From Theionarchaea archaeon (GTDB lineage Archaea; Methanobacteriota_B; Thermococci; Methanofastidiosales; SZ-28-30), in NCBI GenBank assembly GCA_018992685.1, contig JACVGT010000034.1, positions 14,735-78,734 on the forward strand: a stretch of DNA of 64,000 bases, given 5' to 3'. Made by a program: the position numbers and the translations under genes. This document shows, one piece after another, positions 1-64,000 of this stretch (the stretch's first letter is position 1; every line of letters starts with the position of its first letter). The notes under the pieces were generated by a model. It saw only the letters and a list, made by a program, of their open reading frames with translations, searched no databases and was not told the origin of the DNA.

Positions 1-685
1 TATCGGACAGTATTGTTATCGCATTCTTTGCCTCCTCATAGATCTGTTCAAACCCCTGCAGGAACTCCTGGTACATAGAACATGTGAGAGAGAGTCCATC
101 AGCACCGGCAGCCCTCCCCACGGGGGCTATTCTCATAATGTTGATCAACCTTACCCCGTGCTCAATACACAGGGCAATAACTCCCGGTACCTCCAGGTAG
201 TTCTCCCTGTGCAGAACGTACCCCACTGACGTTGTGACATGGTGTTCGTGTAACAGGCCGAGCGCCTGCACTGCCTTTTCAAAGGAACCTTCTGCTCTTC
301 TGAATTGTTCATGTGTTCTGGGCGTTGAACCATCAAGGCTGACTGTAACCAGTCCAAGGTTGCACCTTCTCAGTCTTTCTGCGATGTCTTCATCAATGAA
401 GGAGCCGTTGGTGCTCATGGTAACAGAAATGGTGTTGTCAGACAGTCTCTCTAGAATATCAAAGATGTCCTTCCGCATCAAAGGCTCTCCACCAGCAATG
501 AACAGGTCAAAGATACCAATTCTCTTGAATTCATCCAGCAGCTCGAGAGCTTCCTGATGGTTCAATTCATCTGCACGCCTCTTACCGGCATCAGCATAAC
601 AGTGCTTGCATCTGAAATTGCATTCTGAAGTGACTTCCCAGAAGAGACGGAGAGGAAGCTTGACAAAATCGCGGAGCTCTTTCAT
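1..685 (-). CDS. Radical SAM protein (PqqE/SPASM-like), 3' end runs off window
   Basis: Manual translation from ATG 685: MKELRDFVKLPLRLFWEVTSECNFRCKHCYA...FIAGGEPLMRKD...VSLDGS; CxxxCxxC and GGEP motifs; abuts the PqqD stop codon; absent from ORF track. Confidence 0.9.
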   Translation of the reverse strand, partial: MKELRDFVKLPLRLFWEVTSECNFRCKHCYADAGKRRADELNHQEALELLDEFKRIGIFDLFIAGGEPLMRKDIFDILERLSDNTISVTMSTNGSFIDEDIAERLRRCNLGLVTVSLDGSTPRTHEQFRRAEGSFEKAVQALGLLHEHHVTTSVGYVLHRENYLEVPGVIALCIEHGVRLINIMRIAPVGRAAGADGLSLTCSMYQEFLQGFEQIYEEAKNAITILSD

Positions 686-958
686 CTACACCACCGTCAC
701 CAGATTCTTGCTCTTCAGGTTCTGGATGACTTTATGTACATCTTTGAGAGCCTTGTCTCTGGTGACGTTCTCATATTCCTCTACTACTTCATCGGCTATT
801 TCTTCAGCAGTTTTTTCTCCATCGGCGAGTTTCCAGATGAAAGCTGCCGTTTGATTCAGGACAATAATCCTGTTGTCAGTGGCAGTATAAAGCACAAGAT
901 TTTCATCCTCACTTCGCCATTTCACCTCAGCAATACGCTTCGGGATTACCTCCGACAT
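686..958 (-). CDS. PqqD-family RiPP recognition element (RRE)
   Basis: LNQTAAFIWKLADGEKTAEEIADEVVEEY...DV...L...NLV PqqD pattern; GGTGA RBS before ATG 958; TATA-like tttataag at ~989-996. Confidence 0.88.
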   Translation of the reverse strand: MSEVIPKRIAEVKWRSEDENLVLYTATDNRIIVLNQTAAFIWKLADGEKTAEEIADEVVEEYENVTRDKALKDVHKVIQNLKSKNLVTVV

Positions 959-1330
959 GATATCACCAGCATATTTCACTTCTTTATCCTTATAAAGATT
1001 TCTTTCGAATCCTATATCGTACAGGTTACTGTCTAAAACCGTGATTTGGAGACATCAATTAACTAGGAACTCTTACCCACGGAAAACTAGCAGTGTCGGC
1101 ACAAGGAATTGGAAAAGATATGAGAGGAGGGTTGCGGGTCATGGTGCTCATGGCAAAGGAGATGAAAAGAGAGAGTGAGAGTATCCATGTCATGGCCTGA
1201 AAGAATAAGAGACACGATACCTGCGACGGCTTTCTGTATACTCCATCCTGAGGCAATTGGATTCAATGAAATGACGCAGGAGTGCAGAAAGACTTTTAAG
1301 GTAGTAGGAATTGGGAGACATGGTGAATCT

Positions 1331-1462
1331 ATGGAAAAGGTGTGTCTTCTTGAGGAGCTTTCCAAGGGACAGATACATGTCAGTGGCCATGTACTCCTAG
1401 GACTCTCCAGAATGAAAGAGAACTGCTCCATATGGGCGATACCTGCCCTGAAGAGGGGGTGA
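1331..1462 (+). CDS. Small ORF, 43 aa (possible peptide), first gene of kinase operon
   Basis: GGTGA RBS then ATG 1331, downstream of BRE/TATA-like gaaagacttttaag (~1287-1300); MEKVCLLEELSKGQIHVSGHVLLGLSRMKENCSIWAIPALKRG. Confidence 0.3.
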   Translation: MEKVCLLEELSKGQIHVSGHVLLGLSRMKENCSIWAIPALKRG

Positions 1463-2457
1463 AGGTGGTGGAAGAGACACCTGGAATGACAAGGCTGAAT
1501 GTCGGGCTCAAGACTGCTCACCTTGGTCCACGAGAATGTGAAAAGCTCCAAAATCTTGATCAAAGAGTACACACACTGGATATTTACGGAGTTACGATTA
1601 ATGTCTGCACGAATTCAACCCTCTATTCTGAAGAACTTTCAGGAACCTATGAAAGGTTGATTACCAGTACATCACAGGACCCCGATGCAGTCATCCGTAT
1701 TCTCACAGTTCCAGAGGACTTACCTGTTATTCACCAGCTGGGCTATGAGGAGGAGAAAAATGTCCTCGAATATTCCCATGATGACTCGAGGCTGTATATC
1801 ATTCCTGAATCGACAGAGCCTGGTAACTTCTTCCTGTCTGTGATGCAGGTTGCTCTTTTCCGCATTTTGCTGGATCATAACATGTTCTGTGCCCATGCAT
1901 CTGCTGCATCTCTTGGGAATCATGGGGTCATCTTTTCAGGTGAGTCAAACTCTGGTAAGACCACCCTGGTCATGGCGTTGCTGGCAGAGGGACACAAGTA
2001 CTTTTCGGACGACTTTGTTCTCATACATACTGATACCATGATGTTACTGCCCCTGTGTTCTCGATTGAAGCCACGGGGAAAGACAATCTCGATGTTTCCT
2101 GAAATGGAGACAGAAGATGCGAAAATATACATGGAAACAGAAACCCAGGTGAGAAAAATCCTTTCTGTTGGGCGCACCTTTCCTCATCTTCTGAGCCCCC
2201 CCTGTCCCCTGACCCACATCTTTTTTCCAACATTCAATCCAGAAGGGGAGACAGTACTCCAGCCTGTGTCCCCCTCTGATGGAGTGATAGCCTTTCTGAA
2301 ATCCTGGATGCTGTACAGGACAGAGCCCACCAGAGTATTTCCCCTGATTTCAAAGATAGTGCGGGCCTGCAAGACCTATTCACTGGAATATCGAGATGCA
2401 CGGGAAGCTGTCAAGGACTTGGTCAGAGTCATCTTGGGTGAGGACAGTGTCTCCTGA
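1432..2457 (+). CDS. HPr kinase-related P-loop kinase
   Basis: HASAA, Walker A GESNSGKTT and SDD motifs of the HprK-like fold; true start may be 1465 or 1486. Confidence 0.8.
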   Translation: MGDTCPEEGVKVVEETPGMTRLNVGLKTAHLGPRECEKLQNLDQRVHTLDIYGVTINVCTNSTLYSEELSGTYERLITSTSQDPDAVIRILTVPEDLPVIHQLGYEEEKNVLEYSHDDSRLYIIPESTEPGNFFLSVMQVALFRILLDHNMFCAHASAASLGNHGVIFSGESNSGKTTLVMALLAEGHKYFSDDFVLIHTDTMMLLPLCSRLKPRGKTISMFPEMETEDAKIYMETETQVRKILSVGRTFPHLLSPPCPLTHIFFPTFNPEGETVLQPVSPSDGVIAFLKSWMLYRTEPTRVFPLISKIVRACKTYSLEYRDAREAVKDLVRVILGEDSVS

Positions 2458-3679
2458 CCTGTATGACGTACCGGCTGCAGTCTCAAAAATAGCTCTCTCA
2501 GAAGAGGAGCAGGAAGTCATATCGAGGAAGGTGACCTCGTGGAGTACAAGAGCGTGGAATTCTTTATTCAAGAGAGCCCAGGAGGAAGTGGTAATTCCTC
2601 AGGTCTACAAGAATCTCAGTGATCTGGAGATAAGGCCCCCCATGTGGAATGATGTCAAAGGACTGTACTACAACGCCTGGGTCCACAAGCAGAATCTGCT
2701 GTCAGAAGCTAAAAAAGTGGGAGACGTACTTTCTCACCAGGGAATTTCATTTCTCTTTCTGAAAGGGCTGGCTGTCGACAGCCAGTACCAGGGAAGCTGG
2801 AGAGCTATGGCAGATATAGATGTACTCGTGAAAGACTTTGAACCTGCACAAAAATCTCTCTCAGGTATCGGGTATATTCTCGACGACATGTGGACTGCTG
2901 AACAGGGAAGATTCGGGGTGGGGAACTTATACTGCAGAGAACGCAAGACGAAGATTGATCTTCATTTCGGCGAATATCCTGTACACTCATTGGGAAGTTT
3001 TCATCTCCCTGTATGGGAGAGGTGTAGACCAGGAGAACCAGTCACGTCTCTTGAGGACACTCTGCTGGTGCTTGCAGCTCATGTGTTCAACCACGGGTTT
3101 TATCTCATGCGAGACATCAACGATGTATACGTCATTCTCCAGAATGAGCTAGACTGGCAGTATGTAACACAAAATGCCAAGGCCTACCACCTGGAAAAGC
3201 CGTTATCCATGCTGCTGAAGGCCGCAGCCTCCGTGTATGGTGTCCATATAAACGACGTGTGTAAGAGCAGGTTTTCACTTCTCTATCAGTATGGCCGCAG
3301 AAGGCACACTTTTCAAGGACTGCTCCAGCTGCACCATCTCGTGGTTCTCTCCCACATGAAGAAACTGGCATCATACCCTGGGTACTGGTGCGCCTCACAT
3401 CTCACTACCGCACACCACGTTATTGATCCCCCCTGGATAGGAAGGGCTTCTCCCTCCTGGATCAATCGGACAGACCGAAAGCGATTGGGTGACATGAGTA
3501 AAGAGGTATTTCATTCCATATTCGGTGGTAATACAGCTGCAGAGCAGGGCATGCACTTCATGTGTGAACAGGGTGGCGTCTATGTAGAAAAACGAGATCT
3601 TCAGGAGAAAGACCTGGAGCGAGCAAAAGGAATTATCAGGTCTTCTGCCCTGAAAGTTGATCGAGACATATCAATCTGA
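2447..3679 (+). CDS. Nucleotidyltransferase family protein (NTP_transf_5-like)
   Basis: LKG...R.M.DIDVLV...IDLH...H...D pattern; GTG 2447 with GAGG RBS overlaps the kinase stop (ORF track start 2396). Confidence 0.82.
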   Translation: MSPDLYDVPAAVSKIALSEEEQEVISRKVTSWSTRAWNSLFKRAQEEVVIPQVYKNLSDLEIRPPMWNDVKGLYYNAWVHKQNLLSEAKKVGDVLSHQGISFLFLKGLAVDSQYQGSWRAMADIDVLVKDFEPAQKSLSGIGYILDDMWTAEQGRFGVGNLYCRERKTKIDLHFGEYPVHSLGSFHLPVWERCRPGEPVTSLEDTLLVLAAHVFNHGFYLMRDINDVYVILQNELDWQYVTQNAKAYHLEKPLSMLLKAAASVYGVHINDVCKSRFSLLYQYGRRRHTFQGLLQLHHLVVLSHMKKLASYPGYWCASHLTTAHHVIDPPWIGRASPSWINRTDRKRLGDMSKEVFHSIFGGNTAAEQGMHFMCEQGGVYVEKRDLQEKDLERAKGIIRSSALKVDRDISI

Positions 3680-3770
3680 GACACAAGGAACTGGGTCCTC
3701 AGGAGGACGTAGTAGATAGCGATTCTTCCTTCATCCAAACACACATGCCCCTTTTAGATTGCACCCAGGT

Positions 3771-4577
3771 TTAAAAGAAAACAAGTTTTCCACTCTTTTT
3801 TGCCAAATGTTCAAAGTAACCCAAGACGAACGAACCGAGACAGAATAGCAGTGCGCCCACTATGAGCTCACGAGCCAGCAGCATGGGTATGGGTGAGAAC
3901 TCCTCAATCACGGCGAGGCGAGCAGCTTCTATTCCGTGAGTCAGAGGAATTGCTTTTGAGATATATTGAAGAGATTGTGGCAGCATACCAACGGGAAACG
4001 TCACTCCACAGAAGAACATCGTAGCAGACAGCATCATGCTGACGATGGGATGAGGCTGTCTGTAATACAGAGCCAGACCAGAAAAAAGCAATCCAAATCC
4101 CATCATACTGATAACTGATAGAAATGCGATTACGATCATATACAGGGAGCCCAGAACCGACATTCTGAGGCCAAACAGGGTGACACCATACAGCAACACG
4201 ATGAAAATCCCGAATATTCCATCTCCTATGTGGATCGCAGATTTTGCAATATTGAGCAGAGGTCTATTCACCGGTGTAGAGAAGAGTAGTTCCAGTGTTC
4301 CTTCCCTGCGCTCATTGAAAACAAAGAACATGGGCCCCATCAATGTATTGAACGTAGAAACATACAGCGCATTTCCCACCACCACGAAATTGATGTAGGA
4401 CTGTGCATCCTGGCCTGTGAGGGCGGCCCCATAGTCAGATATGAGCACAAATGTCAGGACAAGAAAGAAGGGAACACCGAGCTTCACAACAACAAAATCT
4501 GGTGGGTTGATCCAGGTGAAAAGTGCCCTGTAGGTGAAGATTCCTGTTCTGAACACAAATTTCAATGTTCTCATCAT
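3771..4577 (-). CDS. ABC-2 type exporter permease
   Basis: Six hydrophobic segments; ERREGTLELLFSTPV and FPVGMLP motifs. Confidence 0.9.
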   Translation of the reverse strand: MMRTLKFVFRTGIFTYRALFTWINPPDFVVVKLGVPFFLVLTFVLISDYGAALTGQDAQSYINFVVVGNALYVSTFNTLMGPMFFVFNERREGTLELLFSTPVNRPLLNIAKSAIHIGDGIFGIFIVLLYGVTLFGLRMSVLGSLYMIVIAFLSVISMMGFGLLFSGLALYYRQPHPIVSMMLSATMFFCGVTFPVGMLPQSLQYISKAIPLTHGIEAARLAVIEEFSPIPMLLARELIVGALLFCLGSFVLGYFEHLAKKSGKLVFF

Positions 4578-4586
4578 TTTGATCCC

Positions 4587-5381
4587 TCAATAGACTGACA
4601 GTTTTCCATCTCTGACTGCTATTTTCCTGATGTACCTGTAGAGGACCACGGCAACCACGAAATACACTGCTGTCAGGAATGTAACCATAGCTGCGTCCAT
4701 CCAGAAGACTGAAGATTCCCAGGCGTTTTGTGACACTGATACCCTTACTGCGTCCAGAGCCCACGTGAGAGAAAGAGAATAGCTGATAGGCCTCACCCAG
4801 AAAGGCAAGACAGATATGGGGAACAACAACCCGCCGAGGACATAGATCATGTACTGCATTAAATTCATGAAATACGCAACCCTTCTGGTCAGCATATAGG
4901 CTGATGCTAAAACAAGCCCGAATACAGACAGTGTCACGATTGTCATGACGAGAGATACAAGAAACAGTCCGGGGGATTCAATGTGTATGGGAAGTCGTAG
5001 GACGAATTTCCCCACAGCCAGAACGGCTGCAACCGAGACCAGGCCAGTTGCAGCAGAAGAAAGGATCTTTCCGAAAGAGAATGTGAAGAGAGAAACAGGT
5101 GTCAAGAACATCAACTCCAACGTTCCCTGCATCCGTTCTTGAAAAATAGACTTTCCTCCAAAGGACAGCACCATGGCCCAGACTCCAATGAATCCACTGC
5201 CAAAGACAACATATGTTGCATAGTCCTGGGAGCTTGTACCTACAAATCTGTAGAGCATTATTACCACAAAGGCAACAAACACGGGCTCTACAAACGCATG
5301 TATCCCCCACAGGATGTCTGCCCGTTCGTGTTGCAGTTGAGAAATGAACCCACGTCTCAGTGAAATCCAGTATGGGTTCAT
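4587..5381 (-). CDS. ABC-2 type exporter permease
   Basis: ERMQGTLELMFLTPV and FPISVLP motifs; multi-TM. Confidence 0.9.
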   Translation of the reverse strand: MNPYWISLRRGFISQLQHERADILWGIHAFVEPVFVAFVVIMLYRFVGTSSQDYATYVVFGSGFIGVWAMVLSFGGKSIFQERMQGTLELMFLTPVSLFTFSFGKILSSAATGLVSVAAVLAVGKFVLRLPIHIESPGLFLVSLVMTIVTLSVFGLVLASAYMLTRRVAYFMNLMQYMIYVLGGLLFPISVLPFWVRPISYSLSLTWALDAVRVSVSQNAWESSVFWMDAAMVTFLTAVYFVVAVVLYRYIRKIAVRDGKLSVY

Positions 5382-5382
5382 T

Positions 5383-6369
5383 CTATGACCTCGTCAGTTC
5401 CAAGAATACATCTTCGAGCGTGGGGGACCCCTGTTCCACAGAGATGATTTCATGCGTTTTTTCCAGCAAAGAAACAATATCCTCCACACACACTTTGTCC
5501 TGATCAAGCCCAACCTTGAGTTTAGTTGTATTATCCTGTATTCCTGATTCTACATAGTGTACGCCCTTTCTACTGGTTAATACATGCTCAACCTGAGGAA
5601 CAACTCCCCTCAGCAGGATGGTGACGGGTGTGACTGTGCCGAATTGCCGTTTTAGGTTCTCGGGGGTGTCATTGGCTATCAACGTACCCCTGTGAATGAT
5701 GGCAACACGATCACAGAGCTCGTCTGCTTCAAACATGTAGTGGGTTGTAAGAAAGACAGTCTTTTTTTCTCGTGTGCACAAATTCCTGATAGTCTTTCGC
5801 AGCTCATGGGCAATGGTGGGGTCGAGTCCAAGTGTCGGTTCATCCAAGAAGAGTATGTCAGGATCATGGACCAGACCTCGTGCCAGGTGGAGACGTTGCT
5901 TCATTCCTTTTGAATATGTTTCCACCTTGCTGTCCGCTCTGTCAGCAATCCCCACGAGTTCCAGGAGCATGTCAATTCTGTCCATCCGCTCAGAAGAGTC
6001 GAGTCCGTAGAGTTCGGCAAATATACGCATATTGTCTCTCCCACTCAGTCTCCAGTAAAGTCCTCGTTCCCCCCCGAATACCACACTGATCCGTTTCCTC
6101 ACTTCGTTTGGAGCCTTCAGAATATCATTACCAAGGATGGTAGCGGTTCCTTTGGTAGGCAATAGGAGTGTGGACAGCATCTTGATCGTAGTAGTCTTTC
6201 CCGCCCCATTTGGCCCCAAGAATCCAAAAAGCTCGCCACGATGTACCGAAATATTCAGGTTGTCGACAGCTACAATGATTCTGCTTCCTTCACCTCTAAT
6301 TCTTTTGAAAAAGGAGGGGTATTCTATATATTCTCTTGAAATATCGTAAGTCTTGATTACTGATTCCAT
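5383..6369 (-). CDS. ABC exporter ATP-binding subunit (DrrA-like)
   Basis: GPNGAGKTT, YSKGM, LFLDEPT, TTH; start placed at ATG 6369 (GGAGA RBS, TATA ~6425-6432). Confidence 0.93.
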   Translation of the reverse strand: MESVIKTYDISREYIEYPSFFKRIRGEGSRIIVAVDNLNISVHRGELFGFLGPNGAGKTTTIKMLSTLLLPTKGTATILGNDILKAPNEVRKRISVVFGGERGLYWRLSGRDNMRIFAELYGLDSSERMDRIDMLLELVGIADRADSKVETYSKGMKQRLHLARGLVHDPDILFLDEPTLGLDPTIAHELRKTIRNLCTREKKTVFLTTHYMFEADELCDRVAIIHRGTLIANDTPENLKRQFGTVTPVTILLRGVVPQVEHVLTSRKGVHYVESGIQDNTTKLKVGLDQDKVCVEDIVSLLEKTHEIISVEQGSPTLEDVFLELTRS

Positions 6370-6934
6370 GAATCTCATCTCCGATGGCATGCTACGAGAT
6401 AAATATGTTTTCCTTCGACAAGAATATTTAAATTTTTCGGTGGTTATGGTCCTGGATTTCCTGAATTGACAAAGAAATCCCGGAACGCCCATTGAAAAGA
6501 AAGAAGCTTTGTGGAGAGAGGTAGAACCCACTGCTCTAGGAGAGCTCAGGGGGCTGTATACGTGTAGTTGATAGTCCATGAGATGTGTTACAAGAAGTTA
6601 GTGTGAAGAATACAGTGCCGTTTTTAATCGTTCTGCAAAATAAAACTCCAATTATGTCTTGGCTTTCGGGATACGGGAATACTTGAACTCAGAAGCGAAA
6701 ACCTTTAAATATTCTCGATCAACTCTCCCGCGGTGATCACATAAGACCATCAGTTTTCGCTCTTGAACAGTGGACGCACAGAATGCAGAACCCCGGTTTC
6801 AAGAACCCTATCAAGGAAATAAGACATGAAAGAAGGAGGCACACTCCAGCTGAAAGTGCTTTTCTTTCAATTGATTTGCCAGTTCTCTTCCAGAACTCCT
6901 CCATACCCGATGCTTGGACTTCTGAGGTGAATCT

Positions 6935-8545
6935 GTGAAAGGAAGATTCTCCGCAGAGAACAGACAGTGTCGAGCCCTCTTCGAATTAGCATCTGATGCT
7001 GTATTCATCTCAAGCCTGGAAGGAGAATATCTTGAGGTCAATGAAAGAGCGTTGGAAATGCTTGGATACAAAATCCATGAACTAGTAGGGAAATCCTGCA
7101 AAGATATTGTCCTCTCATGTGAATGCCCCGATGAACTACAGAAACGGGAAGTTCTGCTTGCAGGAGGGAACCTACCCGTATACCAGAGGACGTTTGTCCG
7201 CAAGGATGGGGGTGAAATTCCTGCAGAGGTCACAGCTGCCCTGGTTTGCGATGAAGAAGGGAATCCCTTGTATATTCACAGTATTGTGCGGGACATTTCT
7301 GAACGCAAGAACACAGAATTAGCCTTGGAAGAGAGTCAGAGGAAATTCAGACTGTTTTTTGAAAGCGATTCCGTGTACTCTTACCTCATTTCCCCAGAAG
7401 GGCATGTACTGGACATCAACCTGAGCGCTCTGATTACACTGGGGTTCAAGAAGGAAGAGCTTATTGGAGCATCCTTGATTGAGACAGTCTACTCACCGTC
7501 TTCGCGAAAAAAAGCTGGAGAACTGTTCAAGAGACGGAAAGAGGCAGGAAAGGCCAAAAATGAGGAATTGAATATAATCACCAAGAATGGAGACGAAAGA
7601 ACTGTCTTTTCGCGTGTTGATTCGGTGACAACTTCCAACGGTGAAGTGCTCTCATTTATTCTAATCCAGAGGGACATTACGGAGAAGAAAAGAATTGAAG
7701 AGAAGCTCTTCACAATATGCAAACTTTCCAATAAGATGACGTTATCCTTGGATTTTGATGAAATAATAAGTACAGCCCTGTACATTGCCAGAAGAGTCAT
7801 TGAGTTGCGCACAGCTGGCATTACGCTCATTGACGAGGAAAAAAATGAACTCTACATCGCTGGATCCTATAACGTTGACAGGAGAGTTGACGATCTGAGG
7901 TTCCCCCTGAAAAGCGAGGTTGGGATTACAGCGCACGTCGCTAGAACGGGTGAACCATACTACTCCCCCGATGTCTCAAGGGACACGTTATACCTCAAGG
8001 TGACACCAAACATCAGGTCTGAGCTCGCCGTTCCTCTCAAGATAGGAACCAGGGTCTTGGGCGTTTTTGACGCAGAAAGTACAGAACCAGATGCTTTTTC
8101 TGATTCAGACTTTCTCCTGTTGAGCATCCTTGCTTCCCAGACTGCTGGTGCATTGCAGAACTACAGCCTTTTTAAAGAGGTGTCCGATTTGAAAGATTTT
8201 AATGAAAGCATAGTCAAGAATATTGAGGAGGGCATCTTGATAGAGGACAGCAGGGGATTTGTAACCTTTGTGAATAAAGCATTTGAAGACATGATGGGAC
8301 GTGTCAGTGAAGAAATTGTGGGAAAGCACTGGAAAGAACTTCCTCCCAAAGAACTGGTGCCCCGAATAGAGGACGAAATCGAGAGAGCACCGAAAGGGAT
8401 CAAGAGACGATATGAAAGTGAAATTGTGAGAAAAGACGGGGAACGGACGCTGGTGGCCATAACGGCAATACCTCTCTTTGATGATGGAGGATTCAGGGGA
8501 GTGTTATCATTCTTTAAGGACCTGGGGAAGAGGAACGAATCCTGA
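6935..8545 (+). CDS. PAS-PAS-GAF-PAS sensor protein without output domain
   Basis: PAS/PAC ends RDISERK and RDITEKK; GAF GITAHVARTGEP...SELAVPL; GAGGTGA RBS before GTG. Confidence 0.85.
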   Translation: MKGRFSAENRQCRALFELASDAVFISSLEGEYLEVNERALEMLGYKIHELVGKSCKDIVLSCECPDELQKREVLLAGGNLPVYQRTFVRKDGGEIPAEVTAALVCDEEGNPLYIHSIVRDISERKNTELALEESQRKFRLFFESDSVYSYLISPEGHVLDINLSALITLGFKKEELIGASLIETVYSPSSRKKAGELFKRRKEAGKAKNEELNIITKNGDERTVFSRVDSVTTSNGEVLSFILIQRDITEKKRIEEKLFTICKLSNKMTLSLDFDEIISTALYIARRVIELRTAGITLIDEEKNELYIAGSYNVDRRVDDLRFPLKSEVGITAHVARTGEPYYSPDVSRDTLYLKVTPNIRSELAVPLKIGTRVLGVFDAESTEPDAFSDSDFLLLSILASQTAGALQNYSLFKEVSDLKDFNESIVKNIEEGILIEDSRGFVTFVNKAFEDMMGRVSEEIVGKHWKELPPKELVPRIEDEIERAPKGIKRRYESEIVRKDGERTLVAITAIPLFDDGGFRGVLSFFKDLGKRNES

Positions 8546-8593
8546 CGTGTTCTATTGGTGCTTTCAGCAGTGCGTCCCAATGACTTTCCCTTT

Positions 8594-9208
8594 CTAGGGT
8601 TTTCTTGCTGTCAGTGAAAAATGATTTGCTCTGTCAATATGAAGGTCAACGATGCAAAACCCTTCAAACAGTGAGAGAAGTTCCTCTTTCTTGAAATAAT
8701 GATGTGGAAATCCTTTTTCGCAGCCATCTAGTGGTACGAACGTATTGGGTTCGATTTCCTCTTGGCCCGTGCTGGGTTCATTCTTGGACACAGGCACTGT
8801 AACCCATATGAGTCCCCCCACTCTGAGAACACGAGTAATCTCCTGGACGGTCTTCCTGATATCTCTAACCCTGTTGTGATGGATTACCTGTATGCTTATG
8901 ACTGCATCAAAGTACGCATCATCATATGGCAACGTGGCCATATCATGAAGGGTTACATGTGCTGTCAGCTTTTGTTCCCCAAGAATTCTAATAGTATGTC
9001 CGAGGGCGGTAGGTGATGAATCCAGCCCATAGACATCGAACCCCTTTCGGGCAAGATAAACGACATGTCTCCCCGCCCCGCTTCCCAAGTCCAGGATGCG
9101 GTTTACCCTTTCTTCTGTGAACATACCAGCAATCACATCAATTCCAACATGAGGTTCCAGGGACAAAAACTCACCCCTCTTGTAGATTTCTTCCCAGACA
9201 TTCTTCAT
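8594..9208 (-). CDS. Class I SAM-dependent methyltransferase
   Basis: ILDLGSGAGRH motif I; FDAVIS; LRVGG. Confidence 0.88.
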   Translation of the reverse strand: MKNVWEEIYKRGEFLSLEPHVGIDVIAGMFTEERVNRILDLGSGAGRHVVYLARKGFDVYGLDSSPTALGHTIRILGEQKLTAHVTLHDMATLPYDDAYFDAVISIQVIHHNRVRDIRKTVQEITRVLRVGGLIWVTVPVSKNEPSTGQEEIEPNTFVPLDGCEKGFPHHYFKKEELLSLFEGFCIVDLHIDRANHFSLTARKP

Positions 9209-9391
9209 ACGAATTCTTTTTCCCAGCTCTTATAAAGGGTTTTGATGAGATCTATTCTCGTAGGGTGAGGCTTTGTACTTCGTTTTCGGAAAGAAGTCAT
9301 CTCTTGGAATTGGAACAGTCTTCATGCACGGCCAAGATCTGCTGCAAAGCTAGTAGAAATGTTTTTATGATATCTCTCGATATTTGTCATC

Positions 9392-10978
9392 ATGCAGAGG
9401 CTGACAAAGCTTTCTTTGGGGATGGTCTCAATAGGGATCATGTTTTTTCTTACCGTAGCACCGTATCCTACAGCAGCTGTTGATAGACCTGGTGAGGTTC
9501 AAATAACGTCGTGTTCAACCAACTTTGACCCTGCACTCTATGAGGATATGGTTGTATGGATAACAAAGATAAATGGCACGTATGGGGTTTATGGACTGAA
9601 CCTTGAAACAGGGAGAAGCTTCTTCAACACCGCAGACCCGTGCAGGAAGAAGAACCCCCAGATCTACCAGGACGTTGTGGTCTGGGAAGACATGAGGAAT
9701 GGCAACTGGGACATCTATGGATATGATCTGGCCACCTATCAAGAATTCCAGATCACCAAAGACGAGAAGGACCAGACACACCCTGCAATTTACGGAGACA
9801 TTGTGGTATGGGAGGACAGAAGAAACGGTGAGTCAGATATTTATGGATATAATTTGAAGACGCATGAGGAGTTCCTTATTTCCAAGAGTGAAGGCTCTCA
9901 TTACACTCCCGATATTTTCGAAGACCTTGTGGTGTGGCATGGCTACAGGAATTCTGGCAATGCTATCTATGGGTATGATCTTCTCACAGGACAGGAGTTT
10001 CAGATTGTTGATGTCACGTGGAGTTTTGATTTGGTCTTGTCAGGGAAGTATGTGGTCTGGCAAGACTACGACAGCGGGAACCAGGAGATCTATGCCTATA
10101 ACCTCTCTTCCTCAGAAAGGACCACGGTATTCAGGGATCTATGGCGATGGGAGTGGTCATGCAGGTCGGATCCCATGACACTGCGCAAGATTGCGGCCTA
10201 TGATGACACGGTCTTGTGGGCTAGCTACCGTGACTGTAACTACGACATCTACGGGTATAATCTTGCCACAGGGAATCAGGTTCAGATCACCTCTGATCTT
10301 CATGATCAATTCTTTCCTGCTCTTTACAAGAATACTGCTGTGTGGATGGATGATAGAGACGGGAACTATAATGTCTATGGATATGACCTTGACTTTCCCG
10401 TTGTACCCGTATGGCTGACCTATGAAAAAAAGGTCACACTGCTCAGACTCTCATATGCAGCATTCCTTGTTTTCTTTGCCATTGGTGCTGGAATCATAGG
10501 ACGGAAGGTGAAACCTCTTCAGAACCTGTCAGAGAAACCAGTTCAAGTATTGAAAAGGGGACCTGTATCTGTTGTGGCACCAGCTGTTGTGTCTCTGATG
10601 TTTGCAGCCTTTTCACTGTATTTCTTCGAGAGTTTGGTCCTGTATGAGGCTAATTTTTCCATTATCGTTACTATTCTCTCTTTTGCACTCATATCATTGC
10701 TCCCTGTCTATATTACTGACTGGTGTGCAAGAACGCCGTACATCTTGATGACTGACACGGGTGTTACAGTCCTGGGAGTGTGGGGCAACGTCCAAAGGGT
10801 AAAGTGGAATGACATTCAAGAGGTCAGTGTGCAAAAGAAAAAGATTGATATCTTCACAGAAAAGCGAGAAATCATAGTCTGGCTATCCGTACTCTCTGAA
10901 AAAGAAAAAGAACAGTTCGTTCGGAGAATCAAGGATCTTTCTGAGAGTGCTGACATACCCCTGCATGAAGAAACATGA
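9392..10978 (+). CDS. Membrane-anchored beta-propeller repeat surface protein
   Basis: Signal peptide; repeated P.IY.D.VVWED.RNG..DIYGY.L units; C-terminal TM helices and PH-like tail. Confidence 0.85.
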   Translation: MQRLTKLSLGMVSIGIMFFLTVAPYPTAAVDRPGEVQITSCSTNFDPALYEDMVVWITKINGTYGVYGLNLETGRSFFNTADPCRKKNPQIYQDVVVWEDMRNGNWDIYGYDLATYQEFQITKDEKDQTHPAIYGDIVVWEDRRNGESDIYGYNLKTHEEFLISKSEGSHYTPDIFEDLVVWHGYRNSGNAIYGYDLLTGQEFQIVDVTWSFDLVLSGKYVVWQDYDSGNQEIYAYNLSSSERTTVFRDLWRWEWSCRSDPMTLRKIAAYDDTVLWASYRDCNYDIYGYNLATGNQVQITSDLHDQFFPALYKNTAVWMDDRDGNYNVYGYDLDFPVVPVWLTYEKKVTLLRLSYAAFLVFFAIGAGIIGRKVKPLQNLSEKPVQVLKRGPVSVVAPAVVSLMFAAFSLYFFESLVLYEANFSIIVTILSFALISLLPVYITDWCARTPYILMTDTGVTVLGVWGNVQRVKWNDIQEVSVQKKKIDIFTEKREIIVWLSVLSEKEKEQFVRRIKDLSESADIPLHEET

Positions 10979-11026
10979 AATGAAAAGCACAAAATGAGAA
11001 TGAAAAGAAAACCAAATCAAAAGAAA

Positions 11027-13012
11027 CTATTGCTGTCTTTGGACCATTCTGAATTCTGTGCACATGAGTGTATCAGTATTGAAGTATGACATCAGTTGGG
11101 GAGTCCTGGATTGTATTCTGACAGTACCAAGAGCACACGTCTTCAGTTGAATAGTGGCACCCATCCTGGAATCAATATACTCCTCTACTCTCTTTTCAAG
11201 AAGCGTCAGAGGCACACCGCCACTGCTCAAGACCACGTGGTGGAACTCCTTTATATTGAACGCGTCACCCAGTTCATCCATGGCTTTCTGGCGCAATTCC
11301 AACATTTTGAGCTTGCCCACCATATACCCTGTGGCCTGGGCAGGCAGCACAATGTACCGGTCCACCTCGTGAGAAGAATCATCATTTCCCATGGCCTCTT
11401 TCATGTAGGCTCTGGCTTCTTCTCGTGTCCACTGTTTATAGTGAATACCGGTATCTGCCACCAATCTCACAGCACGTAGTAATTCCATGTGCAGGCGTCC
11501 AATATTCCCATAGGGATCGTCTTCATACAGCCCCATCTCATAGACCAATTGCTCTGCATATAAGGCCCACCCTTCTACAAATCCGTTGTTGACTATGTCC
11601 CTACGGAATAGTGGCAAGTCCAATTCCTGAGCGATGGAAATCTGGAAGTAGTGACCTGGGATCGCCTCGTGGTAGGCAATAGTTGGCATCCGGTACGTGG
11701 GAACATATGAATTTCCTATGCCTGTATGGAATGCACCAGGACGGGAGCCGTCCAGAGAAGCCTGTACGTAGAATCCACCCCCGCCGCCAAAGGAAGGTTC
11801 TCCAACAACGATTAGTTCAGCAGCAGGACGTATGTCAAATACTTCATCCAACCGTGAATCCACATCATCCAGGATGTCCTCATACGTTGAAATGACCTCT
11901 TCCTTCCCCGATTGAGTGTATGTATTTATGAACCCCCGTTCCATGATGGCCCTGTCAATAAGTGTATTCATGCTCTCGTCTTGGGGGTACCCTAGTCCAT
12001 CAAAGACTTCACGCATTTCCTGTTGAATTCGATCTACTTCTGCAAGGCCCATCTGATGAATTTCCTCCGGGGTCAACACGGTGGATGTCTCATGACGGAG
12101 CATGTACTGGTAGTACTCATCTCCTTCAGGAAACCTCCATACGCCAGCTGTACTGGTGGCAACTGTCTCCAGGTACTCAACATACTCCAGAAGATCAGCA
12201 TAGGCAGGGAGGACAGACTCTTCAACGGCCTTCAAAGCTTCTTCACGAAGCACATCTCTCTCCTCATCTGACAGGTCAACCTCTTCGACTTTATCAGCAA
12301 AATAGGTGTAGAAAAGGATCGACCTGCCGCTGATGGTTGAAGGATCCCTGGAACTTGAGCCGAGGAATTCCATCAGCATCTGCCTGGTCATTGTGAGGAT
12401 ATAGGTGGGCGGGATGACTCCCAATTCTTCTCGCTTTTTCAATCCTGTGAGCAACTGTGCAACCTGTGTATCCACGCTGGAAAGACGAGCAACGTAATCC
12501 TCACAGTCTTCTTCATCAGTAAGGGTATGGTACTCCGTGAACAGACGAATAAGCTCGTCATGATAGCTGAGGAGGAAGTGGTGTATGGGATAGTTATAGT
12601 ACATGAATTTCCGGCCACGCACGAGGTCGTCCAGGTACCATTCGTAGGTATCATAGGAAATCTGCTGATCCTCGGTTAATGAAGAGCGATCGTACTCCCT
12701 CAATAACCTCAAGATGGCGCTTTCCAGTTCCTGGGTTTCCCTGATGTACTCATCTGATAGATCATTCAAGGTATTGTTCCGAAGTCCAACCTCTTCAGAG
12801 ATTCCCAGTGCTGTGACCCATTCAGGATATCTCAGCAGTAGTTGCTTGAAGGATGCGTCAAAGAACTCATCAATGGACAATCCTTTCAAGTCAGACACGA
12901 TATCATCCACTGTCGAAGATTGTACGGACGATTGTGAACTCTGGCCAATACAACCCGACAGTGCTAGTACTACAACAAGGGCCATGATTTTCCGCATTTT
13001 CGTGGTAATCAT
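11027..13012 (-). CDS. DUF885 family lipoprotein (putative metallopeptidase)
   Basis: Lipobox LSGC; HEAIPGH, EGWALYAE, RAVRLVADTGIH, FHHVVL motifs. Confidence 0.88.
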   Translation of the reverse strand: MITTKMRKIMALVVVLALSGCIGQSSQSSVQSSTVDDIVSDLKGLSIDEFFDASFKQLLLRYPEWVTALGISEEVGLRNNTLNDLSDEYIRETQELESAILRLLREYDRSSLTEDQQISYDTYEWYLDDLVRGRKFMYYNYPIHHFLLSYHDELIRLFTEYHTLTDEEDCEDYVARLSSVDTQVAQLLTGLKKREELGVIPPTYILTMTRQMLMEFLGSSSRDPSTISGRSILFYTYFADKVEEVDLSDEERDVLREEALKAVEESVLPAYADLLEYVEYLETVATSTAGVWRFPEGDEYYQYMLRHETSTVLTPEEIHQMGLAEVDRIQQEMREVFDGLGYPQDESMNTLIDRAIMERGFINTYTQSGKEEVISTYEDILDDVDSRLDEVFDIRPAAELIVVGEPSFGGGGGFYVQASLDGSRPGAFHTGIGNSYVPTYRMPTIAYHEAIPGHYFQISIAQELDLPLFRRDIVNNGFVEGWALYAEQLVYEMGLYEDDPYGNIGRLHMELLRAVRLVADTGIHYKQWTREEARAYMKEAMGNDDSSHEVDRYIVLPAQATGYMVGKLKMLELRQKAMDELGDAFNIKEFHHVVLSSGGVPLTLLEKRVEEYIDSRMGATIQLKTCALGTVRIQSRTPQLMSYFNTDTLMCTEFRMVQRQQ

Positions 13013-13190
13013 CTCCTTACTTCTATATCACGCGTGTTTGAATGCTCTTTTCTTACTATAGTCTATAGTAGCTATTACTGTGACGGAGATATGTTAAATA
13101 CTTTTGGGTTTCTTATTCGTACGGAATGAGCACATCTTCTCAGAATCCAAAGAAGGCAAACCATAAAAGTGTGAGTTCCAATGTGAGGCA

Positions 13191-14021
13191 ATGACTAGAA
13201 TTTTCACTCTGGTTGAAGATTATTCTGGATATGAGAGTCCCTTTCTCGCTCACCATGGAGTGAGCTTTCTCATCGAAGGTACAAGGACCATACTCTTCGA
13301 TGCAGGACAGAAAGCATTCCCCCTCCTGTACAACATGGAAAGGCTGGGACGTGACCCATCCACGATAGACTGTGTCTTCCTTTCTCACTGTCATTATGAC
13401 CATACAGGTGGGTTACTCGATGTTCTGAGAGCTATCAACGAGAGGATACCTGTCATCGCACATTCCACCGTTTTTAGACCCCATTTTTCTGAAAAAGAGT
13501 CAGAGAATGTAGGGATCCCCTTCGGACAGGAAGTGGTTCAGGAGTACTGTCAGCTTGTCCTGAGAGACAGTCCCTTTGAGATCATGGAAAATGTGTATTC
13601 CACAGGAGAGATCGTTCACAGAGAAGGGTTTGAGACGGAGGCGCTGCAGAACATGAGGTTATACACGTTGGAAAAGGGTAATCCAGTGAAGGATTGGCTC
13701 ATGGATGACATGAGTATTGTCATGAAGACTCCTGAAGGGTTGGTGATTGTTACTGGCTGCTCCCATGCAGGAATCGTGAGCATCATTGACCATGCTGTTT
13801 CTCTGATGCATGAGAAGAGAATTAAGGCGGTGATAGGGGGGTTCCATCTCATTGAAGCAGGGAAAGAGCACATTGAAAAGACAGTAGACGCATTGAGGGC
13901 CCGGAACGTACAGGGGCTGTACACAGGACACTGTACGGGACTGAGAGCGGAAGCGCTGTTCCTGGATTCATGGGGAGAACAGTTTCATAAACTACATTCA
14001 GGGATGGTAATAGAGATTTGA
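13191..14021 (+). CDS. MBL-fold metallohydrolase (MJ0301-like / COG1237)
   Basis: SHCHYDHTGG, GCSHAG, GGFHL, GHCTG. Confidence 0.88.
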   Translation: MTRIFTLVEDYSGYESPFLAHHGVSFLIEGTRTILFDAGQKAFPLLYNMERLGRDPSTIDCVFLSHCHYDHTGGLLDVLRAINERIPVIAHSTVFRPHFSEKESENVGIPFGQEVVQEYCQLVLRDSPFEIMENVYSTGEIVHREGFETEALQNMRLYTLEKGNPVKDWLMDDMSIVMKTPEGLVIVTGCSHAGIVSIIDHAVSLMHEKRIKAVIGGFHLIEAGKEHIEKTVDALRARNVQGLYTGHCTGLRAEALFLDSWGEQFHKLHSGMVIEI

Positions 14022-14044
14022 TCCGTCCTGCCAGAGGATGAGGA

Positions 14045-15043
14045 TCAGCCGTAGTATCGTTTGAAGATCCGACAGATTGCCAGTGAAACCCAGAGCTGCA
14101 TTTCTCTGTTTTTTGGACTGTCTTTATACCCTTTCTTCTGGTATGACAGTCTCCATAATCCGTTGTCCTCCTGGCTGTCAATGAACCACTGGAGTGCTTT
14201 TTTCACGTCCGGGTCCTCTTCAGGAATTCCGATGAGCGAAATGGAGTCCATGGCAGACACCAGGTTGTTCCACCAGAAGGGGAACTCAAATCGAACCCAG
14301 TATTCCTCTGATTGATAGGAGGTGTAAGAATCCTTCTTGAAAAACCGAGATTTCAGCAGGGTGGCTGCTGCCACAGCTTCTTCTGAGTGTCTGTAGCGAG
14401 GGTGAGAGGCGAAAGCGCGCAACACCATACCGGTGCAAGTGTGAGAAAAAGGCTGTGACCTATCAGGGCTGAGCGGTTCAGCATACTGACTGGTTAGCTG
14501 GATTTGTTCGTTCCAGGATATGTCTCTGGTAAGGAGAGGGATGGTCCACCCGTTGTCATGCTGCCTCATAGACAACAACCACTGAAGCCCTTTTTTGACT
14601 CTGGGGTCTTCTGTATAGCCTGCTGTAATGAGCAGGGACAGGATAGCACCTGTGTAGTAGGTGGCATACTGGTTGCCAATCATTCCACGGACGTCTCCCT
14701 GTTCAGTCTGACAGGAAAACAGGAACTCTGCAGCTTTCTGGATTGAAGGGTGTTCGTTGGTGAACTGGTACATATCTACAAGGAATCTGAATTGCCTCCA
14801 CGTCTCAACCAGAGGATAGTGATGGTCAGGATAAACGTTCTTTCGCGCTCCAGGGTATTTCCACGACCCATCACGCAGTTGGGATTGTATTATTTTCTGC
14901 GGTTCTGGCAATTCCCAGACATTCTGTATGGATGGCACTGGGCTGGACAGCAAATCTCGTTCGGTAAAATACTTCAGTGCGGGGCCAGATGATAGGAGAA
15001 GAGGAGTGGGGTCATGCTGAAGATAGAGGTTCCATGAAGACAT
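14045..15043 (-). CDS. Prenyltransferase/squalene-cyclase-like repeat protein
   Basis: QxxDGSW, QHDNGW and QEDNGLW repeats; start set at ATG 15043 to avoid overlap with UbiD gene. Confidence 0.7.
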   Translation of the reverse strand: MSSWNLYLQHDPTPLLLSSGPALKYFTERDLLSSPVPSIQNVWELPEPQKIIQSQLRDGSWKYPGARKNVYPDHHYPLVETWRQFRFLVDMYQFTNEHPSIQKAAEFLFSCQTEQGDVRGMIGNQYATYYTGAILSLLITAGYTEDPRVKKGLQWLLSMRQHDNGWTIPLLTRDISWNEQIQLTSQYAEPLSPDRSQPFSHTCTGMVLRAFASHPRYRHSEEAVAAATLLKSRFFKKDSYTSYQSEEYWVRFEFPFWWNNLVSAMDSISLIGIPEEDPDVKKALQWFIDSQEDNGLWRLSYQKKGYKDSPKNREMQLWVSLAICRIFKRYYG

Positions 15044-15137
15044 GATATCGACCTGGTTCTTTCGGTGTATGATTTTTCTTTTCTTATGAGGTTGATGGTT
15101 CTTTGCAGTCGTGGAAGAGATTTCACTGTACTGTGGT

Positions 15138-16388
15138 TTAAATGACTTTCTCGAAATCCTTCCTCTCTTTGTCCAGAGGGATGGTGCAGTCAAATCCAGC
15201 TTTGCAGGTTTTTCTCCTGTCCTCTCCAGGGTCTGAGCTGGGGTCGAGGCTTGATCCAGGGGAATCCGGATATGAGTATACATCCTTGTCTGCCTGGAAC
15301 CGCGTTGAGAATGCCCAGAGTCTATCATCTGGATTCAGAATATCAATGTCTTCGTCAAAGACAAAGACATGCTTCAGGCTCTTATGTGCATCCAGTGCAG
15401 TCTCAATCACGTTTCCTGGGTCGTCATTGCTGTGTTTTACAATGGACACTGAACAACCAAGCCAGTCGATACCACCATCCGTGAAGGCCAGATCCTTCAC
15501 TGTGCACATCTTCCGGAGTTCCCGGTAGATGAGGGGCAGCTTTCCGAATCCCATCAAGAATGAGTGCTCCCCTCTACCCGGAGTCAACGCGTAGTAAATG
15601 GGGGTTTTCTGCTGCAGGATTTTCGTGATTTTGAGCACCGGCTGTTGCCGTACGAGATCCAGTGTTCCTGTCATATCAACAAAAGGTCCTTCTTTCCCCT
15701 GTTCTGGAGTGAGTTCTCCCAGCAGGACAATCTCACTGCTTGCAGGCACCGACAACCCATTCTCTACTGTCACCATTTCAATAGGGGTCTCGTAGAACCC
15801 ACCCGCGAGAGAGGTCTCGTCCACAGGGTCTGGAGTGGAAATTGCGGCAGCAAATAGTAGGGCGGGATCGAGACCCAGGCAGATAGCTACATCAATGTGC
15901 CTGTTGTTCCTGGTGTAACAGTTCCACGTATGCCTGTGGCAGATTCTGGTGGTGCACATATTCTTTCCCTTGACCAGAATTCTGTGATAGGAGAGGTTAC
16001 GTGTCTCACACTCTGTCACAAAAACACCGGCTGTTATGTAGGGTCCTGGGTCAGAATCGTAGTACGTCAGAATTGGTAGCTTTCCAAGGTCTGCTTCGAC
16101 TTCCTCAAAGGGCTGCTTTTCAACAATAACTGGATCTACAGGGTGATCCAGAGCTCTCACAACTTTTTCCTGAAGTTCTTTCCAGTTCATGTCGAAGATT
16201 GCACAAAAATTCTCTCGTGTACACAGGTTCGAAGCAATCCTGTAATCCATCCCTGTGTTTTCGAAAAGGAAGGCTGTGTCAGACTTCCGGATTATCTGGG
16301 AAATCTCATCCAGCGAAACTGCTTTTGTCACTCGCTCAAGTCTGCCTTTTGAGGCAAGCTTTCCGAGTGCCTGGCTGAAGGTGTACAT
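15138..16388 (-). CDS. UbiD-family prFMN decarboxylase
   Basis: GPYITAG, RNLSYHR, EGPFVDMTG, DEDIDI, SSLDPS, KAGFDCT; possibly the archaeal mevalonate-pathway decarboxylase (inference). Confidence 0.9.
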   Translation of the reverse strand: MYTFSQALGKLASKGRLERVTKAVSLDEISQIIRKSDTAFLFENTGMDYRIASNLCTRENFCAIFDMNWKELQEKVVRALDHPVDPVIVEKQPFEEVEADLGKLPILTYYDSDPGPYITAGVFVTECETRNLSYHRILVKGKNMCTTRICHRHTWNCYTRNNRHIDVAICLGLDPALLFAAAISTPDPVDETSLAGGFYETPIEMVTVENGLSVPASSEIVLLGELTPEQGKEGPFVDMTGTLDLVRQQPVLKITKILQQKTPIYYALTPGRGEHSFLMGFGKLPLIYRELRKMCTVKDLAFTDGGIDWLGCSVSIVKHSNDDPGNVIETALDAHKSLKHVFVFDEDIDILNPDDRLWAFSTRFQADKDVYSYPDSPGSSLDPSSDPGEDRRKTCKAGFDCTIPLDKERKDFEKVI

Positions 16389-16558
16389 GAGTTCACCTCC
16401 ACTACCTGAAGAACCAGTTGTATTAAGCTTTACTGTTCCAGGACGTCATTTTGATTACATGGATATAAACGAAAGGTATCTGTGTCATGCCAATCGAGAG
16501 AAGGTCTGTATTGCCCAGGCGACAAGATACCAGTACCCTTTGAAACATGTGGGAATGG

Positions 16559-17674
16559 TCAGTCCCTTCTTCTCAAAGACAGTACTGCTATCATCAAGAA
16601 GAGAGATGCAAACCCGACCAGAGCGACAATATCTATCCATATCTTTTCCAGCCCCCATCCTCGCAGCATGACATCACGGCACGCATCTACAGCATATGTG
16701 GGAGGAATCATGTATGATGCAGGTCGCAGCCATGAGGGGATAGCCTCAATGGGCCAGAAAATCCCTGACAGCAGAAAGGCTGGCAATACTACAAAGGGGA
16801 AGAACTGGATAGCCTGTACTTCCCTCTTGGCAAGGCCTGACAACAAAATTCCCAGAGACTGGCTCACAACTGCCAGAAGGGCAATGACTACAAAGGCCAC
16901 AGCCACATTTCCCACAACAGTGACCTTGAACACAAGGACACCAACCGTCAAAAGGAATGCAGACTGCAGTGTGCCCAGCAGACCGAAAGCCAGAGCGTAT
17001 CCTGTCACGATTTCACTCTCCCGAAGGGGAGTTGCCAACAATCGATCCAGTGTACCTGAAACGCGCTCCCCCACAAAAGTTATGAGTGTCAAAAGAATGG
17101 TGAGAAGATACGCAACAAATGACAGAATTCCGGGAAAGAAATAATCCATGAAACTAGCATTCTTCCCGAATATGGAATCTTCATGTATGGTGATTGGTGC
17201 CTCTTGTCCGATTTCTTGCATGGTGCCTGTCATAGCAGCGGTTATGCTCTTCAGGACGGGATTTGCCACATTGGGATTGCTCCTGTCAATAATGACCTGA
17301 ATTTCACCCGGGAACGAGGCAGTTATAACCTCCTGTGTGAAATGCTCAGGGAACACAATTGCTGCAAGAGCTCTTCCATGTTCTACATCATTCCGAGCTT
17401 CATCTGCACTTTTCAGTGTGGTTATGTCAAGCATCTGCCTGTCAAGCTGGGATATGATTTCTTCTGACAAGGAAATCCAGACACCCTGGGCTGTAGATCC
17501 TTCATCAGCATTCACAACAATCACAGGAACATCTTTGACATCTCCACTGAATGCTACTCCAAACACGAACATGGCAAAAAGAGGAGCCAGAAACATAAGG
17601 GCAGGCGTCCGCCTGTCATTCTTGAGGTCCCTGAACACACGTTTTGTCACTGCAAGACAGCGATAGATCTTCAT
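16559..17674 (-). CDS. ABC-2 transporter permease
   Basis: ERVSGTLDRLLATPL; multi-TM. Confidence 0.9.
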   Translation of the reverse strand: MKIYRCLAVTKRVFRDLKNDRRTPALMFLAPLFAMFVFGVAFSGDVKDVPVIVVNADEGSTAQGVWISLSEEIISQLDRQMLDITTLKSADEARNDVEHGRALAAIVFPEHFTQEVITASFPGEIQVIIDRSNPNVANPVLKSITAAMTGTMQEIGQEAPITIHEDSIFGKNASFMDYFFPGILSFVAYLLTILLTLITFVGERVSGTLDRLLATPLRESEIVTGYALAFGLLGTLQSAFLLTVGVLVFKVTVVGNVAVAFVVIALLAVVSQSLGILLSGLAKREVQAIQFFPFVVLPAFLLSGIFWPIEAIPSWLRPASYMIPPTYAVDACRDVMLRGWGLEKIWIDIVALVGFASLFLMIAVLSLRRRD

Positions 17675-18399
17675 GGTGTCACCTCCTGTCTGGAGAACTC
17701 TACGAAGGCATCTTCCAGCGAGGTTGTTTCTGTCTTTTCAAGGAGCTCAGTGGGGCTTCCCTCCGCAATGATTCTCCCTCTTCTGATAAACCCGATCTTG
17801 TCGCAACGCCTGGCTTCATCCATGTAGTGCGTGGTAATCAGAATTGTAGTTCCCGTATCTTTGAGGGCATGGAAGTGATCCCAGAAGGCAAGTCTCAACT
17901 CTGGGTCCACGCCCACGGTGGGTTCATCCAGAAAGAGGAGACACGGGTCATGAATGAGGGCACACGCCAGAGAGACTCTGTGTTTCATCCCGCCACTCAG
18001 GTGTGCGATAAGTGTATTCTTCCACGCTTCCAGGTCTACAAATCTCAGGAGCTCATTTTCTTTCTCAATAATGGCCGAACGTGGGAGTCCAAAGATTTCG
18101 CCATAGAACTCCAGGAGTTCAGTGACTTTCAACCCCGTGTCAAGTGCTGTCTCCTGGGGCATGTACCCGATATTGGATGCTATGCTCTTGTCAGGAACTC
18201 TTCTCTCCAGGACGTATGCTTCCCCCGAAGTTGGGACCAGGAGACTTGATAATATCCGGATGATAGTGGTCTTTCCTGCCCCATTGGGACCGAGTAATCC
18301 ATATATTTCGCCTTCTGATACGGTCAGGTCCAATCTGTCCACTGCGGTGACTGTCCCGAACTTCTTGACCAGTTGCATAGTCCGAATGATATTTCCCAC
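17671..18399 (-). CDS. ABC transporter ATP-binding protein
   Basis: GPNGAGKTT, LSGGM, LDEPT, TTH. Confidence 0.93.
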   Translation of the reverse strand: MGNIIRTMQLVKKFGTVTAVDRLDLTVSEGEIYGLLGPNGAGKTTIIRILSSLLVPTSGEAYVLERRVPDKSIASNIGYMPQETALDTGLKVTELLEFYGEIFGLPRSAIIEKENELLRFVDLEAWKNTLIAHLSGGMKHRVSLACALIHDPCLLFLDEPTVGVDPELRLAFWDHFHALKDTGTTILITTHYMDEARRCDKIGFIRRGRIIAEGSPTELLEKTETTSLEDAFVEFSRQEVTP

Positions 18400-18676
18400 C
18401 TTTTCACCTCGTCGAGCTATGCAGCACGCCTCTTAAACTTTATGATACGTGAGAGGTATGACAGACGCTTCTTGTTTTTGTGTCTTCATCAGCACAGTTC
18501 CCTGCAGGCCAGCTATGGTGTGCAGAGATCACGAATCTGTTACAACGAGGGGAAAGAGAAGAAAGAGCCCCCGACCCGGCAAAATGGGAGATTTTGCAGA
18601 ATGAATCAGAACGATGAAATACCCACCGCACATGTTAGGTAGTATTATTATAAGAAAGAACAGGATACACTGTTTC

Positions 18677-19189
18677 ATGACAGAAACCCCCAAAAAAATG
18701 CTGGAGCCCCGTCAACTTGCACTTTCAGCAATATTTGCAGCTGTGGTATGCGCAGCCACGCTTGTCATCCGGATTCCCGTCCCCGCCACCAGTGGGTATA
18801 TCAACCTGGGAGATTCCATGATCTTTGTTTCAGCTCTCCTCTTCGGCAGCAGAATCGGAGGAGTGGCTGGTGGTGTAGGAAGTGCGCTGGCCGACATTCT
18901 GGGAGGATTCGGAAGTTGGGCTCCGTTCACCTTAATCATAAAAGGAACAGAAGGATTCATAACCGGAAAACTGGCAAAATCTGGGAAGATTCCTGCATCT
19001 ATTATAGCAGTCATTGTTGGAGGATGTATCATGGTTGCAGGATATTTCGTGGTAGAGGCGTATCTCTACGGGATCCCCGCCGCCATTGCAGAACTACCGG
19101 GAAACCTATTTCAGGCGGGATCAGGACTTCTAATTGCCATTCCACTGTCGAAAGCCGTCCAAAAAGCCATGCCAGAAAGATTTTTATAG
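18677..19189 (+). CDS. ECF transporter S component
   Basis: IPVPATSGYINLGD, GSALAD, WAPFTLIIKG. Confidence 0.88.
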   Translation: MTETPKKMLEPRQLALSAIFAAVVCAATLVIRIPVPATSGYINLGDSMIFVSALLFGSRIGGVAGGVGSALADILGGFGSWAPFTLIIKGTEGFITGKLAKSGKIPASIIAVIVGGCIMVAGYFVVEAYLYGIPAAIAELPGNLFQAGSGLLIAIPLSKAVQKAMPERFL

Positions 19190-19209
19190 AAATCCGTTGA
19201 TACAGTGGC

Positions 19210-19830
19210 ATGATCGAGGTCGAGCTCAGCGTCAGTATCCAAGGGAACTACGGCTGTGACATCACGAATCGCCACCAGGATCTCATCTTGGAAGTTGTCT
19301 CAGGGTACAATGAAGAAGGAACGGTCTCTGGATTACTCAAGACCAACTACCCTCCCGAGGAGCTACAGAATCTCCGTGAGGAGTTTTTGACCTTTCCGTA
19401 TGTCAAGGAATATGAGGTTTTGGAGTCAGGATATGTTAGAATAGCAGTGGATTCCTCTGATTTTCCTCTTTCCCAGTTGATCCATACAGCAGGAGCTTTC
19501 TATATTTACCCCATCAGATTTCAGAAAGGGAGAGAACTGTGCACTCTCATCTTTGAAAACAAGAAGAGACTTCAATCTGTGCTTCAACACCTGGAAGACT
19601 GGAAGATTATACGAATCGGAAATGTGAACCTTCAGTTTGATCTGGAAGATCTAACTCCTCAGCAGTTGAAAGCAGTCAACCTGGCTATTGAACGAGGGTA
19701 TTTCGAAATCCCCAAGAAAGTCAACCTGGAAGAGCTGTCAACCCAGATGAAACTATCAAGAACGACCTTCTTGGAACACTTGCGAAAGGCTGAAAAGAAA
19801 ATACTGTCACGATACTTCGAGATGGACTGA
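19210..19830 (+). CDS. HTH-10 (Bat-type) transcriptional regulator
   Basis: LTPQQ...A...GYFEIPK...L.EL...T..EHLRKAEKK. Confidence 0.88.
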   Translation: MIEVELSVSIQGNYGCDITNRHQDLILEVVSGYNEEGTVSGLLKTNYPPEELQNLREEFLTFPYVKEYEVLESGYVRIAVDSSDFPLSQLIHTAGAFYIYPIRFQKGRELCTLIFENKKRLQSVLQHLEDWKIIRIGNVNLQFDLEDLTPQQLKAVNLAIERGYFEIPKKVNLEELSTQMKLSRTTFLEHLRKAEKKILSRYFEMD

Positions 19831-20004
19831 GAACGGAATCTTCCTGGTACAAAAGTCATACATGAAGGTTTCATGCTCTCGAGTATCTCCTGGGCCCTGT
19901 GTACGTGCATTCAATTATTGTGGTTCCTTTGAGCATGCAGTACCCATTCATTCCCCTCTTGTGGATGGAATGGTGAGGAAGCATCAAGCGTCGCCCTGGA
20001 TGGA

Positions 20005-20334
20005 TCAACATGTGAGATGAAAAGCTGCCGCCTTCTTTCCAGTCAATGTGTTAAAAACGGTCACAGCCTCCCCTGTCTTCTTTACGATTAGAGTTATCCC
20101 CTTATTTTCTAGAAATTCCCTGGTCTTATCAAGTACTTTCATGAACCCATGGGCTCCTGTACCCACCACCAGGACCTCAGGGGATTCGTCGACAATCACA
20201 TCCAGATCTTCAGGCCCCACTGCATGACCCTGCTTTCTCCACCAACTGTGCACCTTCCCTGCAACAATTATAATGTCTGAAGTGTATTCCTTTCCATCAA
20301 TACCAATATGTCCAAAAGAGTACTGCTCGATCAT
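20005..20334 (-). CDS. Mth938-like (DUF498) protein
   Basis: YSFGHI.IDG, PEVLVVGTG, AAFHLTC. Confidence 0.9.
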   Translation of the reverse strand: MIEQYSFGHIGIDGKEYTSDIIIVAGKVHSWWRKQGHAVGPEDLDVIVDESPEVLVVGTGAHGFMKVLDKTREFLENKGITLIVKKTGEAVTVFNTLTGKKAAAFHLTC

Positions 20335-20424
20335 TGCTCCTCATCGTTGTGAACTCTCTTAAACATTTCTTCTCCGACAAATCCGGTCTACACCAATTCA
20401 CAACAAAAAAGAAAAAAAGAAGTG

Positions 20425-21153
20425 TTATCTCTTCCATCTCTTCTCAATGTCTTCCTTCTTCATGCCAAACCGTTTCTCAAGATAGGCATAGGTTCCCTGC
20501 AGGTCCCGCTCCATGTCCTTCAAATAGTCTGGGTTATTGAGGCAAGAATTCTCGGGGATCTTTTGCCCCTTTACCGGGACAGCGTACATGTCCATCAATT
20601 CGCCCATTCTCTTGTCTCTGAACTTGATTTCCACTTTCTGTCCCACAAAGATATCAGTAGGAGCAGTAATGACTTGCATGGGGATAGTGGTGTCACTACC
20701 CTCTATTTGTACGTATGCCAGAACAAACGGCAGCATCTCCAGGAAGGCATCAGCCGAAAATAGCATTACAGAGAAGGTGTGTACTTCACCTTTCAGAGGC
20801 AATTCTACCCATTCAGTTTCAGCAACCTTACACGTGGGGTTCCAGCAGTGCATCCGTGGGGGGCAATACGTCGTACCACACACAGGACACCGTGTTCCGT
20901 ACAAGGTCTTCTCAATTAGTCCCCTGAAGAATTTCGAGACCAACCCGTAGGAATGGGTAAACAGTGCTCCATGGGGTCTATTCACCAGCATGAAGTCTCC
21001 CACTTTGGCATCCTCGATCTTTCCCGGACCACACGGTGCCTTGATAAACTGGTATCCTTCAACTCTGAAGTTTCCTTTCCTCGCCCAGGCTTCCCACTCC
21101 TTGTAAATGGGGGTGGATTCATCTTTCTCCACTTTGATTTTTTCATCTGCCAT
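20425..21153 (-). CDS. DUF35 Zn-ribbon/OB-fold acyl-CoA-binding protein
   Basis: GTRCPVCGTTYCPPR.HC..P.C; GEVHTFS; adjacent to thiolase-like gene. Confidence 0.88.
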   Translation of the reverse strand: MADEKIKVEKDESTPIYKEWEAWARKGNFRVEGYQFIKAPCGPGKIEDAKVGDFMLVNRPHGALFTHSYGLVSKFFRGLIEKTLYGTRCPVCGTTYCPPRMHCWNPTCKVAETEWVELPLKGEVHTFSVMLFSADAFLEMLPFVLAYVQIEGSDTTIPMQVITAPTDIFVGQKVEIKFRDKRMGELMDMYAVPVKGQKIPENSCLNNPDYLKDMERDLQGTYAYLEKRFGMKKEDIEKRWKR

Positions 21154-21158
21154 TGCAA

Positions 21159-22439
21159 TCACCTCGAGTACACAATCACGCCGCCCTGGCACCCGGTACC
21201 ACCGTGTCCTGTGGTAAGGGCTTTTTCAGCGTCTGGGATCTGCAGCGTAGAATCACCGAATTTCTCTGGAATTCTCCCCGAAAGCTGCCAGTACAGAAAC
21301 AGCGACTGCATCAACGAGGTAGCCCCAACAGGATGTGCAAAGGACGTCAATCCGCCACTTGCCTGACAGGGTAGTTCTCCGGACCGCTCTACGATTCCCT
21401 CCCGGATCATGGTCTTACCTTCACCTCGCTTGCAGAACTTCAAATCCTCATAGAGAGTCAGTTCCACGCCGTCATATGGTGCAAAGATTTCTGCCAGATC
21501 GATTTCTCTTACAGGGTTCTTGATGTCGGCTTCCTTATAGGCAGTGACTGCTCCTTCCCTCAGGGAGCCGAAGTTTGCCATATCGGGATAGGGAGTTTTG
21601 GGTTTCTTGACAGTATCAGGATAGATCTTCTCGTCTTCAGGGTATACACCATGATATGCCCAGTCCACGAGCCTGTCACCCGGTCGCATTGAGTCAGTTC
21701 CCAACCCCACTCCTTCAAACCACATGGGAGTGTCACTGTATTTTTTGGCGACCTTTTCAGATGCCATCAATAAACAGCAGGCGCCCTCAGAGATTAAGGC
21801 ACAGTTCATTCTCCTGTAGGGCCAGGCCACAATTCTGTCTTTGTAGTAGTCCTCAAGCGTTATGTAGCCTGTTCCGTGCTCACTTCTCCACTGAGAATAC
21901 GGGTTGTGGGTAGCATTATTGTGGTTTTTCACTGCAATTTTCCCAAGGTCTTCAATCGTTTCGCCGTACAGCTGCATGTGTCTCGTTTCCAGGCAGGCAT
22001 AGTACCCATTATAGTATCCACCAACAGTGAAATCCCAGTCCGTATCTGATGCCGATGCGATAAATTCATTGGTTGTGGCAGTGTCAACCTCAGACATCCA
22101 TTCCCAACCAGGAACAAGTACCAAATCATAGTATCCAGATTTGATCAGGTAATATGCATTGATAATGGCATCCAAGGGAGTGCTTCCTCCGGATTCAACC
22201 CGGTATCCTGGTTTTCTGTGTAATCCTAAATAGTCTTGGATAATCCACCCCATGCATAGCTGCTGGTTCAAGTGATCACTGAAATAGGACATCATGACAA
22301 ACTCAATGTCCTGGGGGTCCAGTTCCGGTGTGTCATTCATGAGGTCTCGGAATGCAATAGCCACTCCTTCCTCGGCATTCTCGTATCTGAATCTGTCTCC
22401 ACGAAAGATACCACCACCGACTATAGCTACTCTACTCAT
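21159..22439 (-). CDS. Thiolase-domain (SCP-x/Ltp2-like) protein
   Basis: AVKNHNNA..NP, SEGACCL, SGGL..AHPVGAT; nucleophile position reads VESGGST (no Cys). Confidence 0.85.
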   Translation of the reverse strand: MSRVAIVGGGIFRGDRFRYENAEEGVAIAFRDLMNDTPELDPQDIEFVMMSYFSDHLNQQLCMGWIIQDYLGLHRKPGYRVESGGSTPLDAIINAYYLIKSGYYDLVLVPGWEWMSEVDTATTNEFIASASDTDWDFTVGGYYNGYYACLETRHMQLYGETIEDLGKIAVKNHNNATHNPYSQWRSEHGTGYITLEDYYKDRIVAWPYRRMNCALISEGACCLLMASEKVAKKYSDTPMWFEGVGLGTDSMRPGDRLVDWAYHGVYPEDEKIYPDTVKKPKTPYPDMANFGSLREGAVTAYKEADIKNPVREIDLAEIFAPYDGVELTLYEDLKFCKRGEGKTMIREGIVERSGELPCQASGGLTSFAHPVGATSLMQSLFLYWQLSGRIPEKFGDSTLQIPDAEKALTTGHGGTGCQGGVIVYSR

Positions 22440-22733
22440 TGATGTACCTCCTCTTATCATAGATAACGAAGCCACTGTGGCGTACTATGGTTTGCGGATG
22501 GAGAATGATGTGACCTGCAGCATTCACCCTGGTCTCCCGGGCGAGTGTGGCTGCTGGCTGCAGATGGTGGGGTTCAATACATATAATGAACCAATCAACA
22601 TGCCGGCCGGATTGATTCCTGCACCATCCCCTGCGCATGAGGTTGCCCTGTACACGACATCCTTCCATGATGCATCGGAAGTCACAGATAGAGAATCTGT
22701 GTACCCAACTCCCACGATTGCAGCTCTGATCAT
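22432..22733 (-). pseudogene. Frameshifted, internally deleted thiolase-domain remnant
   Basis: MIRAAIVGVGYT...SWKDVVYRA...AGINP continues in another frame as RHVDWFIICIE (thiolase N-terminus pattern); only ~300 nt. Confidence 0.6.
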
Positions 22734-22927
22734 TCATTCACCTCTTTCAGGTCTTGCAGGCAGATTTGTTCTACCACAGTAACCTCTGCTAGACTTTACG
22801 GGCTTCCTTTAAAAGCATAACCTTTACATATGTAAATAATGGGATGAGTAGAAGGTGGGACAGGATAGGGTGTGTACAAGGAAGGTGGCATCGGTATGTT
22901 TTAATGTACAGAAGAGCTGGAGTCTTC

Positions 22928-24025
22928 ATGCACTACCACCTGATTCTGACAGATCAGTGTAATCTAAAATGCAGGTATTGCTATGAGAAATCAATACTAG
23001 ACAGTGGGACTCCTTCACGGTTTACGTATGATTTTTCAGCACCCTCTACGTTTTCCGTGAGTATTGAAAGACTGAAACGGTTTCTGGAAAAGGATGAGAA
23101 TCCCATCATTATATTTTATGGAGGAGAGCCCTTGCTGGAACTGGAAAAGATGATGAAAATCATGGACTCCCTTGACGTGCCATACAGGATACAGACGAAT
23201 GGGTTGCTCCTGGACAGGGTTCCCCGAGAGTATGTGAAGAGGGTTGGGAGAATTTTGGTTTCTCTGGATGGGGACAGAGACAGGACTGATCATAATAGGG
23301 GGGAACATACATTCGACACAGTGATGGGGAATATTCGCACTATTCTCCCCTGGTATCCTGGCGAGATTGTTGCACGAATCACCATTGCGCAGGATTGCCC
23401 TGACATTTGTGAGCAGGTTCAGTTCTTGGTTGGAGAGGGGTTCAGGTCAATTCACTGGCAGCTGGATGCAGGATTCTATGGGTTTGATTTTGATGAGCGT
23501 AGGTTTGCAGAGTTTGTGGAGAAGTATAATGAGAGTATTGGGAGGTTGGTCACGTTCTGGGTTAGAAATCTCGAAAAGGGTAATTTCCTACGGTTGTATC
23601 CTTTTGTGGGCATTATTTCTTCGTTGCTAGATGGAGAGACAACGAGAGTACGATGTGGAGCGGGCCATGCAGGGTACTGTATTACCACTGATGGGAAAGT
23701 TGTGGCCTGCCCCATTGGGTGTTTTGCAACGGAGTTAGTGGCAGGTAACCTGGAGACGCATCCGGAGGATTTGAAGAAGTTCGACGTTTCTGGCAGATGT
23801 CTGGAATGTGTATCAAGGGATATATGTGGGGGAAGGTGTTTGTACTGGAATAAAACGAGGTTGTGGCCAGAAGAAGGGGACAACCTGATCTGCAACACAG
23901 TTTCTCACCTCATCAGAGAATTGAAGGAAGTGATACCTGTAATTGAGAAAATGATCTCTTGTGGTGTAGTCAGGAAAGAAGATTTTGCGTACGAAAAGTA
24001 TTTTGGTCCAGAGATCATTCCTTAG
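22928..24025 (+). CDS. Radical SAM/SPASM protein, AF0577 (TIGR04084)-like
   Basis: CNLKCRYC, YGGEP, CGAG...CP, C..C..R..CGGRC, C-terminal EIIP. Confidence 0.85.
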   Translation: MHYHLILTDQCNLKCRYCYEKSILDSGTPSRFTYDFSAPSTFSVSIERLKRFLEKDENPIIIFYGGEPLLELEKMMKIMDSLDVPYRIQTNGLLLDRVPREYVKRVGRILVSLDGDRDRTDHNRGEHTFDTVMGNIRTILPWYPGEIVARITIAQDCPDICEQVQFLVGEGFRSIHWQLDAGFYGFDFDERRFAEFVEKYNESIGRLVTFWVRNLEKGNFLRLYPFVGIISSLLDGETTRVRCGAGHAGYCITTDGKVVACPIGCFATELVAGNLETHPEDLKKFDVSGRCLECVSRDICGGRCLYWNKTRLWPEEGDNLICNTVSHLIRELKEVIPVIEKMISCGVVRKEDFAYEKYFGPEIIP

Positions 24026-24057
24026 GTGAAATCTGCGAATCTTCCTGGAGAACACTC

Positions 24058-24423
24058 TTACTCTCTCATGGTTCTGAGACGGTCCAGAGCCTCACGATAT
24101 TGTCCTCCCTGCTCGGCCTGCTTTTCGAGGTTTCCGCAAGGAAAGTCGTCACACTCATGACACCCTTCATACCCTTTCTTGTCGATACAACACACCAGAA
24201 TGGGACATTCAGGTGACCAGTGAACAGAACGATCACCACGGCATCCCTTGCAATACATGTTCCGACTGATAATTTCTTCGGTGCCCTCATTCTCCCCAAT
24301 CAACCCTTGAGTCTGAAACCACTTTACAATTCGCTCAGCAGCTTCTGAGTCAAAGGGGATTCTTCTGATATCACAGACTTCACAATCCAATCCACAAACA
24401 GCAATCATTTCTTCACATGTCAT
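24058..24423 (-). CDS. DUF3795 Cys-rich protein
   Basis: CGLDC..C, C.GC, C.I..CC, C.EC..FPC. Confidence 0.85.
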   Translation of the reverse strand: MTCEEMIAVCGLDCEVCDIRRIPFDSEAAERIVKWFQTQGLIGENEGTEEIISRNMYCKGCRGDRSVHWSPECPILVCCIDKKGYEGCHECDDFPCGNLEKQAEQGGQYREALDRLRTMRE

Positions 24424-24482
24424 TACTTCTCTTTGGCTTCTGTAGTTAAAAACCTGTCAGTCAATCAGGTGGGAACGCGGCA

Positions 24483-24503
24483 TTCGATTTACGGTGGATA
24501 ATT
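24483..24503. repeat. 21-bp motif identical to 59024-59044
   Basis: ttcgatttacggtggataatt at both loci. Confidence 0.85.
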
Positions 24504-24655
24504 TGTAACTCAGGAAATTCGAAGAAGACAGGTTTCATGGGTTCAGAAAGCTGTCTCAGTCTTGAACGACTCTTTGCCTTGCATTCTTAGAAAGAGTTGA
24601 TATCTCTCCTCGACCGAACCGCCTGTCGCTCGACCGTGACATCCATTGGTTGGGG

Positions 24656-25381
24656 TTATTTCTGACAGCTCACAACCTGTTCTACAGGATACTCTACTCC
24701 ACAGCAGTTAATCTCTGCCGAATAGTCTTCAAAGAACTCTGGCTTCAGGACCCATTCCTTCAAGTGGCAAAGAGCAGCATCTCCCGAGAGTTTTACAGGG
24801 GTCAGAAAATATTCCACCGTGATTCCAGAGAATCCAGCAGAATGAAGCACTCCCGCCAGTTCATCTGCAGGAGGAGAAAACCAGTCGTGGTCAAAGAGAG
24901 GGTCAGCTGAATACGCGTCAGCTATTATAACCAATTCTTGAGCCCTGGTTTCCGGGTAAGGACTCAAACACCCGTGGACAAAGGTTCCACCCTCTCTTAG
25001 AATTCGATGGAATTCATTAATCGTTTTCTGGGTATCATTTCTCGAGAGATCACACAGCAATTCATTACTGACAATGAAGTCCACAGATCCAGTATGAATG
25101 CACATATCCCTCACATCTCCCTTGATGATACTGATGTTCAGTGCCCTCTCTTTCAGTGTGTTCAGGTCTCTCTCATAGACACCACGATATAGATCGTAGC
25201 ATAGAATTCTCGACTCCTGCAGCAAGTGAGAAAGATGTGTTGTCAGTGCACCATCACCACACCCTGCCTCCAGAATGACAGCATGTTCTGGAATTTCAGC
25301 CAGGCCAACCATGAACTGAGCTAGGGCATCATAATACTTTGCAAGCACTGGTTCAATTTCCTCTCGCGTTCTGGCTATCAT
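24656..25381 (-). CDS. Class I SAM-dependent methyltransferase
   Basis: ILEAGCGDG; VDFIVS; RILREGG. Confidence 0.85.
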   Translation of the reverse strand: MIARTREEIEPVLAKYYDALAQFMVGLAEIPEHAVILEAGCGDGALTTHLSHLLQESRILCYDLYRGVYERDLNTLKERALNISIIKGDVRDMCIHTGSVDFIVSNELLCDLSRNDTQKTINEFHRILREGGTFVHGCLSPYPETRAQELVIIADAYSADPLFDHDWFSPPADELAGVLHSAGFSGITVEYFLTPVKLSGDAALCHLKEWVLKPEFFEDYSAEINCCGVEYPVEQVVSCQK

Positions 25382-25467
25382 GTCTGATGAAGAGCATACG
25401 AGAATATCAATCTTTTTGTGAATTCAACTCAGATCAGGGTGCTGGGACAGTGTCATACTGCACTCTT

Positions 25468-26592
25468 TCATCCTTCAATTCTGGAAATATATTGGGGCGG
25501 AATGTGATCTGCCACATACACTATGTTGCTGGCCTTCTGGATGGAGACACCATTCTCCAGCGCCTTTTTAGCATCCACTTTCAGAAGGACAGGAACCTCA
25601 CAGTGCCTTTTCCCCACCTCATGAGCAACCTCAATGGTTGGCGACAAATGGACTTTCTGTCTGCCTTTGGGGTTCAGCCCTTCTCTCAGAATGCGAGCTG
25701 CCGCTTTCTCTGTTGTCCCATGGTACAAAACGTGAATGTCAGCTGGATTAAGATCTATTGAGACGGGGTAGGAATGTCCATAGACTGCCCGTATCTTCTC
25801 GTGAGAAATCTCAAATCTCCCCTTACTGTCACTATCTGCCACAGACTGAACAACTTGACCACCCACTCCAAGTTTCTTTCGCACCATTCTGGTCACTTCA
25901 TTGAGGGGGACAAACCCACTTTCTGAAATGCTGGGAGGAGGATGATGTCTTAGTATGTAGCTTATGTACTTGGACACCTCTTCTCGTGTGATCGTCATGA
26001 GAACCCGTGTGGGAGTGATTATGCTGTCAACGGTGAAGTCCCAGGCATCCTGAGGAACCCAATCAACAACCTGCATGTCATGGACAGTGACTACAATGGG
26101 TGAAGCAGGAATTTTACCGTTGGTTCTCAGAATTTGAATCTCTCTGTCTCCATATCCACCCCCCTTTCCGATTCTCCCTCCCATAAGATCAACTGCCACT
26201 GCTCCCTGGACCACCAGGTCTACTGCAGGAATATTGTCCTCAGGCAGTGACATACCCTGAGTAAGAGCACCTCTAATGGTCGATGCCTTTGCCTCAGTTC
26301 CTTTCACGGGGTTGACTTGGAGGAATCCTGATCTCAACCGAGGAGTTGGCATTATCAGAGTCTTTCCCTGTCGCAGCACCAATTCCCGGACGGGTGTTTG
26401 AGGTGAATCGGGAGCTACAAAAACGGTGCGGGCATTCTTGAATATGTCCAGCGTTCCAAGGCGTGAAGCTGCCCTTTCAGCTCCTTCAAAGTTAGGAATT
26501 CTCCCCCATGCGTAAGGAAATCGTTCTACACCTGCCATTTTCATTTTTTTCCAGATACTCTCTCGCATGACCTGTTTATCCGGACTCTTCAT
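25468..26592 (-). CDS. Fusion: 5-formyl-THF cyclo-ligase-like (MTHFSD type) + RNA 2'-phosphotransferase (Tpt1/KptA)
   Basis: N-terminal RIPNFEGA, PDSPQ, RIGKGGGYGD, VHD; C-terminal SYILRH, KGRF, IRAVYGHS, LYHGT, VHLS, GKRH; single reading frame. Confidence 0.88.
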   Translation of the reverse strand: MKSPDKQVMRESIWKKMKMAGVERFPYAWGRIPNFEGAERAASRLGTLDIFKNARTVFVAPDSPQTPVRELVLRQGKTLIMPTPRLRSGFLQVNPVKGTEAKASTIRGALTQGMSLPEDNIPAVDLVVQGAVAVDLMGGRIGKGGGYGDREIQILRTNGKIPASPIVVTVHDMQVVDWVPQDAWDFTVDSIITPTRVLMTITREEVSKYISYILRHHPPPSISESGFVPLNEVTRMVRKKLGVGGQVVQSVADSDSKGRFEISHEKIRAVYGHSYPVSIDLNPADIHVLYHGTTEKAAARILREGLNPKGRQKVHLSPTIEVAHEVGKRHCEVPVLLKVDAKKALENGVSIQKASNIVYVADHIPPQYISRIEG

Positions 26593-26779
26593 GTAATCAC
26601 GTTTCCTCAGGCAGCCATAAAAAGTGTTTGTGAACCCCGCTTTCGAAGTTCCCGTGTGTCTTTCAGCATACAGGAAAAGGTAATCACTCTTTGAACAGAG
26701 TCTCACCGCATCTGTCAGCAAGAATGATCTCCTCAGAATTCAGGTTGAACATGTTCCAAAAAAGAAAAGAAAGAAGGAA

Positions 26780-27550
26780 TTACTTTTTCTGTTCCTTGGG
26801 TAAGAACGCACGCAGTATCTCAATGGGGAAGGGCAGCACGACAGTGCTGGCATTCTCTGCACTGACCTCACTGATTGTCCGCAGTGTTCTCAGCTGCAGT
26901 GCTATGGGCTCTGCTGCCATTACGTGAGCTGCCTCAGCGAGTTTCTGAGCAGCCTGGAACTCACCTTCTGCGTTGATGATCTTTGCTCGTCTATCTCGCT
27001 CTGCTTCTGCTTGAGCAGCCATTGCTCTCTGCATGGTTTTGGGGATTTCTACGTCTTTAATTTCCACAGTAGATACTTTGATTCCCCAAGGATCTGTGGC
27101 TTCATCAATAATCTCCTGGAGCTTGGTGTTGAGCTGCTCTCTCTCTGCAAGCAACTGGTCCAGATGAGCCTGACCAATCACACTTCTCAAGGTAGTCTGT
27201 GAGATCTGCTGCGTGGCTGCAATGAAGTTCTGAACCTGGACAATGGACTTTTCAGGGTCCATTACCCTGAAGTACACCACAGCATTCACCCGCACAGGGA
27301 CATTGTCCTTGGTGATTACCTCCTGCACAGGAACATCAATGACAGCAGTTCGCAGATCAATCCTGAACATCTTATCAACGAGGGGAATGATGAGAAACAG
27401 ACCGGGGCCCTTGGCACCCAGCAGTCTCCCCAGCCTAAAGATGACACCCCGTTCATATTCTTTCACGATCTTAATTGCGTTGCTCAGGAAGATTACTATT
27501 ATGAAGAATACAATGAAAATCGCCGGAAACAATGAACCGATATCGACCAT
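26780..27550 (-). CDS. SPFH/band-7 stomatin-like protein
   Basis: EYERGVIFRLGR, TKDNV, QTTLRSVIG, AEAERDRRAK. Confidence 0.93.
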   Translation of the reverse strand: MVDIGSLFPAIFIVFFIIVIFLSNAIKIVKEYERGVIFRLGRLLGAKGPGLFLIIPLVDKMFRIDLRTAVIDVPVQEVITKDNVPVRVNAVVYFRVMDPEKSIVQVQNFIAATQQISQTTLRSVIGQAHLDQLLAEREQLNTKLQEIIDEATDPWGIKVSTVEIKDVEIPKTMQRAMAAQAEAERDRRAKIINAEGEFQAAQKLAEAAHVMAAEPIALQLRTLRTISEVSAENASTVVLPFPIEILRAFLPKEQKK

Positions 27551-27563
27551 TTTATCACCTCCA

Positions 27564-28892
27564 TTATGTTTCTTTCTCCACAATCAGGAGAAGACCCTCC
27601 CGGTCTATTACTCTCACTTTGTCACCTTTTTTGATCTTTTGCCTGGATTCGGCCTTCCACCGTTCTCCTCTGATCTTGATCTGTCCTTCAGGGTCCAGAT
27701 CCTCCACCGCCTTTCCTACCATGCCCAGGATTTCTTCTCCCCCCGTCTTTGCTTTGGAAAGGCGTAGCTTAACTACCTTGTATAGAGCAAAGGCGAAGAA
27801 GGTTGCGGTCACAATGGTTACAGCTATGATCACGTATCTGAACTCCACGTACCATTCCCTGGATACGAATCGAGACAACGTCTCCGTATCGCCGACGCCG
27901 ACTCTGAACAACATCAAAGAGCCGAAGAACAAGCAGACTGCTCCTGCTGAAACAAATAACCCAAAGGTTGGAGTTGCTGCTTCAATAATGAAGAATATAA
28001 ATGCTGCTATAATCAGAATAATGCCTCCCGCATTCAGATTTACGTATCCAAATCCGATTATGGCCAAAATCAGGCAGATGGCTCCCACCGTCTCTGGGAC
28101 ATGCCATCCAGGTGAAAGAAATCCGAAAATCAACCCATAGATCCCAATCATGAACAGCACATATGTGATGGTGGGGCTTGTTATTACGGAAAGGATTTTC
28201 TCGACGAGACCCATCTGGATCTCCACGATTTCGGCACCCTCAAGATGGAGCACCTGCACTTCACCAAATACAGGACCCCTGGTTTTCATCCCATCCGATT
28301 TCTCCAGAACCTCTGTTAAATCAGAGGCAATGACATCTGCCATGTCGGCCTCCAGCGCTTCTTCTGCAGTCAGGGTGAGGTTCTCCAACACGAATTTCTC
28401 AGCGAGTTCCGCATCCCGTCCATGGGATTCGGCCAGAGAACGCATGACACCTGCATAGAACCTCTTGTACTTTTCGGGGGCTTCCTGTATCTGCCCCGTC
28501 ATGGGGTCATAACCAATGATAGGTTCACAGGCCCCCATGGATGTTCCAGGTGCCATAGCCACTAGATGAGCCCCCATGGAGATGAACGTCCCTGCAGACG
28601 CTGCAATCGCTCCCTGAGGAGCTACATAAATGAGCACAGGAATCTGAGACTGGTCGATAAGCTGGATGATGCGCATCATGGCATCTCCTGCCCCCCCTGG
28701 CGTGTCAAGTTGAATAATGAGAGCGGACGCATCTTCTGAGACTGCAGTCTTAATTGCATCTTCAAAAACACGTTCCGTAGAAGGATTGATCTCTGCTGAA
28801 ATCTTGATTAAATAGACTTGCTTGGACTGAGCTCCGGCCTGGCAAGCCAAGAAGAGCATTGCAATGAAAAAATACAGATACACTTTTCTCAT
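27564..28892 (-). CDS. nfeD: NfeD membrane serine protease (stomatin operon partner)
   Basis: LDTPGG, AASAGTFI, TM bundle, C-terminal OB fold G.IKIRGE.W.A. Confidence 0.9.
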   Translation of the reverse strand: MRKVYLYFFIAMLFLACQAGAQSKQVYLIKISAEINPSTERVFEDAIKTAVSEDASALIIQLDTPGGAGDAMMRIIQLIDQSQIPVLIYVAPQGAIAASAGTFISMGAHLVAMAPGTSMGACEPIIGYDPMTGQIQEAPEKYKRFYAGVMRSLAESHGRDAELAEKFVLENLTLTAEEALEADMADVIASDLTEVLEKSDGMKTRGPVFGEVQVLHLEGAEIVEIQMGLVEKILSVITSPTITYVLFMIGIYGLIFGFLSPGWHVPETVGAICLILAIIGFGYVNLNAGGIILIIAAFIFFIIEAATPTFGLFVSAGAVCLFFGSLMLFRVGVGDTETLSRFVSREWYVEFRYVIIAVTIVTATFFAFALYKVVKLRLSKAKTGGEEILGMVGKAVEDLDPEGQIKIRGERWKAESRQKIKKGDKVRVIDREGLLLIVEKET

Positions 28893-28982
28893 GGGGAGAT
28901 GTGATTCTAGAAATATTTAAAGGTTGTGGTTTTCACAGAAGAGATCGTTCTTGAGAGCTGGCAATAGTCTCGCGAAAAAAAG

Positions 28983-29075
28983 TGGACTGGGAGGGATTTG
29001 AACCCCCGGCCCCCTCCATTTTGGCTACCATTGATGTTGCCAAGGAGGTGCGCTTCCGAACTGCGCTACCAGCCC
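28983..29075 (-). tRNA. tRNA-Ala(GGC) with 19-nt intron at 37/38 (29019-29037)
   Basis: Cloverleaf: acceptor GGGCTGG/CCAGTCC with G3:U70, D stem GCGC, anticodon stem CCTCC/GGAGG, T loop TTCAAAT; strict BHB; TATA ~25 nt upstream. Confidence 0.95.
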
Positions 29076-29161
29076 TTACTATCACCGTGACATTATCGTA
29101 TATAAAGATTGTGGTAAAGTCTTCACAGCAGCAAGATGTCTCTGTCCCTAACCATGGAGTC

Positions 29162-29920
29162 CTAATAATTCTGACGCTTCTGGAGTTCTTGGGTGATTTT
29201 CACAATTCTCAGCATATCCAAGGCTTCTTCCCGGCTGGCTGCTGCAATATATCCACAGGAGACCATGATGCTGCCTTCCAGGTTCAGCCGCTTGATGGCC
29301 ACATCAATATCCTCGTTTCGGGGAGAAGGACTGCCTGAAATCTCCTTCCACAATTCATCCAGGGGAAAAGAAAGTAAGTCCTTAGTCTCAATATCATCGA
29401 AGTCATGCTTTTCTCTTCTGATGATCTTTATCTCTCTCCTGAGGTCTTGTACAGTACGTTTCAAATGCTCAGATTCCTCCAAGATCTTCTCCAGGAAGAT
29501 CTCTTTCTCTTTCAGTTCGGCGTATTCAGTTCGCATCTCCAGGTATTCTTCCTCCTTTGCCTTGAGGTTCTCTGCCTCTTCTTCAAGTTCTATCAGGCGA
29601 GACAGCATGCCGATGCAGTGCATGGCTGATCTGATCATCCCATCTCTCAACGCCTTCTTGATTTTTGATGTGTCGTCGCTACCAGGAAGTTGTACGTGTT
29701 CCACATGACCCACCGACAGATCGGACAGCTCATTCTCCAAATTCTCTGATGCTACCAGGAGAATGTCTGCTCCCTTTGCAGCTTTTCTCACCACCTGTGG
29801 ATCAGTAGTGGGTATAATGGAGGAAATGCTAACATCAATATCCATGAATGAGGAATCTTTCAGAATCTTGGACAGAATTTCAACCTTTTCAGGATCTGTG
29901 GCAATTCTGATATCGATCAT
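29162..29920 (-). CDS. COG4026-like degenerate TOPRIM + coiled-coil protein
   Basis: DIRI...ISSIIPTT...[12 protein letters not shown]...VGHVE resembles archaeal TOPRIM/coiled-coil family; ATGA overlap with rpl37e. Confidence 0.65.
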
Positions 29921-30081
29921 GACCTCTTACTCCATACGTACCCCCTGATTTTCCGTGATCTCCCGAAACCACAGCTAGAGCACCTTCGTTTCCGTATATG
30001 ATAAGAATGATTGCCACATCGTCTGCACCTGACATGGGTTCGTTTATTCTTCTTTCCAAAAGAAGGGGTACCTTTTCCCAT
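29917..30081 (-). CDS. rpl37e: 50S ribosomal protein L37e
   Basis: Manual translation [54 protein letters not shown]; follows Sm gene; not in ORF track. Confidence 0.97.
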
Positions 30082-30093
30082 ACATACCACCCG

Positions 30094-30321
30094 CTATCTG
30101 ATGGTAGGTGAAATCAGAACGACGTTGTCTCCGCGGACCACCACATGACCCAGGCTTCGCACAGCTTCACCATTGTTCAATTCCTCTGCTTCTTCAAGCA
30201 CCAGATTCATGTGAATGTCATAACCAACCAGCTTTCCACGAAATTCTCGTGATCCTTTCAACTCCACGATTACATTACTGTCTAAGGCTTTGTGTATCAC
30301 ATCAAGCGGTTTTTCTGCCAA
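30094..30321 (-). CDS. Sm-like archaeal protein (SmAP1/Lsm)
   Basis: P.DV....[24 protein letters not shown]; TTG start with GAGGTGA RBS. Confidence 0.95.
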
Positions 30322-30538
30322 AGAATCACCTCTGCCGACTCTAGGAAAAGGTAAGTATTTAAAGTTAACGGAAGGCCTCGTTCACGCAGGTTCTGTGAAA
30401 GTAAATGAGGTCAAAGATGGAACCAAGTTGCCTGTAACGCTGTTCTGGACACGCTCGATGCAGTTGGTGCTGTCGAGAGTGCCAGCTTTCACGCGTCAAT
30501 TCCTACGAAGCATTTTTATATTCTAATGAGGATTTTCA

Positions 30539-31036
30539 GTGATGGAAATAAAGAAGAGGCATGATCTGAAATCTTCAAAAGTCAAGGATCTCAAGAATCA
30601 GGTGAAGGAGGAGCTTGGTGAAGAATTCTCACATCTTCTGGACGGCACTCGATTTGAGGTCTGCACCACCGACACTGACATCAGCCTCATTGTGGTTGAC
30701 GGGACTCCCGTACTCATGCGGAAAAAAGTGCTATTCCCAACCCTGAAAGCATTTGTGGATGTTGACTGCAGAACCATCAAACATCATGTCACCGTGGACA
30801 TGGGGGCAGTTCCCTATGTCACGAATGGTGCAGATGTCATGCGTCCGGGCATCATCGAAATCGATGAATCTCTAGAGGCGGGAGATTTCGTGATCATCAC
30901 TGAAGAGCGACACGGGAAGCCTCTGGCTGTAGGGGAGACACTGTACAGCAGCAGGGAAATCATTGACATGGACCAGGGAAAGATGATAAAGACCATCCAT
31001 TACGTGGGAGATAAAATGTGGAAGCTCACTCTATAG
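30539..31036 (+). CDS. PUA-domain RNA-binding protein (Tma20/MCT-1-like, COG2016)
   Basis: FPTLK, VDMGAVPYVTNGADVMRPGI, HYVGD. Confidence 0.92.
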   Translation: MMEIKKRHDLKSSKVKDLKNQVKEELGEEFSHLLDGTRFEVCTTDTDISLIVVDGTPVLMRKKVLFPTLKAFVDVDCRTIKHHVTVDMGAVPYVTNGADVMRPGIIEIDESLEAGDFVIITEERHGKPLAVGETLYSSREIIDMDQGKMIKTIHYVGDKMWKLTL

Positions 31037-31564
31037 CTATTCCGTCCTCATGGCCTCAACCATCCTGAATAACTCATCTATTTCAGGGGAGAAGTCCTTT
31101 CTGTTCCAATCGTTTTTCCAGAAGTGTTCAAGCCCCCGATACCCTGCTTTTTCATATCGAAGAGCCTGCATATACAGTTCCAATTTGTCGCATGCAGCCA
31201 CAATGTGGGCTTCTCGTGTTGAACGTCCAGCAAATTCCTTCCAGAGCTCAAGATATTCACCCGAGAGCATATCCCTGGCTGCGCGTTCCTCCGCTTTGTG
31301 TAGCACCGCCCTGCCCAGGTACTCTTGACTTTCATAGTGAATGTCTCCCAATTTAGATTCAGTGATGTCATGGATGAGTGCCATTTTGATCATTCTTTCA
31401 GTGTTCAGATGGAGTTGGTCTCCCAAGAGCATACTGAGAAGAGCCACTCCAAACGTGTGATCTGCAACACTTTCTGGCCTGTCTACTCCAGAAAGCTTCC
31501 ATCCTGTCCTGAAGACATCCTTCAGCTTTTCAGCTATCATCATAAACTGTATTACCTGGTTCAT
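31037..31564 (-). CDS. HD-domain hydrolase (YfbR/HD_3-like 5'-deoxynucleotidase)
   Basis: LK...RTGW, ESVADH, HD..E...GD, DKLE; GAGGAG RBS before ATG 31564. Confidence 0.9.
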   Translation of the reverse strand: MNQVIQFMMIAEKLKDVFRTGWKLSGVDRPESVADHTFGVALLSMLLGDQLHLNTERMIKMALIHDITESKLGDIHYESQEYLGRAVLHKAEERAARDMLSGEYLELWKEFAGRSTREAHIVAACDKLELYMQALRYEKAGYRGLEHFWKNDWNRKDFSPEIDELFRMVEAMRTE

Positions 31565-31855
31565 GCTCCTCTTGACACCAGAGCTCTTAAGTAGTTGTTG
31601 ACCTATGCACTCTTCCTTGGAGAGTTCCACGATTATCTGGCTCTGACTGTCTCCTCGTGTGGGCGTGGTGGGGCGTACCAACACAAAAAATCAAATGGGT
31701 TATTACTCACGTTGCCAGAGACACGAACTGCGAAGGATATCTAGTCCATCTTCACCATAATTTTTACCTTGAGTTGCCGACAAAACCGAAAAGTTTATAA
31801 AGGAGTATTCTGTTGTTACAGTGACAACAAAAAACCAAAATCAAAAGGTGATAAA

Positions 31856-32176
31856 ATGGACGAATTGACAGAAGAAAAAGCAGAAATCAGGATAGTGGCG
31901 GACAAGGGATCGCTTCAAGCTATAGAATATACTGTAGAATTGTTGCGAGAACTGATTCCCACACTTCCTGAGATCTCCAAGGAACAAGTAGAAGAGACAA
32001 TTGAGCTGATAAGTCAGGCCAAAGAGAAGATTCTCCCCGAGTTACCCACCTTCAAGGAGATGGTGGATACTCTGGGTGAACGGGAAGCAGAAGTGCGGAT
32101 CAGATTCAACAATCTTACAGTGGATGGCGAGACGCACGTGGTGGTCACTCCCTTCAAAAAGGTACACATCGCATGA
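31856..32176 (+). CDS. Hypothetical protein
   Basis: GGTGA RBS; promoter-like gaaaagtttataaa ~31788-31801; ATGA overlap with next gene. Confidence 0.65.
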   Translation: MDELTEEKAEIRIVADKGSLQAIEYTVELLRELIPTLPEISKEQVEETIELISQAKEKILPELPTFKEMVDTLGEREAEVRIRFNNLTVDGETHVVVTPFKKVHIA

Positions 32177-32565
32177 TTCCGGTAAGTTCGCTGCTCCGGA
32201 TGACTGACCTCATTCAGCAGGGGTCAGTGGAAATCCACATTGGCGAAAGCTCCATAGTGGTGGAACGTGATGTCATTACTGTTGATCTGTGTGGACTCAA
32301 GGATTCCTTGCTGATCAGCAGACAGGACATCCTTCCCCAGTTGAGACAGCTCTCAGAATTGTTCTCTCAGGAGGGCAAGACACTGGTGATAAAGTACGAG
32401 CATTCAAAAATGTTGAAATTGGGTGCGCATACAGACTCTGTGCTCCTGCGTCTGATCGGGCTGGACCGTGTTGCCATCAGAAACCCTGTGACTGTGTATC
32501 GATTCTTGAGAAGCCAGGGAAAGGGGGAGCTGCGCTACCCTCTCTTTCGTGAGGGATGCACATGA
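32173..32565 (+). CDS. Hypothetical protein
   Basis: ATGA overlaps at both ends. Confidence 0.65.
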   Translation: MIPVSSLLRMTDLIQQGSVEIHIGESSIVVERDVITVDLCGLKDSLLISRQDILPQLRQLSELFSQEGKTLVIKYEHSKMLKLGAHTDSVLLRLIGLDRVAIRNPVTVYRFLRSQGKGELRYPLFREGCT

Positions 32566-33086
32566 CAGAAGAAGAGGATCTGAGAAGAGAGGTCTTGCGG
32601 CTGAGAGAAGAGATCGACGAGCTAAAGTCGGACAAGAAGCATGAGGAAGAGGAGCGCATCATGAAGGCTCTGCAGTGGCTGAACCTGGGAGAGGCAAAAG
32701 CCAAAGCGTACATATACCTGGTGAGAAAGGGGAAAGCCACAGCAGACGATGTTGCAGAAGGCGCACAGCTCTACCCCACCACAGCCAGGGAAGTCCTGAA
32801 CAGTCTCACAGCCACAGGAATTGTCGAGAGGGAGAAGCTGGAAACAGACAGTGCAGGGAGAAAACCCTTTGTTTATACTCCCCTGCCCCCCTCAGAGCTT
32901 CTGAGGAAACAGGCTCACCATATTGAACAGACCCTCTCTGAGCTCTTACGACTGGAATTTGTTAAGAAAGAAGGGGAAATACAATTCAAGACACCCCTTC
33001 TTCCTATTAGAATTGAAATAAAGAGAGTACGGGGAGAAAAGGACAGGGAGTCTCAGGAACAGCAATCAAAAAAAGAAAGAGAATAG
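32562..33086 (+). CDS. TrmB-family wHTH transcriptional regulator with N-terminal coiled coil
   Basis: L..LNLGE.KAKAYIYL...G.ATADDVA...L...GIVER...GRKP.VY...PP. Confidence 0.82.
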   Translation: MTEEEDLRREVLRLREEIDELKSDKKHEEEERIMKALQWLNLGEAKAKAYIYLVRKGKATADDVAEGAQLYPTTAREVLNSLTATGIVEREKLETDSAGRKPFVYTPLPPSELLRKQAHHIEQTLSELLRLEFVKKEGEIQFKTPLLPIRIEIKRVRGEKDRESQEQQSKKERE

Positions 33087-33089
33087 AGA

Positions 33090-33266
33090 TCAATCTTTGC
33101 CTAGAAAGATTGCTAAACCACCCAAGATGATGAGGAGCAGACCGATTCCTCCCTTTATGAGGATTATGAGCTCCTTGTACCATCCGAGTCCTGGGGACGG
33201 GAGCAAGGTCCATGCACCGATAATGATAGCGATGATCCCTCCCAACAAGATGACATACTTGTTCAT
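33090..33266 (-). CDS. Small two-TM membrane protein (58 aa)
   Basis: Manual translation MNKYVILLGGIIAIIIGAWTLLPSPGLGWYKELIILIKGGIGLLLIILGGLAIFLGKD; GGTGA RBS; TATA ~33299-33305. Confidence 0.75.
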   Translation of the reverse strand: MNKYVILLGGIIAIIIGAWTLLPSPGLGWYKELIILIKGGIGLLLIILGGLAIFLGKD

Positions 33267-33550
33267 CTAGGTCACCATATGGAAGTATGACAGATACTCT
33301 TAAAAAGTTTTCGAATAAGAGAAAAGGAATTCTAAAAAGAAGGAAAATTCGTGCCACCAGTGCATCATTCTCAATTCAGTTTTGCCTTCTCATTCTTCTC
33401 GGGTTAATCAGAGGGAATGGATGTCCAGAATTTCGAGGAGATTGAGAGAGATCGGGGTTCGGTGGGTGATCTGATGGCGTACCATGAAAGGAGAGGGTTC
33501 AACGAACCTGAGTGCAAACCTTTTTTATGATACCCATCATGGATGTAGTG

Positions 33551-34309
33551 ATGACTGCGGTCAAGCTGAGAATCCAAGACCTCATAGAGGGTACTTTTGA
33601 CGGTACAAGTGTTCACACCCCTTTTGGTGAGGTTTCAGAAGCCAGAGTTCTGGGCACTCTTATTGACATTTTCACAACGGATGATGACAATTATATATCA
33701 TTGACACTCGATGATGGGACAGAGACGATTCGGATAAAAGCATGGCGACAGGATGTCAAGAAGCTGAAACAGTTTTCACGGGGGGACTTCATTGAGGTGG
33801 TGGGCAAGATCAGAGAGTACAATGAGGAGATCTACCTGACGCCAGAGGTTGTCTCAATTGTTTCTCCCAACCGATGGATTTTGCGGGAGCTTGAATTGAT
33901 GAAGATATATCTTGAAGCTGGCGGACCCTTGAAGAGAATGGAACCCAGGACGCAGAATGCACCACCAGGACAGCCAGCAATCTCAGAGGCAGAAGAGGAG
34001 CGTGACATATCCGGGGAATCTGTATCTCACCCCGGCGCAGTGCAGCCTGAAAAAAAGCTGCCGCCTTCGTTGCCCCCATCTGAAACGTCTGCGCCCGAAG
34101 TGGAGATTGGCCAGATTGAGGAATTCGAAATACTGGGAGAAGACGAGGTGGTGGAGACGGTGCTTGGTCTTCTGGAAGAGGCCATGACCAAAGAGGACCT
34201 CATAGAGCAATCTGGACTTGATGAAATAGACATTGAACTGTCACTGAGAGAGCTTCTGGATGAAAAGAAGATACAGAAAGAGGGAGATAAATATCGCAGG
34301 GTGAAATGA
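33551..34309 (+). CDS. RPA32-like OB-fold ssDNA-binding protein with C-terminal wHTH
   Basis: ARVLGT, LDDGTETI, EVVGKIREY; acidic linker then short wHTH. Confidence 0.8.
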   Translation: MTAVKLRIQDLIEGTFDGTSVHTPFGEVSEARVLGTLIDIFTTDDDNYISLTLDDGTETIRIKAWRQDVKKLKQFSRGDFIEVVGKIREYNEEIYLTPEVVSIVSPNRWILRELELMKIYLEAGGPLKRMEPRTQNAPPGQPAISEAEEERDISGESVSHPGAVQPEKKLPPSLPPSETSAPEVEIGQIEEFEILGEDEVVETVLGLLEEAMTKEDLIEQSGLDEIDIELSLRELLDEKKIQKEGDKYRRVK

Positions 34310-34354
34310 ATACGCTCCCCAGAAAAGATCAAAGGAGATTGGAAATCGCGAATG

Positions 34355-34843
34355 TCATGAGGTTTTTCGTGCAAAGTATATGATCAGGTAAATCCCCAGC
34401 GCCACAAGAACCAGGGCAAAGACATCTACGTCTTCCACAATGTGCTGTGACACCCCATAGATGATTGCCACGATTCCCAGGCCAACAGTAGCCTTGCTGA
34501 TGGGGATGCCTATTCTCGAACGAGCAAAGTTCAAGGACAGCCATATGATTCCCACACCAATGGGAATAGCTCCCTCCAGGTTCGTGTGATATACATTTTG
34601 TATTGTCCACACAAGCCCGATAAGTATGAAAAATGCTGCCCATGCTATGCCTTCAAGATTTCTACCCTGAGAACGATCTACCTCAACTCTGCCCTCAGAA
34701 ACACTCAGGGGTCCAACTCGCACTTTTTCTTCTCCTTTTTTGCCTTTCACTTCGATCGGCCCAACTCTGACATATGAGCCTTCTTCGTCTTCCCTCACTT
34801 TGAGGAAAGGAAGATCAACATCAACTTTTTTCTTCTCTGCCAC
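34355..34843 (-). CDS. Hypothetical 4-TM membrane protein
   Basis: Soluble N-terminus with two VRVGP motifs followed by four hydrophobic helices. Confidence 0.7.
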   Translation of the reverse strand: MAEKKKVDVDLPFLKVREDEEGSYVRVGPIEVKGKKGEEKVRVGPLSVSEGRVEVDRSQGRNLEGIAWAAFFILIGLVWTIQNVYHTNLEGAIPIGVGIIWLSLNFARSRIGIPISKATVGLGIVAIIYGVSQHIVEDVDVFALVLVALGIYLIIYFARKTS

Positions 34844-35043
34844 ATTCTCACCTGGCAGAACATGGATTCAACATATAAAAGCCTTTTCACTTTCCACTTC
34901 TCCTCTCGTGGCACCCCATGGGTGACTCCACATACTCATGGAATGAACTGTTGACTTTCTGGAAGGGGAACTGCAGAATGATACTCTTTGAAATGACAAT
35001 TCACACTGAAAAACTTTTTAAACCCCGGTGGAGTCTTCCACAC

Positions 35044-35142
35044 ATGGAGAACTATCTCGTCCTCCTGGCGCTCTATATTGTAGCTGCTTTTGCTCTCTTT
35101 CTCTTTGTAGTATGGGATGAGTATGGTGGGTCCTATGAATGA
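35044..35142 (+). CDS. Small single-TM protein upstream of symporter
   Basis: MENYLVLLALYIVAAFALFLFVVWDEYGGSYE; follows promoter-like gaaaaactttttaaa; overlaps symporter start. Confidence 0.55.
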   Translation: MENYLVLLALYIVAAFALFLFVVWDEYGGSYE

Positions 35143-36499
35143 ATTCACCATCATGCTGGGAGTGTACTTGCTGTTCATGGTCTTCCTCGGGGCGATGGCA
35201 TCCAGAACCCTAAAGAACGTGGATGATTTTCTGGTTGCGGGGAGGAATTTGAATCTTCCTCTTACTGCAGGCTCTCTCATGGCCACCTGGACGGGCGCTG
35301 CAGCCGTTACAGGGTATACTGCCTGGATTTATGAGGCTGGATACTCCATGATGTGGATAGCAGTCTTTACCACTACCTCGCTTTTGCTGATTGCTCTGGT
35401 ATTGTCAAGGAGACTGCAGAAGCTGGGCTATCTCACGGTGTGTGATATCCTGCGAGATCATTATGATAAGAGAACAAAGACCGTTGGGGCAGTCCTCATT
35501 TCAGTGTACTGTATCGGTGTAGTTTCAGGAGAATTTCTGGGTGGGGCATATATCTTGAGTGCAGGACTGGGATATGATTTTTCTGTTGCTCTCCTTCTAA
35601 CGGCAGGCATCGTTCTGAGCTACTGCCTCCTTGGAGGGTTATGGGCTGTCGCGCTAACTGACCTGGTGCAGTTTTGCCTCTTGGCTGCAGGGTTGGCCAT
35701 AGCTGTTCCATCAGTGCTGAGAATGGCTGGAGGATGGACCGTTCTCCATCATACGGTGGCTGAGATTGATCCCGGTCACCTTGATATCTTTGCATATGCC
35801 TCCTCTGATGTAATCATTGCCTGGGCTGTCATTATTTTCGCCTCTAACCTCATCGCTCCAGATATCTACCAGAGAATGTATGCAGCCAGATCTGGCAGGA
35901 TAGCGCGGATGGCCACAGGCATAACGGGATTGTGGGATGTTTTCCTGACGGTGGCTGCTATAATTCTGGGGTTGTCAGCGTTTCTCCGATTTCAAGGGGA
36001 GCCATTGGGTGATATGGTCCTTCCCCGACTGATCATGGATGTCTTCCCTCGCGGGTTTACCTGGTTTTTCATGGTGGTGCTGGTTGCTGTCATAATGTCT
36101 ACAGCAGACTCTCTCCTGGTGGTAGCAGGGGGGACCCTCTATCATGATGTATTAGGGAAGGAAGAATCTTCCTCTGTGGCCTCAATCAGGGTGTTGACGC
36201 TGGGATCAGGAGTCGTCTCGTTGGGGCTGTGCTTTTACTTTGAGTCTATCATGGACTCCATTCTGTTTTCTTCTTCTGTATATGCTGCAGGATTATTCAT
36301 CCCCGTTATCAGTGCTCTTGTATGGAAAAAGGGAACAAAAGACGCAGCATTCTATGGATGTGTGTGTGGTGGAGGAGTAACCATTGCCTGGAGGATACTC
36401 AATCTGTGGCCAGACCCCGTCATCCCCGGTATTGCCGTGTGCCTTTTGGTATTTGTGATACTCTCCTACTTAAGGCCATATCCAGTATACAGCATGTAA
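35135..36499 (+). CDS. Sodium:solute symporter (SSF)
   Basis: DFLVAGR, GGLWAVALTD..Q, YQR.YAA, MSTADS; about 13 TM. Confidence 0.92.
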   Translation: MNEFTIMLGVYLLFMVFLGAMASRTLKNVDDFLVAGRNLNLPLTAGSLMATWTGAAAVTGYTAWIYEAGYSMMWIAVFTTTSLLLIALVLSRRLQKLGYLTVCDILRDHYDKRTKTVGAVLISVYCIGVVSGEFLGGAYILSAGLGYDFSVALLLTAGIVLSYCLLGGLWAVALTDLVQFCLLAAGLAIAVPSVLRMAGGWTVLHHTVAEIDPGHLDIFAYASSDVIIAWAVIIFASNLIAPDIYQRMYAARSGRIARMATGITGLWDVFLTVAAIILGLSAFLRFQGEPLGDMVLPRLIMDVFPRGFTWFFMVVLVAVIMSTADSLLVVAGGTLYHDVLGKEESSSVASIRVLTLGSGVVSLGLCFYFESIMDSILFSSSVYAAGLFIPVISALVWKKGTKDAAFYGCVCGGGVTIAWRILNLWPDPVIPGIAVCLLVFVILSYLRPYPVYSM

Positions 36500-36534
36500 G
36501 AAAGAATATAAGGCCTCACGAGAAATCATAGGGA

Positions 36535-37149
36535 ATGGCCAATACAACGTTGAGAATATTCGGTATTTGTGGGAGTCCACGCATTGCATCTACTGATTCT
36601 GCAGTTCGGAAGGCGTTGGGGTATGCTGAGATGACACATTCAGCTGAAATCAGGTATTTTTCATGTCACAAGAAAGAACTCAATTTCTGCATCCACTGTG
36701 ACTACTGTGTGAAGAAGAGGGAGGGCTGCTGTTTCAAAGACGATATGGAGGAAGTTTATGCGTCACTGGAGTGGGCAGATGCTCTCATTGTGGGTACCCC
36801 TGTGTACCAGGGGACAGTCTCCGGCCAGATGAAGGTGTTGATGGATCGGTGCAGGGCACTGCTGGCCAGGAATCCTCATGTTCTTTCCCGAAAAGTGGGG
36901 GCTGCACTTGCAGTGGGCGGTGATCGCACGGGAGGGCAGGAAGTGGCTCTCCAGACCATTCTCGAGTTCTATGTTATTAATGAAATTCTTCCAGTAGGTG
37001 GAGGTTCCTTTGGGGCAAACCTGGGGAGTACCTTTTGGTCCAGGGACCTGGGTGCCGCTGGTGTTGAACAGGATGAGGAGGGTATAAGAACATTGCAGAA
37101 GACAGTGGATAGACTCGTACAGGTTGCTCGCGTCATCAGGAGAGTGTAA
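36535..37149 (+). CDS. Iron-sulfur flavoprotein (Isf, flavodoxin family)
   Basis: GSPR, CIHCDYC.....C, GTPVY, GGQE. Confidence 0.88.
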   Translation: MANTTLRIFGICGSPRIASTDSAVRKALGYAEMTHSAEIRYFSCHKKELNFCIHCDYCVKKREGCCFKDDMEEVYASLEWADALIVGTPVYQGTVSGQMKVLMDRCRALLARNPHVLSRKVGAALAVGGDRTGGQEVALQTILEFYVINEILPVGGGSFGANLGSTFWSRDLGAAGVEQDEEGIRTLQKTVDRLVQVARVIRRV

Positions 37150-37150
37150 C

Positions 37151-37699
37151 ATGGAAAAACTTGCATGGGGTATTACAGGGTCTGGAGATTACATGAGAGA
37201 GTCTCTGGACATGATGAAAGATATCCGCGAAACATGTGATGTACGAATTGATGTATTTCTCTCACGGGAAGGAGAACTTGTCCTGAACTACTATAAGTAC
37301 ATGCAGGAGGTCAGAAGGTCCTTTGAAAACGTTCACATGGAAAAAGGGCCCAATATTCCGTTTTTATCAGGAAAACTTCAGATGGGAAAATATCGACTCT
37401 TCATGATTTGCCCCGCCACTGCCAATACGGTGGCCAAGCTGGCTCACGGGATTGCAGATTCCCTAATCACGAATTCGGCTGCTCAGGCCATGAAAGTTTC
37501 TTGCCCCGTGTACATTTATCCAGTAGATCAGACCCTGGGAGACATAGTGACCACGTTGCCTGATGGCAGTGAGATGACCCTCCACGTGAGAGAGGTTGAT
37601 GTGAAGAATGTGGAAATCTTGGAGAAAATGGAGGGGATAACTGTGGTGAAACACGTGGAAGACATTGAAGAAATCATCAGGGCATGGTGCAGCAGGTAA
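37151..37699 (+). CDS. afpA: Archaeoflavoprotein AfpA-like
   Basis: AWGITGSG, PATANTVAK.A.GIADSL.TN, YIYP.D. Confidence 0.8.
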   Translation: MEKLAWGITGSGDYMRESLDMMKDIRETCDVRIDVFLSREGELVLNYYKYMQEVRRSFENVHMEKGPNIPFLSGKLQMGKYRLFMICPATANTVAKLAHGIADSLITNSAAQAMKVSCPVYIYPVDQTLGDIVTTLPDGSEMTLHVREVDVKNVEILEKMEGITVVKHVEDIEEIIRAWCSR

Positions 37700-37781
37700 C
37701 CCAGGAAGGATGGATGGCCTCCGTGAATGTGTACCTTTCCTTCCCATAAACTATAAATGCAGTCATTCCCAATGAAAATCA

Positions 37782-38771
37782 ATGAAAGAAGCTCGCTTCT
37801 ATGAACCCCTTCCAAGTGACGTCATTCAATGTCATCTGTGTCCTCACGAGTGTGTCATCAAACACGGGAAGCGAGGAATGTGCGGAATTCGCGAGAATCA
37901 AAAGGGAATTCTTTATTCAACCAGTTATGAGCAGGTAACTTCCCGGGGGGTAGACCCTGTGGAGAAGAAGCCCCTGTATCACTTCCACCCGGGCAGTGAG
38001 ACGTATTCTGTAGGTACACTGGGATGCAATTTATCATGTTCTTTCTGCCAGAACTGGGAGATTTCTCAGGAACGTGTTCCTACTTACAGGATGACCTCGC
38101 GACAGATTGTTGAAGCAGCGGAAACCCGGAGGTGTATCAGTATTGCCTATACCTATAATGAACCCTCAATCTGGTATGAATTTGTCTCTGATACAGCAGC
38201 TCTGGCCAGAGAGCACGGAATAAACAATATTCTGGTAACGAATGGATACCTTAATGAAGAACCCTTGAAGGAGCTGCTACCTTTCATTGATGCCCTAAAT
38301 ATTGATGTAAAAGCCTTCACTGATTCATTTTACAAAGAACTGTGCCACGGAAAGCTGGACCCTGTCCTTAAAACCGCAGAGATGGCCAGGCAGCATGCAT
38401 GGGTGGAAATTACTACCCTCATAATCCCTGGAAAAAATGACAGCGATGAGGAAATCAAGGCCCTGGTCAACTGGATAGCGTCTTCTCTGGGAGAAGACAC
38501 TCCTCTCCACTTCTCCCGGTACTATCCCAGTTATCACCTCAACATTCCTCCAACAGAGGTGAAAACGTTAGAGAGAGCCCGTTCACTTGCGCTTGAGAAG
38601 CTGCGCTACTGCTACATCGGCAACGTGTGGGGCCATGAGGGTGACAACACGTATTGTTACCGGTGCGGGAATACCCTCATTGCCAGACACGGGTTCTCTG
38701 CATCAATGGTGGGAATTACGGAAGATGCTCTCTGCAGCAACTGTGGAACCCAGATTGACATTATATTGTGA
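37782..38771 (+). CDS. amrS: AmmeMemoRadiSam system radical SAM enzyme
   Basis: C.LCP..C, DPVEKKPLYHF.PG, GCN..C.FCQNW.ISQ, YTYNEP, TYC..CG. Confidence 0.9.
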   Translation: MKEARFYEPLPSDVIQCHLCPHECVIKHGKRGMCGIRENQKGILYSTSYEQVTSRGVDPVEKKPLYHFHPGSETYSVGTLGCNLSCSFCQNWEISQERVPTYRMTSRQIVEAAETRRCISIAYTYNEPSIWYEFVSDTAALAREHGINNILVTNGYLNEEPLKELLPFIDALNIDVKAFTDSFYKELCHGKLDPVLKTAEMARQHAWVEITTLIIPGKNDSDEEIKALVNWIASSLGEDTPLHFSRYYPSYHLNIPPTEVKTLERARSLALEKLRYCYIGNVWGHEGDNTYCYRCGNTLIARHGFSASMVGITEDALCSNCGTQIDIIL

Positions 38772-38775
38772 TACC

Positions 38776-39414
38776 ATGGACCGAAAGACTGTTACAGCAA
38801 TGCTGAAGAAATACGGGTACATAACCTCCCCCGAGGTGGAGAAAGCCTTTCTGACAGTGCCACGGGAGTTGTTTGTCCTCCCTGGATACAGGGATCGTGC
38901 GTATGCTGACACCCCTTTGCCCATCTTATTCGGGCAAACGATATCAGCCCCCTCCATGATTGCCATCATGCTGGAAGTTTCTCAGCTGAGTCAGGGGCTT
39001 TCTGTTCTGGAAATTGGATGCGGCTCCGGGTACAATGTGGCATTGATTGCTGAAATCGTGGGGGAAGACAACGTCTTATCAATAGAACGAATTCCAGAGC
39101 TGGCTGACTGGGGAAAAGAAAATCTGAAATCTGCAGGATACCATGTTACAGTAATAACAGGTGACGGGACTCTGGGGTATCCTGAAAAGGCCCCTTATCA
39201 CAGGATCATCTCGACTGCTGCAGCCCCCAGGATTCCCTCACCCTGGGTGGACCAGCTTGAGCCGGGTGGCCTGATTGTGTGTCCTGTGGGTTCAAGGCAC
39301 TGGTACCAGGAACTGGAAGTGGCCCAGAAGACTGATAAGAACGATCTGGTTGTCACGCATCATGGTGGGTGCGCCTTTGTCCCTCTCATTGGAGAGGAAG
39401 GGTTCAGGCAGTGA
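38776..39414 (+). CDS. pcm: Protein-L-isoaspartate O-methyltransferase
   Basis: VPRE.F, AY.D.PLP, GQTISAP, VLEIG.GSGY, GDG..G, FVPLIG. Confidence 0.93.
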   Translation: MDRKTVTAMLKKYGYITSPEVEKAFLTVPRELFVLPGYRDRAYADTPLPILFGQTISAPSMIAIMLEVSQLSQGLSVLEIGCGSGYNVALIAEIVGEDNVLSIERIPELADWGKENLKSAGYHVTVITGDGTLGYPEKAPYHRIISTAAAPRIPSPWVDQLEPGGLIVCPVGSRHWYQELEVAQKTDKNDLVVTHHGGCAFVPLIGEEGFRQ

Positions 39415-40723
39415 TCCTCAATGAGTCCACAAGGGCATACCCTGTGTCTACATAGGTGGGATAGACAAAGGACCTGTGAAGCTCTCTTTCTGTGCTGACA
39501 AAGCTCACTCTTGGAAGTAAATCTTCAAATGCCAGTCCAGAGATCATGCATCCTTTAACAGGAGTCATTATCTCCCCTTTCTTGATGATAAACCCTGAAG
39601 TCACCCCGATGGAAAACAGGCCGGACTGTGACTTAGAGGCGTGAGAATTTGTCTCCTCAACTACCAGGATGCCATCCCGTATTTCGCTGATGAGCTCCTC
39701 AACTGGTGCCGCATCCCCGGTGACACACAAAGATGTGGTGCAGGGCTTGGGAGGGTCTCTGAGATTCCGGCCACGATACCGATTGTATCTGATGCCCCCT
39801 GCTGTTGTCTCCCCATAGTAGGTGTCATAAATAAAGGATTTTACAGACGCATCAGCGATGAGGTCCACTGGTCGGGAAGGTATTCCCTCATCATCAAACT
39901 GACGTCCCTGGGGGCCTTCCACCAGAGGGTTCTCCCTGACGGTGAGGTGTTCTGCTGCAACTGTCTGTCCTATCTTCAGGGAAGAACGTCCTTCTTCCAT
40001 GTTGTGTCCCAGAAAGGACGGAACCGCTGCACACACCAGAAGGTTGGCGAACACCCTGGGGGCAAGCAGTACTTTCTTCTCTCCCGATTCTGGTTTCACT
40101 TTTCCCAGCTGTCTCACTGCCTGCTGTTCAGCATGTTTTCCTATGTCACAGAAATCGAAATCATATCCCAATGAGTATCCGTGAGCATAACCCATTCCAG
40201 AATCACCATCTTCAGCTCTGCACATGACTCTGAGGGCAGCCAGTGAATCAATGCCTTTTTTCGAAATCCCTGATGTGTTGGCAATTTCCGTCTGAGAGTG
40301 TCCAAGCTGGCAATATACGTTGGAGGCAACAATCCGCGGATCCTCGATAGCCTCGCAGATAACCTTCATGTCCTGCATGACCTGATCGATGGATGCGTTG
40401 GCAACAGACTCTCTATACAGGTTCAGTGAGGGACCAGGTCTTTCAGGAGCAAACGATTTCCACTTCTCATTCTTCTCCCGTTTTCTGGCAAGGGCAACTG
40501 CTTCTTCCACAGCTTCTTTCCAAGACTGGGTGAAGTAAGAGAACCCCACCCTGTGGTCAACAACGACTCGTAGGGCGTACTCAGTGATTCTAGCCTGGAA
40601 TACCTGTCGTGGCTCACCCAATTCAAACTTGGCATAGGCGTAATCAGATTCTTCGCAGACAACTTCTGCTTCATCAGCCCCTTGCTTCTCTGCATAGCCC
40701 AGTATCCTATCGACCTCGCCCAC
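39404..40723 (-). CDS. TldE/PmbA family protein
   Basis: GADEAEV, FDDEGIP, G.FS; lacks HExxH. Confidence 0.88.
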   Translation of the reverse strand: MGEVDRILGYAEKQGADEAEVVCEESDYAYAKFELGEPRQVFQARITEYALRVVVDHRVGFSYFTQSWKEAVEEAVALARKREKNEKWKSFAPERPGPSLNLYRESVANASIDQVMQDMKVICEAIEDPRIVASNVYCQLGHSQTEIANTSGISKKGIDSLAALRVMCRAEDGDSGMGYAHGYSLGYDFDFCDIGKHAEQQAVRQLGKVKPESGEKKVLLAPRVFANLLVCAAVPSFLGHNMEEGRSSLKIGQTVAAEHLTVRENPLVEGPQGRQFDDEGIPSRPVDLIADASVKSFIYDTYYGETTAGGIRYNRYRGRNLRDPPKPCTTSLCVTGDAAPVEELISEIRDGILVVEETNSHASKSQSGLFSIGVTSGFIIKKGEIMTPVKGCMISGLAFEDLLPRVSFVSTERELHRSFVYPTYVDTGYALVDSLRITA

Positions 40724-42062
40724 CTATCATCACCTCCCGCAGTCTGATCTTGGGTACCAGTCTCCCCTGGTAGTCCATCTGACCTTTGCCACATCCTCCA
40801 GACGCCACGTCCACCTCTTTTCCCACGGCGTCCACCTTTTTCATGGTCTCGAGGACATTTCCTGAAAGGGAGCATCCCCGTAAGTACTTTCCCAGTTCAC
40901 CATTGGAAATCTCTCGCGTGTACTGTGTGCCAAAAGAAAAGGTGCCCTCTCCCACATTTACCTGCCCACCTGCAGAATCTCCCAGAAAGAGACCTCCTCT
41001 CACATCCAGGAGTTCAGGCAGAGCATACTCTCCAGGATCAAGAATGGTATTCCCCTGCCGCACGATAGGAGTCCTGGAGAAGTATTCTGCTTTGCAGTGT
41101 CCCGTCAAAGCTGCATTGAGAAGAGCAGCAGTTTCTCTGGAATGCAGGTAGGAGGTGAGCACCCCCTCATTGATCACTGTGGTAGGACGGGCAGCAACCC
41201 CCTCATGGTCATACGGGCTGAATCCCATCAATTCCCGCGTGGGATCATCTCTCATAGTAATGCAGTCTGCAGCCACCTTCTCCCCAATTCTTCCTGCCAG
41301 TATGGACTCATTGGAAACGACGAGGTCGGCCTCCACTGCGTGACCGAATGCTTCATGCAGTAAGGTGCCGGTCAGCGTGTTGCTCAGGACACAATCCATG
41401 ACTGATGACGGGGAGTGTTCTGCCTCTACCAGGACGTCTGCCTCCCGCGCAAGCTTCGCCGTGGTCTCCATGATATTCTCCTCGTTGGTCAGGAGGTACT
41501 CCATTCCTCCCACACCTCCCCAGGTCTGTGCTCGGGACTCAATGCTGGTTCCTTCCTTGCAGGTAATACTCGCTCGGAGGTAGATGCGATCAACTCTGGT
41601 GGTAACGCTTCTTTCTTCTGATGTGGTAATATGTATGAAACGCTCAAGAGCAATCAGGCTGATGCTGAGAGAGGAAATCCTTTTGCTCTGTTCATGTGCC
41701 CTTTCCTCCATGGAAGAAAGATATTCCGTAACATTTTCATCGACAACTCTCTTTTCAGCCTTTTTCTCAACAGTGACCGTCTCAGCATCCGTCTCTCTGA
41801 CACAGACCTCATTCTTTCTGGTTTGAGCCCTGGCTGATTTCATTACCCTGTCCAGAAGAGAAGGAAGATCAGATTCGGAGGTCACCATGCCAGTCCCCCA
41901 GGATCCATTGACCAGGCATCTCAAACAGAACCCTTCATTTATTTGTACTTCACTGCTGTTGGTCTTTCGGTTTTCCCGCACCACCGTATAGACTCTTTTA
42001 TTGTCATGACGAAGATCAGCGTAGGTTGCACTGCGTTCTGACGCTTGATCAATAACGTTCAT
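40707..42062 (-). CDS. TldD family metalloprotease
   Basis: LHEAFGHAVEAD, YD.EG, GGQV, C-terminal CGK. Confidence 0.9.
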   Translation of the reverse strand: MNVIDQASERSATYADLRHDNKRVYTVVRENRKTNSSEVQINEGFCLRCLVNGSWGTGMVTSESDLPSLLDRVMKSARAQTRKNEVCVRETDAETVTVEKKAEKRVVDENVTEYLSSMEERAHEQSKRISSLSISLIALERFIHITTSEERSVTTRVDRIYLRASITCKEGTSIESRAQTWGGVGGMEYLLTNEENIMETTAKLAREADVLVEAEHSPSSVMDCVLSNTLTGTLLHEAFGHAVEADLVVSNESILAGRIGEKVAADCITMRDDPTRELMGFSPYDHEGVAARPTTVINEGVLTSYLHSRETAALLNAALTGHCKAEYFSRTPIVRQGNTILDPGEYALPELLDVRGGLFLGDSAGGQVNVGEGTFSFGTQYTREISNGELGKYLRGCSLSGNVLETMKKVDAVGKEVDVASGGCGKGQMDYQGRLVPKIRLREVMIGGRGR

Positions 42063-42285
42063 TGCTGCTACTTTCCTCGCAGCATTAAAAGGGTTTGCTC
42101 ATCCTGTGGACAATTCTTCTGCAGACTGATTCTCAGGAACTCCAACCATTCTGAAAATCAGAAGAAAGCTCACCCGGGCAGGAAAACAGTTACTTCAAGA
42201 GGGTATTGGGAAGTGCGATCTAACTCCCCGAGGCTTGAGCGAAGGGTTTGGTGAATGGCAACCAGATCGATCCGGTACGCAATAT

Positions 42286-43065
42286 TTATCGTCCTGGCAC
42301 TTTCAATTGCCCTACGACCGGGATTTCACCTTCCATCCCATGGTGGGAGGTACCCACCCCCGCTTTTTCCGCCAGCACCAGGTGTGAGATCGTCTCCGGG
42401 TTTATGCCCACTGCTCTGCAGGCACAAGAATCAACAGCAACCGGGTCAGTCCCTGCCAGAAGAAGGTCCAGTTCAACCATGGTACCTTCAAGGGGTCCCT
42501 GTCCCTCCATGGCGTAGAACCCATCCAGCAGGTAGTAATGACAGGGGAAAACGACGTTTGCATCTACTATTATCTTATCAAGGAATTTGTGGAAAATCCT
42601 CTTGTCGGGAAAAGGTATCAACCCGTACTGGTTCTTCACAGCTCCTGTGTATATGGTGAGAATATGGGTCTTCAGCTTGGCAAACGAGATGAGTACGCTC
42701 TCTTTGAGAACGTCGGGATACGGGAACGACTTGAAAAAGGTGGTATGTCCGGGATATATGGTTGTACACGGGGTCTCTGATGTATTGATAAGTTCTGCGT
42801 CCAGAGAGCTGTACCCAAACGCATCGTACGTGTCCCAGATACGCCTTAAATCCGTGTCTGATTCTACAATCATGATCTTTCTGGGGGAAAACTCAGCAAC
42901 ATATTCAACCAACCAGCTCACGAACTGGAAATCCGTGCAGGCTTCTTGACCATGGATACTCAGATTGGGCTTTATGGCTACCGTAGATCCCTTTTCAATA
43001 TACAGATCGGCAACAGCCCTGGTAAAAGCCTTTCTCTTGTCTTTTTCCTGGACGAATACAACCAC
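42286..43065 (-). CDS. DUF362 domain protein
   Basis: IKPN, KLKTH, GAVKN..G, EGQGP..G, DPVAVD. Confidence 0.88.
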   Translation of the reverse strand: MVVFVQEKDKRKAFTRAVADLYIEKGSTVAIKPNLSIHGQEACTDFQFVSWLVEYVAEFSPRKIMIVESDTDLRRIWDTYDAFGYSSLDAELINTSETPCTTIYPGHTTFFKSFPYPDVLKESVLISFAKLKTHILTIYTGAVKNQYGLIPFPDKRIFHKFLDKIIVDANVVFPCHYYLLDGFYAMEGQGPLEGTMVELDLLLAGTDPVAVDSCACRAVGINPETISHLVLAEKAGVGTSHHGMEGEIPVVGQLKVPGR

Positions 43066-43201
43066 AAGTCGTACTCTGATCGTGACATTAAAAGGTTGAG
43101 CCTAGAACCCACAGCCTGAAGATGAGCTGAACTAACACAGGCAGTGAGATCATGACGGTGGGCTGAGAAAACCTTTTAAAACTCCACTTGTGGGACGAAT
43201 T

Positions 43202-43648
43202 ATGGAAAATAAAGAGCACATTCTGGGGACTGCTTTAGAGCTGGAAGATAAGGGGTTTAGATTCTATTCTGAAGCAGCAAGAAAGACAGAAAATGAGACT
43301 GGTAGAAAAATGTTTGCTCAATTGGCCAAAGAAGAACAGGAACATATTGAAAGTCTCCGTGAAAAGTTCTCCACATTGTATCCAGAGAGAGCACACAAGG
43401 ATATACCTGTATTTGAAACAGAAGTCTCCAAGTATTCGGGTGAGGTGGAAGCACTCAAGATAGGAAGAGACATGGAGAAGGAATCCATCGCGTTCTACTC
43501 TGAATGGGCGAAGGGGGATTTGCAGCCACTGTTTGCTTCATTGATTGAGTTCGAGAAGAAACATCTCGAAGTGCTGGAAGCAGAGCTGGACTATGTGCTG
43601 AGAACTGGATACTGGTTTGATTATTTTGAGTCTTCACTGGAGGATTAG
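43202..43648 (+). CDS. Ferritin/rubrerythrin-like protein
   Basis: E..G..FY, EE..H, E...FY, E..H di-iron pattern. Confidence 0.85.
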   Translation: MENKEHILGTALELEDKGFRFYSEAARKTENETGRKMFAQLAKEEQEHIESLREKFSTLYPERAHKDIPVFETEVSKYSGEVEALKIGRDMEKESIAFYSEWAKGDLQPLFASLIEFEKKHLEVLEAELDYVLRTGYWFDYFESSLED

Positions 43649-43675
43649 AGCCAGGTCCTGGAAGAGTGATGGAGA

Positions 43676-44755
43676 ATGAGTTCTGTCCTTATCTTCGATT
43701 CTGAATATCCTGTTTCGAGGGCTGCAATAAGCTTGATTTTCTCTCATTTCACTCCTCCTACAGTCAGAACACTCGTAAAGCCAAACCTACTGGGAGGATT
43801 CGAATGTGACCGACATGTTACCACACATCCATCGCTTATTCAGGCCTTGGTGGAGTACCTTGAACAGGCCGGAATACCTCTCACTGTGGGGGATAATCCT
43901 GCTGGCAAGAAGAACCTTATGGAAAGGGCGAAAAGAGCAGGTATCTACCAGGCCAGCAAAGGCTACTTCGAGGATATTTCAGATGGTACAAAAGTCACAA
44001 CGAGATCAAATTACTTTTCAGAGCTAGTAGTCTCAAGGAAGGTCATGGAATCTCCCTATATTGTGAACGTTCCGAAATTTAAGACTCACATGCAGACTAT
44101 TATTACCGGGGCAGTCAAGAACATGTTTGGCATACTGCCTGGAGAAGAAAAGTCCATGGTGCATTGTGCTGCTCGCTCTCTGGATCAGTTTTCCCGGGCA
44201 CTGGTAGATGTGTATGCAATTCGTCCTCCCCACCTGAATGTTATGGATGCAATCATGGTCATGGAGGGAAACGGGCCTTCATCTGGAACTCCCCGGCACC
44301 TTGGAAAGATACTGGCTTCAGACAATGGAGTAGAACTGGACGCCGTCATGGCATATATGATGGGCCTTGACCCTCACGAAGTCCCCATGCTTGAATATGC
44401 ACACCGCCAGGGACTGGGCGCCATTGACATTGATGAGATTGACATTATAGGAGACATCAAGAAAATACCCCATTTCAGGGTTCCCTCCAGGACGCTGGTC
44501 ACGGTTATTACCCCGGTGAGCTCACGGTACTATGACTTCATGGCAGTAAAGCCCACACTGAACAGGAACAAATGTACACGATGTTATGAGTGTGTTGAGA
44601 AGTGTCCCGTTTCAGCCCTCCAGCGTAACCACTATCCCCGTCTCAACAGAGAGAAATGCGTGTCCTGCTTTTGCTGTGTAGAAATCTGTGAGAATCAGGC
44701 CATGGAAGTCCCCTCGCGGGCCAGAGATCTATTTAACAGACTTCTTAAAATGTAG
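43676..44755 (+). CDS. DUF362 domain + 2x[4Fe-4S] ferredoxin protein
   Basis: KPN, TTHP, PKFKTH, EGNGP; CTRCYECVEKCP and CVSCFCCVEIC. Confidence 0.9.
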   Translation: MSSVLIFDSEYPVSRAAISLIFSHFTPPTVRTLVKPNLLGGFECDRHVTTHPSLIQALVEYLEQAGIPLTVGDNPAGKKNLMERAKRAGIYQASKGYFEDISDGTKVTTRSNYFSELVVSRKVMESPYIVNVPKFKTHMQTIITGAVKNMFGILPGEEKSMVHCAARSLDQFSRALVDVYAIRPPHLNVMDAIMVMEGNGPSSGTPRHLGKILASDNGVELDAVMAYMMGLDPHEVPMLEYAHRQGLGAIDIDEIDIIGDIKKIPHFRVPSRTLVTVITPVSSRYYDFMAVKPTLNRNKCTRCYECVEKCPVSALQRNHYPRLNREKCVSCFCCVEICENQAMEVPSRARDLFNRLLKM

Positions 44756-45169
44756 AGTACATTCTTTTTCGCCCTGGCACATATGGGTTTCAAAGGTGAC
44801 TGTGTAGGGAGCCTTGTATTCTTTCGCCCATTCGTTGTACAGCATAGGACAGATTGTCGCACCAACTCTTCCAGCAGTGTTTTCTCTTCCCGAGCTTTTC
44901 ATGATTTCCCACCAGGGGCACTGTTCAATGATTACACCATATTTTTCAAGACGGTACGTATATTCCTCAGAATCCCATTTCAGTCTCAGGCTTTCAAAGA
45001 AATCTTTTCCTAATTTCATGGCAGTCCTGGCCTGGATCTTGGCCACAATCTTCCACACTCTCTTATCCAGTTCCAGAGCGTATTCAAACGAACTCTCCTC
45101 TTCCACCATGATAAACCACAGACCATCTACTGCAAAATAGGATTTCTTGAAATACTCGAGACTGTCCAT
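44729..45169 (-). CDS. DUF6125-like (ATC-hydrolase/V4R-like fold) protein
   Basis: AVDGLWF, A.ELD..VW, CPW, C...C pattern; start set at ATG 45169. Confidence 0.65.
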   Translation of the reverse strand: MDSLEYFKKSYFAVDGLWFIMVEEESSFEYALELDKRVWKIVAKIQARTAMKLGKDFFESLRLKWDSEEYTYRLEKYGVIIEQCPWWEIMKSSGRENTAGRVGATICPMLYNEWAKEYKAPYTVTFETHMCQGEKECTLHFKKSVK

Positions 45170-45280
45170 GGATTGGGTTGGCGTTTGCTCTTTTAATTGT
45201 TTGGGTTGGTCCCACAATAGGATAACCTGGAGAGCACATTGCTCGGCACCTTGAATCCTGAATCCCCTGTTCCTGAGGGT

Positions 45281-45430
45281 GACTTCTTCAAGAGCTCCCC
45301 CACCAGATATGCTGTCACGTGGACCTTGAATCTTCGTGTCGGTGTACACATATACGCACCTGTGTTCCACAGCCCTTTGACCGTCCTGATTGTCTACCTA
45401 AATCATCTGGTTGATCACCTGGTTGCCAGG
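45281..45430 (-). mobile_element. Possible degenerate IS1634/IS4-like transposase fragment
   Basis: Joining frames gives IRTVKG-VEHRCVYVYTDTKIQG-HVTAYLVGELLKK, resembling FRxLK...RPVYH.T..RI.AHV....AYL. Confidence 0.3.
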
Positions 45431-45576
45431 CCGTACCCTCACGACAAGTACATTCTTATATGTCGACTTGACAGTCATACAAGAGTCACTGAACGTTGAC
45501 TTTTCGTCCTGGAGGACAAAAAAGATTGTAGAAGTGAAAGAACCGGTTCGGGACAGGCACAGGAGGAGGAATAACC

Positions 45577-46014
45577 ATGAGATTTGAAAGGATGTTGGAC
45601 CAAGACCAAGAGCCCACCCGCGAAGACATGCTCAGAGCCGTTGGAGAAAACGCAGGGCTGTGGCAAGATCTTCTGGAATACCTTGAAACACACTATGATC
45701 ATGTCTCCGACCTGGATTTCGGAGGAAAAAAGTACGGTTGGGCTATGCGATATCGTAAGAGTGGCAAAACACTCGTCACGCTTTTTCCTGAGAAAGGAGC
45801 ATTCACGGCCCTTGTTGTACTGGGCCGAAAGGAAGTAGAAAAGGCACAGGCCCTTCTGGACGATTTGAGTCCGGATGTGCGTGCGTTGTTAGAAAATACG
45901 CAGCAGCTTCATGACGGCCGCTGGCTCTGGATCAGACCTGGTTGTCAGGCGGACATTGAGTCCATAAAGGCCCTTCTGAGTACAAAACGTAAGCCAAGAC
46001 CAAAAAACCCTTGA
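45577..46014 (+). CDS. DUF3788 family protein
   Basis: GKKYGW..RY.K.GKTL.TLFP, HDGRWLW, K.KP; GGAGGA RBS. Confidence 0.82.
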   Translation: MRFERMLDQDQEPTREDMLRAVGENAGLWQDLLEYLETHYDHVSDLDFGGKKYGWAMRYRKSGKTLVTLFPEKGAFTALVVLGRKEVEKAQALLDDLSPDVRALLENTQQLHDGRWLWIRPGCQADIESIKALLSTKRKPRPKNP

Positions 46015-46373
46015 AAAAGAGCTTTTTATTCCATTTTTGCCATTATCGCCTCTTTTTAATTGTATGTGGGAAAAGAGATGCTAGGTATCTTTGTATCTAT
46101 GGAGTCTTTCTAAGCTGGGGATAGATGGTTCAATCTAATCGCATTCAGCAGTTTTCTTAGCAGAGTGAGATCGTAGACAAATCTATGGCAATTGAGGTGT
46201 ATTCCAAGGTACGTTGGATCGAATCTAATCCAATGACCTGCAACGTACCATTTCCACTTTATGTCCGCCAAGAATCTGGCCGGTAGAAACCTTCTCTCAT
46301 TCCTCAGCTCGACCCATAAAGACTTTAAGCAAACCTTTTCTCAGTACAGCAACAAGAAACGGGAAGTGAAATT

Positions 46374-46517
46374 ATGACACTAGAAGCAGGAGAAAAACCT
46401 GGAAAAGGAAAGTACAAATGCACGAACTGTGCTGAGGTCATTACGCTAGAAGATCCTTCAGATGTCTTACCTGCATGCCCGGCATGCACGCAGACAGAGT
46501 GGAAGAAGCATGAATGA
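46374..46517 (+). CDS. Small zinc-ribbon protein (47 aa)
   Basis: MTLEAGEKPGKGKYKCTNCAEVITLEDPSDVLPACPACTQTEWKKHE, two CxxC; upstream TATA-like ctttaag; downstream T-tract. Confidence 0.8.
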   Translation: MTLEAGEKPGKGKYKCTNCAEVITLEDPSDVLPACPACTQTEWKKHE

Positions 46518-46971
46518 TTCACCACTCATTTCTCCTTTTTTTCTTTCAGTGTGACTCTCAGTCTGAAATCAATGATTATCGTTTCCACTTCTCCAGTTTT
46601 CAGCCTCTGTCACACAGTTGTCCCCTTCGCTCCTAAATGAAGGAGCTGGACATCAGCCCAGCTCCCAGGTGATATCCGCCTTCTGCAAGATCTGTGCATC
46701 GTGCTGCGTTCTGATGTCACAACTCAGCAGTCTGTCAGGTCAACCCCGACAGATAAAGGCCGATATCTCTTCTGCGCAGGTCCAGATATTAACATGCCGA
46801 GATTTTATGTGAGCATTTCCCCACAGAGATCACACTCTTTCATGAAAATCACAGGGAATCAAATTCAAGCACGGCCACAGTACACTCTTCTCCTACAGCT
46901 CAAATGGAAGATGTAAATCTTTATAAGCTTCTTCAGCAAAGAGGCCGAAATCATGAACCGAGGTTGATAAG

Positions 46972-47217
46972 ATGGATCCCTTATATGTTGTGAATCTGGT
47001 CCTCTGTATCATTATCGTGGCTCTCGGATACTGGGGTTCCAAGAAAAGTGGCGATTCAGTACCGCTCTACATTGGCATTGCCTTTGGACTTTTCGGTATA
47101 TCACATTTGTCAATCCTTTTGGGGCTGAAGGACACCCTCGAAACCCCTCTGATTATTGTCAGATTGTTGGCATACCTGGTAGTGATATTCGCCCTGTACA
47201 AAGTTGCCAAGAAATAA
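46972..47217 (+). CDS. Small 3-TM membrane protein
   Basis: GAGG RBS; TATA tttataag ~46920; T-rich terminator after stop. Confidence 0.75.
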   Translation: MDPLYVVNLVLCIIIVALGYWGSKKSGDSVPLYIGIAFGLFGISHLSILLGLKDTLETPLIIVRLLAYLVVIFALYKVAKK

Positions 47218-47220
47218 GTA

Positions 47221-47240
47221 TTCCTCTTTTCTTTTTTTTT
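47221..47240 (+). terminator. Oligo-T archaeal terminator
   Basis: ttcctcttttcttttttttt immediately after stop 47217. Confidence 0.6.
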
Positions 47241-47294
47241 CGCGTCCTCAGAAGCAAAAAGCATATTCCCACATCGACGGAAGAAAGAAGTACT

Positions 47295-48269
47295 TCATCC
47301 AACGACTGACGGATCTTTTCTCCAGTAGCATTGTACTAATGCATGTGCTTCACTCTGGATGATCTTTCTCTTGAGAAGGTCTCGAAGAAGCAGTGGAATG
47401 TGCAGCCTGTTGATGTCCTGCATCACATAGTCATCACTCTTCATGGAGCCCCTGTCCAGCCACACATCCATGAACAGGTTGTCTGAAACCCTGTAGAACC
47501 AGGTAGTGGTGGGTAGGTGAGAAAAGAGCTCAATGACGAAATCTTCATAGTCGGTCTCCACCATGAAGACATAGGGGTCGTATGCAGGGACAGTCTCGGG
47601 GAAGTAGCACGTGAAGATGGTGCAGCATTCAGGAAGGCGTTCCAGCCACTGGTACGCACTTCCACTCCAGATATTGTGTTTGGCCTTGACGATGGGCTCC
47701 AGTGGTTTCCTGAGATTGTATTTCAATTCTCTGAAGAGTATTTCATCCGTCTCATTCCATTCTATGGATTCTGACCAGTGTGTGTTGATGAGCCCCTGGG
47801 GTAAGTATGTCTCTGGATCAAAGGTGTCCACCATTTCCTGCATGGTCTTGATGGAGTGTTCCCACGAGTGGTCTGGAGCATATGAGATATAGTAGTCCGA
47901 ACGACGTCCTCCCACCACAACCCCATCCAGGTCAAGCTCTTTCAGAGAGATAATGCGCAGATTTGAAAACCCATCCATGAGGGTGTGGTAGACGACATCA
48001 CTGTCTTGAGTGTATGTGCGGAATAACCCGATGGGATCATCACTGCGAATAAAGTAGACATATTCTGCAAAACTCGAAAATGATCTCTTTCTGATCTGTG
48101 GCCCCACAATGTATCCTTTCTCAACTGCGTCTCTTAACCTGGCGCCTGCCGTATTACGGTTTATCCCTAATGCGCTGGCAGCGTCTTTAACCTTGACCCG
48201 GGGGGACCTGTCCAACAGCTGGTATATGATCCTGTATTCTCTTTTGAGGCGTTTTTCAGTGAACTTCAT
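47295..48269 (-). CDS. Double-HTH (Lrp/AsnC-like wHTH) regulator, copy 1
   Basis: N-terminal IYQLLDRSPRVKVKDAASALGINRNTAGARL...GYI; second DEILFRELKYNLRKP... module; ATG 48269 with AGGT RBS. Confidence 0.75.
   Translation of the reverse strand: MKFTEKRLKREYRIIYQLLDRSPRVKVKDAASALGINRNTAGARLRDAVEKGYIVGPQIRKRSFSSFAEYVYFIRSDDPIGLFRTYTQDSDVVYHTLMDGFSNLRIISLKELDLDGVVVGGRRSDYYISYAPDHSWEHSIKTMQEMVDTFDPETYLPQGLINTHWSESIEWNETDEILFRELKYNLRKPLEPIVKAKHNIWSGSAYQWLERLPECCTIFTCYFPETVPAYDPYVFMVETDYEDFVIELFSHLPTTTWFYRVSDNLFMDVWLDRGSMKSDDYVMQDINRLHIPLLLRDLLKRKIIQSEAHALVQCYWRKDPSVVG
47314..48139. repeat. Direct repeat copy 1 (of 48813-49635)
   Basis: About 15 mismatches in ~775 aligned nt by manual count, excluding divergent block 47649-47699. 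Confidence 0.95.
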
Positions 48270-48561
48270 GTCTCTTACCTTTTCGATTTGCAAGATCCTC
48301 CAACCAGTCACACGTAGCTCTGGTTGAACAGAGATGCCTTTCCGAGGTGGGTTCTCGTTTCACCCTTAAAAGATTTTCTGCTTTCAAAGGGATCACTTGA
48401 GTCTTAGTCCAAGAAAAATTGCAGGAATCATTCATAGCTGCTTTAGATTCACTCGGGAGTCTCTAGATTCTGAAATCTTGAAGTATGGCCTGGTAAGGCT
48501 GAAAGCTTGCCTAGAAGAGTCGTGAAGCGACTTTACATTTCGGATTTGCCGTGTTTGATGG

Positions 48562-48603
48562 CAACATTTTTAAAGTAGGCATGAGAATTGAGTAACGAGG
48601 TGG
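48562..48603 (+). promoter_or_regulatory. TATA box and RBS of peptide gene
   Basis: caacattttttaaag then GAGGTGG just upstream of ATG 48609. Confidence 0.55.
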
Positions 48604-48608
48604 AAGAG

Positions 48609-48800
48609 ATGAAAAAGATCTTGGTTCTCCTGCTCTTGGTAGGGGTTTTCATAGGAACCTCAGTGACGGCTGCTGAAGCTTGTGGAGACGTCTTCTCTGA
48701 CGACACTGAACCAGAAGATCCCGCACCAGGGAATGCAGCTCCTGATAACCCGCTGCCTCTTGGTGGAGGCGGTGGAAACGGTGGAGGCGCTCCAGGTTAG
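48609..48800 (+). CDS. Small secreted peptide (63 aa) with Gly-rich C-terminus
   Basis: MKK + hydrophobic signal peptide + acidic/Pro spacer + NPLPLGGGGGNGGGAPG; own TATA and RBS. Confidence 0.8.
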   Translation: MKKILVLLLLVGVFIGTSVTAAEACGDVFSDDTEPEDPAPGNAAPDNPLPLGGGGGNGGGAPG

Positions 48801-48802
48801 AT

Positions 48803-49801
48803 TCATGTGAGGTCTTTTCTCCAGTAGCATTGTACTAATGCATGTGCTTCACTCTGGATGATCTCTCTTTTGAGCAGGTCTCGAACCAGCAGTGGAATGT
48901 GCAACCTGTTGATGTCCTGCATCACATAGTCATCACTCTTCATGGAGCCCCTGTCCAGCCACACATCCATGAACAGGGTGTCTGAAACCCTGTAGAACCA
49001 GGTAGTGGTGGGCAGGTGAGAAAAGAGCTCAATGACGAAATCTTCATAGTCGGTCTCCACCATGAAGACATAGGGGTCGTATGCAGGGACAGTCTCGGGG
49101 AAGTAGCACGTGAAGATGGTGCAGCATTCAGGAAGGCGTTCCAGCCAGCCACTGATGTCGCCTGCAGAAATATGATGGGCTTTCATGAGGGGAGTCAGTG
49201 GTTTCCTGAGATTGTATTTCAATTCTCTGAAGAGTATTTCATCCGTCTCACTCCATTCTACAGATTCTGACCAGTGCGTGTTGATGAGCCCCTGGGGTAA
49301 GTATGTCTCTGGATCAAAGGTGTCCACCATTTCCTGCATGGTCTTGATGGAGTGTTCCCACGAGTGGTCTGGAGCATATGAGATATAGTAGTCCGAACGG
49401 CGTCCTCCCACCACAACCCCATCCAGGTCAAGCTCTTTCAGAGAGATAATACGCAGATTTGAAAACCCATCCATGAGGGTGTGGTAGACGACATCACTGT
49501 CCTGAGTGTATGTGCGGAATAACCCGATGGGATCATCACTGCGAATAAAGTAGACATATTCTGCAAAACTCGAAAATGATCTCTTTCTGATCTGTGGCCC
49601 CACAATGTATCCTTTCTCAACTGCGTCTCTTAACCGTTTCCCTGCATTGCTTGGACGCAACTTCAGGAATCTGGAAAGGTATCTGACTTGTATTCGCGGA
49701 TTCTTGTCCAACGTGTTGAAGATTACTCTGACGTCTCTCTTCCGTTCTTCTGGAACATCCAGTATGTTCATCTCCATCTCCCGTCCTTTAAGATCCGCCA
49801 T
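48803..49801 (-). CDS. Double-HTH (Lrp/AsnC-like wHTH) regulator, copy 2
   Basis: Paralog of 47295-48269; start may be 49771 or 49777. Confidence 0.75.
   Translation of the reverse strand: MADLKGREMEMNILDVPEERKRDVRVIFNTLDKNPRIQVRYLSRFLKLRPSNAGKRLRDAVEKGYIVGPQIRKRSFSSFAEYVYFIRSDDPIGLFRTYTQDSDVVYHTLMDGFSNLRIISLKELDLDGVVVGGRRSDYYISYAPDHSWEHSIKTMQEMVDTFDPETYLPQGLINTHWSESVEWSETDEILFRELKYNLRKPLTPLMKAHHISAGDISGWLERLPECCTIFTCYFPETVPAYDPYVFMVETDYEDFVIELFSHLPTTTWFYRVSDTLFMDVWLDRGSMKSDDYVMQDINRLHIPLLVRDLLKREIIQSEAHALVQCYWRKDLT
48813..49635. repeat. Direct repeat copy 2 (of 47314-48139)
   Basis: Near-identical except block 49148-49195. Confidence 0.95.
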
Positions 49802-50483
49802 CCCTGTACACAGCGAGATGCAACATTCAATGCTGCATAAATACCTTTTATTGGTTCTTTATAAATATTGTGGAGCCAGGCCTTGCTGTTTTCATATTTT
49901 TAGACAAGTTCTTAGAGCAGAGATTTTCAAGAGTAAAAAATAGCACGGAATAATAATATAATTACGCAATTTTGAACTGAGGGACAGGAGAAGCAGCTAG
50001 GGTTTCTTTGGAAAACGAGGCTATGGAAGATACGTCCCGACCGGAGAAATACCCAAGCCACATTTGGTAGGCACATGGTCTCTGAATGTGATGGACACTG
50101 ATTGCCGGCTGTGACGTCACCTCTCATCACGCCTCAACAACTCAACCTTTCTAGAATGAGAAGGGAGGCGGAATCCTTGGCGGTGATAGCTTTGAAGCAG
50201 GTCCCGCCTCCATGCAAGAATCTGATATGGTTTTTATATAATCGTTTGGTCTGCACAGAACAGAGCAAACCCAAGTCCACCACCAAAGGACGTCTACGCA
50301 AGAATACCTGGATGTTCAAGCACTTCTTTGGATTGAGAAGACTGTCCTACATTCAGATCGATACGCAGTTTGAGGAGAACGTAGGTTCAGTACAGTGTAC
50401 AGAGTTGATGAAAGCACAGGGTGCTCAGACTGCCAGAACCTCCCTCCTGCAGCTCTCACTTCCCAGAATTGACAGTTCGAGTA

Positions 50484-51260
50484 TTACAGTTTCACTGCTT
50501 CAATGATCAGAGACTGCGGGATTCTCAATTCCAACACGAGATGAGGATGGATTGGATGTCTAGGCCTGGGTTCTTTCAGCCGAGAGACAAGAAATCCAGC
50601 AGTGTTAAGAGCGTCAAAATACTCAGTTACTGTGCGGTGAAACGCTGTGGTGACAAAGTGCTGGGCCAGTCGTGCCATATTCCAATGAATGGAGTAGCTG
50701 CAGGTCTCAAAGTAGTGATCCACCTTGTAGTAGTGAGGAGATTCATTGTGTGATGCGCCTTCCGGGTATTCCCATCCCCCGATGATCTTGTCATTGATTC
50801 TCCTTTTCTCAAAGCAAGGATGAGGAATAACAGCTAGAAATCGTCCCCTCACGATAAGAACTCTCCATATTTCCTGTATAGCCTTGATATACAGTTCAAT
50901 GTCCTGGAGAGCCATGAAGCACGTGACAATATCAAAAGTGCGTCTCTTGAACACATTCAGGTTGCACACATCAGCCACCACGTATTCTATCCCGAGCGGT
51001 TCTTTTTCCTCCTCCTGGAGGGCCAGAGAGATCATGGCCTCTGAAGAATCAACTCCGGTGACCACAGCTCCTTTCTTGGCCATTAAACGAGTGTTGTACC
51101 CTTCACCACATGCAGCATCCAGGATTTTACGTCCAGAGAGTGAGCCCAGCATGTCAAACATTGCAGGATTGTTGAGTTCATCTCTATAGTAGTCTTTTCC
51201 TGTACGAACAAAGGCGGCCCATGCTTCTGCTGCTTCATCCCATTCTCGGGTTACATTCAT
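50484..51260 (-). CDS. Class I SAM-dependent methyltransferase
   Basis: ILDAACGEG, FDIVTC, HPCF, FHRT...Y. Confidence 0.88.
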   Translation of the reverse strand: MNVTREWDEAAEAWAAFVRTGKDYYRDELNNPAMFDMLGSLSGRKILDAACGEGYNTRLMAKKGAVVTGVDSSEAMISLALQEEEKEPLGIEYVVADVCNLNVFKRRTFDIVTCFMALQDIELYIKAIQEIWRVLIVRGRFLAVIPHPCFEKRRINDKIIGGWEYPEGASHNESPHYYKVDHYFETCSYSIHWNMARLAQHFVTTAFHRTVTEYFDALNTAGFLVSRLKEPRPRHPIHPHLVLELRIPQSLIIEAVKL

Positions 51261-51432
51261 GCGACCTCTGTGAACGAGTTCTTATAGGAGTTTCGGGTTG
51301 GGACTGCTACCTGTAGCTCATCCACTCTCCATGGATTCCAGGCAGACGTAGAGAGAACCTTTTAGATTCGCGAGTATCTCTGTCCTCACTGCAGTCAGAA
51401 ACCTTGAAAAGATTGCCTGCAATAGCCCACTC

Positions 51433-52050
51433 ATGAATCATCATCCTCTTTCTGTCTGCAGCTGTGAGCCAGAATCCTCCTGCGGGAAGTGCTCTATTCG
51501 CCCCCATCTCAAGTGCCGGTTCAATCGCGGGGACCTGTTCCATTTTGCAGGCCTGTTCCTGACGTTTGCCCTTCCTTCTTCTGTAGGCATGGTACAATCA
51601 GGATATACCCGGTTTATTCTCATTTGGATTGCATGTCTACTGTTCTTCTTTAATGTTTGGGAGAGCCGTATTCTCTGCAGGCATTGTCCTTTCTACGCTG
51701 AAGAGAGTAGGATACTACACTGCAATGCTAATTACGGTGTGATAAAACTCTGGAAGTACACCCCAACTCCCATTTCCCGGCAGGAACAAATCCAGCTTGT
51801 AGCAGGGTTCATCCTCATTGGAGCATATCCTTTCCCATTCTTAATCCTGGGAAACCAGATAATCCTTGCACTTCTTGCTCTCTGGGGATTGATCGGCTTT
51901 TTCTGGACTCTCCAGAAATACATTTGTTCTGCGTGTGTGAATTTCTCCTGCTTCTTTAACCGAGTTGACACAGAGGTGAAAGGCCAATACCTTCACAAGA
52001 ACCCTGCGTTGAGAGATGCACTGAGTCAGCCTTCTTCCCGCCCGGATTAG
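51433..52050 (+). CDS. Cys-rich 4-TM membrane protein
   Basis: C..C, ILCRHCPFY, C..CVNFSC..N; hydrophobic segments. Confidence 0.75.
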   Translation: MNHHPLSVCSCEPESSCGKCSIRPHLKCRFNRGDLFHFAGLFLTFALPSSVGMVQSGYTRFILIWIACLLFFFNVWESRILCRHCPFYAEESRILHCNANYGVIKLWKYTPTPISRQEQIQLVAGFILIGAYPFPFLILGNQIILALLALWGLIGFFWTLQKYICSACVNFSCFFNRVDTEVKGQYLHKNPALRDALSQPSSRPD

Positions 52051-53300
52051 GAAGGTTCAATCAGGTTCGCAGAGACCACATGGTACGCCTTTTCTTCAAG
52101 CTCGTCCAGGTATTTTCCTCCCTTGAGATAGAGAGTCAGGTAGGGTATAACCTCGTTAGGAACTGGCAGGCTCTCAACCTCTCTCTGGTTCATCTGGGTA
52201 ATACCTGTATCCAGGGTTTCCAGAGTCGCGACTGCCCTATGGAACGGAGGAACGTTCTTTTCTTGAAGAATGTGCTTCCTGAGATAGCCGACTCTCAGCA
52301 GGAACTCTGAGCATTTCAGATTTCCAGGAATTCTCCCGTGAGGTACATATCGGTCTAATGCGTACCTCATACTGTGTTCATATCCGATCTTTTATCCTTT
52401 GACCTCAGGATACACGAACTCTGTTTTTTCAATCTGATTCACATTGATGTTCCCATATAGGTCGTTATTGCCATACAGGAGTTCATACCTTCGAAGGAGG
52501 TGAGGGTAGTGTTCTTGTACCACAGAGAGGAACTCCTGTTTGCTGCGCCCGGGTTTCAGAGTCAATCCCCAGCAGTACACGAATTCTGCCTGCGCTTCCT
52601 TGGCTCTTGTGTATAGCGCTTCCATGTTTTCATCAGTGTCCCCGATGAAGGGAAGCACGGGATAGAAATGAACACCCGCATGAATTCCCTCTTTTCTCAA
52701 GGTTCTGATTGCTGCAAAGCGTTCGTCTGTCGTGCTTGCATGTGGTTCGAAGATTCTCTGGGATTCATTGTCTGCAAGCGTAATGGTGAAACTGCAGCAG
52801 ACATGCGAAGTCTCATTGATAGACTTCAACAGGTCAAGATCCCGCAAGAGTAGAGTATTCTTGGTGAGAATGAAGACGGGGAGCCCATAGTCACGAGCAA
52901 TGGTCAACAGAGTTCTGGTCATTCTGGTTTCAGCTTCTGCGGGCTGGTAGACATCGCACACACCACCTCCAAGGTGGAGCACGAATTTAGGGGGCTGGGT
53001 TTTTTGAGCTGAGTCTTTCAAAGAAGGAATGAAATCCACCAGAGTGTCAGTTTTCTGCCTGTGAAGGGGGATAAATCCTTTCTTTCTGAAAAATCGTTCC
53101 AGGAGAATGGGTGCATTCGTTTTCACCTTGATGCGCTGGGAAAAATCTTCATGCATGAAATATCCTTCCGATTTTCCATCACAATACACACAATCATGGT
53201 AGCATCCCTGGTATGGGTTGAGATAGGCCTCACCCCAGGAGAAGAGGCTGGGAGAACTCTTCCTCATGATGGATTTTGCCTCGTATGGCTGCAGTATCAT
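52047..53300 (-). pseudogene. SPL-like radical SAM gene interrupted by one in-frame TAA (52392-52394)
   Basis: NPYQGCYHDCVYC; reads ...VKG*KIGYEHSMRY... in one frame into ORF 52047-52370. Confidence 0.75.
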
Positions 53301-53467
53301 TGAAAGAGTATGTATCCTGTACTAAAGGATTTTGTGCAGGCCAACAATTGAGATAACGAAATCCAGGGACAGCAGGAAGGACAGATCAGCAGCTGACTCT
53401 ACCGGAATTTTTGTACTCTGCCATGGTAACCTTTATCACATGCAGCACCTACTCGTACCGTGGTTCC

Positions 53468-54607
53468 ATGCTGGAAAACATCAGAATTCTGGATCTATCC
53501 CGGTTATTACCCGGACCATACTGTTCCATGCTCCTGGCTGATCTGGGATGTCATGTCATCAAAATTGAAGAGCCCACCACAGGCGATTACGCCCGCTGGA
53601 TGCCGCCTTTCATCAAAACGGAGAGCGCCCGGTTCCTCTCTGTGAACAGAAACAAGAAAAGCATGACACTGAATCTGAAAGCAGAAAAAGGAAGAAGAAT
53701 TTTCATGCAGTTAGTAGAAAGAAGTGATGTCGTCCTTGAGAGCTTCCGTCCTGGCATCCTTGAAACTCTTCAGATCCATTATGAGGCAGCCCAGAAAGTG
53801 AATCCAGGGATTATTTACTGCTCTATAACAGCCTATGGACAGGATGGACCGTACAGTCATAAGGCAGCTCACGACCTCAATGTTATTGGGGTGGGAGGAG
53901 TATTGAGCATCACCAGGAACAGGGAAATACCAGGGATTCAAATTGCAGATACTGCTTCTGGATTGCTGGCATGCATCGGAATTCTGTCTGCTGTGATTGC
54001 CAGGGAGAGAACGGGGAAGGGGCAGCACCTTGACATCTCCATGCTCGACAGCATCGTGTCTTTGCTGTCAATCCATGCAGGAGAGTACTTTGCCACAAAG
54101 AAATCTCCTATCCCTGAGGAGATGGCTCTGTCAGGAGGTCTTGCCTGCTACAATGTCTACAGAACAAAAGACGGAAAATTCGTCACACTTGCGGCCTTGG
54201 AACCGAAATTCTGGCAGGAATTCTGTGGAGCAGTGGGGAGAGATGATCTGGGATCACGGCAATTTGATGACGATCAAGAAGAGCTGAAACAGGTCATGAA
54301 CAGGATATTTGAGGAAAAATCCCAGGAAGAGTGGCTGGCTATATTGCAGGATGTCTGCACTCCAGTAAACAATCTGGAACAGGTGTTCAGAGATCCACAA
54401 GTTCTTCATAGAAAAATGCTGTCTCAGATAGAGCACCCTGCTGCAGGTGTCATTGACCAGGTGGGGACACCGATAAAGTCATCCCATTTCTCCTGCGGGA
54501 TGAGGGTTCAACCTCCTTTGTTTGGCGAGCATACCATTCCCATATTGCAGGAGATGGGGCTTACCCAGGCTGAGATCAAGGAACTGCAGAGAGAAGGAGT
54601 AATATAG
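53468..54607 (+). CDS. CaiB/BaiF family III CoA-transferase (AMACR-like)
   Basis: LDLSRLLPGP, NRNKKS, ESFRPG, HDLN, IAD...G, GEHT. Confidence 0.92.
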   Translation: MLENIRILDLSRLLPGPYCSMLLADLGCHVIKIEEPTTGDYARWMPPFIKTESARFLSVNRNKKSMTLNLKAEKGRRIFMQLVERSDVVLESFRPGILETLQIHYEAAQKVNPGIIYCSITAYGQDGPYSHKAAHDLNVIGVGGVLSITRNREIPGIQIADTASGLLACIGILSAVIARERTGKGQHLDISMLDSIVSLLSIHAGEYFATKKSPIPEEMALSGGLACYNVYRTKDGKFVTLAALEPKFWQEFCGAVGRDDLGSRQFDDDQEELKQVMNRIFEEKSQEEWLAILQDVCTPVNNLEQVFRDPQVLHRKMLSQIEHPAAGVIDQVGTPIKSSHFSCGMRVQPPLFGEHTIPILQEMGLTQAEIKELQREGVI

Positions 54608-54949
54608 CCAGATCAGCCTCACCGTTACCTTTTTCCTAGATAAATCCATTTCTCACTCATAAGTGGTGTTTTGATTTATTCTTACCACTCTTGGAATTCT
54701 TTCATGTCAAATTGAGCAATTAGAGAACAAAAAAAGAGATTTCAGGACTACTTTTTACAATGAAAGAGAAGCCGACGTATATTCATTGAGAAACCTTTAT
54801 ATTGTTCTATTCCATAGAGAGAGAAAGAGTGGGATTGACAAAAGGTGAATAGTGAAGGAAGTGTTCAAAGAGGAGAAAAGAAGAGTCCTGAAATGTGAAG
54901 CTTCTTCCATAGCCAGGGGTCATAGCATGAACGACATGGGAATGATTCT

Positions 54950-57142
54950 ATGACAGAAACACATACGAGAGGAAAGCTCAAAGAACTGGAAGAAAGATAC
55001 AGGGCCCTTTTTGATAGAACTCTTTATTGTGTGTATATCAATGATTTTGATGGAAATATCCTTGATGCAAACGAAACTGCCCTGAACCTTCTGGGATATA
55101 CAAAGGACGAAATACCTTCCCTGAATTTCTCTGCACTCCTAGACAGTGATCAGCTGGAAGCAGTAAGAGAGGCTACCAGGAATCTCCTCGAGTCGGGATT
55201 TCGGGAATCGCCCGTTGAGTACCGATTAAGGAAAAAGGACGGGTCATCTGTCTGGGTTGAAGCAGAAGCCTCCCTGCTCTTCAGGGACGGAAAGCCTTAT
55301 GCCATACAGGGGATTGCGAAAGACATCACTGAACAGAAGATGACTCTTGAGGCTCTCAGAGAGAGTGAGGAGAAATACAGGTCGCTCACAACCAACCTTA
55401 ACGTAGGGGTCTACCGGAACGTACCAGGGCCCCAAGGGTGGTTCATAGAGGCCAACCCTGCAGTTGTGAAGATGTTTGGGTATGCCAGTAAGAACGAATT
55501 CTTGGAACTATCTGTTTGTGAGATTTTCCAGAACCCGGAAGACAGAGATTTGTTGGACAAGAAGATATCGAAAGAAGGATTCGTCAAAGGTGAGGAATTA
55601 CTTCTCAAGAAGAGAGATGGAAGTACCTTTGTAGGATCAGTCTCCGCCGTGGCAGTCAAAGGTAACGATGGAAGAACGTTATATCATGACGGGATAATCG
55701 AGGACATTTCTGAGAGAAAACATTCACAGAAAGAACTGGAGGACTCAGAAGAGAAGTACAGAACTCTGGTTGAACAGTCCTTGCAGGGAATTGTCATTGT
55801 TCGGGGCATTCCCCCCAGACCTGTCTTTGTCAATCCGGCTGTGGCTGAAATGTCGGGGTACTCTTCTCAGGAGATACTCTCTTTCTCATCAGAAGAGATG
55901 ACATCCCTCATACATCCACAGGACCAGAAGCGCCTGTTCAGAGACTATCAGAGACGGCTGAGGGGGGAAAAACCCTCTCCACACTTTGAAATGCGCATTG
56001 TGAGACAGGATGGAGAACTTCGATGGCTGGAGGCCCATTCACGACTGATAACGTACTCTGGAGAGCCAGCTGTCCAGGCAATATTCGTGGATGTCACCGA
56101 GCGAAAACGAGCAGAGGAGAAGATACGAACTCTCAACCTCGAACTCAAAGAGAGGATAGAAGAGAGATCCACACGAATCGAAATGCTGCTCAATGCGAGG
56201 CAGAGGCTTCAGGTTGAAAAGAACTGGGAAAAAGGATTGCGAGAGATCGTCGAAACCATGGAAAACCTTGGATTTGACCATACGGGCATCTTTCTGGTCA
56301 ATCGCGTGCGAAAAAGCCTTGTTTTTCACTCGGGAACAGGGATTGATCTACCTGATGCAGGTACTGCCGTTCCTCTCAGTGATAGCGAGCATTTTGGCGT
56401 GAGATGCGTCCTCGACAAGAGGACCATTCATATCAAAGATGCTTCTTCTGCTGAAGGGAGCCGAATAGGACCAGGACCCAGTTCCTTTGTATGGATTCCC
56501 ATCATGGTTCAAAATGAGGCTTTTGCTGCCCTAGCTGCAGGGAACTTCCGTAAAGACAATCCTGTTAACGAGGAAGATGTGAAAGATCTTGAGATTCTGG
56601 CAAGCATGTGCGGGAATTTCATTGACAGGACGAGCCTACTTGTGGAACCCGCTCCTGAGGAACTTACTTCTACGAAAATAAGATATTGGATTGACCCATC
56701 TGAAGGGTATACTGTCCTGGAGAAGAAACCAGAACGATCATTGAAGATTTTTCAAGATCTGGTAACCCATGGTATTCCGGGATTTGTCATTTCCAGGGAA
56801 TATCCAGAAAAGGTGAGAAGGAAATACAACCTCATGAAAACGCCGATATTGTGGCTGTCCAGGTTCGAGGTTGATGATGCGCTGAGTCCAGATGATCTTC
56901 CCAAATTGATTTACATCGTGAAGGATTTTACAAAGAAGTGTGAGGAATCTGTGGTCTTCCTTGATGGATTGGAATATCTCATCACCCAGATTGGGTTCGA
57001 CACTGTCATGAAGTACGTGGAAGAGTTGAAAGACATTGTGGTGACAAACAAATCCCGTCTCATTGTCCCTGTTCACAGAGGTGCCATATCTGACAGGGAA
57101 TTTAGTATACTGGAGAAGGAATTTGTGGTGATGACAGAATGA
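54950..57142 (+). CDS. PAS(x3)-GAF-DUF835 sensor protein
   Basis: Three PAS/PAC units; GAF; C-terminal ISR.YP...WLS...VVFLDGLEYL....F (DUF835). Confidence 0.87.
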   Translation: MTETHTRGKLKELEERYRALFDRTLYCVYINDFDGNILDANETALNLLGYTKDEIPSLNFSALLDSDQLEAVREATRNLLESGFRESPVEYRLRKKDGSSVWVEAEASLLFRDGKPYAIQGIAKDITEQKMTLEALRESEEKYRSLTTNLNVGVYRNVPGPQGWFIEANPAVVKMFGYASKNEFLELSVCEIFQNPEDRDLLDKKISKEGFVKGEELLLKKRDGSTFVGSVSAVAVKGNDGRTLYHDGIIEDISERKHSQKELEDSEEKYRTLVEQSLQGIVIVRGIPPRPVFVNPAVAEMSGYSSQEILSFSSEEMTSLIHPQDQKRLFRDYQRRLRGEKPSPHFEMRIVRQDGELRWLEAHSRLITYSGEPAVQAIFVDVTERKRAEEKIRTLNLELKERIEERSTRIEMLLNARQRLQVEKNWEKGLREIVETMENLGFDHTGIFLVNRVRKSLVFHSGTGIDLPDAGTAVPLSDSEHFGVRCVLDKRTIHIKDASSAEGSRIGPGPSSFVWIPIMVQNEAFAALAAGNFRKDNPVNEEDVKDLEILASMCGNFIDRTSLLVEPAPEELTSTKIRYWIDPSEGYTVLEKKPERSLKIFQDLVTHGIPGFVISREYPEKVRRKYNLMKTPILWLSRFEVDDALSPDDLPKLIYIVKDFTKKCEESVVFLDGLEYLITQIGFDTVMKYVEELKDIVVTNKSRLIVPVHRGAISDREFSILEKEFVVMTE

Positions 57143-57205
57143 TGTGTCTGGATAACCCCTGTCTGAAGGGTTCTCAATCCGCCCCGATGATCACAGGACA
57201 GACAC

Positions 57206-59011
57206 TTACATAGTCACGTCTCGTATGAATGTCACGACTCTCTTGTAGCTCTCATGGACATTCTTCTTCTTTTTCAGCCCATGTCCTTCATCCTCATAGC
57301 ATATCATTGCGAACAAGTGGTCTCTGCTTGCGTCCTGCGCTTTCCTGAAAGCATAGTTAAGTCCTGAGACGGGAGTGTACCCGTCACTACAACCATGAAT
57401 TGTCAGAATGGGCCTCTTCAGGTTCTCTATGTTACTGGCAAAGGATCTGTCAGTCAAGAGGTCTTCGTCTTCAATGTCCATCCAGACACACCCACTCGTT
57501 AACAACCAGGTTGAGGCATGTTCAGGAAGAAGAGTGTACACCCCGGATATGCACACTCCACCCAGACACACGTCAGGATATTTCACGAGAGTCATTGCAG
57601 CAAGATAGGCTCCGTAACTCTGACCACCCACAACGAAGGAAGTGTACCCCTGCTTTTCCAGGTATTTTATGCCTTCTAGTACGTCTCTGAGGTCTCCTCC
57701 CCCCAGATCGTTCCAGTTGAGCTTCTCGAATTCGCTGCCATATCCCTTGCTCCCCCTGAAATTGGGAGTGAAAACAGCCATCCCGTTCAAGGCAAAGTAC
57801 TGGACAACAGGGTCAAACTCATTCAGACTGATGTCAGAGGGGCCGCCGTGCAGCCACACCAGAACAGGTGTTGCTTCAGCGTTGTATAACCACCCGCCAA
57901 TTGTTCTTCCGTCAAACGTCTGGTAGTGAACTGGGGTAGGCTGGTAGGTGGGGCATGCTGGTGGCTCTGAGTACTGGGGCCGAGGTGACCCTTCCAACGG
58001 TATAAACAGGATGCCAGTTCCCTCACGTGAGCTGGAGAACCAGCAGTACACCCCTTTTTCGCTCCACCTAGGATGAGAAAGGCACCCTTTGGTCCTGACC
58101 TCTCTTCGTATTCCTTCTTCTACAGAAAGGAATACAAGGCATGTCATCCCGTCTATGTATTCATTACACGCAATCCATTCCCCATCAGGGAATACTTCAT
58201 AGAATTCCTTATCCCACGTATCTTCCTTGTGGTCGACCCACTGGAATTCTCCACTTCCTGCAGATATTCCAAACTCATCGTAGCCCTGTGAATCAGAAAG
58301 AAAAACAAACCTATCCTGGTCTATCCAGATGTTTGAGATCGTCCTGGAGAGATCAGACGAAGAGAGGTACCATATGTAAGGACTTCCCACCCTTGCTGAT
58401 GAATTCGGGAAAGAAATGAGCTTTATTGTCTCTTTCTCTTCGAGAGAGTAGCTCCACACTTCGCCACATAAGTCTGGCTGGCTCCGTGTCCAGTACACGA
58501 TACGGGTTGCATCAGGTGACCACACAAATGATCGAAGGTATGAGGGTGGCTCTGGCACGACAATAGGGGCACGTGTCTTTCCCTCCACAGAGTTGAACCT
58601 CAACACATACAGACTGAGGAGGCCACCACGGTCTGAAAGATAGGCCACACGAGTTGCATCAGGCGAGGGCTGAGGAGACAGGTTCCTCGCGCTTCCGGTT
58701 AGGGGGACTGATCTTCCATTCTGGTACAGATAGATGTCAGTTCTATCGCCTGTCTCTTCTTGGATGTAGAGAATATCAGTACCAGAAAAAACAGGTGAAT
58801 ATCCCTTGCCCAGGTCCCGAACTGTACCTGCAGAAAGAATTCGCAGTCGATTCCCCTCATCTTTCCGTGATATAACAATATCCTCTCCCCTCACGTCAAA
58901 CCCTCTCAACACTCTTGGAGTGTCCAGTAGTGCATCGCCAGACATGATATCCCTCGTCATACTACGATACGGCTCCTCTGTTTTAATGATTTCGCACCTC
59001 ATTGGGTACAT
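57206..59011 (-). CDS. S9 prolyl oligopeptidase/acylaminoacyl peptidase family
   Basis: WD40/PD40-like SPD repeats; HGGP, NFRGS.GYG, GQSYG, HG..D, EGHG. Confidence 0.9.
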   Translation of the reverse strand: MYPMRCEIIKTEEPYRSMTRDIMSGDALLDTPRVLRGFDVRGEDIVISRKDEGNRLRILSAGTVRDLGKGYSPVFSGTDILYIQEETGDRTDIYLYQNGRSVPLTGSARNLSPQPSPDATRVAYLSDRGGLLSLYVLRFNSVEGKTRAPIVVPEPPSYLRSFVWSPDATRIVYWTRSQPDLCGEVWSYSLEEKETIKLISFPNSSARVGSPYIWYLSSSDLSRTISNIWIDQDRFVFLSDSQGYDEFGISAGSGEFQWVDHKEDTWDKEFYEVFPDGEWIACNEYIDGMTCLVFLSVEEGIRREVRTKGCLSHPRWSEKGVYCWFSSSREGTGILFIPLEGSPRPQYSEPPACPTYQPTPVHYQTFDGRTIGGWLYNAEATPVLVWLHGGPSDISLNEFDPVVQYFALNGMAVFTPNFRGSKGYGSEFEKLNWNDLGGGDLRDVLEGIKYLEKQGYTSFVVGGQSYGAYLAAMTLVKYPDVCLGGVCISGVYTLLPEHASTWLLTSGCVWMDIEDEDLLTDRSFASNIENLKRPILTIHGCSDGYTPVSGLNYAFRKAQDASRDHLFAMICYEDEGHGLKKKKNVHESYKRVVTFIRDVTM

Positions 59012-59023
59012 ATCAATGAAGTC

Positions 59024-59144
59024 TTCGATTTACGGTGGATAATTCTGAATTGAATCTGTCTGGCGCCACGAGTTCAGAATCTGAACCTTTTGGGGGTCAA
59101 GATTTGGCAGGGTCAGTGACCACATTTATCCACCGAGTTTCGAA
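59024..59144. repeat. 121-bp segment bounded by imperfect inverted repeats
   Basis: ttcgatttacggtggataatt ... atttatccaccgagtttcgaa (perfect 10-bp core plus 5-bp outer match). Confidence 0.6.
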
Positions 59145-59492
59145 CAATCAATACAGTGTACGAGAGAATATGATTTGCCGTAGTGAAAGAAAAAATTTTT
59201 CCTAGAGCTTTATTTTGGAGAAAACTTCTTCTTGTGCCTTTTCGAAAATAATTACATCTTTTTTCCAAGAAAGGCATATAAGACTTCCTCCGGAATCCAC
59301 AGCAGGTAAATCAAACACGAACCTTCCGCTCTGGTGAGGAGTCGGGTGAGGCCAGTTCTTCTTCTACTCGTCCCCTGGGCTGATCGTCCGGCTTCTCATC
59401 AACCACATTGCAAGTGTAATTTTCCAGGCTTCAAGGTTCCAAAAGTATATATGTATGCTCCTTCTTCTTGATATACTTTCACGAGGGATACT

Positions 59493-59807
59493 ATGACAGC
59501 ATGCAAGAAATGTGGAACTGAGCTCCCTGAGAACGCCCAATTCTGCCACAGGTGTGGCGCTTCTGTAGGTACCACACGAGAGGAATTCTACATTGATTCT
59601 GATCATCTCGTTGAGAAGATCAAAGAACTCATTCATGAGGGAAATGTAACCAGAGTCATTGTTAAGGACGAAAACGACAAGCTCCTCCTGGAAATACCAG
59701 TAACCATAGGGGTCATCGGAGTGCTTATCGCTCCCTGGCTGGCTGCTCTAGGTGCTATTGCTGCCCTGGCCACCAGGTGCAGGATCATTGTAGAAAGAAA
59801 AGAATAA
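59493..59807 (+). CDS. Zinc-ribbon + DUF4342 protein
   Basis: CKKCG...FCHRCG; L.EKIKELI.EGNVTRV...LLEIPV. Confidence 0.87.
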   Translation: MTACKKCGTELPENAQFCHRCGASVGTTREEFYIDSDHLVEKIKELIHEGNVTRVIVKDENDKLLLEIPVTIGVIGVLIAPWLAALGAIAALATRCRIIVERKE

Positions 59808-59846
59808 AGTTGCACTCTCAGATTGAAATTCTACGTGGGTACCATC

Positions 59847-62174
59847 ATGCTCATTATTAGAAAAACTACCCGGAAGACGCCAGAACTTGAGATTTACTCA
59901 ATAAAGAATGGCAGGAGAATCTACTACTTGACCTTACGGGAAGAAAAAGGTAGAATAAGGCCTTACCGGTTTCGTTCAGGAGATGAATTGTATCAGCCCA
60001 AGAGAGCGGTGCAGATGCTCAAGTCTGAACCAGTGTTCCTTTCTAGGGATGACGAAACCCTCACCATCAAGAACGAGCTGGAAGAATTGTTCTCCTACCT
60101 GCAGACAAAATATGAATGGATTGATTTGTGCCGCCACTGTTTTATTGAAGGAAGAGTCACTCAAAACCCTGAGTATATATACCACGGTGAGAACATCTGC
60201 AGGTCCTGTGCTCTCCATGAAGTGAAGAAAGAACTCACGTTCAGGAAGGTTTCAATCCCCGTGGAGCCAATTCTGGACAGGCTGAAGAACGTTGACCAGA
60301 TCATCAGTCTGCTGGACCCGCGCTACACCAAAGCCAAAGATACCTTGTATGATGTCATAGAAGGGCATATGCCAGAGAACCCCCTGTCTGTGGAGGAATT
60401 AGATCTGCCAGAACGGTTCAAAGCCATCATCAAGAAGGAAGTCACCCATCTCCTCCCCATTCAGCAGAAAGCAGTTGAATCTGGACTGCTGAAGGATCGA
60501 GATCTGCTCGTCGTGTCGGCCACTGCATCAGGGAAAACACTTATAGCGGAACTGGCGGGACTGAAAAAGGTCTGTGAAGGCAAGAAGTTTCTGTTTCTGG
60601 TTCCTCTGGTGGCTCTGGCCAACCAGAAGTACGAGGATTTTAAAAAACGATATAGTTCACTGTGCAGGGTGTCCATCAGGGTGGGCACGAGCCGCATACG
60701 AACCACGGACGACCTCCTGGTGATGGACAGTGATGTCAGTGCAGATATACTTGTGGGAACATATGAAGGGCTGGATTTTCTCATCCGGGCTAACGTGGAC
60801 CTGGGTGATGTGGGCTGCATCGCCATTGATGAGGTGCACATGGTGTCAGATCCAGAACGCGGTCCCCGGCTGGATGGGATGATTTCCCGACTGAGAGCGT
60901 TGTATCCTGAGGCACAGTTTCTGGGGCTATCAGCCACGGTGGGAAACCCAGAAGAAATCAGCAGGGATCTAAAGTGCACTCTTGTATTGTATGCAGAGCG
61001 CCCCGTGCCCCTGGAGAGGCACATTGTTCTGACCCCCGATAAGAATGATACTATTAAGGAATTGATTGAAAAGGAATGGAAGAGTGTTTCCCGGTACGGG
61101 TACCACGGGCAGAGCATTCTTTTCACCAACTCCCGCAGGAATTGTGAGACGCTAGCAGGATTTCTGAGATCAAAAGGGATACGAGCACAGGCGTATCATG
61201 CAGGACTACCCTATGTCAAGCGGAAATCTACTGAACTCTCCTTCTGGAACCAGAAATTGCAGGCAGTGTGTTGCACGGCCGCCTTGTCTGCTGGAGTGGA
61301 TTTTCCTTCCTCCTGTGTCATATTTGATAGTTACAAGATGGGGATTGAAGAGCTCCGCAAACAGGAGTTTGAGCAGATGACAGGGAGGGCAGGGCGTCCC
61401 TTGTACCACGAAAAGGGAACCGTGTACTTGCTGGTGGAACCGTTTTCAGAAGAGGACACCGTGCTACACCACCTGCTGGAAGGAGAGATGGAAGACGTGG
61501 ACATGGTCTACACAAAGGAGCAGGAGCTGGAGAATGTTCTGGCTGCCAGGGCGTGTGGATTACCCCTGGAAGCAGTCAATGGATATGCACTGTGGGAGCT
61601 TGACTCCTTGTTGGTGGGGGACCTGGAGAACTGTGGCATGGTGGCACAGGGCGAGATCACAGGATATGGGAGGGCAGCCTCAGTCTCATTCCTGAACGTG
61701 GAGCAGGCAGAGTTCATCCGGAGGAACCTGAGGAAGGATGTCCTGGATATCGTGGTCCCTCTGGAGTCATTTGCGAACGTGTACCTAACACAGAGGTTAA
61801 AGTCGCAGTTGGACCTGGAAGTTGATACTCTGTTTTCAGGGGCATGTCTGGAGGTCTTAGCCAGGAGTGATGCAGGGTTGACAATCTTGAAAGCGTTTTT
61901 TGTGTGTGATTGCCGAGAGAACCCATACTGTGAACATTCGAAATGGAATATCTCCAGATATATCTGTGAATTGCGGGTGAAAGGGCTGTCACCCTCTGGG
62001 ATATCCCGGCGGTTCAGGCAGGACTATGGGCTGCTCCTGTATCCTGGGGATGTGTTCTCGTATCTGGATGCAGTGGTGCATAAGCTGGAAGCTGTGGAAA
62101 GAGTTGCAGATGTATTCGGAGAGGAGAGGACAGTGAAAAAGGCCAGAGCCTTGAAGAGCCAGATTGAAAGATAG
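59847..62174 (+). CDS. Archaeal SF2 DEAD/DEAH helicase (COG1202, DUF5814-like C-terminus)
   Basis: SATASGKT, PLVALANQK, DEVH, SAT, YHAGL, QM.GRAGRP; C.C...PYC. Confidence 0.9.
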   Translation: MLIIRKTTRKTPELEIYSIKNGRRIYYLTLREEKGRIRPYRFRSGDELYQPKRAVQMLKSEPVFLSRDDETLTIKNELEELFSYLQTKYEWIDLCRHCFIEGRVTQNPEYIYHGENICRSCALHEVKKELTFRKVSIPVEPILDRLKNVDQIISLLDPRYTKAKDTLYDVIEGHMPENPLSVEELDLPERFKAIIKKEVTHLLPIQQKAVESGLLKDRDLLVVSATASGKTLIAELAGLKKVCEGKKFLFLVPLVALANQKYEDFKKRYSSLCRVSIRVGTSRIRTTDDLLVMDSDVSADILVGTYEGLDFLIRANVDLGDVGCIAIDEVHMVSDPERGPRLDGMISRLRALYPEAQFLGLSATVGNPEEISRDLKCTLVLYAERPVPLERHIVLTPDKNDTIKELIEKEWKSVSRYGYHGQSILFTNSRRNCETLAGFLRSKGIRAQAYHAGLPYVKRKSTELSFWNQKLQAVCCTAALSAGVDFPSSCVIFDSYKMGIEELRKQEFEQMTGRAGRPLYHEKGTVYLLVEPFSEEDTVLHHLLEGEMEDVDMVYTKEQELENVLAARACGLPLEAVNGYALWELDSLLVGDLENCGMVAQGEITGYGRAASVSFLNVEQAEFIRRNLRKDVLDIVVPLESFANVYLTQRLKSQLDLEVDTLFSGACLEVLARSDAGLTILKAFFVCDCRENPYCEHSKWNISRYICELRVKGLSPSGISRRFRQDYGLLLYPGDVFSYLDAVVHKLEAVERVADVFGEERTVKKARALKSQIER

Positions 62175-62211
62175 AAAGAGAGATGAAGGGAGACGAAGGA
62201 GAAGGAAAGGG

Positions 62212-63231
62212 CTATGTCAAGATGGTCTCCATGAGGTGCTGCAGGTTCTCGAGGTCTCTCATGTCGATAGTTTCCCCTGGAGAGTGAGGGTAGAGAGTTG
62301 GGCAGCCCAGGAGCACCGTGCGAGAAGCGGAGTTCACAAAGAAGCCCAGCCCATCAGTGACTCCCCTTTCCAAGATGGCGGGCTGCAAGGGGATATTCGA
62401 GTTCTGCGCTGCTTCTCTGCATTTCATGATAGTGGGGTGATGATAGTGCATGGATCCATCTTTATAAACAATTGCAGGTCCTTTTCCCAGGCTTATGGCC
62501 TGAGCTTTCTGGGACGTGGGGATAATCTCCAGGATATATGCTTCATCAAAGGTCTGTTGGGAGGCTAATGCTCGGGCACCTCTGACCCCAATCTCTTCTT
62601 GGACAGTTGATGCAAGGACTATGTCCCGGGTTAGAGAAGTTGTGGGGAGGAAAGTTGCCAGCTGGATCAGGAGGGCCAGTCCCAGCCTGTCGTCCATGGA
62701 CTTTCCTTTGACGCGGGTATTGAATTTCCTCGTCTGCGCTTTCCAGGTCAGAGGACAACCCACATGAATGTCTGAAGAGTGGACTTCTTCTCTTGAAGTT
62801 GCCCCAATGTCTACCAGAATGGCTTCAAGACTGGGGGCTCTTTCTCTGGATTCTTTGTCCACAACATGGCCGGTATCCATGGTTAGGACACCGTCTACAG
62901 ATCGATATGAATCTGTGAAAATGGTAACTTCATGAAACGGGAGTATTCTGGTATCGGGGGCTCGTGTCTTGTAGTTGGGCGCGATTTGTAGGAATCCATC
63001 TTCAGTTATGTTCTTGACTACGAATCCAATCTCACAGGCATGGGCAGCTATGACTGTCTTTGGCCCTTCTCCCGGGAAGTGTGCATATAGGTTACCCACT
63101 CTGTCATACGAGAGCGAATCTGTGTAGAGCGAAAACTGGGTTTCCATGTACTGTTGAACCAGCAATTCACGTCCTACAGGGGCCGATAATTGAGTGAGGA
63201 TCTCAAGGTGGTGGTAAAGTGATTCTGGCAT
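62212..63231 (-). CDS. M42 (TET-like) metallopeptidase family
   Basis: DRVGN, AAH..EIG, DIGA, K..DDR, QEEIG.RGA, HSP.E. Confidence 0.87.
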   Translation of the reverse strand: MPESLYHHLEILTQLSAPVGRELLVQQYMETQFSLYTDSLSYDRVGNLYAHFPGEGPKTVIAAHACEIGFVVKNITEDGFLQIAPNYKTRAPDTRILPFHEVTIFTDSYRSVDGVLTMDTGHVVDKESRERAPSLEAILVDIGATSREEVHSSDIHVGCPLTWKAQTRKFNTRVKGKSMDDRLGLALLIQLATFLPTTSLTRDIVLASTVQEEIGVRGARALASQQTFDEAYILEIIPTSQKAQAISLGKGPAIVYKDGSMHYHHPTIMKCREAAQNSNIPLQPAILERGVTDGLGFFVNSASRTVLLGCPTLYPHSPGETIDMRDLENLQHLMETILT

Positions 63232-63478
63232 GAGATGTCATTTGTGTGGTGTGTAATATACTTTTTGAATGGTTGGGAGATCAGAGAATGACTTCCTTGA
63301 AGAATAGCTGGTGCGAAGTTGAACCAATTGAAAAAGACTTGTTGGATATGGAATGCTTGTAATTAGTGCGTCTCATAGATTTGGGATAAAGGGAAATTTT
63401 CGTTACACCCTCAAGGAAAGGCTTAAATAGTTGTTGGAATAGCAGAAGTGCTGATGCACGTTTTCCAATGAAGAGAAA

Positions 63479-64000
63479 ATGTGCATGTCCACAGCAGTGT
63501 GGGAGCAGATTGGACAGGAGGAGATAAGGCTGAGAAACAAGATATGTGTTTTGGCAATTGCAGCTGTGCTGACCCTGAGTATGGGTCTTGATGGGTTGTT
63601 TGCAGCTGTAATTGATGAGGAAGATGAGATGATTTCTGAATTGGATGTTACACAGCCCGTGGTTACAAATATTCCTCCCGTGGTGGAGATCGTACCTGAT
63701 GTGTCCAGTGGGAAGGCCCCGTTACGGGTCCAGTTTGACGGGGATGTGTATGATGAGGACGGGGAGCTGACGAGTCTTGAATGGGACTTTGAAGGAGATG
63801 GGGTCTTTGAGATGGTGAAGAGTCTGAGTACCATTGAGAGACCTCAAAAGCTCGAGGTGGCACGGGAAGAACTGCAGAAAGAGTACGTGTACGAGACACC
63901 AGGGATCTACCATGCAGTGGTCAGGGTGACAGATGATAAGAAAGAGAGTACCACAGCAACTGTGACCATACAGGTTCATTCAGATACCCCGTGGCTGGAT
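63479..64000 (+). CDS. Secreted PKD-domain protein, truncated by window end
   Basis: N.PP, SGKAPLRVQF, D.DG, WDFEGDG, Y..PG.Y...V.VTD; signal peptide begins near 63530. Confidence 0.8.
   Translation, partial: MCMSTAVWEQIGQEEIRLRNKICVLAIAAVLTLSMGLDGLFAAVIDEEDEMISELDVTQPVVTNIPPVVEIVPDVSSGKAPLRVQFDGDVYDEDGELTSLEWDFEGDGVFEMVKSLSTIERPQKLEVAREELQKEYVYETPGIYHAVVRVTDDKKESTTATVTIQVHSDTPWLD

Follow-up and report, generated by a model that had tools for sequence, protein, structure and literature searches.

A gene cluster of an uncultured sediment archaeon probably makes a small, enzyme-modified peptide. Judging by gene content, from which the chemistry is deduced, we give a probability of about 60% to the reading that these genes form one archaeal biosynthetic gene cluster for a ribosomal, post-translationally modified peptide (RiPP). 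It is probably a new archaeal variant, in which a leader-guided peptide would be modified by radical-SAM (rSAM) enzymes, phosphorylated and further decorated; crosslinking, phosphorylation, and nucleotidylation or glycosylation of the product are predicted. Genes for lasso-type leader handling, a kinase and a nucleotidyltransferase, known from bacteria, are here joined in an archaeon to those of three rSAM enzymes, two of them full SPASM enzymes and the third B12-binding.

Extent and gene content of the cluster

The window, i.e. the whole stretch of DNA analysed, comprises 64,000 nucleotides, and its positions 1-6369 are the last 6.4 kb of a cluster that extends leftward on contig C17, from C17:9218 to about C17:21100. 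With about 12 kb of enzyme genes vs. 6.4 kb, it is roughly double the size originally flagged. All seven ORFs flagged in the window (7/7) were confirmed at their coordinates, as were the orientations given in the sequence-only reading, with divergent pairs across a 452-bp spacer and the plus-strand pair converging on an exporter.

Left of the window:
C17:9218-9310, plus strand: candidate precursor, 30 codons; strong ribosome-binding site, YxxPxV leader motif
C17:9381-10670, plus strand: rSAM/SPASM enzyme with fused RiPP recognition element (RRE), 429 aa; N-terminal PqqD-like RRE, rSAM core, full SPASM
C17:10734-12161, minus strand: orphan protein, 475 aa
C17:12198-13742, minus strand: B12-binding rSAM enzyme; best models ApyD and rSAM_ocin_1
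C17:13739-14359, minus strand: transglutaminase-core (B2-like) cysteine protease; Transglut_core 34.5 bits, cut-off 23

In the window:
2..685, minus strand: rSAM/SPASM enzyme, N-terminal 228 codons; Pfam Radical_SAM 105.3 bits, cut-off 29.5
686..979, minus strand: discrete PqqD-type RRE, 97 aa; Pfam PqqD 65.4 bits, cut-off 23.4
980..1431, no strand: spacer between the divergent operons, 452 bp
1432..2457, plus strand: HprK-like P-loop kinase, ORF of 341 aa; NCBIfam HprK_rel_A E 1.2e-17
2396..3679, plus strand: NTP_transf_5 (PF14907) nucleotidyltransferase-fold protein; Pfam 103.9 bits, cut-off 31.2
3771..4577, minus strand: ABC-2 permease, second of two; Pfam ABC2_membrane 61.0 bits, cut-off 26.9
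4587..5381, minus strand: ABC-2 permease, first of two; Pfam ABC2_membrane 64.9 bits, cut-off 26.9
5383..6369, minus strand: DrrA-type ABC ATPase; NCBIfam drrA 317.2 bits, cut-off 312.45

The PqqD, rSAM/SPASM, protease, B12-rSAM and orphan genes are consecutive, with gaps of 0, 4, -4 and 36 bases, the PqqD gene directly abutting that of the 351-aa rSAM/SPASM enzyme. The spacer, presumably the promoter region, contains no small ORF conserved with the metagenome contig L017 (see below), no Rfam match and no leader-motif ORF. No lasso cyclase is encoded in the cluster, the sole Asn_synthase-domain gene of the genome being located on contig C5. The sequence-only reading was correct in seeing neither a cyclase nor a B2 protease in the window, whose first base is 375 bases to the right of the B2-like gene.

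The rSAM frame in the window runs off the left edge, and the whole gene (C17:14364-15419) encodes 351 aa, with Pfam scores of 104-105 bits for Radical_SAM and, on the full gene, 39.7 bits for SPASM; CxxxCxxC and C-terminal CX2CX5CX3C motifs can be read from its sequence. Its best NCBIfam scores (162-182 bits) are all far under the cut-offs of 265-500, with NirJ2 (182.2 bits) and AhbD (179.6 bits) ranking first and second, as might be expected if the rSAM/SPASM enzymes served maturation of a cofactor (haem or haem d1 type AhbD/NirJ, or PQQ-like) and not of a secreted peptide. We regard this as very improbable, as both scores are about one third of the 500-bit cut-offs and tied with those of the peptide maturases GeoRSP (172.4) and MftC (161.8), and no other haem or PQQ gene occurs among the ORFs of C17:1-21100. 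Furthermore, the AhbD model has 47 matches in the genome with none over its cut-off and PqqD has 20 with 16 over, which points to a swarm of paralogues rather than a pathway enzyme.

The PqqD protein may truly start at base 958, since the L017 copy aligns from Met8; it scores 37.9 bits each against NCBIfam ScmD and the lasso PqqD chaperone, under their cut-offs. The database copy of the kinase has 329 aa, starting 12 codons further in than the 341-aa ORF. It scores 63.9 bits against HprK_rel_A (residues 149-330, cut-off 200) and 21.7 bits against Pfam Hpr_kinase_C (cut-off 33.3), its family profile matches the solved Hpr(Ser) kinase 3tqf (E 4.7e-5), and 10/10 family members keep its Walker A motif and Asp-Asp pair (D193, D194) unchanged. 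Both kinase and RRE are far under the cut-offs of every curated NCBIfam family. The NTP_transf_5 match covers profile positions 3-248 of 249, the DxD pair (D140, D142) is kept in the L017 copy and the gene as listed begins within the kinase gene, sharing 62 bases with it. The DrrA-type ATPase matches Pfam ABC_tran (103.9 bits) from residue 106; its ORF stays open as far as 6579, the likely start being Met71 at 6369, which agrees with the end coordinate in the sequence-only reading. For the B12-rSAM enzyme, the models of two RiPP enzymes score best, ApyD with 147.4 bits and rSAM_ocin_1 with 133 bits, each under its cut-off. The Cys-His-Asp positions of the protease, read from the sequence, are kept in both the C17 and L017 copies, and it misses the lasso-type Pfam model PF13471 (20.5 bits, cut-off 26). 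Kinase, PF14907 protein, protease and orphan have one copy apiece in the genome.

The candidate precursor and similar clusters

The 30-residue candidate precursor, MKYVEPEVFEFAEESITDKCLAMWATFTPT, is encoded directly in front of the RRE-fused rSAM/SPASM gene, with GGAGGTGA placed 6 bases ahead of its ATG and an oligo-T run after its stop codon. Eight ORFs of the cluster region contain [YW]xxPx[LVIFA], a motif present in 29 of 3614 ORFs on contig C17, and this is the only intergenic one. Because YxxPxL occupies positions -17 to -12 in lasso leaders, according to the available text of PMC10368454, the junction is predicted after Lys19 in this peptide and after Lys18 in a similar peptide on contig C10. 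The predicted core has a single Cys (Cys20), Trp24 and a Thr-rich C-terminal tail; it has no Ser and no Asp or Glu acceptor, and residue -2 of the predicted junction is Asp, where lasso leaders typically have Thr.

Genome-wide, the motif occurs in 18 of 2004 small ORFs preceded by an SD, three of which lie directly upstream of rSAM/SPASM-plus-PqqD clusters, on C17, C10 and C7. The C10 cluster comprises a precursor gene (29291-29377), rSAM/SPASM, PqqD, two B12-rSAM genes, a 292-aa ORF and MFS. Its peptide, MYAKPMLEEITVRITADKWLISLPALPY, shares with the C17 peptide the leader motif, Tyr-to-Asp-Lys spacing, SD and T-run, and the alignment of the two is modestly above shuffles (85 of 2000 reach its score). 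The clusters are alike in small-gene design, and C10 holds the nearest PqqD paralogue (34% identity), the only one in the genome at E<=1e-8. In contrast, C10 lacks the kinase, PF14907 protein, transglutaminase-core protease and orphan; it too is uncharacterised.

The 30-aa peptide is present as a called protein in the protein collection. A word search of that collection gave no homologue, and an exhaustive phmmer search of 1.84 billion representatives returned nothing beyond this peptide and a single repeat protein, judged to be a chance hit. Contig L017 ends within the RRE-rSAM gene, the precursor position being beyond its end. In run X5, a diverged contig shows 60 differences in 305 bases of the rSAM gene, as against only 8 in 90 over 9205-9294, and the three of these eight differences that are listed are all synonymous third positions. 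Conservation of the precursor is suggested by one diverged contig and the one paralogous cluster on C10. The absence of homologues in the two database searches, and a genome that is 91% complete in 45 contigs, would agree with a RiPP cluster in which the 30-codon ORF is not the substrate, or not the sole one, and the real precursor is located elsewhere in the genome or in its unassembled part. We consider this distinctly unlikely, given that the position, ribosome-binding site, leader motif and T-run suit a precursor gene, that the listed X5 differences are silent and that a like gene design precedes two other rSAM/PqqD clusters of the genome.

Conservation of the two halves

One of 52 fetched loci, metagenome contig L017, has eight enzyme genes with order and orientation kept at 53-68% identity (351-aa rSAM/SPASM 60.6%, PqqD 67.8%, kinase 58.5%, NTP_transf_5 56.2%). 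Between its PqqD and kinase genes are 3.4 kb with three extra genes, for an M29 aminopeptidase, a PLP decarboxylase and a 102-aa ORF. No counterpart of the ABC-2 exporter adjoins the core genes on L017, where the operon has an internal MFS gene in its place; the exporter that the sequence-only reading had included in the cluster is present here, but is not part of the conserved set. There are 10 protein clusters in the kinase family and 8 in that of the orphan, and we take the coinciding sizes of their longest contigs (11886, 13072, 16122, 17710 and 85925 bases) to mean that the families share the same five contigs. Among 133 genomes of the class, the kinase and orphan queries each found one, the window's own genome.

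An alternative is that two independent neighbours are involved, an rSAM peptide operon (precursor, two rSAM/SPASM, B12-rSAM, PqqD, protease, orphan) and a kinase-nucleotidyltransferase pair decorating some other substrate (peptide, surface protein or glycan), with the ABC-2 pump belonging to either or neither. The three unrelated genes that part PqqD from kinase on L017, the unconserved exporter and the C10 cluster without kinase, PF14907 protein or protease are consistent with this, as is the Ser-free core, the known kinases being Ser-specific in the accessible parts of PMC13381572 and PMC6993621. Nevertheless, we find it rather unlikely, as both halves recur together on L017 and, judged by matching sizes, on five contigs, both are single-copy in this genome, and neither was found with these queries in the other genomes of the class (kinase 1/133, orphan 1/133). 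In addition, published kinases need a discrete RRE, as far as the available text of PMC10368454 goes, and this PqqD is the sole such element in the vicinity. The checks put forward in the sequence-only reading favour a RiPP-type cluster: the left flank supplied a B2-like protease and a candidate precursor as well as the SPASM domain; conserved together on L017 are the genes for the rSAM enzyme, PqqD, kinase and nucleotidyltransferase; and the rSAM enzyme, at 178-182 bits vs. cut-offs of 500, is not an AhbD/NirJ member.

Proposed biosynthesis and relation to known systems

In a single cluster, a small gene of its own, with strong initiation, would yield the precursor, whose YxxPxV motif would be bound by the RRE fused to the first rSAM/SPASM enzyme as well as by the discrete PqqD. 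The two rSAM/SPASM enzymes would crosslink the short core (single Cys20, Trp24), and the B12-rSAM enzyme would add one or more C-methyl groups. The HprK-like kinase may phosphorylate a hydroxyl in the Thr-rich tail and the PF14907 protein place a sugar or nucleotide on the phosphate, as PsmN-type enzymes do; the orphan, a double nucleotidyltransferase-like protein, may act at the same decoration step. The protease would cut the leader off near the Asp18-Lys19 junction, with PqqD presenting the leader as B1 does for lasso B2, and the ABC-2 pump would export the product or protect the cell from it. Presumably no macrolactam is made, because the cyclase gene is absent and the core lacks an acidic residue that could act as acceptor. 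In the available portions of PMC6993621 and PMC13381572, HprK-like kinases polyphosphorylate Ser of lasso and linear polyphosphorylated peptide (LPP) precursors and PsmN attaches a hexose to that phosphate. LppK rejected Ser3Thr (PMC13381572, same portions), which counts against the proposal, as the predicted core is Ser-free.

As far as the available texts extend, the C17 cluster comes nearest to two described systems, the phosphorylated lasso peptides and the LPP family of Bacillota, which does without a cyclase (lppA-K-B-S-D-N; Popov et al., Nat Commun 2026, PMC13381572). The latter, a published cassette of discrete RRE, HprK-like kinase, NTP transferase and exporter, weakens the earlier suggestion of a possibly undescribed class. 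In the accessible part of that paper, LPP systems share with the C17 cluster the [Y/W]xxP RRE-binding motif in the leader and an expected RRE-dependent leader removal, but they have an MsbA-like exporter instead of a three-gene ABC-2 pump, precursors of 35-200 aa instead of 30 aa, with a consensus that the C17 peptide lacks past YxxPxV, and are called restricted to Bacillota; the archaeal cluster adds three rSAM enzymes and the 475-aa orphan. Phosphorylated or phospho-glycosylated lasso peptides include paeninodin (pade), pseudomycoidin (psm) and the Bradymonas bsf cluster (PMC6993621, PMC10368454, PMC9266682, each as partly available). Like C17, these have a B1-type PqqD, a B2-like Cys protease, an HprK-like kinase with conserved Asp-Asp pair, a PsmN-like nucleotidyltransferase with DxD pair and a YxxPx[L/V] motif at the reported lasso-leader spacing. 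In contrast to them, as described there, the C17 cluster has rSAM enzymes, no Asn-synthetase-like cyclase, no Asp/Glu acceptor in the core, a residue other than Thr, Ile or Val at -2 and a protease under the lasso-type Pfam cut-off. From sactipeptide and ranthipeptide systems it differs by its one core Cys, by the kinase, nucleotidyltransferase and lasso-type protease genes joined on, and by a 429-aa enzyme that falls outside all curated families, since its best NCBIfam model, StsB, gives 126.6 bits vs. a cut-off of 625; shared with their maturases are the fused N-terminal PqqD-like RRE, rSAM core and full SPASM of this enzyme, and with the systems the precursor gene directly upstream and a Cys in the core.

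Gene content and extent of the cluster

The seven ORFs named in the sequence-only reading are present at the left end of the window, at the positions and in the families assigned to them, and its pointer to the sequence left of the window was a good one: examination of C17:1-16000 (C17 being the contig that carries the window, as its bases 14735-78734) yielded the SPASM domain, a transglutaminase-core protein and a candidate precursor gene. We regard the whole, from C17:9218 to about C17:21100, as a real cluster of RiPP type, with a probability of about 0.8.

Enzyme genes of the cluster and its putative exporter genes (window coordinates where so stated)
C17:9381-10670, plus strand: RRE-rSAM, a 429-aa radical-SAM/SPASM protein with an N-terminal PqqD-like domain, convergent to the minus-strand genes
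C17:10734-12161, minus strand: 475-aa orphan protein without any family
C17:12198-13742, minus strand: B12-binding radical-SAM enzyme, 514 aa; best models ApyD and rSAM_ocin_1 (RiPP enzymes), both below cut-off
C17:13739-14359, minus strand: transglutaminase-core protein, 206 aa (Transglut_core)
C17:14364-15419, minus strand: full rSAM/SPASM protein, 351 aa; SPASM 39.7 bits, CX2CX5CX3C motif
Window 2-685, minus strand: part of the same rSAM gene, cut by the window edge
Window 686-979, minus strand: discrete PqqD, 65.4 bits
Window 1432-2457, plus strand: HprK-like P-loop kinase (NCBIfam HprK_rel_A)
Window 2396-3679, plus strand: PF14907 nucleotidyltransferase (family match)
Window, ATPase ending at 6369, minus strand: two ABC-2 permeases and a DrrA-type ATPase (family matches)

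On the minus strand, the five genes that run from PqqD through to the orphan have gaps of 0, 4, -4 and 36 bases and therefore form one operon. The pathway that we propose by analogy, and that we hold to be rather probable, is the following: the core peptide would be crosslinked and C-methylated by RRE-guided radical-SAM enzymes and phosphorylated by the HprK-like kinase; the PF14907 protein would decorate that phosphate; the cysteine protease would take off the leader with the assistance of an RRE, and the product would be exported.

The source genome (3.03 Mb in 45 contigs) carries an archaeal SRP RNA that scores 170.9 bits, above the family cut-off, which among the control genomes only the four archaea exceed; this confirms the domain of the organism. 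No Rfam family matched C17:1-16000 or window 1-9000, and PADLOC, run on five proteins, returned no defence system. A search of three related genomes for orthologues of the flanking genes, by which the borders of the island could be placed, found only paralogues of 26-42% identity.

Adjoining the precursor gene, at C17:5740-9093 left of the window, are a flavin reductase gene (minus strand) and a TldD/PmbA pair (plus strand). The best matches of this PmbA, taken from three related genomes, reach only 26-32% identity; it is thus one of many paralogues and may have a role in leader degradation. A second TldD/PmbA-like pair, seen as tblastn matches of 29-31% identity, is located at window 39500-42056 (C17:54234-56790).

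A candidate precursor peptide

The candidate precursor is encoded by a 30-codon ORF at C17:9218-9310 on the plus strand, 70 bases 5' of the RRE-rSAM gene, with the product MKYVEPEVFEFAEESITDKCLAMWATFTPT. Residues 3-8 read YxxPxV and fit [Y/W]xxPx[L/V/I/F/A], which the available text of PMC13381572 gives as the motif bound by the discrete RREs of lasso systems and of the linear polyphosphorylated peptides (LPP) of Bacillota. Over the whole contig C17 this motif occurs near the N-terminus in 29 of 3614 start-to-stop ORFs of 18-120 aa; eight ORFs with the motif fall in the cluster region, and the 30-codon ORF is the sole intergenic one. The gene has further hallmarks of a precursor gene, namely GGAGGTGA six bases 5' of the ATG, further upstream, at about 45 bases, a TTAAATA box, and a T run 3' of the stop codon. 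The protein collection includes a called protein of exactly this 30-aa sequence.

For comparison with relatives, Logan contigs from four runs of other studies were aligned to C17:9000-10700. One of them, a 1648-base contig from run X5, comes from a diverged relative, with 60 of 305 bases different over part of the rSAM gene. Against C17:9205-9294, in contrast, it differs at only 8 of 90 bases, the alignment ending before the last four codons. The three differences listed among these eight (9235, 9253 and 9256, in Pro6, Ala12 and Glu13) are all synonymous third-position changes; random changes there would be synonymous in about 18% of cases, and the chance of three out of the three listed is therefore about 0.006.

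Genome-wide, the leader motif was found in 18 of 2004 small ATG-initiated ORFs preceded by an SD-like sequence, and three of the 18, on contigs C17, C7 and C10, are directly upstream of rSAM/SPASM genes with PqqD nearby.

Further candidate peptides and the paralogous cluster on C10 (identities of the C10 ORFs read from the first 60 residues of each)
C7:54558: candidate peptide with WxxP, upstream of an rSAM/SPASM gene, PqqD nearby
C10:29291-29377: candidate peptide MYAKPMLEEITVRITADKWLISLPALPY, upstream of an rSAM/SPASM gene, PqqD nearby
C10:29291-35773: paralogous cluster with a 28-codon YxxPxL precursor-like gene, an rSAM/SPASM gene (379 aa) and PqqD
Further genes of the C10 cluster: two B12-rSAM genes (445 and 466 aa), a 292-aa ORF and a 414-aa MFS-like ORF

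The C10 gene has the same upstream sequence at the same spacing and the same T run as the C17 gene, and in both peptides 16 residues lead from the Tyr to an Asp-Lys pair. Their alignment is only modestly above that of shuffled sequences, 85 of 2000 shuffles reaching the score. In leaders of Bsf-type lasso peptides YxxPxL spans positions -17 to -12, as reported in the accessible part of PMC10368454, and this ruler would place the leader-core junction after Lys19 in the C17 peptide and after Lys18 in the C10 peptide, both right behind Asp-Lys. The junction could equally be after Thr17 or Asp18. The predicted core, residues 20-30 of the C17 peptide, contains one Cys, one Trp and three Thr, with no Ser and no acidic residue.

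A word-index search of protein databases with the 30-aa peptide returned only the peptide itself, and an exhaustive phmmer search returned the peptide and one further protein, P0020. The latter is a 492-aa sequence of tandem repeats of about 55 residues, with six matches and an E-value of 1.1e-8, which we judged to be a chance match inflated by the repeats; the protein is probably a translated repeat. In the spacers of L017, a metagenome contig with a related enzyme core, no ORF with the leader motif was found, and a comparison of small ORFs between L017 and the cluster brought up only other-frame shadows of conserved genes.

Conservation and predicted functions of the enzymes

On L017 eight enzyme genes are conserved in the same order and orientation, with 53-68% protein identity: those for the RRE-rSAM (C-terminus), the orphan, the B12-rSAM, the protease, the rSAM/SPASM protein, PqqD, the kinase and the PF14907 protein. 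An MFS transporter gene is inserted within the operon, and an M29 aminopeptidase, a PLP-dependent decarboxylase and a 102-aa ORF without family stand between PqqD and the kinase (L017:6729-10007). These three additional genes could provide more tailoring, such as N-terminal trimming and decarboxylation, or could be an unrelated insertion. Neither the ABC-2 pump nor TldD/PmbA nor the flavin reductase has a match on L017. The sequence-only reading depended on the genes being conserved together, and this is what we found for the enzyme core and did not find for the exporter, whose membership of the cluster is therefore only plausible.

The kinase family is very small: a search of 5.8 billion sequences gives ten clusters, which are 59-100% identical. 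The orphan family has eight clusters. The longest contigs of the orphan family, of 11886, 13072, 16122, 17710 and 85925 bases, have the lengths of those of five kinase clusters, which suggests that five orphan clusters and five kinase clusters lie on the same contigs. Among 40 relatives, two of them of the same genus, the search for the kinase and the orphan gave only a 19.6-bit P-loop match in one genome; over the class, the kinase profile and the orphan profile each matched 1 of 133 genomes, the window's own. Scans of genome and metagenome contigs with the kinase profile gave 52 loci, 51 of which match only the P-loop stretch or an ABC ATPase, have none of the other cluster proteins and are therefore uninformative on the cluster.

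One alternative, raised in the sequence-only reading, is that the 351-aa rSAM/SPASM protein groups with the cofactor enzymes Ahb/NirJ. It is not a member: with the AhbD/NirJ models it scores 178-182 bits (179.6 and 182.2 for AhbD and NirJ2) against a cut-off of 500, about one third of the score required, and these scores are tied with those for peptide maturases. The best model for the RRE-rSAM is the sactipeptide maturase StsB, with 126.6 bits against a cut-off of 625.

The kinase matches NCBIfam HprK_rel_A (TIGR04352) with an E-value of 1.2e-17 and 63.9 bits against a cut-off of 200, over profile positions 94-277 of 280, and judged by this score it is a homologue of HprK-related kinase A and not a member of that family. 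Its family profile matches the solved Hpr(Ser) kinase 3tqf (E 4.7e-5), and the score for Pfam Hpr_kinase_C is below cut-off. A Walker A motif and an Asp-Asp pair are kept in all ten members of the kinase family; in PsmK, mutation of the counterpart of this pair (D158A/D159A) abolished phosphorylation (PMC6993621, available text). The characterised kinases described in the accessible parts of PMC13381572 and PMC6993621 modify Ser. In paeninodin and pseudomycoidin this is the C-terminal residue, in Bsf and LPP it is Ser3; LppK did not accept Thr (PMC13381572). The kinase step is the weakest link of the proposed pathway, in that the predicted core offers Thr only, unless Ser15 of the leader is the target.

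The PF14907 protein retains a DxD pair in both copies (cluster and L017), and in PsmN the change D134A/D136A abolished hexose addition, according to the available text of PMC6993621. A sequence search of solved structures with this protein returned nothing. For the discrete PqqD, the top three solved chains comprise 9x8z, titled "PqqD family protein", and two lasso B1 proteins, TbiB1 and TfuB1, at non-significant E-values of 0.07-0.6. The putative protease scores 34.5 bits for Transglut_core (cut-off 23) and 20.5 bits (cut-off 26) for PF13471, which we take to be the model covering lasso B proteins. Candidate Cys, His and Asp positions are kept in both of its copies, its atlas neighbours are small transglutaminase-core proteins with scores all below 0.9, and it had no match in NCBIfam at E<=0.001 or in a sequence search of solved structures.

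The 475-aa orphan is probably, with low confidence, a tandem nucleotidyltransferase-like protein. A Pfam scan of the eight family members gave no hit, except that two of them matched TTL at E 0.064, and a sequence search of solved structures returned nothing. Its AlphaFold model, built from eight sequences, is poor overall (mean pLDDT 49.3, residues 11-80 at 69-87; 37.0 for a single-sequence model). Foldseek found nothing at E<=0.001, its best rows being MNT antitoxins and aminoglycoside adenylyltransferases at E 0.04-0.6. By VIA-align the best Z was 7.9, where values below 8 can be due to chance; at least 15 of the best 20 rows are nucleotidyltransferases by title, and the rows include MNT antitoxins, aminoglycoside and lincosamide nucleotidyltransferases, the DrrA AMPylation domain and Tam41. 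Rows of nucleotidyltransferase fold match two separate regions, about 4-130 and 243-371, the first of which contains an invariant Ser-Asp-Leu-Asp stretch. It is these rows, this stretch and the atlas lead (NTP_transf_2, Polbeta) that point to a tandem nucleotidyltransferase-like protein. Comparison of the orphan with the PF14907 pair by hhalign gave a probability of 0.3.

Relation to lasso and LPP systems and to the host genome

That no lasso cyclase is visible, as the sequence-only reading noted, is borne out both for the window and leftward, no Asn_synthase (Asn-synthetase-like) ORF having been seen among the ORFs of C17:1-21100. The sole PF00733 match in the genome is an asnB-like 391-aa ORF on contig C5, with asn_synth_AEB as its best model (104.1 bits against a cut-off of 267.1). 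Lasso clusters that include K and N genes have been on record since 2016-2019. With lasso clusters this one shares the leader motif (YxxPxL there, YxxPxV here) and the RRE (B1, discrete or fused there, PqqD here). In contrast, it lacks their ATP-dependent macrolactam synthetase (C protein), and residues 20-30, if the 30-aa ORF is the substrate, contain none of the Asp/Glu acceptors found at about position 7-9 of lasso cores. With neither cyclase nor acceptor residue, it is therefore not a lasso cluster.

Compared as domain families, the discrete RRE, HprK-like kinase and NTP transferase are the same as in LPP systems. However, the peptide matches only the first six positions of the LPP leader consensus YxxPxVLxHQxIxFETxxS, the exporter is a DrrA-type ATPase with two ABC-2 permeases whereas that of LPP is MsbA-like, and no signal-peptidase family was found by Pfam in 15 cluster proteins, whereas LPP has a SpI peptidase. 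On these three grounds it is not an LPP cluster either. The three radical-SAM enzymes and the orphan family are additions with respect to both systems. Defining features of both kinds of system are thus missing. The sequence-only suggestion of a possibly undescribed peptide class is nevertheless weakened, since the cyclase-free cassette (discrete RRE, HprK-like kinase, NTP transferase and exporter) was already described in 2026 as LPP, as the available text of PMC13381572 has it.

A bolder reading, put forward tentatively and with the odds against it, is that the cyclase-free phospho-peptide systems derived from lasso clusters have here their first archaeal member, which would also constitute a new RiPP class of its own. 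The lasso-type steps of leader recognition and cleavage (YxxP leader, B1-like PqqD, B2-like protease) would here have been recombined with crosslinking by two rSAM/SPASM enzymes, with methylation by a B12-rSAM and with a double nucleotidyltransferase-like protein specific to the family. Eleven residues long, the product would be crosslinked and C-methylated, with phosphate on Thr and either a nucleotide or a sugar added. Should our reading of the cluster hold, lasso-type leader handling comes as a portable module that can be coupled to very different core chemistry, here that of radical SAM, and this module would either have passed into archaea or be shared with them.

In the open literature, exclusive of the supplementary tables of PMC13381572, no paper combining "HPr kinase", nucleotidyltransferase, PqqD and "radical SAM" was found; those supplements (domain co-occurrence tables), outside this scope, could list radical-SAM neighbours. 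The open literature on archaeal RiPP mining, Theionarchaea and lasso peptides with radical SAM likewise yielded no such cluster. To our knowledge, hardly any archaeal modified peptides have been characterised. In the accessible text of PMC13381572 the kinase and nucleotidyltransferase chemistry is shown in bacteria only, and no open-literature paper on this peptide chemistry in archaea was found. The cluster offers a concrete, testable archaeal case, in an uncultured organism, uniting two peptide-modification toolkits. The 30-residue candidate substrate could reveal what PF14907 enzymes such as PsmN and LppN add, and could serve to test the use of Thr by HprK-like peptide kinases and the role of the orphan double nucleotidyltransferase-like family.

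Clusters of this kind are common in the host genome. The PqqD of the C10 cluster is the sole paralogue of the discrete PqqD in the genome at E<=1e-8, with 34% identity. The AhbD-type rSAM/SPASM model has 47 matches in the genome (about 30 genes), the 351-aa enzyme among them and none over cut-off, and PqqD has 20, of which 16 are over cut-off. With about 30 rSAM/SPASM genes and 16 such PqqD domains, the genome looks like a rich, untouched source of pathways. This set of peptide-maturase-like genes is unusually large for a 3-Mb archaeon.

Two further ORFs were observed right of the exporter. One, of 528 aa (window 9392-10978, plus strand), has many "xDIYGYxL"-like, beta-propeller-like repeats and a hydrophobic C-terminal half. 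The other, of 536 aa and immediately right of the exporter (window 6935-8545, plus strand), has by eye the look of a PAS/GAF-type sensor, and its relatives in the sister genus are contained within much longer ORFs of up to 1548 aa.

Follow-up and report, generated by a model that had tools for sequence, protein, structure and literature searches.

Lrp/AsnC regulators are single HTH-RAM units of about 150 aa that form symmetric dimers. A double Lrp-like architecture in one chain is seen in NirDL/AhbA-AhbB, and siroheme decarboxylase is described as a member of the AsnC family that binds its substrate within the barrel (PMC4835899). The twin proteins A and B, encoded in the window studied here (the whole stretch of 64,000 nucleotides that was analysed), resemble the regulators in that each half combines an HTH with an alpha/beta (RAM-like) fold, and in that the first HTH (HTH1) matches HTH_24 and HTH_AsnC-type. 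However, they differ in having two such units in one chain of 322-324 aa, so that their two HTHs are non-equivalent, in having no Pfam match to the RAM domain, and in that their binding of DNA and of ligand is putative. With NirDL/AhbA-AhbB, they share the double architecture, whereas their identity is 11%, a haem-pathway context is absent, and their family is a many-copy paralogous expansion with hypervariable HTH elements.

In opsin genes, gene conversion homogenises most of the gene and the residues responsible for specificity remain different. Similarly, KRAB zinc-finger genes and homeobox arrays are described as having most of their sequence homogenised by conversion, with distinct specificity residues (PMC2604467, PMC8208926). 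Unlike these cases of concerted evolution, A and B are archaeal, and the parts preserved are a pair of separate HTH modules whose borders are sharp to the codon. On the other hand, the hsdS genes of type I restriction-modification systems are reported to shuffle their target-recognition domains, with inverted, often silent copies and inversion (PMC7394358). The likeness to hsdS resides in a conserved frame with two separate DNA-recognition modules, in conserved parts that are recombination substrates, and in the occurrence of all module combinations; in contrast, A and B are two complete co-oriented genes with no recombinase among the 23 neighbouring ORFs scanned, and the short inverted repeat found in them is not conserved. 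The accessible portions of the literature on transcriptional regulators of Theionarchaea, and on gene conversion and DNA-binding specificity, contain nothing on this family.

Gene B, the upstream twin (48803-49801, minus strand), is an ORF of 332 aa whose probable start at M11 (49771) gives a protein of 322 aa, and gene A, the downstream twin (47295-48311, minus strand), is an ORF of 338 aa whose probable start at M15 (48269) gives 324 aa. These starts are preferred because of the N-termini of homologues, those of gene A starting at the equivalent M, and because of the 322-aa database protein P0001, which is gene B at 100% identity. Both genes are arranged head-to-tail as direct repeats, and the peptides quoted for them in the preliminary description are correct against the ORF translations.

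A codon-aware alignment of A and B, all parts of which lie on the minus strand, reveals a mosaic. Scaffold 1 (49196-49636 in B, 47700-48140 in A) comprises the helix 3 end and wing of HTH1, the first alpha/beta domain, the linker, and helix 1 of the second HTH (HTH2), with 8 mismatches in 441 nt. Scaffold 2 (48812-49147 in B, where it ends five codons before the stop; 47313-47648 in A) comprises the remainder of HTH2 helix 3 and the second alpha/beta domain, with 9 mismatches in 336 nt. Both scaffolds together contain 17 mismatches in 777 nt (97.8% identity), of which 12 fall in synonymous codons and 5 in non-synonymous ones, corresponding to a dN of 0.008 and a dS of 0.077, close to the ~775 nt, ~98%, and ~15 mismatches first counted by hand. 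The heads have diverged much further, with a dN of 0.61, a saturated dS, and 29% amino acid identity. The B-type head (49637-49801) corresponds to the N-terminus, helices 1-2, the turn, and residues 1-6 of helix 3 of HTH1, and the A-type head (48141-48311) is the equivalent portion of HTH1 in gene A. The N-terminal HTH had been described as wholly divergent, which holds from the N-terminus to residue 6 of helix 3; since the helix 3 end and the wing are within the shared part, this was a slight overstatement. Moreover, the sharply bounded internal block lies exactly where it had been placed, being 48 nt in B (49148-49195) and 51 nt in A (47649-47699), a length difference of 3 nt. Mismatches affect 28 of the 48 nucleotides aligned within it, compared with the 17 of 777 counted for both scaffolds (Fisher p 1.3e-27), and the A block is 37% identical to the B block. 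Outside the genes, the flanks on both sides do not align between A and B.

The AF2 models of A (pLDDT 92.4, pTM 0.90) and B (pLDDT 90.9, pTM 0.88) consist of two fused Lrp/AsnC-like units, each with an HTH and an alpha/beta domain. By VIA, Lrp/AsnC regulators, including the PH1519/DNA complex (PDB code: 2e1c), align with the N-terminal half (model 16-145) at Z 6-6.7, and the regulators 9w4w, 2e7w, and 7fby align with the C-terminal half (model 179/181/183-328/332) at Z 5.5-6.0. The helices of HTH1 span residues 18-33, 39-46, and 50-63 in the B model and 5-21, 27-34, and 38-50 in the A model (324-aa numbering), and those of HTH2 over the block span residues 202-209 and 213-226 in B and 190-197 and 202-215 in A. 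Structure prediction, which the preliminary description had proposed as a check, therefore places the variable segments on HTH helices in confident models of both proteins. As had been claimed, the block falls in the second Lrp-like HTH, in a half that superposes on whole Lrp/AsnC regulators, and it covers helix 2, a turn of three residues in B and four in A, and residues 1-6 of helix 3. In both genes and in both HTHs, the variable part stops after residue 6 of the recognition helix (helix 3). The N-terminal variable part is the matching structural stretch of HTH1 together with all that precedes it, and the variable segments lie in the helices predicted to read DNA.

Most of this fold is invisible to sequence profiles. 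Pfam detects HTH1 alone, with HTH_24 scoring 22.5 bits in B against a cut-off of 21.9 and 21.4 bits, just below it, in A, and neither HTH2 nor the alpha/beta domains are recognised. For example, PF01037 (AsnC_trans_reg, RAM) has no match in either twin up to an E of 1, and it is absent from the 25 families most often matched by 114 homologues, the fold being found by structure comparison. Searches of the PDB by sequence and profile gave weak HTH1 matches only, and NCBIfam gave nothing useful for the twins. By hhalign, the two halves of the protein align with the variable stretches of HTH1 and HTH2 in register, at a similarity that is not significant (E 0.15). A single PADLOC match (E 0.0087) was taken as noise. 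Elsewhere in the window, an Rfam search detected only a tRNA.

One point that stands against a regulatory function is that the closest solved structure is an enzyme. Over the whole chain, the best match is the fused siroheme decarboxylase NirDL (PDB code: 4ch7; Foldseek E 1.3e-6), with a Z of 12.4 and an rmsd of 4.3 Å for 249 residues aligned over model 19-332 by VIA, at 11% identity. Also, the two alpha/beta domains match dimeric alpha+beta-barrel enzymes at Z 5-6.5. Together with the grouping of siroheme decarboxylase with the AsnC family and the position of its substrate inside the barrel, this would fit twins that are not transcription factors and whose Lrp fold serves in catalysis or in the binding of ligands or proteins, as in NirDL/AhbAB, with variable segments that tune a specificity other than for DNA. 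Nonetheless, we regard such a function as unlikely. The identity to NirDL is low, PF22451 (NirdL-like_HTH) matches only 4 of the 114 homologues at E up to 0.1 (best E 0.011) and neither A nor B, and genes for haem or haem d1 biosynthesis, including nir genes, are absent from the 23 neighbouring ORFs scanned (35-64 kb). On the contrary, HTH_24 matches 78 of the 114 homologues and HTH_AsnC-type 32 (E up to 0.1), and 19 open frames of at least 300 aa in the same genome belong to the family, which would be typical of regulator expansions. Moreover, the variability of the family is greatest around helix 2, the adjoining turn, and the first part of helix 3 in both HTHs. Among 106 more distant homologues, these elements rank among the most variable, with entropies of 2.29 and 2.35 in HTH1 and 2.17 in the block, the mean being 1.66.

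We consider it likely that A and B split long ago within a Theionarchaea-restricted family whose proteins are about 320 aa long. Across Theionarchaea assemblies, heads and blocks are 71-89% identical within a type and 21-37% between types. The A head is 73-76% identical to the heads of P0005, P0006, and P0007, and the B head 71-76% identical to those of P0002, P0003, and P0004; similarly, the A block is 89% identical to the blocks of P0006 and P0007, and the B block 72% identical to those of P0002-P0005. In contrast, the scaffold clusters by pair and lineage, with identities of 99/97% for the window twins (winA-winB), 98/97% for P0002-P0006, and 82-91% between lineages. The scaffold tree joins winA and winB as sisters (97/97) and rejects monophyly of the nine rows with an A head (p-AU 1.1e-88), whereas in the head tree the A heads form one clade (98/97) and only one change of type is needed. 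These comparisons between lineages are at the protein level, except for one orthologue of A at the DNA level, a fragment of 173 codons at a contig end of the sister genome G001, in which no orthologue of B was found; a search of metagenomes for nucleotide sequence of such pairs gave one poor locus at 49% identity. The dS to this orthologue is 1.15 for A and 1.09 for B, versus 0.096 between A and B on the same columns, and scaffold 2 of A diverges by 2.7% in nucleotides from B and by 16.4% from the congeneric orthologue. The A block has 6 synonymous and 3 non-synonymous codon changes relative to the orthologue.

As heads and blocks follow type and the body follows lineage, with a low dS between the twins, these data indicate that gene conversion has repeatedly homogenised the body while the HTH segments stayed distinct. 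Two features by which gene conversion is recognised are present: the twins are closer to each other than to the orthologue, synonymous sites included, and the tract has sharp borders with old divergence outside, also in a second tandem pair described below. Conversion of the scaffold, which the preliminary description had offered as one origin, is strongly supported by this comparison between assemblies. In the same genome, the four closest candidates for other mosaic pairs (55-78% identity) have scattered differences. Also, a partial Mantel test that controls for the scaffold leaves a correlation between the distances of heads and those of blocks (partial r 0.29, a value reached in 0 of 500 permutations), but this was not counted as functional coupling because a shared history under scaffold conversion would give the same result.

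A similar mosaic could arise if a young whole-gene duplicate had taken foreign HTH segments from other paralogues, the bodies being alike simply because they are recent. Similar block types do exist in more remote members of the family, where 19 of the 114 homologues have the A-like 'IWxG' form and 18 the B-like 'xIS' form, and all four combinations of head and block exist among public proteins. However, the same two types of head and of block are found side by side in at least four further scaffold lineages, in which the twins share lineage-specific scaffold states, and therefore the same double import would be needed independently in each lineage. In addition, the congeneric orthologue already carries the A block, and the body dS to it is twelve times that between the twins. 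In our view, these observations make cassette import quite improbable.

Mechanisms of site-specific switching were considered for the block. An inversion is rejected, the B block not being the reverse complement of the A block, and so is a frameshift, 28 of the 48 aligned nucleotides being different. In both genes, the block lies between the arms of a 7-bp inverted repeat, but this was rejected as a signal because a shuffled gene is expected to contain about 1.7 such repeats by chance and because its left arm has an uncompensated change in the G001 orthologue. Long inverted repeats of the kind found with shufflons or hsdS were not found at the twin locus, a third copy of the block was not found in 45-52 kb, and neither a recombinase nor a reverse transcriptase is present among the 23 neighbouring ORFs scanned (35-64 kb). 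As for the target of a diversity-generating retroelement, it is rejected since the differences between the blocks affect every base and include an indel, and the types are stable across lineages.

The explanation that we consider likely as a whole is that conversion homogenises the body of the twins, with HTH segments kept as two types that address different operators; the observation itself is confirmed and well supported. Each protein is modelled as a single-chain pseudo-dimer of two Lrp/AsnC-like units, each with a winged HTH and a ferredoxin-like alpha/beta domain. Recurrent intrachromosomal conversion homogenises the body of the tandem genes, synonymous sites included, and two stretches escape it, namely the head, at the edge of homology, and the internal block of 16-17 codons. 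Both contain the same structural element of HTH1 and HTH2, made up of helix 2, the turn that follows, and the recognition helix over its first two turns. The blocks may be held apart by selection and not simply by heterology, with head and block versions remaining type-specific under purifying selection across lineages. Each protein would then read a bipartite, asymmetric operator with two non-equivalent HTHs, and the body common to A and B would serve in oligomerisation and possibly in sensing a ligand, so that a common signal could act on different target sites.

If this is correct, the locus is a natural swap experiment, in which the same protein body comes with either of two versions at each of its two recognition modules. 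The codon-sharp borders would mark the residues that set specificity and serve as ready-made junctions for chimeras. The locus would open a direct way to study how bipartite operators are read by single-chain, asymmetric Lrp-like regulators. Also, an expanded regulator family of an uncultivated archaeal class would diversify its targets while conversion keeps the rest uniform.

A further, tentative reading, to which we attach a rather low likelihood, is that the shared body is a built-in recombination substrate with which tandem pairs re-assort their two DNA-reading modules in natural populations. All four head and block combinations are present in public assemblies. Recognition of bipartite operators would in this case be rewired in a manner akin to the shuffling of hsdS target-recognition domains. 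The identical bodies might, in addition, allow A and B to associate in hetero-oligomers carrying as many as four different HTHs. Of 22 related proteins, 8 carry 'recombinant' combinations. Two groups of pairs on the same contig, a status inferred from equal contig sizes and accession numbers two apart, have one block type in both genes, namely the B block in P0005 and P0137, and the A block in P0131 and its partner P0132 or P0133. Therefore, either the block is sometimes converted and not strictly protected, or those public assemblies are faulty.

The latter concern is relevant to metagenomics in general, as short-read assemblies break or scramble such loci. That the near-identical body or the pairing of heads and blocks in the window results from a chimeric or collapsed metagenome assembly is highly improbable: the assembly does consist of 45 contigs and is 91% complete, the G001 orthologue is broken inside the gene, and the same-block pairs could come from bubble popping, but 17 distinguishing sites are kept between the copies, and other assemblies likewise contain the A/A and B/B combinations. 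Logan contigs stop at every scaffold border, exactly as expected of a two-copy repeat with two bubbles, and none bridges head to block, the phase of these in the window being provisional; no RNA runs are listed for the locus. Misassembly of the shared segment had been raised as a possible refutation. Nonetheless, all junctions between unique and shared sequence are recovered in Logan contigs from runs of several studies. Both heads are joined to the scaffold in four runs from four studies, and contigs of runs X2 and X7 span a whole block with scaffold on either side, one of X7 (record 12) spanning the B block with no differing letters and another (record 9) the A block, with X8 reaching into block A. 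Finally, the same architecture is found in a different genome, the sister genome G001, where a second, independent tandem pair (G001:C55), about 50% identical to the window pair, has between its own two genes a nearly identical tract of ~370 nt with 1 mismatch from the HTH1 wing to HTH2 helix 1, and the flanks of this tract are ~50-60% identical on both sides.

The twin genes lie co-oriented on the minus strand of the window: gene B occupies 48803-49801 (332 aa), and 492 nt downstream of it comes gene A, spanning 47295-48311 (338 aa). The true starts are likely M11 in gene B and M15 in gene A because the homologues have their N-termini there and the window's database protein is 322 aa long. 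DNA alignment and a codon-aware comparison delimit two common segments, one of 441 nt with 8 mismatches and another of 336 nt with 9, and bear out the coordinates, peptides, and counts of the preliminary description. Together, these segments form a scaffold of 97.8% identity (17 mismatches in 777 nt; 12 synonymous and 5 nonsynonymous codons). They are separated by an internal block, of 51 nt in gene A (47649-47699, minus strand) and 48 nt in gene B (49148-49195, minus strand), where 28 of the 48 aligned nucleotides differ (p = 1.3e-27 against the scaffold mismatch rate, Fisher's test). On the 5′ side of the scaffold, the A and B heads, that is, the N-terminus with the variable part of HTH1, cannot be aligned, and on the 3′ side, both genes are unrelated from five codons ahead of the stop. 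The NG86 estimates are dN 0.008 and dS 0.077 for the scaffold, versus a dN of 0.61 and a saturated dS for the head. The 17 sites distinguishing the twins (47313-48140 and 48812-49636) are clustered (codon numbering of A: 4 in codons 177-186, 6 in codons 303-316), and the stretches between them, up to 132 nt long, are identical. The pattern resembles several conversion tracts that overlap and differ in age.

The sole Pfam match of both proteins is a borderline HTH_24 at the N-terminus, found in 78 of 114 homologues, and NCBIfam, PADLOC, and PDB sequence searches added nothing firm. The family is narrow: a profile search retrieves only 268 members at E ≤ 0.001 among 1.84 billion representative proteins; the named homologues come from Theionarchaea/Methanofastidiosia assemblies. 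The genome that contains the window (3.03 Mb in 45 contigs) holds 25 family matches, 19 being open frames of at least 300 aa. Also, a broken or partial member with two overlapping frames and a TGA between them (G000:C11:31360-32104, minus), short fragments (G000:C1:301652-301934, plus), and a copy cut by the contig start and adjoining another full copy (G000:C36:3-269, plus) were noted. AlphaFold2 models built from 114-sequence alignments are confident (pLDDT 90.9 and pTM 0.88 for B; 92.4 and 0.90 for A) and share one layout, in which a unit of three helices and then a beta-alpha-beta domain occurs twice in the chain. Foldseek places the fused siroheme decarboxylase NirDL first and Lrp/AsnC regulators next; in VIA-align, NirDL aligns across model residues 19-332 (Z 12.4) and Lrp/AsnC proteins align separately on residues 16-145 (Z 6-6.7) and about 181-332 (Z 5.5-6.0). 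By these structural alignments, each twin is a pseudo-dimer in a single chain, built from two Lrp/AsnC-like units. The sequence similarity between the N- and C-terminal halves is not significant (hhalign E 0.15), the alignment being in register, with HTH1 on HTH2.

In the model of B, the HTH2 helices span residues 185-194, 202-209, and 213-226, and the variable residues 203-218 correspond to helix 2, the turn, and helix 3 up to its sixth residue. The block of A (191-207, 324-aa numbering) takes in helix 190-197, a turn that is one residue longer than in B, and residues 1-6 of helix 202-215. The internal block had been placed in the second Lrp-like HTH, and the structure prediction agrees. The N-terminal divergence had been described as the whole of HTH1; this holds from the N-terminus through the sixth residue of helix 3, but the remainder of helix 3 and the wing are common to both twins. 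Since both variable stretches end after residue 6 of helix 3, they end at structurally equivalent positions in the two predicted HTHs. Moreover, across 106 more distant homologues, these HTH elements rank near the top in variability (entropy 2.29 and 2.35 for HTH1, 2.17 for the block; mean 1.66), exceeded only by one low-confidence loop.

Close homologues carry the head and block types of the window twins, two of each, with identities to the window's of 71-76% (heads) and 72-89% (blocks) within a type and 21-37% between types. The scaffold shows the opposite pattern: over its two segments, the window twins are 99% and 97% identical, and P0002 and P0006, database proteins taken to be on one contig because each lies on a single contig of 26,673 bases, are 98% and 97% identical, whereas identity between lineages is 82-91%. 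In the scaffold tree (23 rows, omitting P0129 [partial], P0008, P0135, and P0126 [headless]), the window genes are sisters with 97/97 support, and a clade of the nine A-head genes is rejected (AU test, p = 1.1e-88); in the head tree (24 rows), one change of type suffices. The congeneric genome G001 retains 173 codons of the A orthologue, cut off at a contig end. From this fragment, the scaffolds of A and B are equally far: 16.4% and 16.1% nucleotide difference after the block, and dS of 1.15 and 1.09, versus 0.096 between A and B on the same columns. Block A differs from this orthologue by six synonymous and three nonsynonymous codon changes, as expected under purifying selection. Type-wise heads and blocks, lineage-wise scaffolds, and these dS values show that the twin bodies evolve in concert through gene conversion, one of the two origins put forward in the preliminary description. 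The A/B split far predates the separation of the species, and homogenization of the body has followed it, separately within each lineage. Recombinase, reverse transcriptase, and transposase genes are absent among the 23 neighboring ORFs. A 7-bp inverted repeat at the block was dismissed as a signal, since such repeats are expected by chance and this one lacks conservation.

G001 (contig C55, 1405-2478 and 2453-3451) contains another tandem pair of the family, about 50% identical to the window pair. Its genes share about 370 nt with one mismatch, a stretch reaching from the wing of HTH1 as far as helix 1 of HTH2, and a later identical patch of about 46 nt, the surrounding sequence being 50-60% identical. 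The block order is that of the window, with a B-like block in the upstream gene and an A-like block in the downstream gene. In the window's genome, the four pairs next in similarity show neither tandem arrangement nor mosaic, their divergence being ordinary and spread out.

Among 22 close proteins with both head and block visible, seven are A/A, seven B/B, three combine an A head with a B block, and five a B head with an A block. Two groups of pairs have the same block type in both genes: B in P0005/P0137, and A in P0131 with P0132 or P0133. We infer that the members of these pairs share a contig, as their contig sizes are equal and their accession numbers differ by two. Here, conversion may at times extend across the block, a step that homology on both sides makes mechanistically easy, or short-read assemblers may mis-join or pop bubbles within the repeat. 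Logan contigs of four runs, each from a different study, were compared with the locus. In them, both heads are joined to scaffold; contigs of runs X2 and X7 cover a whole block with scaffold on either side, and X8 extends into block A. Breaks in these contigs coincide exactly with the scaffold borders (47343, 47700, 48110/48139, 48813/48842, and 49606/49635), and no contig links head to block. The best-matching run may be the window's own sample and thus is not independent support. One contig of run X1 is exactly scaffold 1 (47700-48139), its depth being about twice that of the flanks, with B letters at three distinguishing sites (47904, 47955, and 48006) and A letters at the remaining ones. 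The simplest account is that a two-copy repeat collapsed and its bubbles were popped.

The Lrp fold, the HTH_24 matches, the many-copy expansion, and a variability concentrated in helix 2, the turn, and the helix 3 start of both HTHs suggest that family members are putative DNA-binding regulators reading asymmetric bipartite sites. On this reading, A and B would address different putative sites via a common body. That the twins are not regulators seems unlikely. In favor of this reading, their closest solved structure is an enzyme of the same fold, siroheme decarboxylase, whose substrate is bound inside the barrel according to PMC4835899; against it, no heme genes occur among the 23 neighboring ORFs.

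A literature search at listing level returned nothing on a Theionarchaea double-HTH family. Partial gene conversion sparing specificity sites is a process known in other systems, and the Lrp/AsnC and NirDL fold is likewise known. What is new is the combination: twins differing only in equivalent recognition elements of both HTHs, with codon-sharp borders, in an uncharacterized archaeal family of single-chain double-HTH proteins, and recurring in a second pair.

At 54950-57142 (plus), 5 kb from the twins, a 730-aa protein carries several PAS domains, a GAF, and a C-terminal DUF835; nothing at the locus indicates a link to them. A small convergent ORF follows each twin (48588-48800 and 46972-47217, both plus); one encodes 70 aa, hydrophobic at the N-terminus and rich in Gly/Pro at the tail, matching no Pfam family, and the other a membrane-like protein of 81 aa with a weak DUF5985 match. 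The accession numbers of the twins in NCBI records differ by two, suggesting that a single gene is annotated between them.

Follow-up and report, generated by a model that had tools for sequence, protein, structure and literature searches.

Gene organisation at the locus

The window is the whole stretch of DNA that was analysed, 64,000 nucleotides in length. It contains a short open reading frame on the forward strand, which runs from an ATG at 48609 to a TAG at 48798–48800 and encodes a protein of 63 amino acids (MKKILVLLLLVGVFIGTSVTAAEACGD...NPLPLGGGGGNGGGAPG), placed between two regulator genes on the reverse strand, as shown in Table 1. The span of 48560–48805 originally given for it comprises this reading frame together with its promoter. 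The stop codon of regulator copy 2 (48803–49801) starts 2 nt past that of the peptide gene, and the two genes are convergent; regulator copy 1 (47295–48269) is divergent from the peptide gene across a spacer of 339 nt. The tail-to-tail arrangement with copy 2 and the divergent arrangement with copy 1, both proposed in the preliminary description, are therefore real, as read from the coordinates.

Table 1. Features of the micropeptide locus (positions in the window)
Feature	Position	Strand	Basis
Regulator copy 1, 324 aa from ATG 48269; upstream GTG 48311 possible	47295..48269	-	
Repeat unit, corresponding to the gene body of regulator copy 1	47314..48139	.	shared with 48813–49635
Promoter of peptide gene: BRE-like GCAACA followed by TATA box TTTTTAAA (48567–48574)	48561..48574	+	read from sequence
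Shine-Dalgarno site GAGGTGG, 5 nt 5′ of the peptide ATG	48597..48603	+	read from sequence
Gly-tailed micropeptide gene, including stop codon	48609..48800	+	ORF, homologues, profile family
Residues 1–24: putative Sec-type signal peptide or membrane anchor (MKK, hydrophobic stretch, AAEA)	48609..48680	+	composition, family c-region
Residues 25–49: acidic Pro/Ser-rich spacer, fast-varying among homologues	48681..48755	+	family composition
Residues 50–63: conserved C-terminal module P-L-G5-N-G3-A-P-G	48756..48797	+	36 unique CDS
Regulator copy 2, 332 aa, predicted fused double Lrp/AsnC-like, (HTH+RAM) twice	48803..49801	-	Pfam HTH_24, AF2, structure match
Second copy of repeat unit, corresponding to the gene body of regulator copy 2	48813..49635	.	
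CTTTTCT oligo-T, 14 nt past the peptide stop; putative terminator of peptide gene	48814..48820	+	
Divergent patch in repeat, 80% identity to 47614–47716	49113..49212	-	

The promoter lies 42 nt 5′ of the ATG. A TATA-like hexamer is found at −56 to −30 in 35 of 36 unique homologues, as against 2.9% of random ATGs, and GGTG at −17 to −4 in 34 of 36, as against 5.4%; the background rates come from 5000 random ATGs of the same genome, and the start of the homologue at locus L077 was taken at its second Met. The earlier claim that the 63-residue reading frame has its own TATA box and ribosome binding site is confirmed, and the same layout is kept across the family. At the other end of the gene, 29 of the 36 homologues have a run of at least four T within 60 nt past the stop, with a median offset of 14 nt (a figure that stands without a control), which may function as a terminator. 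In the window the corresponding CTTTTCT is the antisense of the codons for the conserved C-terminal W-R-K of the regulator. On the regulator strand, in 27 of 36 cases the first such run is met roughly 181 nt inside the peptide gene, where it is the antisense of the peptide's Shine-Dalgarno site and start.

Positions 48110–48842 were recovered as a single contig with 0 differences in runs from two studies (X1 and X3); this piece extends from the 5′ part of copy 1 through the spacer and the peptide gene into the final 40 nt of copy 2. Over the wider region 46900–50300, some runs have no contig covering parts of it. A search of Rfam with 46800–50400 at E ≤ 0.1 matched nothing. The peptide gene is real and looks translated, and both the family and its architecture exist.

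The micropeptide family

The preliminary description mentioned that small proteins of the type P(C/L)GGG...PG recur in Theionarchaea. This proved to be true: in addition to four close homologues, a profile search found 220 clusters (at 50% identity) with E ≤ 0.001, 129 of them with E ≤ 1e-10. Among the best 150 of the 220, nearly all are matched end to end, with lengths of 56–118 residues and mostly 60–70. The micropeptide matches no family in Pfam, NCBIfam or PADLOC, and its sole match in the ESM Atlas (0.76) is to an unnamed cluster and hence provides no lead.

The N-terminal region has a KK n-region (MKK or MRK at the start of 117 of 148 cluster representatives) followed by an uncharged stretch with a median length of 19 residues, consistent with the n-h-c layout of a signal peptide. 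Immediately before the first acidic residues there is a conserved G-T-x-[S/A]. The anchor Gly is present in 138 of 152 sequences; of these, 93 have T at +1 and 88 have S/A at +3, and E/D comes next. The composition and this conserved c-region suggest cleavage by signal peptidase, although the length of the hydrophobic run is compatible with a membrane anchor too. The spacer is rich in E (0.13), D (0.12) and S (0.125), and the net charge beyond residue 24 has a median of −8.

The C-terminal tail is conserved. Across the 36 unique coding sequences, Gly occupies position −1 in 36, Pro position −2 in 35 and Gly position −7 in 35, and 141 of the 148 cluster representatives end in PG; the last 14 residues include a median of 8 Gly. 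Leu51 of the window copy is replaced by Cys in most homologues; the family has a conserved P-x-P-C-G-G-G motif, and 107 of the 148 representatives have a Cys within the last 18 residues; the tail lacks Cys in 13 of 36 coding sequences, including that in the window. The module is doubled in tandem in two family members (P0241, and P0242 at locus L076), and to judge from this duplication the tail behaves as a discrete unit. Its Gly codons vary (GGT 122, GGA 87, GGC 65, GGG 14) while the residues are kept: tail residues are fixed and third codon positions vary freely, which argues for selection at the level of the protein. The positions that are not Gly (Pro at −2 and A/I/V at −3) are likewise under protein-level selection.

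A group of sister peptides has no signal peptide. These have a conserved N-terminus, MNFLKGWPFEPL..., and the same type of Gly-rich end (...S/F-P-G), and they pair with more distant paralogues of the regulator in the same genome. The tail thus appears to travel with the regulator, since the peptides of distant paralogues keep it even where the signal is missing.

Three other identities for the micropeptide were rejected: a lipoprotein with a lipobox, because Cys past the signal is not conserved; an archaeosortase (PGF-CTERM) substrate, because there is no C-terminal transmembrane segment; and a type IV pilin, whose signal has a different layout.

Structure and distribution of the regulator

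At E ≤ 0.1 the regulator matches only HTH families in Pfam, and does not match AsnC_trans_reg. HTH_24 matches at the N-terminus; the score of copy 2 is 22.5 bits against a cut-off of 21.9, and that of copy 1 is just under it at 21.5 bits. A search of PDB sequences with the regulator profile similarly gave HTH-level matches only. The AlphaFold2 model (pLDDT 89.4) is an α/β structure in which an HTH followed by a RAM domain occurs twice, the β-α-β-β-α-β fold of RAM being present twice per chain. The best structural match over the whole length is NirDL (4czc_A; Z 11.7, rmsd 4.4 Å over 248 residues, identity 11–12%), and Foldseek finds 4ch7 with E 3.4e-6 and a TM score of 0.47–0.50. Taken separately, the first half (residues ~16–145) matches Lrp/AsnC structures with Z of 7–8.3, and the second half (residues 181–331) matches E. 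coli AsnC with Z of 7.1. All 41 aligned members have both modules in a single chain of 320–330 residues. On these models, the regulator consists of two fused Lrp/AsnC folds. In the 41-member alignment the domains are conserved to much the same degree (0.54–0.65), so that no domain is singled out as a conserved peptide pocket.

The two copies in the window share a repeat that is 94–100% identical per 100 nt, except for one patch. This patch falls on the second HTH, where it takes in helix B and the beginning of helix C; the copies differ there and in their N-terminal HTH (residues 1–55), which is unrelated between them. A second locus (L112) also has tandem regulator copies with a common sensor body and different HTH heads. 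The family is confined to Theionarchaea-type genomes, with about 20 copies per genome (at least 16). A scan of genome contigs yielded 9 loci only.

Linkage of the peptide and regulator genes

We collected 89 related loci from metagenomes and genomes, of which 67 were evaluable. A convergent Gly-tailed reading frame is present at 41 of these and absent from 26, and in 35 of the 41 the stop codons overlap (gap −4). The pair is found in other genomes of the same genus (L002, L003, L008), and also in another genus (L122), where the regulator is much more divergent (profile E of 7e-52, compared to 1e-141 to 1e-162 for the closest copies). Within the genome that contains the window, 7 of 19 regulator paralogues have a convergent Gly-tailed reading frame, compared to 4 of 1671 other reading frames of at least 250 residues; in other words, regulator paralogues make up 7 of the 11 reading frames of this size with such a partner. 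The P value of 2e-12 for this linkage is overstated because the paralogues are kin. The association suggested in the preliminary description is thus strongly positive by both counts: the linkage of the micropeptide to this regulator family is tight and conserved. The single regulator homologue from a sister family (in genome G004) has no Gly-tailed reading frame 3′ of the gene. One apparent peptide match (L004, on contig C10 of G003) was discarded as false, since it sits in a ribosomal-protein region.

The 67 neighbouring reading frames of 35 loci include no conserved third gene and consist, apart from a radical-SAM gene seen once, of housekeeping genes of many kinds. Overall, the divergence of the regulator is uncorrelated with that of the mature peptide (Spearman r 0.03, reached by 773 of 2000 permutations), although for pairs with at least 60% regulator identity the peptides are more alike (0.52 vs 0.38). 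The co-divergence test is uninformative about binding of the peptide to the regulator.

The peptide as a candidate ligand of the regulator

We tentatively propose that the regulator encoded next to the peptide recognises the 14-residue Gly-x-Pro-Gly module as its cognate ligand, by analogy with the logic of RRNPP systems; this is quite possible, if short of probable. The locus is read as a unit of two genes placed stop to stop on opposite strands, one for a small pre-peptide and the other for a cytoplasmic transcription factor. The pre-peptide would have three parts: a signal of the Sec type, an acidic spacer that evolves fast, and the 14-residue module ending in x-Pro-Gly. It would be expressed from its own strong promoter and exported, and then trimmed by signal peptidase and possibly by more proteases. 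Following uptake, the C-terminal module, whose Pro-Gly carboxylate is free, would act as ligand of the adjoining regulator, whose RAM domains would sense it and alter DNA binding. In the window, a single peptide gene would serve both regulator copies, and because their sensor bodies are nearly identical and both of their DNA-reading heads differ, one signal would reach two sets of DNA targets. Each of these steps, from export and cleavage through processing, uptake and binding to the regulator to DNA binding and the effect on transcription, is presumed. The parts that an export and uptake route needs are present: the same genome has six genes for OppA-type binding proteins (SBP_bac_5) and two for S26 signal peptidases.

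The complex of the regulator with peptide residues 25–63 was predicted with scores of 0.40, 0.47 and 0.23 (median 0.40), whereas the best of three controls scored 0.00; the pLDDT of the partner was 37–49, and at least 39% of contacts agreed between runs. Of 157 solved complexes, 116 reach the mark used for such predictions, as do 2 of 215 mismatches; with a score of 0.60 or less it is reached by 18 of those 157 and by both of those mismatches. The prediction, which had been proposed as a check on the pairing, therefore stands above its controls, but weakly, in a band where a score is more often wrong than right unless the interaction is likely beforehand.

In favour of the proposal are the existence of the peptide family and its selection as protein, the linkage to the regulator, the tail that is shared with the sister peptides and doubled in tandem in some members, the ligand-sensing domains of the regulator, which are those of a family that binds amino acids, and the tandem regulator copies with a common sensor body and different HTH heads. 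Several observations count against the peptide as ligand. Its divergence does not follow that of the regulator overall, and the convergent placement of the genes departs from known cassettes of receptor and pro-peptide. No Gly-tailed reading frame is present at 26 of the 67 evaluable loci or at the 3′ end of copy 1 in the window. RAM domains bind free amino acids and are not known to us to have a peptide as ligand. The peptide would be extracellular and the regulator is expected to be intracellular, so that uptake must be assumed, and the sister class without a signal peptide does not fit a route of export and import. Finally, because paralogues have similar tails, cross-talk would be a risk for some 20 channels operating side by side in the same cell. 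The more general proposal, that Theionarchaea have about 10–20 encoded peptide signals per genome, each sensed by the RAM domains of its own double Lrp/AsnC receptor, is doubtful.

Alternative explanations

The overlap of the stop codons in 35 of 41 loci requires each 3′ UTR to lie inside the partner gene, and this geometry can be explained differently. The peptide could act in its own right outside the cell or in the membrane (for instance as a surface, metal-binding or antagonistic peptide) and be tied to the regulator by overlapping convergent transcripts, the regulator mRNA running antisense through the entire peptide gene and the peptide transcript reading through into the 3′ end of the regulator, with mutual damping; as a variant, the regulator may simply control the peptide promoter. 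The positions of the T runs (~181 nt into the peptide gene on the regulator strand in 27 of 36, and a median of 14 nt past the peptide stop in 29 of 36), the overall lack of correlation between peptide and regulator divergence, and the consensus-like promoter and Shine-Dalgarno site of the peptide gene are all consistent with such an arrangement. It leaves unexplained, however, why peptides with and without a signal alike should retain a Gly-x-Pro-Gly end at the protein level, and why such partners are restricted to one family of regulators; moreover, local regulators are usually divergent from their targets and not convergent. We consider antisense coupling rather unlikely as the explanation of the pair, and note that it is compatible with a ligand and receptor and does not exclude them. 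The T run has also been considered as part of a glycine-sensing leader, in which the supply of Gly-tRNA would set the speed of the ribosome over 8–10 Gly codons before the Pro-Gly stop, and a paused ribosome would modulate termination at the oligo-T 14 nt further on and thereby control antisense transcription into the Lrp-type gene. Lrp regulators respond to amino acids and attenuation leaders are rich in the residue that is sensed, which would suit a tail with a median of 8 Gly in its last 14 residues and an oligo-T at a median of 14 nt past the stop. At 60–70 residues the peptides are long for a leader, however, and a leader would not need the signal peptide and acidic spacer that the family retains, nor the MNFLKGWPFEPL N-terminus of the sister class; and Pro at −2 and A/I/V at −3 are selected as protein. 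This explanation is very improbable.

The preliminary description also raised the alternative of a modified peptide (RiPP), in which the Cys- and Gly-rich module would be a core modified by enzymes encoded elsewhere, with the winged-helix protein as recognition or chaperone partner. There is some resemblance to a leader and core in the layout of the peptide, in the P-x-P-C-G-G-G motif with Cys in the last 18 residues of 107 of 148 representatives, and in the tandem doubling of the core in P0241 and P0242; there is a radical-SAM gene at 52392–53300, at a distance of 3.6 kb, and winged-helix domains are leader-recognition elements in many RiPP pathways. The alternative is nevertheless unsupported and, in our view, improbable. 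It is weakened by the lack of a conserved third gene or a maturase: among the 67 reading frames neighbouring 35 loci no family of modifying enzymes recurs, radical SAM appearing once, and YcaO was not found in the genome that contains the window, which is 91% complete. The Cys of the tail is dispensable, being missing in 13 of 36 sequences including the window copy, the regulator has an Lrp/AsnC fold and not the PqqD-like fold of an RRE, and a Sec signal ahead of the core is atypical of RiPPs. Two further possibilities are that the reading frame arose by chance, or that it is a conserved, G-rich stretch of non-coding DNA where the regulator gene ends. The reading frame is short, its tail is of low complexity and it has no match in Pfam or NCBIfam; yet both possibilities are already contradicted by the 220 clusters with common length and architecture, the freedom of third codon positions under fixed residues, the Shine-Dalgarno (34 of 36) and TATA (35 of 36) elements at set distances and the conserved hydrophobic N-terminus, and we give them almost no weight.

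Significance

We found no description of the module in the literature on Theionarchaea, on Lrp proteins (tandem, fused or double) and on archaeal peptide signalling or RRNPP systems, and no report of an archaeal pair of peptide and receptor. Passages of PMC9258230 refer to Theionarchaea only for a TFIIH-like family, and its supplementary tables could list the present families without naming them. Should the peptide be a ligand of the regulator, this would be the first peptide-based system of cell–cell (or autocrine) signalling in Archaea, and the first RAM/ACT-type domain to read the C-terminus of an encoded peptide rather than a free amino acid, with tandem receptor copies routing one signal to different DNA targets. 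The proposal is concrete and testable, with a peptide family of 220 clusters and a receptor family that has a confident structural model: the 14-residue module can be synthesized and the soluble protein of ~330 residues can be expressed in E. coli, even though the organism is uncultured. Even if signalling is wrong, the regulators are among the largest lineage-specific expansions of regulators in these sediment archaea, the convergent gene pair with its overlapping stop codons is unusually strict, and the micropeptides are a new family missed by Pfam, NCBIfam and PADLOC.

Comparison with known systems

The leaders trpL, hisL and thrL resemble the peptide gene in being short reading frames with a run of a single residue before the stop and a terminator-like T stretch nearby. 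They differ in that the micropeptide is much longer and has a conserved putative signal peptide and motifs other than Gly, that its gene is on the opposite strand to the putative target, and that the host is archaeal. The siroheme decarboxylases NirDL/AhbAB (4ch7, 4czc) have a tandem Lrp-like architecture in one chain, as the regulator does. However, the regulator is only 11–12% identical to them, has about 20 paralogues per genome and retains an N-terminal HTH that still scores as a DNA-binding wHTH, and no haem genes recur near it (one TP_methylase among the 67 neighbouring reading frames of 35 loci); an enzymatic role of this type is therefore unlikely.

The preliminary description likened the locus to the bacterial RRNPP systems Rap/Phr and PlcR/PapR; the RRNPP(A) cassettes of Bacillota and their phages also include NprR/NprX and AimR/AimP. 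The likeness holds in that a gene for a pro-peptide with a putative export signal abuts one for a cytoplasmic HTH regulator, that conservation, and presumably activity, reside in the C-terminal end of the pro-peptide, that there are many paralogous pairs per genome, and that the genome encodes oligopeptide-binding proteins. Rare RRNPP pro-peptides that carry the active unit twice (PMC11343458) are comparable to the tandem tails seen here. The likeness does not extend to the receptor, which has a fused double Lrp/AsnC fold instead of a TPR domain, and no TPR protein is among its structural matches; the comparison is thus an analogy only. In addition, the genes here are convergent with overlapping stops, whereas the known cassettes are co-directional; the host is archaeal; paralogues have Gly-rich tails that closely resemble one another; there is a sister class with no signal peptide at all; and the system here is known from sequence and models.

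The regulator can also be compared with the Lrp/AsnC proteins: each half of the regulator is an HTH followed by a RAM domain and aligns with solved members of that family. Those proteins have a single module of ~150 residues that forms dimers or oligomers, whereas here a single chain of 320–330 residues contains two fused modules. The family is confined to a single archaeal lineage, in which a genome has at least 16 copies, and has no match to AsnC_trans_reg. The known ligands of Lrp/AsnC proteins are free amino acids; the regulator described here is paired with an encoded peptide.

The peptide gene and its setting

The small gene beside the two regulator copies encodes a protein in three parts: MKK followed by a hydrophobic stretch up to AAEA; a Cys and, after it, an acidic spacer rich in Pro; and the C-terminus NPLPLGGGGGNGGGAPG. 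The preliminary description gave this ORF its own TATA element and ribosome binding site, and placed it tail to tail with regulator copy 2 and divergent from copy 1; the coordinates bear out both statements. The region 48110–48842, which takes in the spacer and the peptide gene together with the 5′ portion of copy 1 and the final 40 nt of copy 2, is unbroken and has 0 differences in contigs of two other studies (X1 and X3), and a third run (X8) reaches 200 nt into copy 2 with 7 differences. Because independent contigs span it, the tail-to-tail junction is not an artefact of this assembly.

Convergent to copy 1, 77 nt from its stop, is an ORF for an 81-aa two-helix membrane protein with a weak match to DUF5985 (E 2e-4, below cut-off), where copy 2 has the Gly-tailed peptide. 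The window also encodes a mini-protein of 47 aa with a DUF1451 zinc-ribbon domain (E 1e-8).

Features of the window, and loci of the signal-less class on contigs (C-numbers) of the same genome
Feature	Position	Strand	Remark
Peptide ORF, 63 residues	ATG 48609 to TAG 48798–48800	+	sequence reading
TATA-like TTTTTAAA	48567–48574	+	sequence reading
GAGGTGG	48597–48603	+	5 nt 5′ of ATG; sequence reading
T4+ run CTTTTCT	48814–48820	peptide strand	antisense of the regulator's W-R-K codons
Regulator copy 2, 332 aa	48803–49801	-	end 2 nt from peptide stop
Regulator copy 1, 324 aa	47295–48269	-	divergent from peptide gene, 339-nt spacer between
Membrane protein ORF	46972–47217	+	convergent to copy 1
Zinc-ribbon mini-protein	46374–46517	+	
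Class I SAM methyltransferase	50484–51260	-	
Radical-SAM-type ORF	52392–53300	-	
L014	C22:4508–5323		signal-less class
L020	C19:6701–7495		signal-less class
L024	C14:66189–67016		signal-less class
L031	C5:179515–179814		signal-less class
L028	C18:14919–15725		signal-less class
L032	C13:59942–60139		signal-less class

The peptide family

Three close homologues, of 63–66 aa and all with the C-terminus PLPCGGGGGNGGGAPG, came from a word-indexed search; the source names two of them hypothetical proteins of Theionarchaea archaeon. A profile built from 37 family members and searched against 1.84 billion cluster representatives gave 220 matching proteins at E ≤ 0.001, of which 129 reach E ≤ 1e-10; among the best 150, nearly all align end to end, over about 60–70 aa. 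The small ORF is a gene and belongs to a sizeable family, and similar Gly-tailed mini-proteins do recur in Theionarchaea, as the preliminary description suggested.

Among 148 representatives (P0001 and P0004 were left out as already known), 141 have a Pro-Gly end, 117 start with MKK or MRK, and 107 have a Cys within the last 18 residues. The unique coding sequences, 36 in number, have Gly as the final residue in every case, Pro before it in 35, Gly at position −7 in 35, and A, I or V at position −3 in 30. Their Gly codons are mixed (GGT 122, GGA 87, GGC 65, GGG 14), and the constraint therefore acts on the protein rather than on a G-rich DNA element. The central region is acidic (E 0.13, D 0.12, S 0.125; median net charge after residue 24, −8) and fast-evolving. 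GGTG is present at −17 to −4 of the start in 34/36 (random ATGs of the genome, 5.4%) and a TATA-like hexamer at −56 to −30 in 35/36 (random ATGs, 2.9%).

In two representatives, P0241 and P0242, the tail module occurs as a tandem pair, which marks the P-C-G...x-P-G stretch of about 14 residues as a unit. The two modules abut directly in P0241; P0242 lies at regulator locus L076 (2948–3199). If the module is the active unit, both proteins would need cleavage after the internal Pro-Gly.

The N-terminus has a basic n-region and an uncharged run (median 19 residues), and a conserved G-T-x-[S/A] stands directly before E/D (of 138 anchored sequences, 93 have the T and 88 the S/A). Such features fit a Sec signal, with putative cleavage, and are also compatible with a membrane anchor.

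Association of the peptide with the regulator family

In the window's own genome the regulator has 24 tblastn matches, representing about 20 genes, and nine of the matches have a convergent Gly-tailed ORF at their 3′ end. A hydrophobic N-terminus marks three of these partners, namely the window's copy and those at C14:53598 and C6:24046. The other six are mini-ORFs of 28–48 aa with no hydrophobic segment and belong to more distant regulator paralogues. Most of them begin with a conserved motif of the MNFLKGWPFEPL type and end in, for example, ...GESGGGSPG or ...GGGDGDGPFPG; two have different ends (..NPT, ..MPC). A conserved stretch, of which one frame reads NYYPNIFNQFCKI, lies just upstream of several. 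A short convergent ORF on contig C8 with repeated KLGGGPGVPT, about 139 nt past the stop of paralogue C8:46123–46923, was left out of the partner count because of its distance and different end.

The control set was every stop-to-stop ORF of 250 aa or more in this genome, 1690 in total, from which we recorded those with a convergent ORF having 5 or more Gly among its 16 C-terminal residues. There were 11, of which 7 are paralogues of the regulator family; that is, 7/19 paralogues against 4/1671 others (Fisher P 2e-12, which overstates the case because paralogues are kin). Outside this genome we collected 89 related loci (metagenome contigs gave 80 and species genomes 9) and set aside 11 without a regulator stop, 5 exact duplicates and 6 with less than 200 nt of room. 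A Gly-tailed convergent ORF is present in 41 of the 67 evaluable loci and missing from 26. The proposed linkage of small ORF and regulator family is thus upheld by both comparisons. In 35 of the 41 paired loci the stop codons overlap (gap −4), making the window's +2 a minor variant.

The pair occurs in two genomes of the same genus (L002, L003, L008) and in a second genus of the family (L122), where the regulator is far more divergent (profile E 7e-52); none was found beside the single regulator homologue of the sister family (L123). The regulator family itself is present in 3/3 other genomes of the window's family and 1/6 of the sister family, and was not found in the rest of the class searched (0/17, 0/7, 0/2 and 0/97 genomes). 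Each of three genomes of the genus has at least 16 scored matches, and of 211 relatives in a large protein collection, those named by source are from Theionarchaea or Methanofastidiosia.

At L008 (667–1544) the regulator homologue is split into two ORFs of 150 and 142 aa, and an intact Gly-tailed peptide gene still faces it, overlapping its end by 47 nt; this may be a decaying receptor or an assembly frameshift. In a single case (L026, C1:299338–299658) a paralogue is convergent to an OppB/DppB-type permease gene, with a gap of 42 nt.

At 35 loci where the peptide is complete, the other ORFs of at least 100 aa, 67 in all, were scanned against Pfam. They are mixed (HAD hydrolase, KaiC, NAC, Ssb, ribosomal L10e, aconitase, SDR, RNase HII, PIN, a restriction enzyme and others), and neighbours are common only between orthologous loci. 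No transporter, protease or maturase recurs among them, and therefore the conserved unit is two genes. The suggestion of a modified-peptide (RiPP) precursor fares poorly: besides this want of a recurrent maturase, a radical-SAM protein occurs once among the 67, and YcaO was not found in the window's own, 91%-complete genome. Two genes of the window itself, one for a class I SAM methyltransferase (Methyltransf_11, E 1e-20) and the other an ORF whose CxxxCxxC motif is of radical-SAM type, do not recur beside other module copies in the 35 loci.

The two-gene module is real and conserved. As far as the literature searched shows it is undescribed: no account was found there of either the peptide or the fused regulator family, nor of the two as a pair.

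Structure of the regulator and its tandem copies

Pfam recognises only the N-terminal winged helix (HTH_24, 22.5 bits in copy 2 and 21.5 in copy 1; cut-off 21.9), and NCBIfam gave no match. The AlphaFold2 model, a confident one (pLDDT 89.4, pTM 0.86, 41 aligned members), consists of one unit twice over, three helices followed by a β-α-β-β-α-β domain. The top Foldseek match was the siroheme decarboxylase NirDL (4ch7, E 3.4e-6, TM 0.47/0.50), followed by single Lrp/AsnC regulators that match over half the length. VIA-align against 48,161 chains gave 4czc_A (Z 11.7, rmsd 4.4 Å, 248 residues), Lrp/AsnC proteins at Z 7–8.3 on residues about 16–145, and E. coli AsnC at Z 7.1 on 181–331. The structural searches agree, and the modelled regulator is thus a fused double Lrp/AsnC module.

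Within the two copies, the segments 47314–48139 and 48813–49635 have 94–100% identity in each 100 nt, apart from a single 100-nt patch at 80% (47614–47716 against 49113–49212). The proteins differ in the N-terminal 55 residues, the first HTH up to the start of its recognition helix, and in residues about 190–207, which are helix B of the second HTH and the beginning of its helix C; the remainder, including both RAM domains, is the same. The 80% patch points to targeted diversification of the DNA-reading parts or to a mosaic of them made by recombination. At L112 (712–3154) the whole module is duplicated in tandem as regulator-peptide-regulator-peptide, the peptides being identical and the regulators differing only at the N-terminal HTH. 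We infer that tandem copies combine a single sensor body with different DNA-reading heads.

Function of the module

The best-supported reading, and a plausible one, is that peptide and regulator form a pair in which the C-terminal Gly-x-Pro-Gly module would be recognised by the regulator, as a putative peptide and receptor. We favour the tail because it is the only feature common to signal-bearing and signal-less partners, because it is a duplicable unit, because the regulator carries ligand-sensing domains, and because there is no other conserved partner among the 67 neighbour ORFs of the 35 loci. The complex prediction proposed for the pair gave scores of 0.40, 0.47 and 0.23 for regulator with peptide residues 25–63, the best of three controls scoring 0.00; partner pLDDT was 37–49 and contact agreement between runs at least 39%. 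The mark applied is reached by 116/157 solved complexes and 2/215 mismatches, and at a score of 0.60 or under by only 18/157 solved complexes and both mismatches. The prediction lends the pair weak support and raises its odds only a little. The peptide would follow an export-import route; the genome has genes for six OppA-type binding proteins and for two S26 signal peptidases, which permit such a route without proving it. Several points count against the pair: the signal-less class would need no export; RAM domains are, to our knowledge, known for free amino acids and not for peptides; co-divergence of peptide and regulator is overall nil (r 0.03); 26 of 67 loci have no Gly-tailed ORF; and the tails of paralogues resemble each other.

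The main rival, which can coexist with a peptide-regulator pair, is that the two convergent genes may be coupled by cis-antisense transcription. Since their stops overlap, the 3′ end of each transcript must lie within the other gene. In 29/36 a T4+ run occurs downstream of the stop on the peptide strand, at a median distance of 14 nt, and on the regulator strand the first such run lies about 181 nt in, antisense of the peptide SD/start, in 27/36; both counts stand without a control set.

Comparison with NirDL

The regulator has the architecture of NirDL. It differs in its identity of only 11–12%, in having no haem context, in its roughly 20 copies per genome and in its scoring wHTH, and a NirDL-type enzyme is disfavoured on all four grounds. 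Together they speak for a presumed DNA-binding sensor rather than an enzyme.
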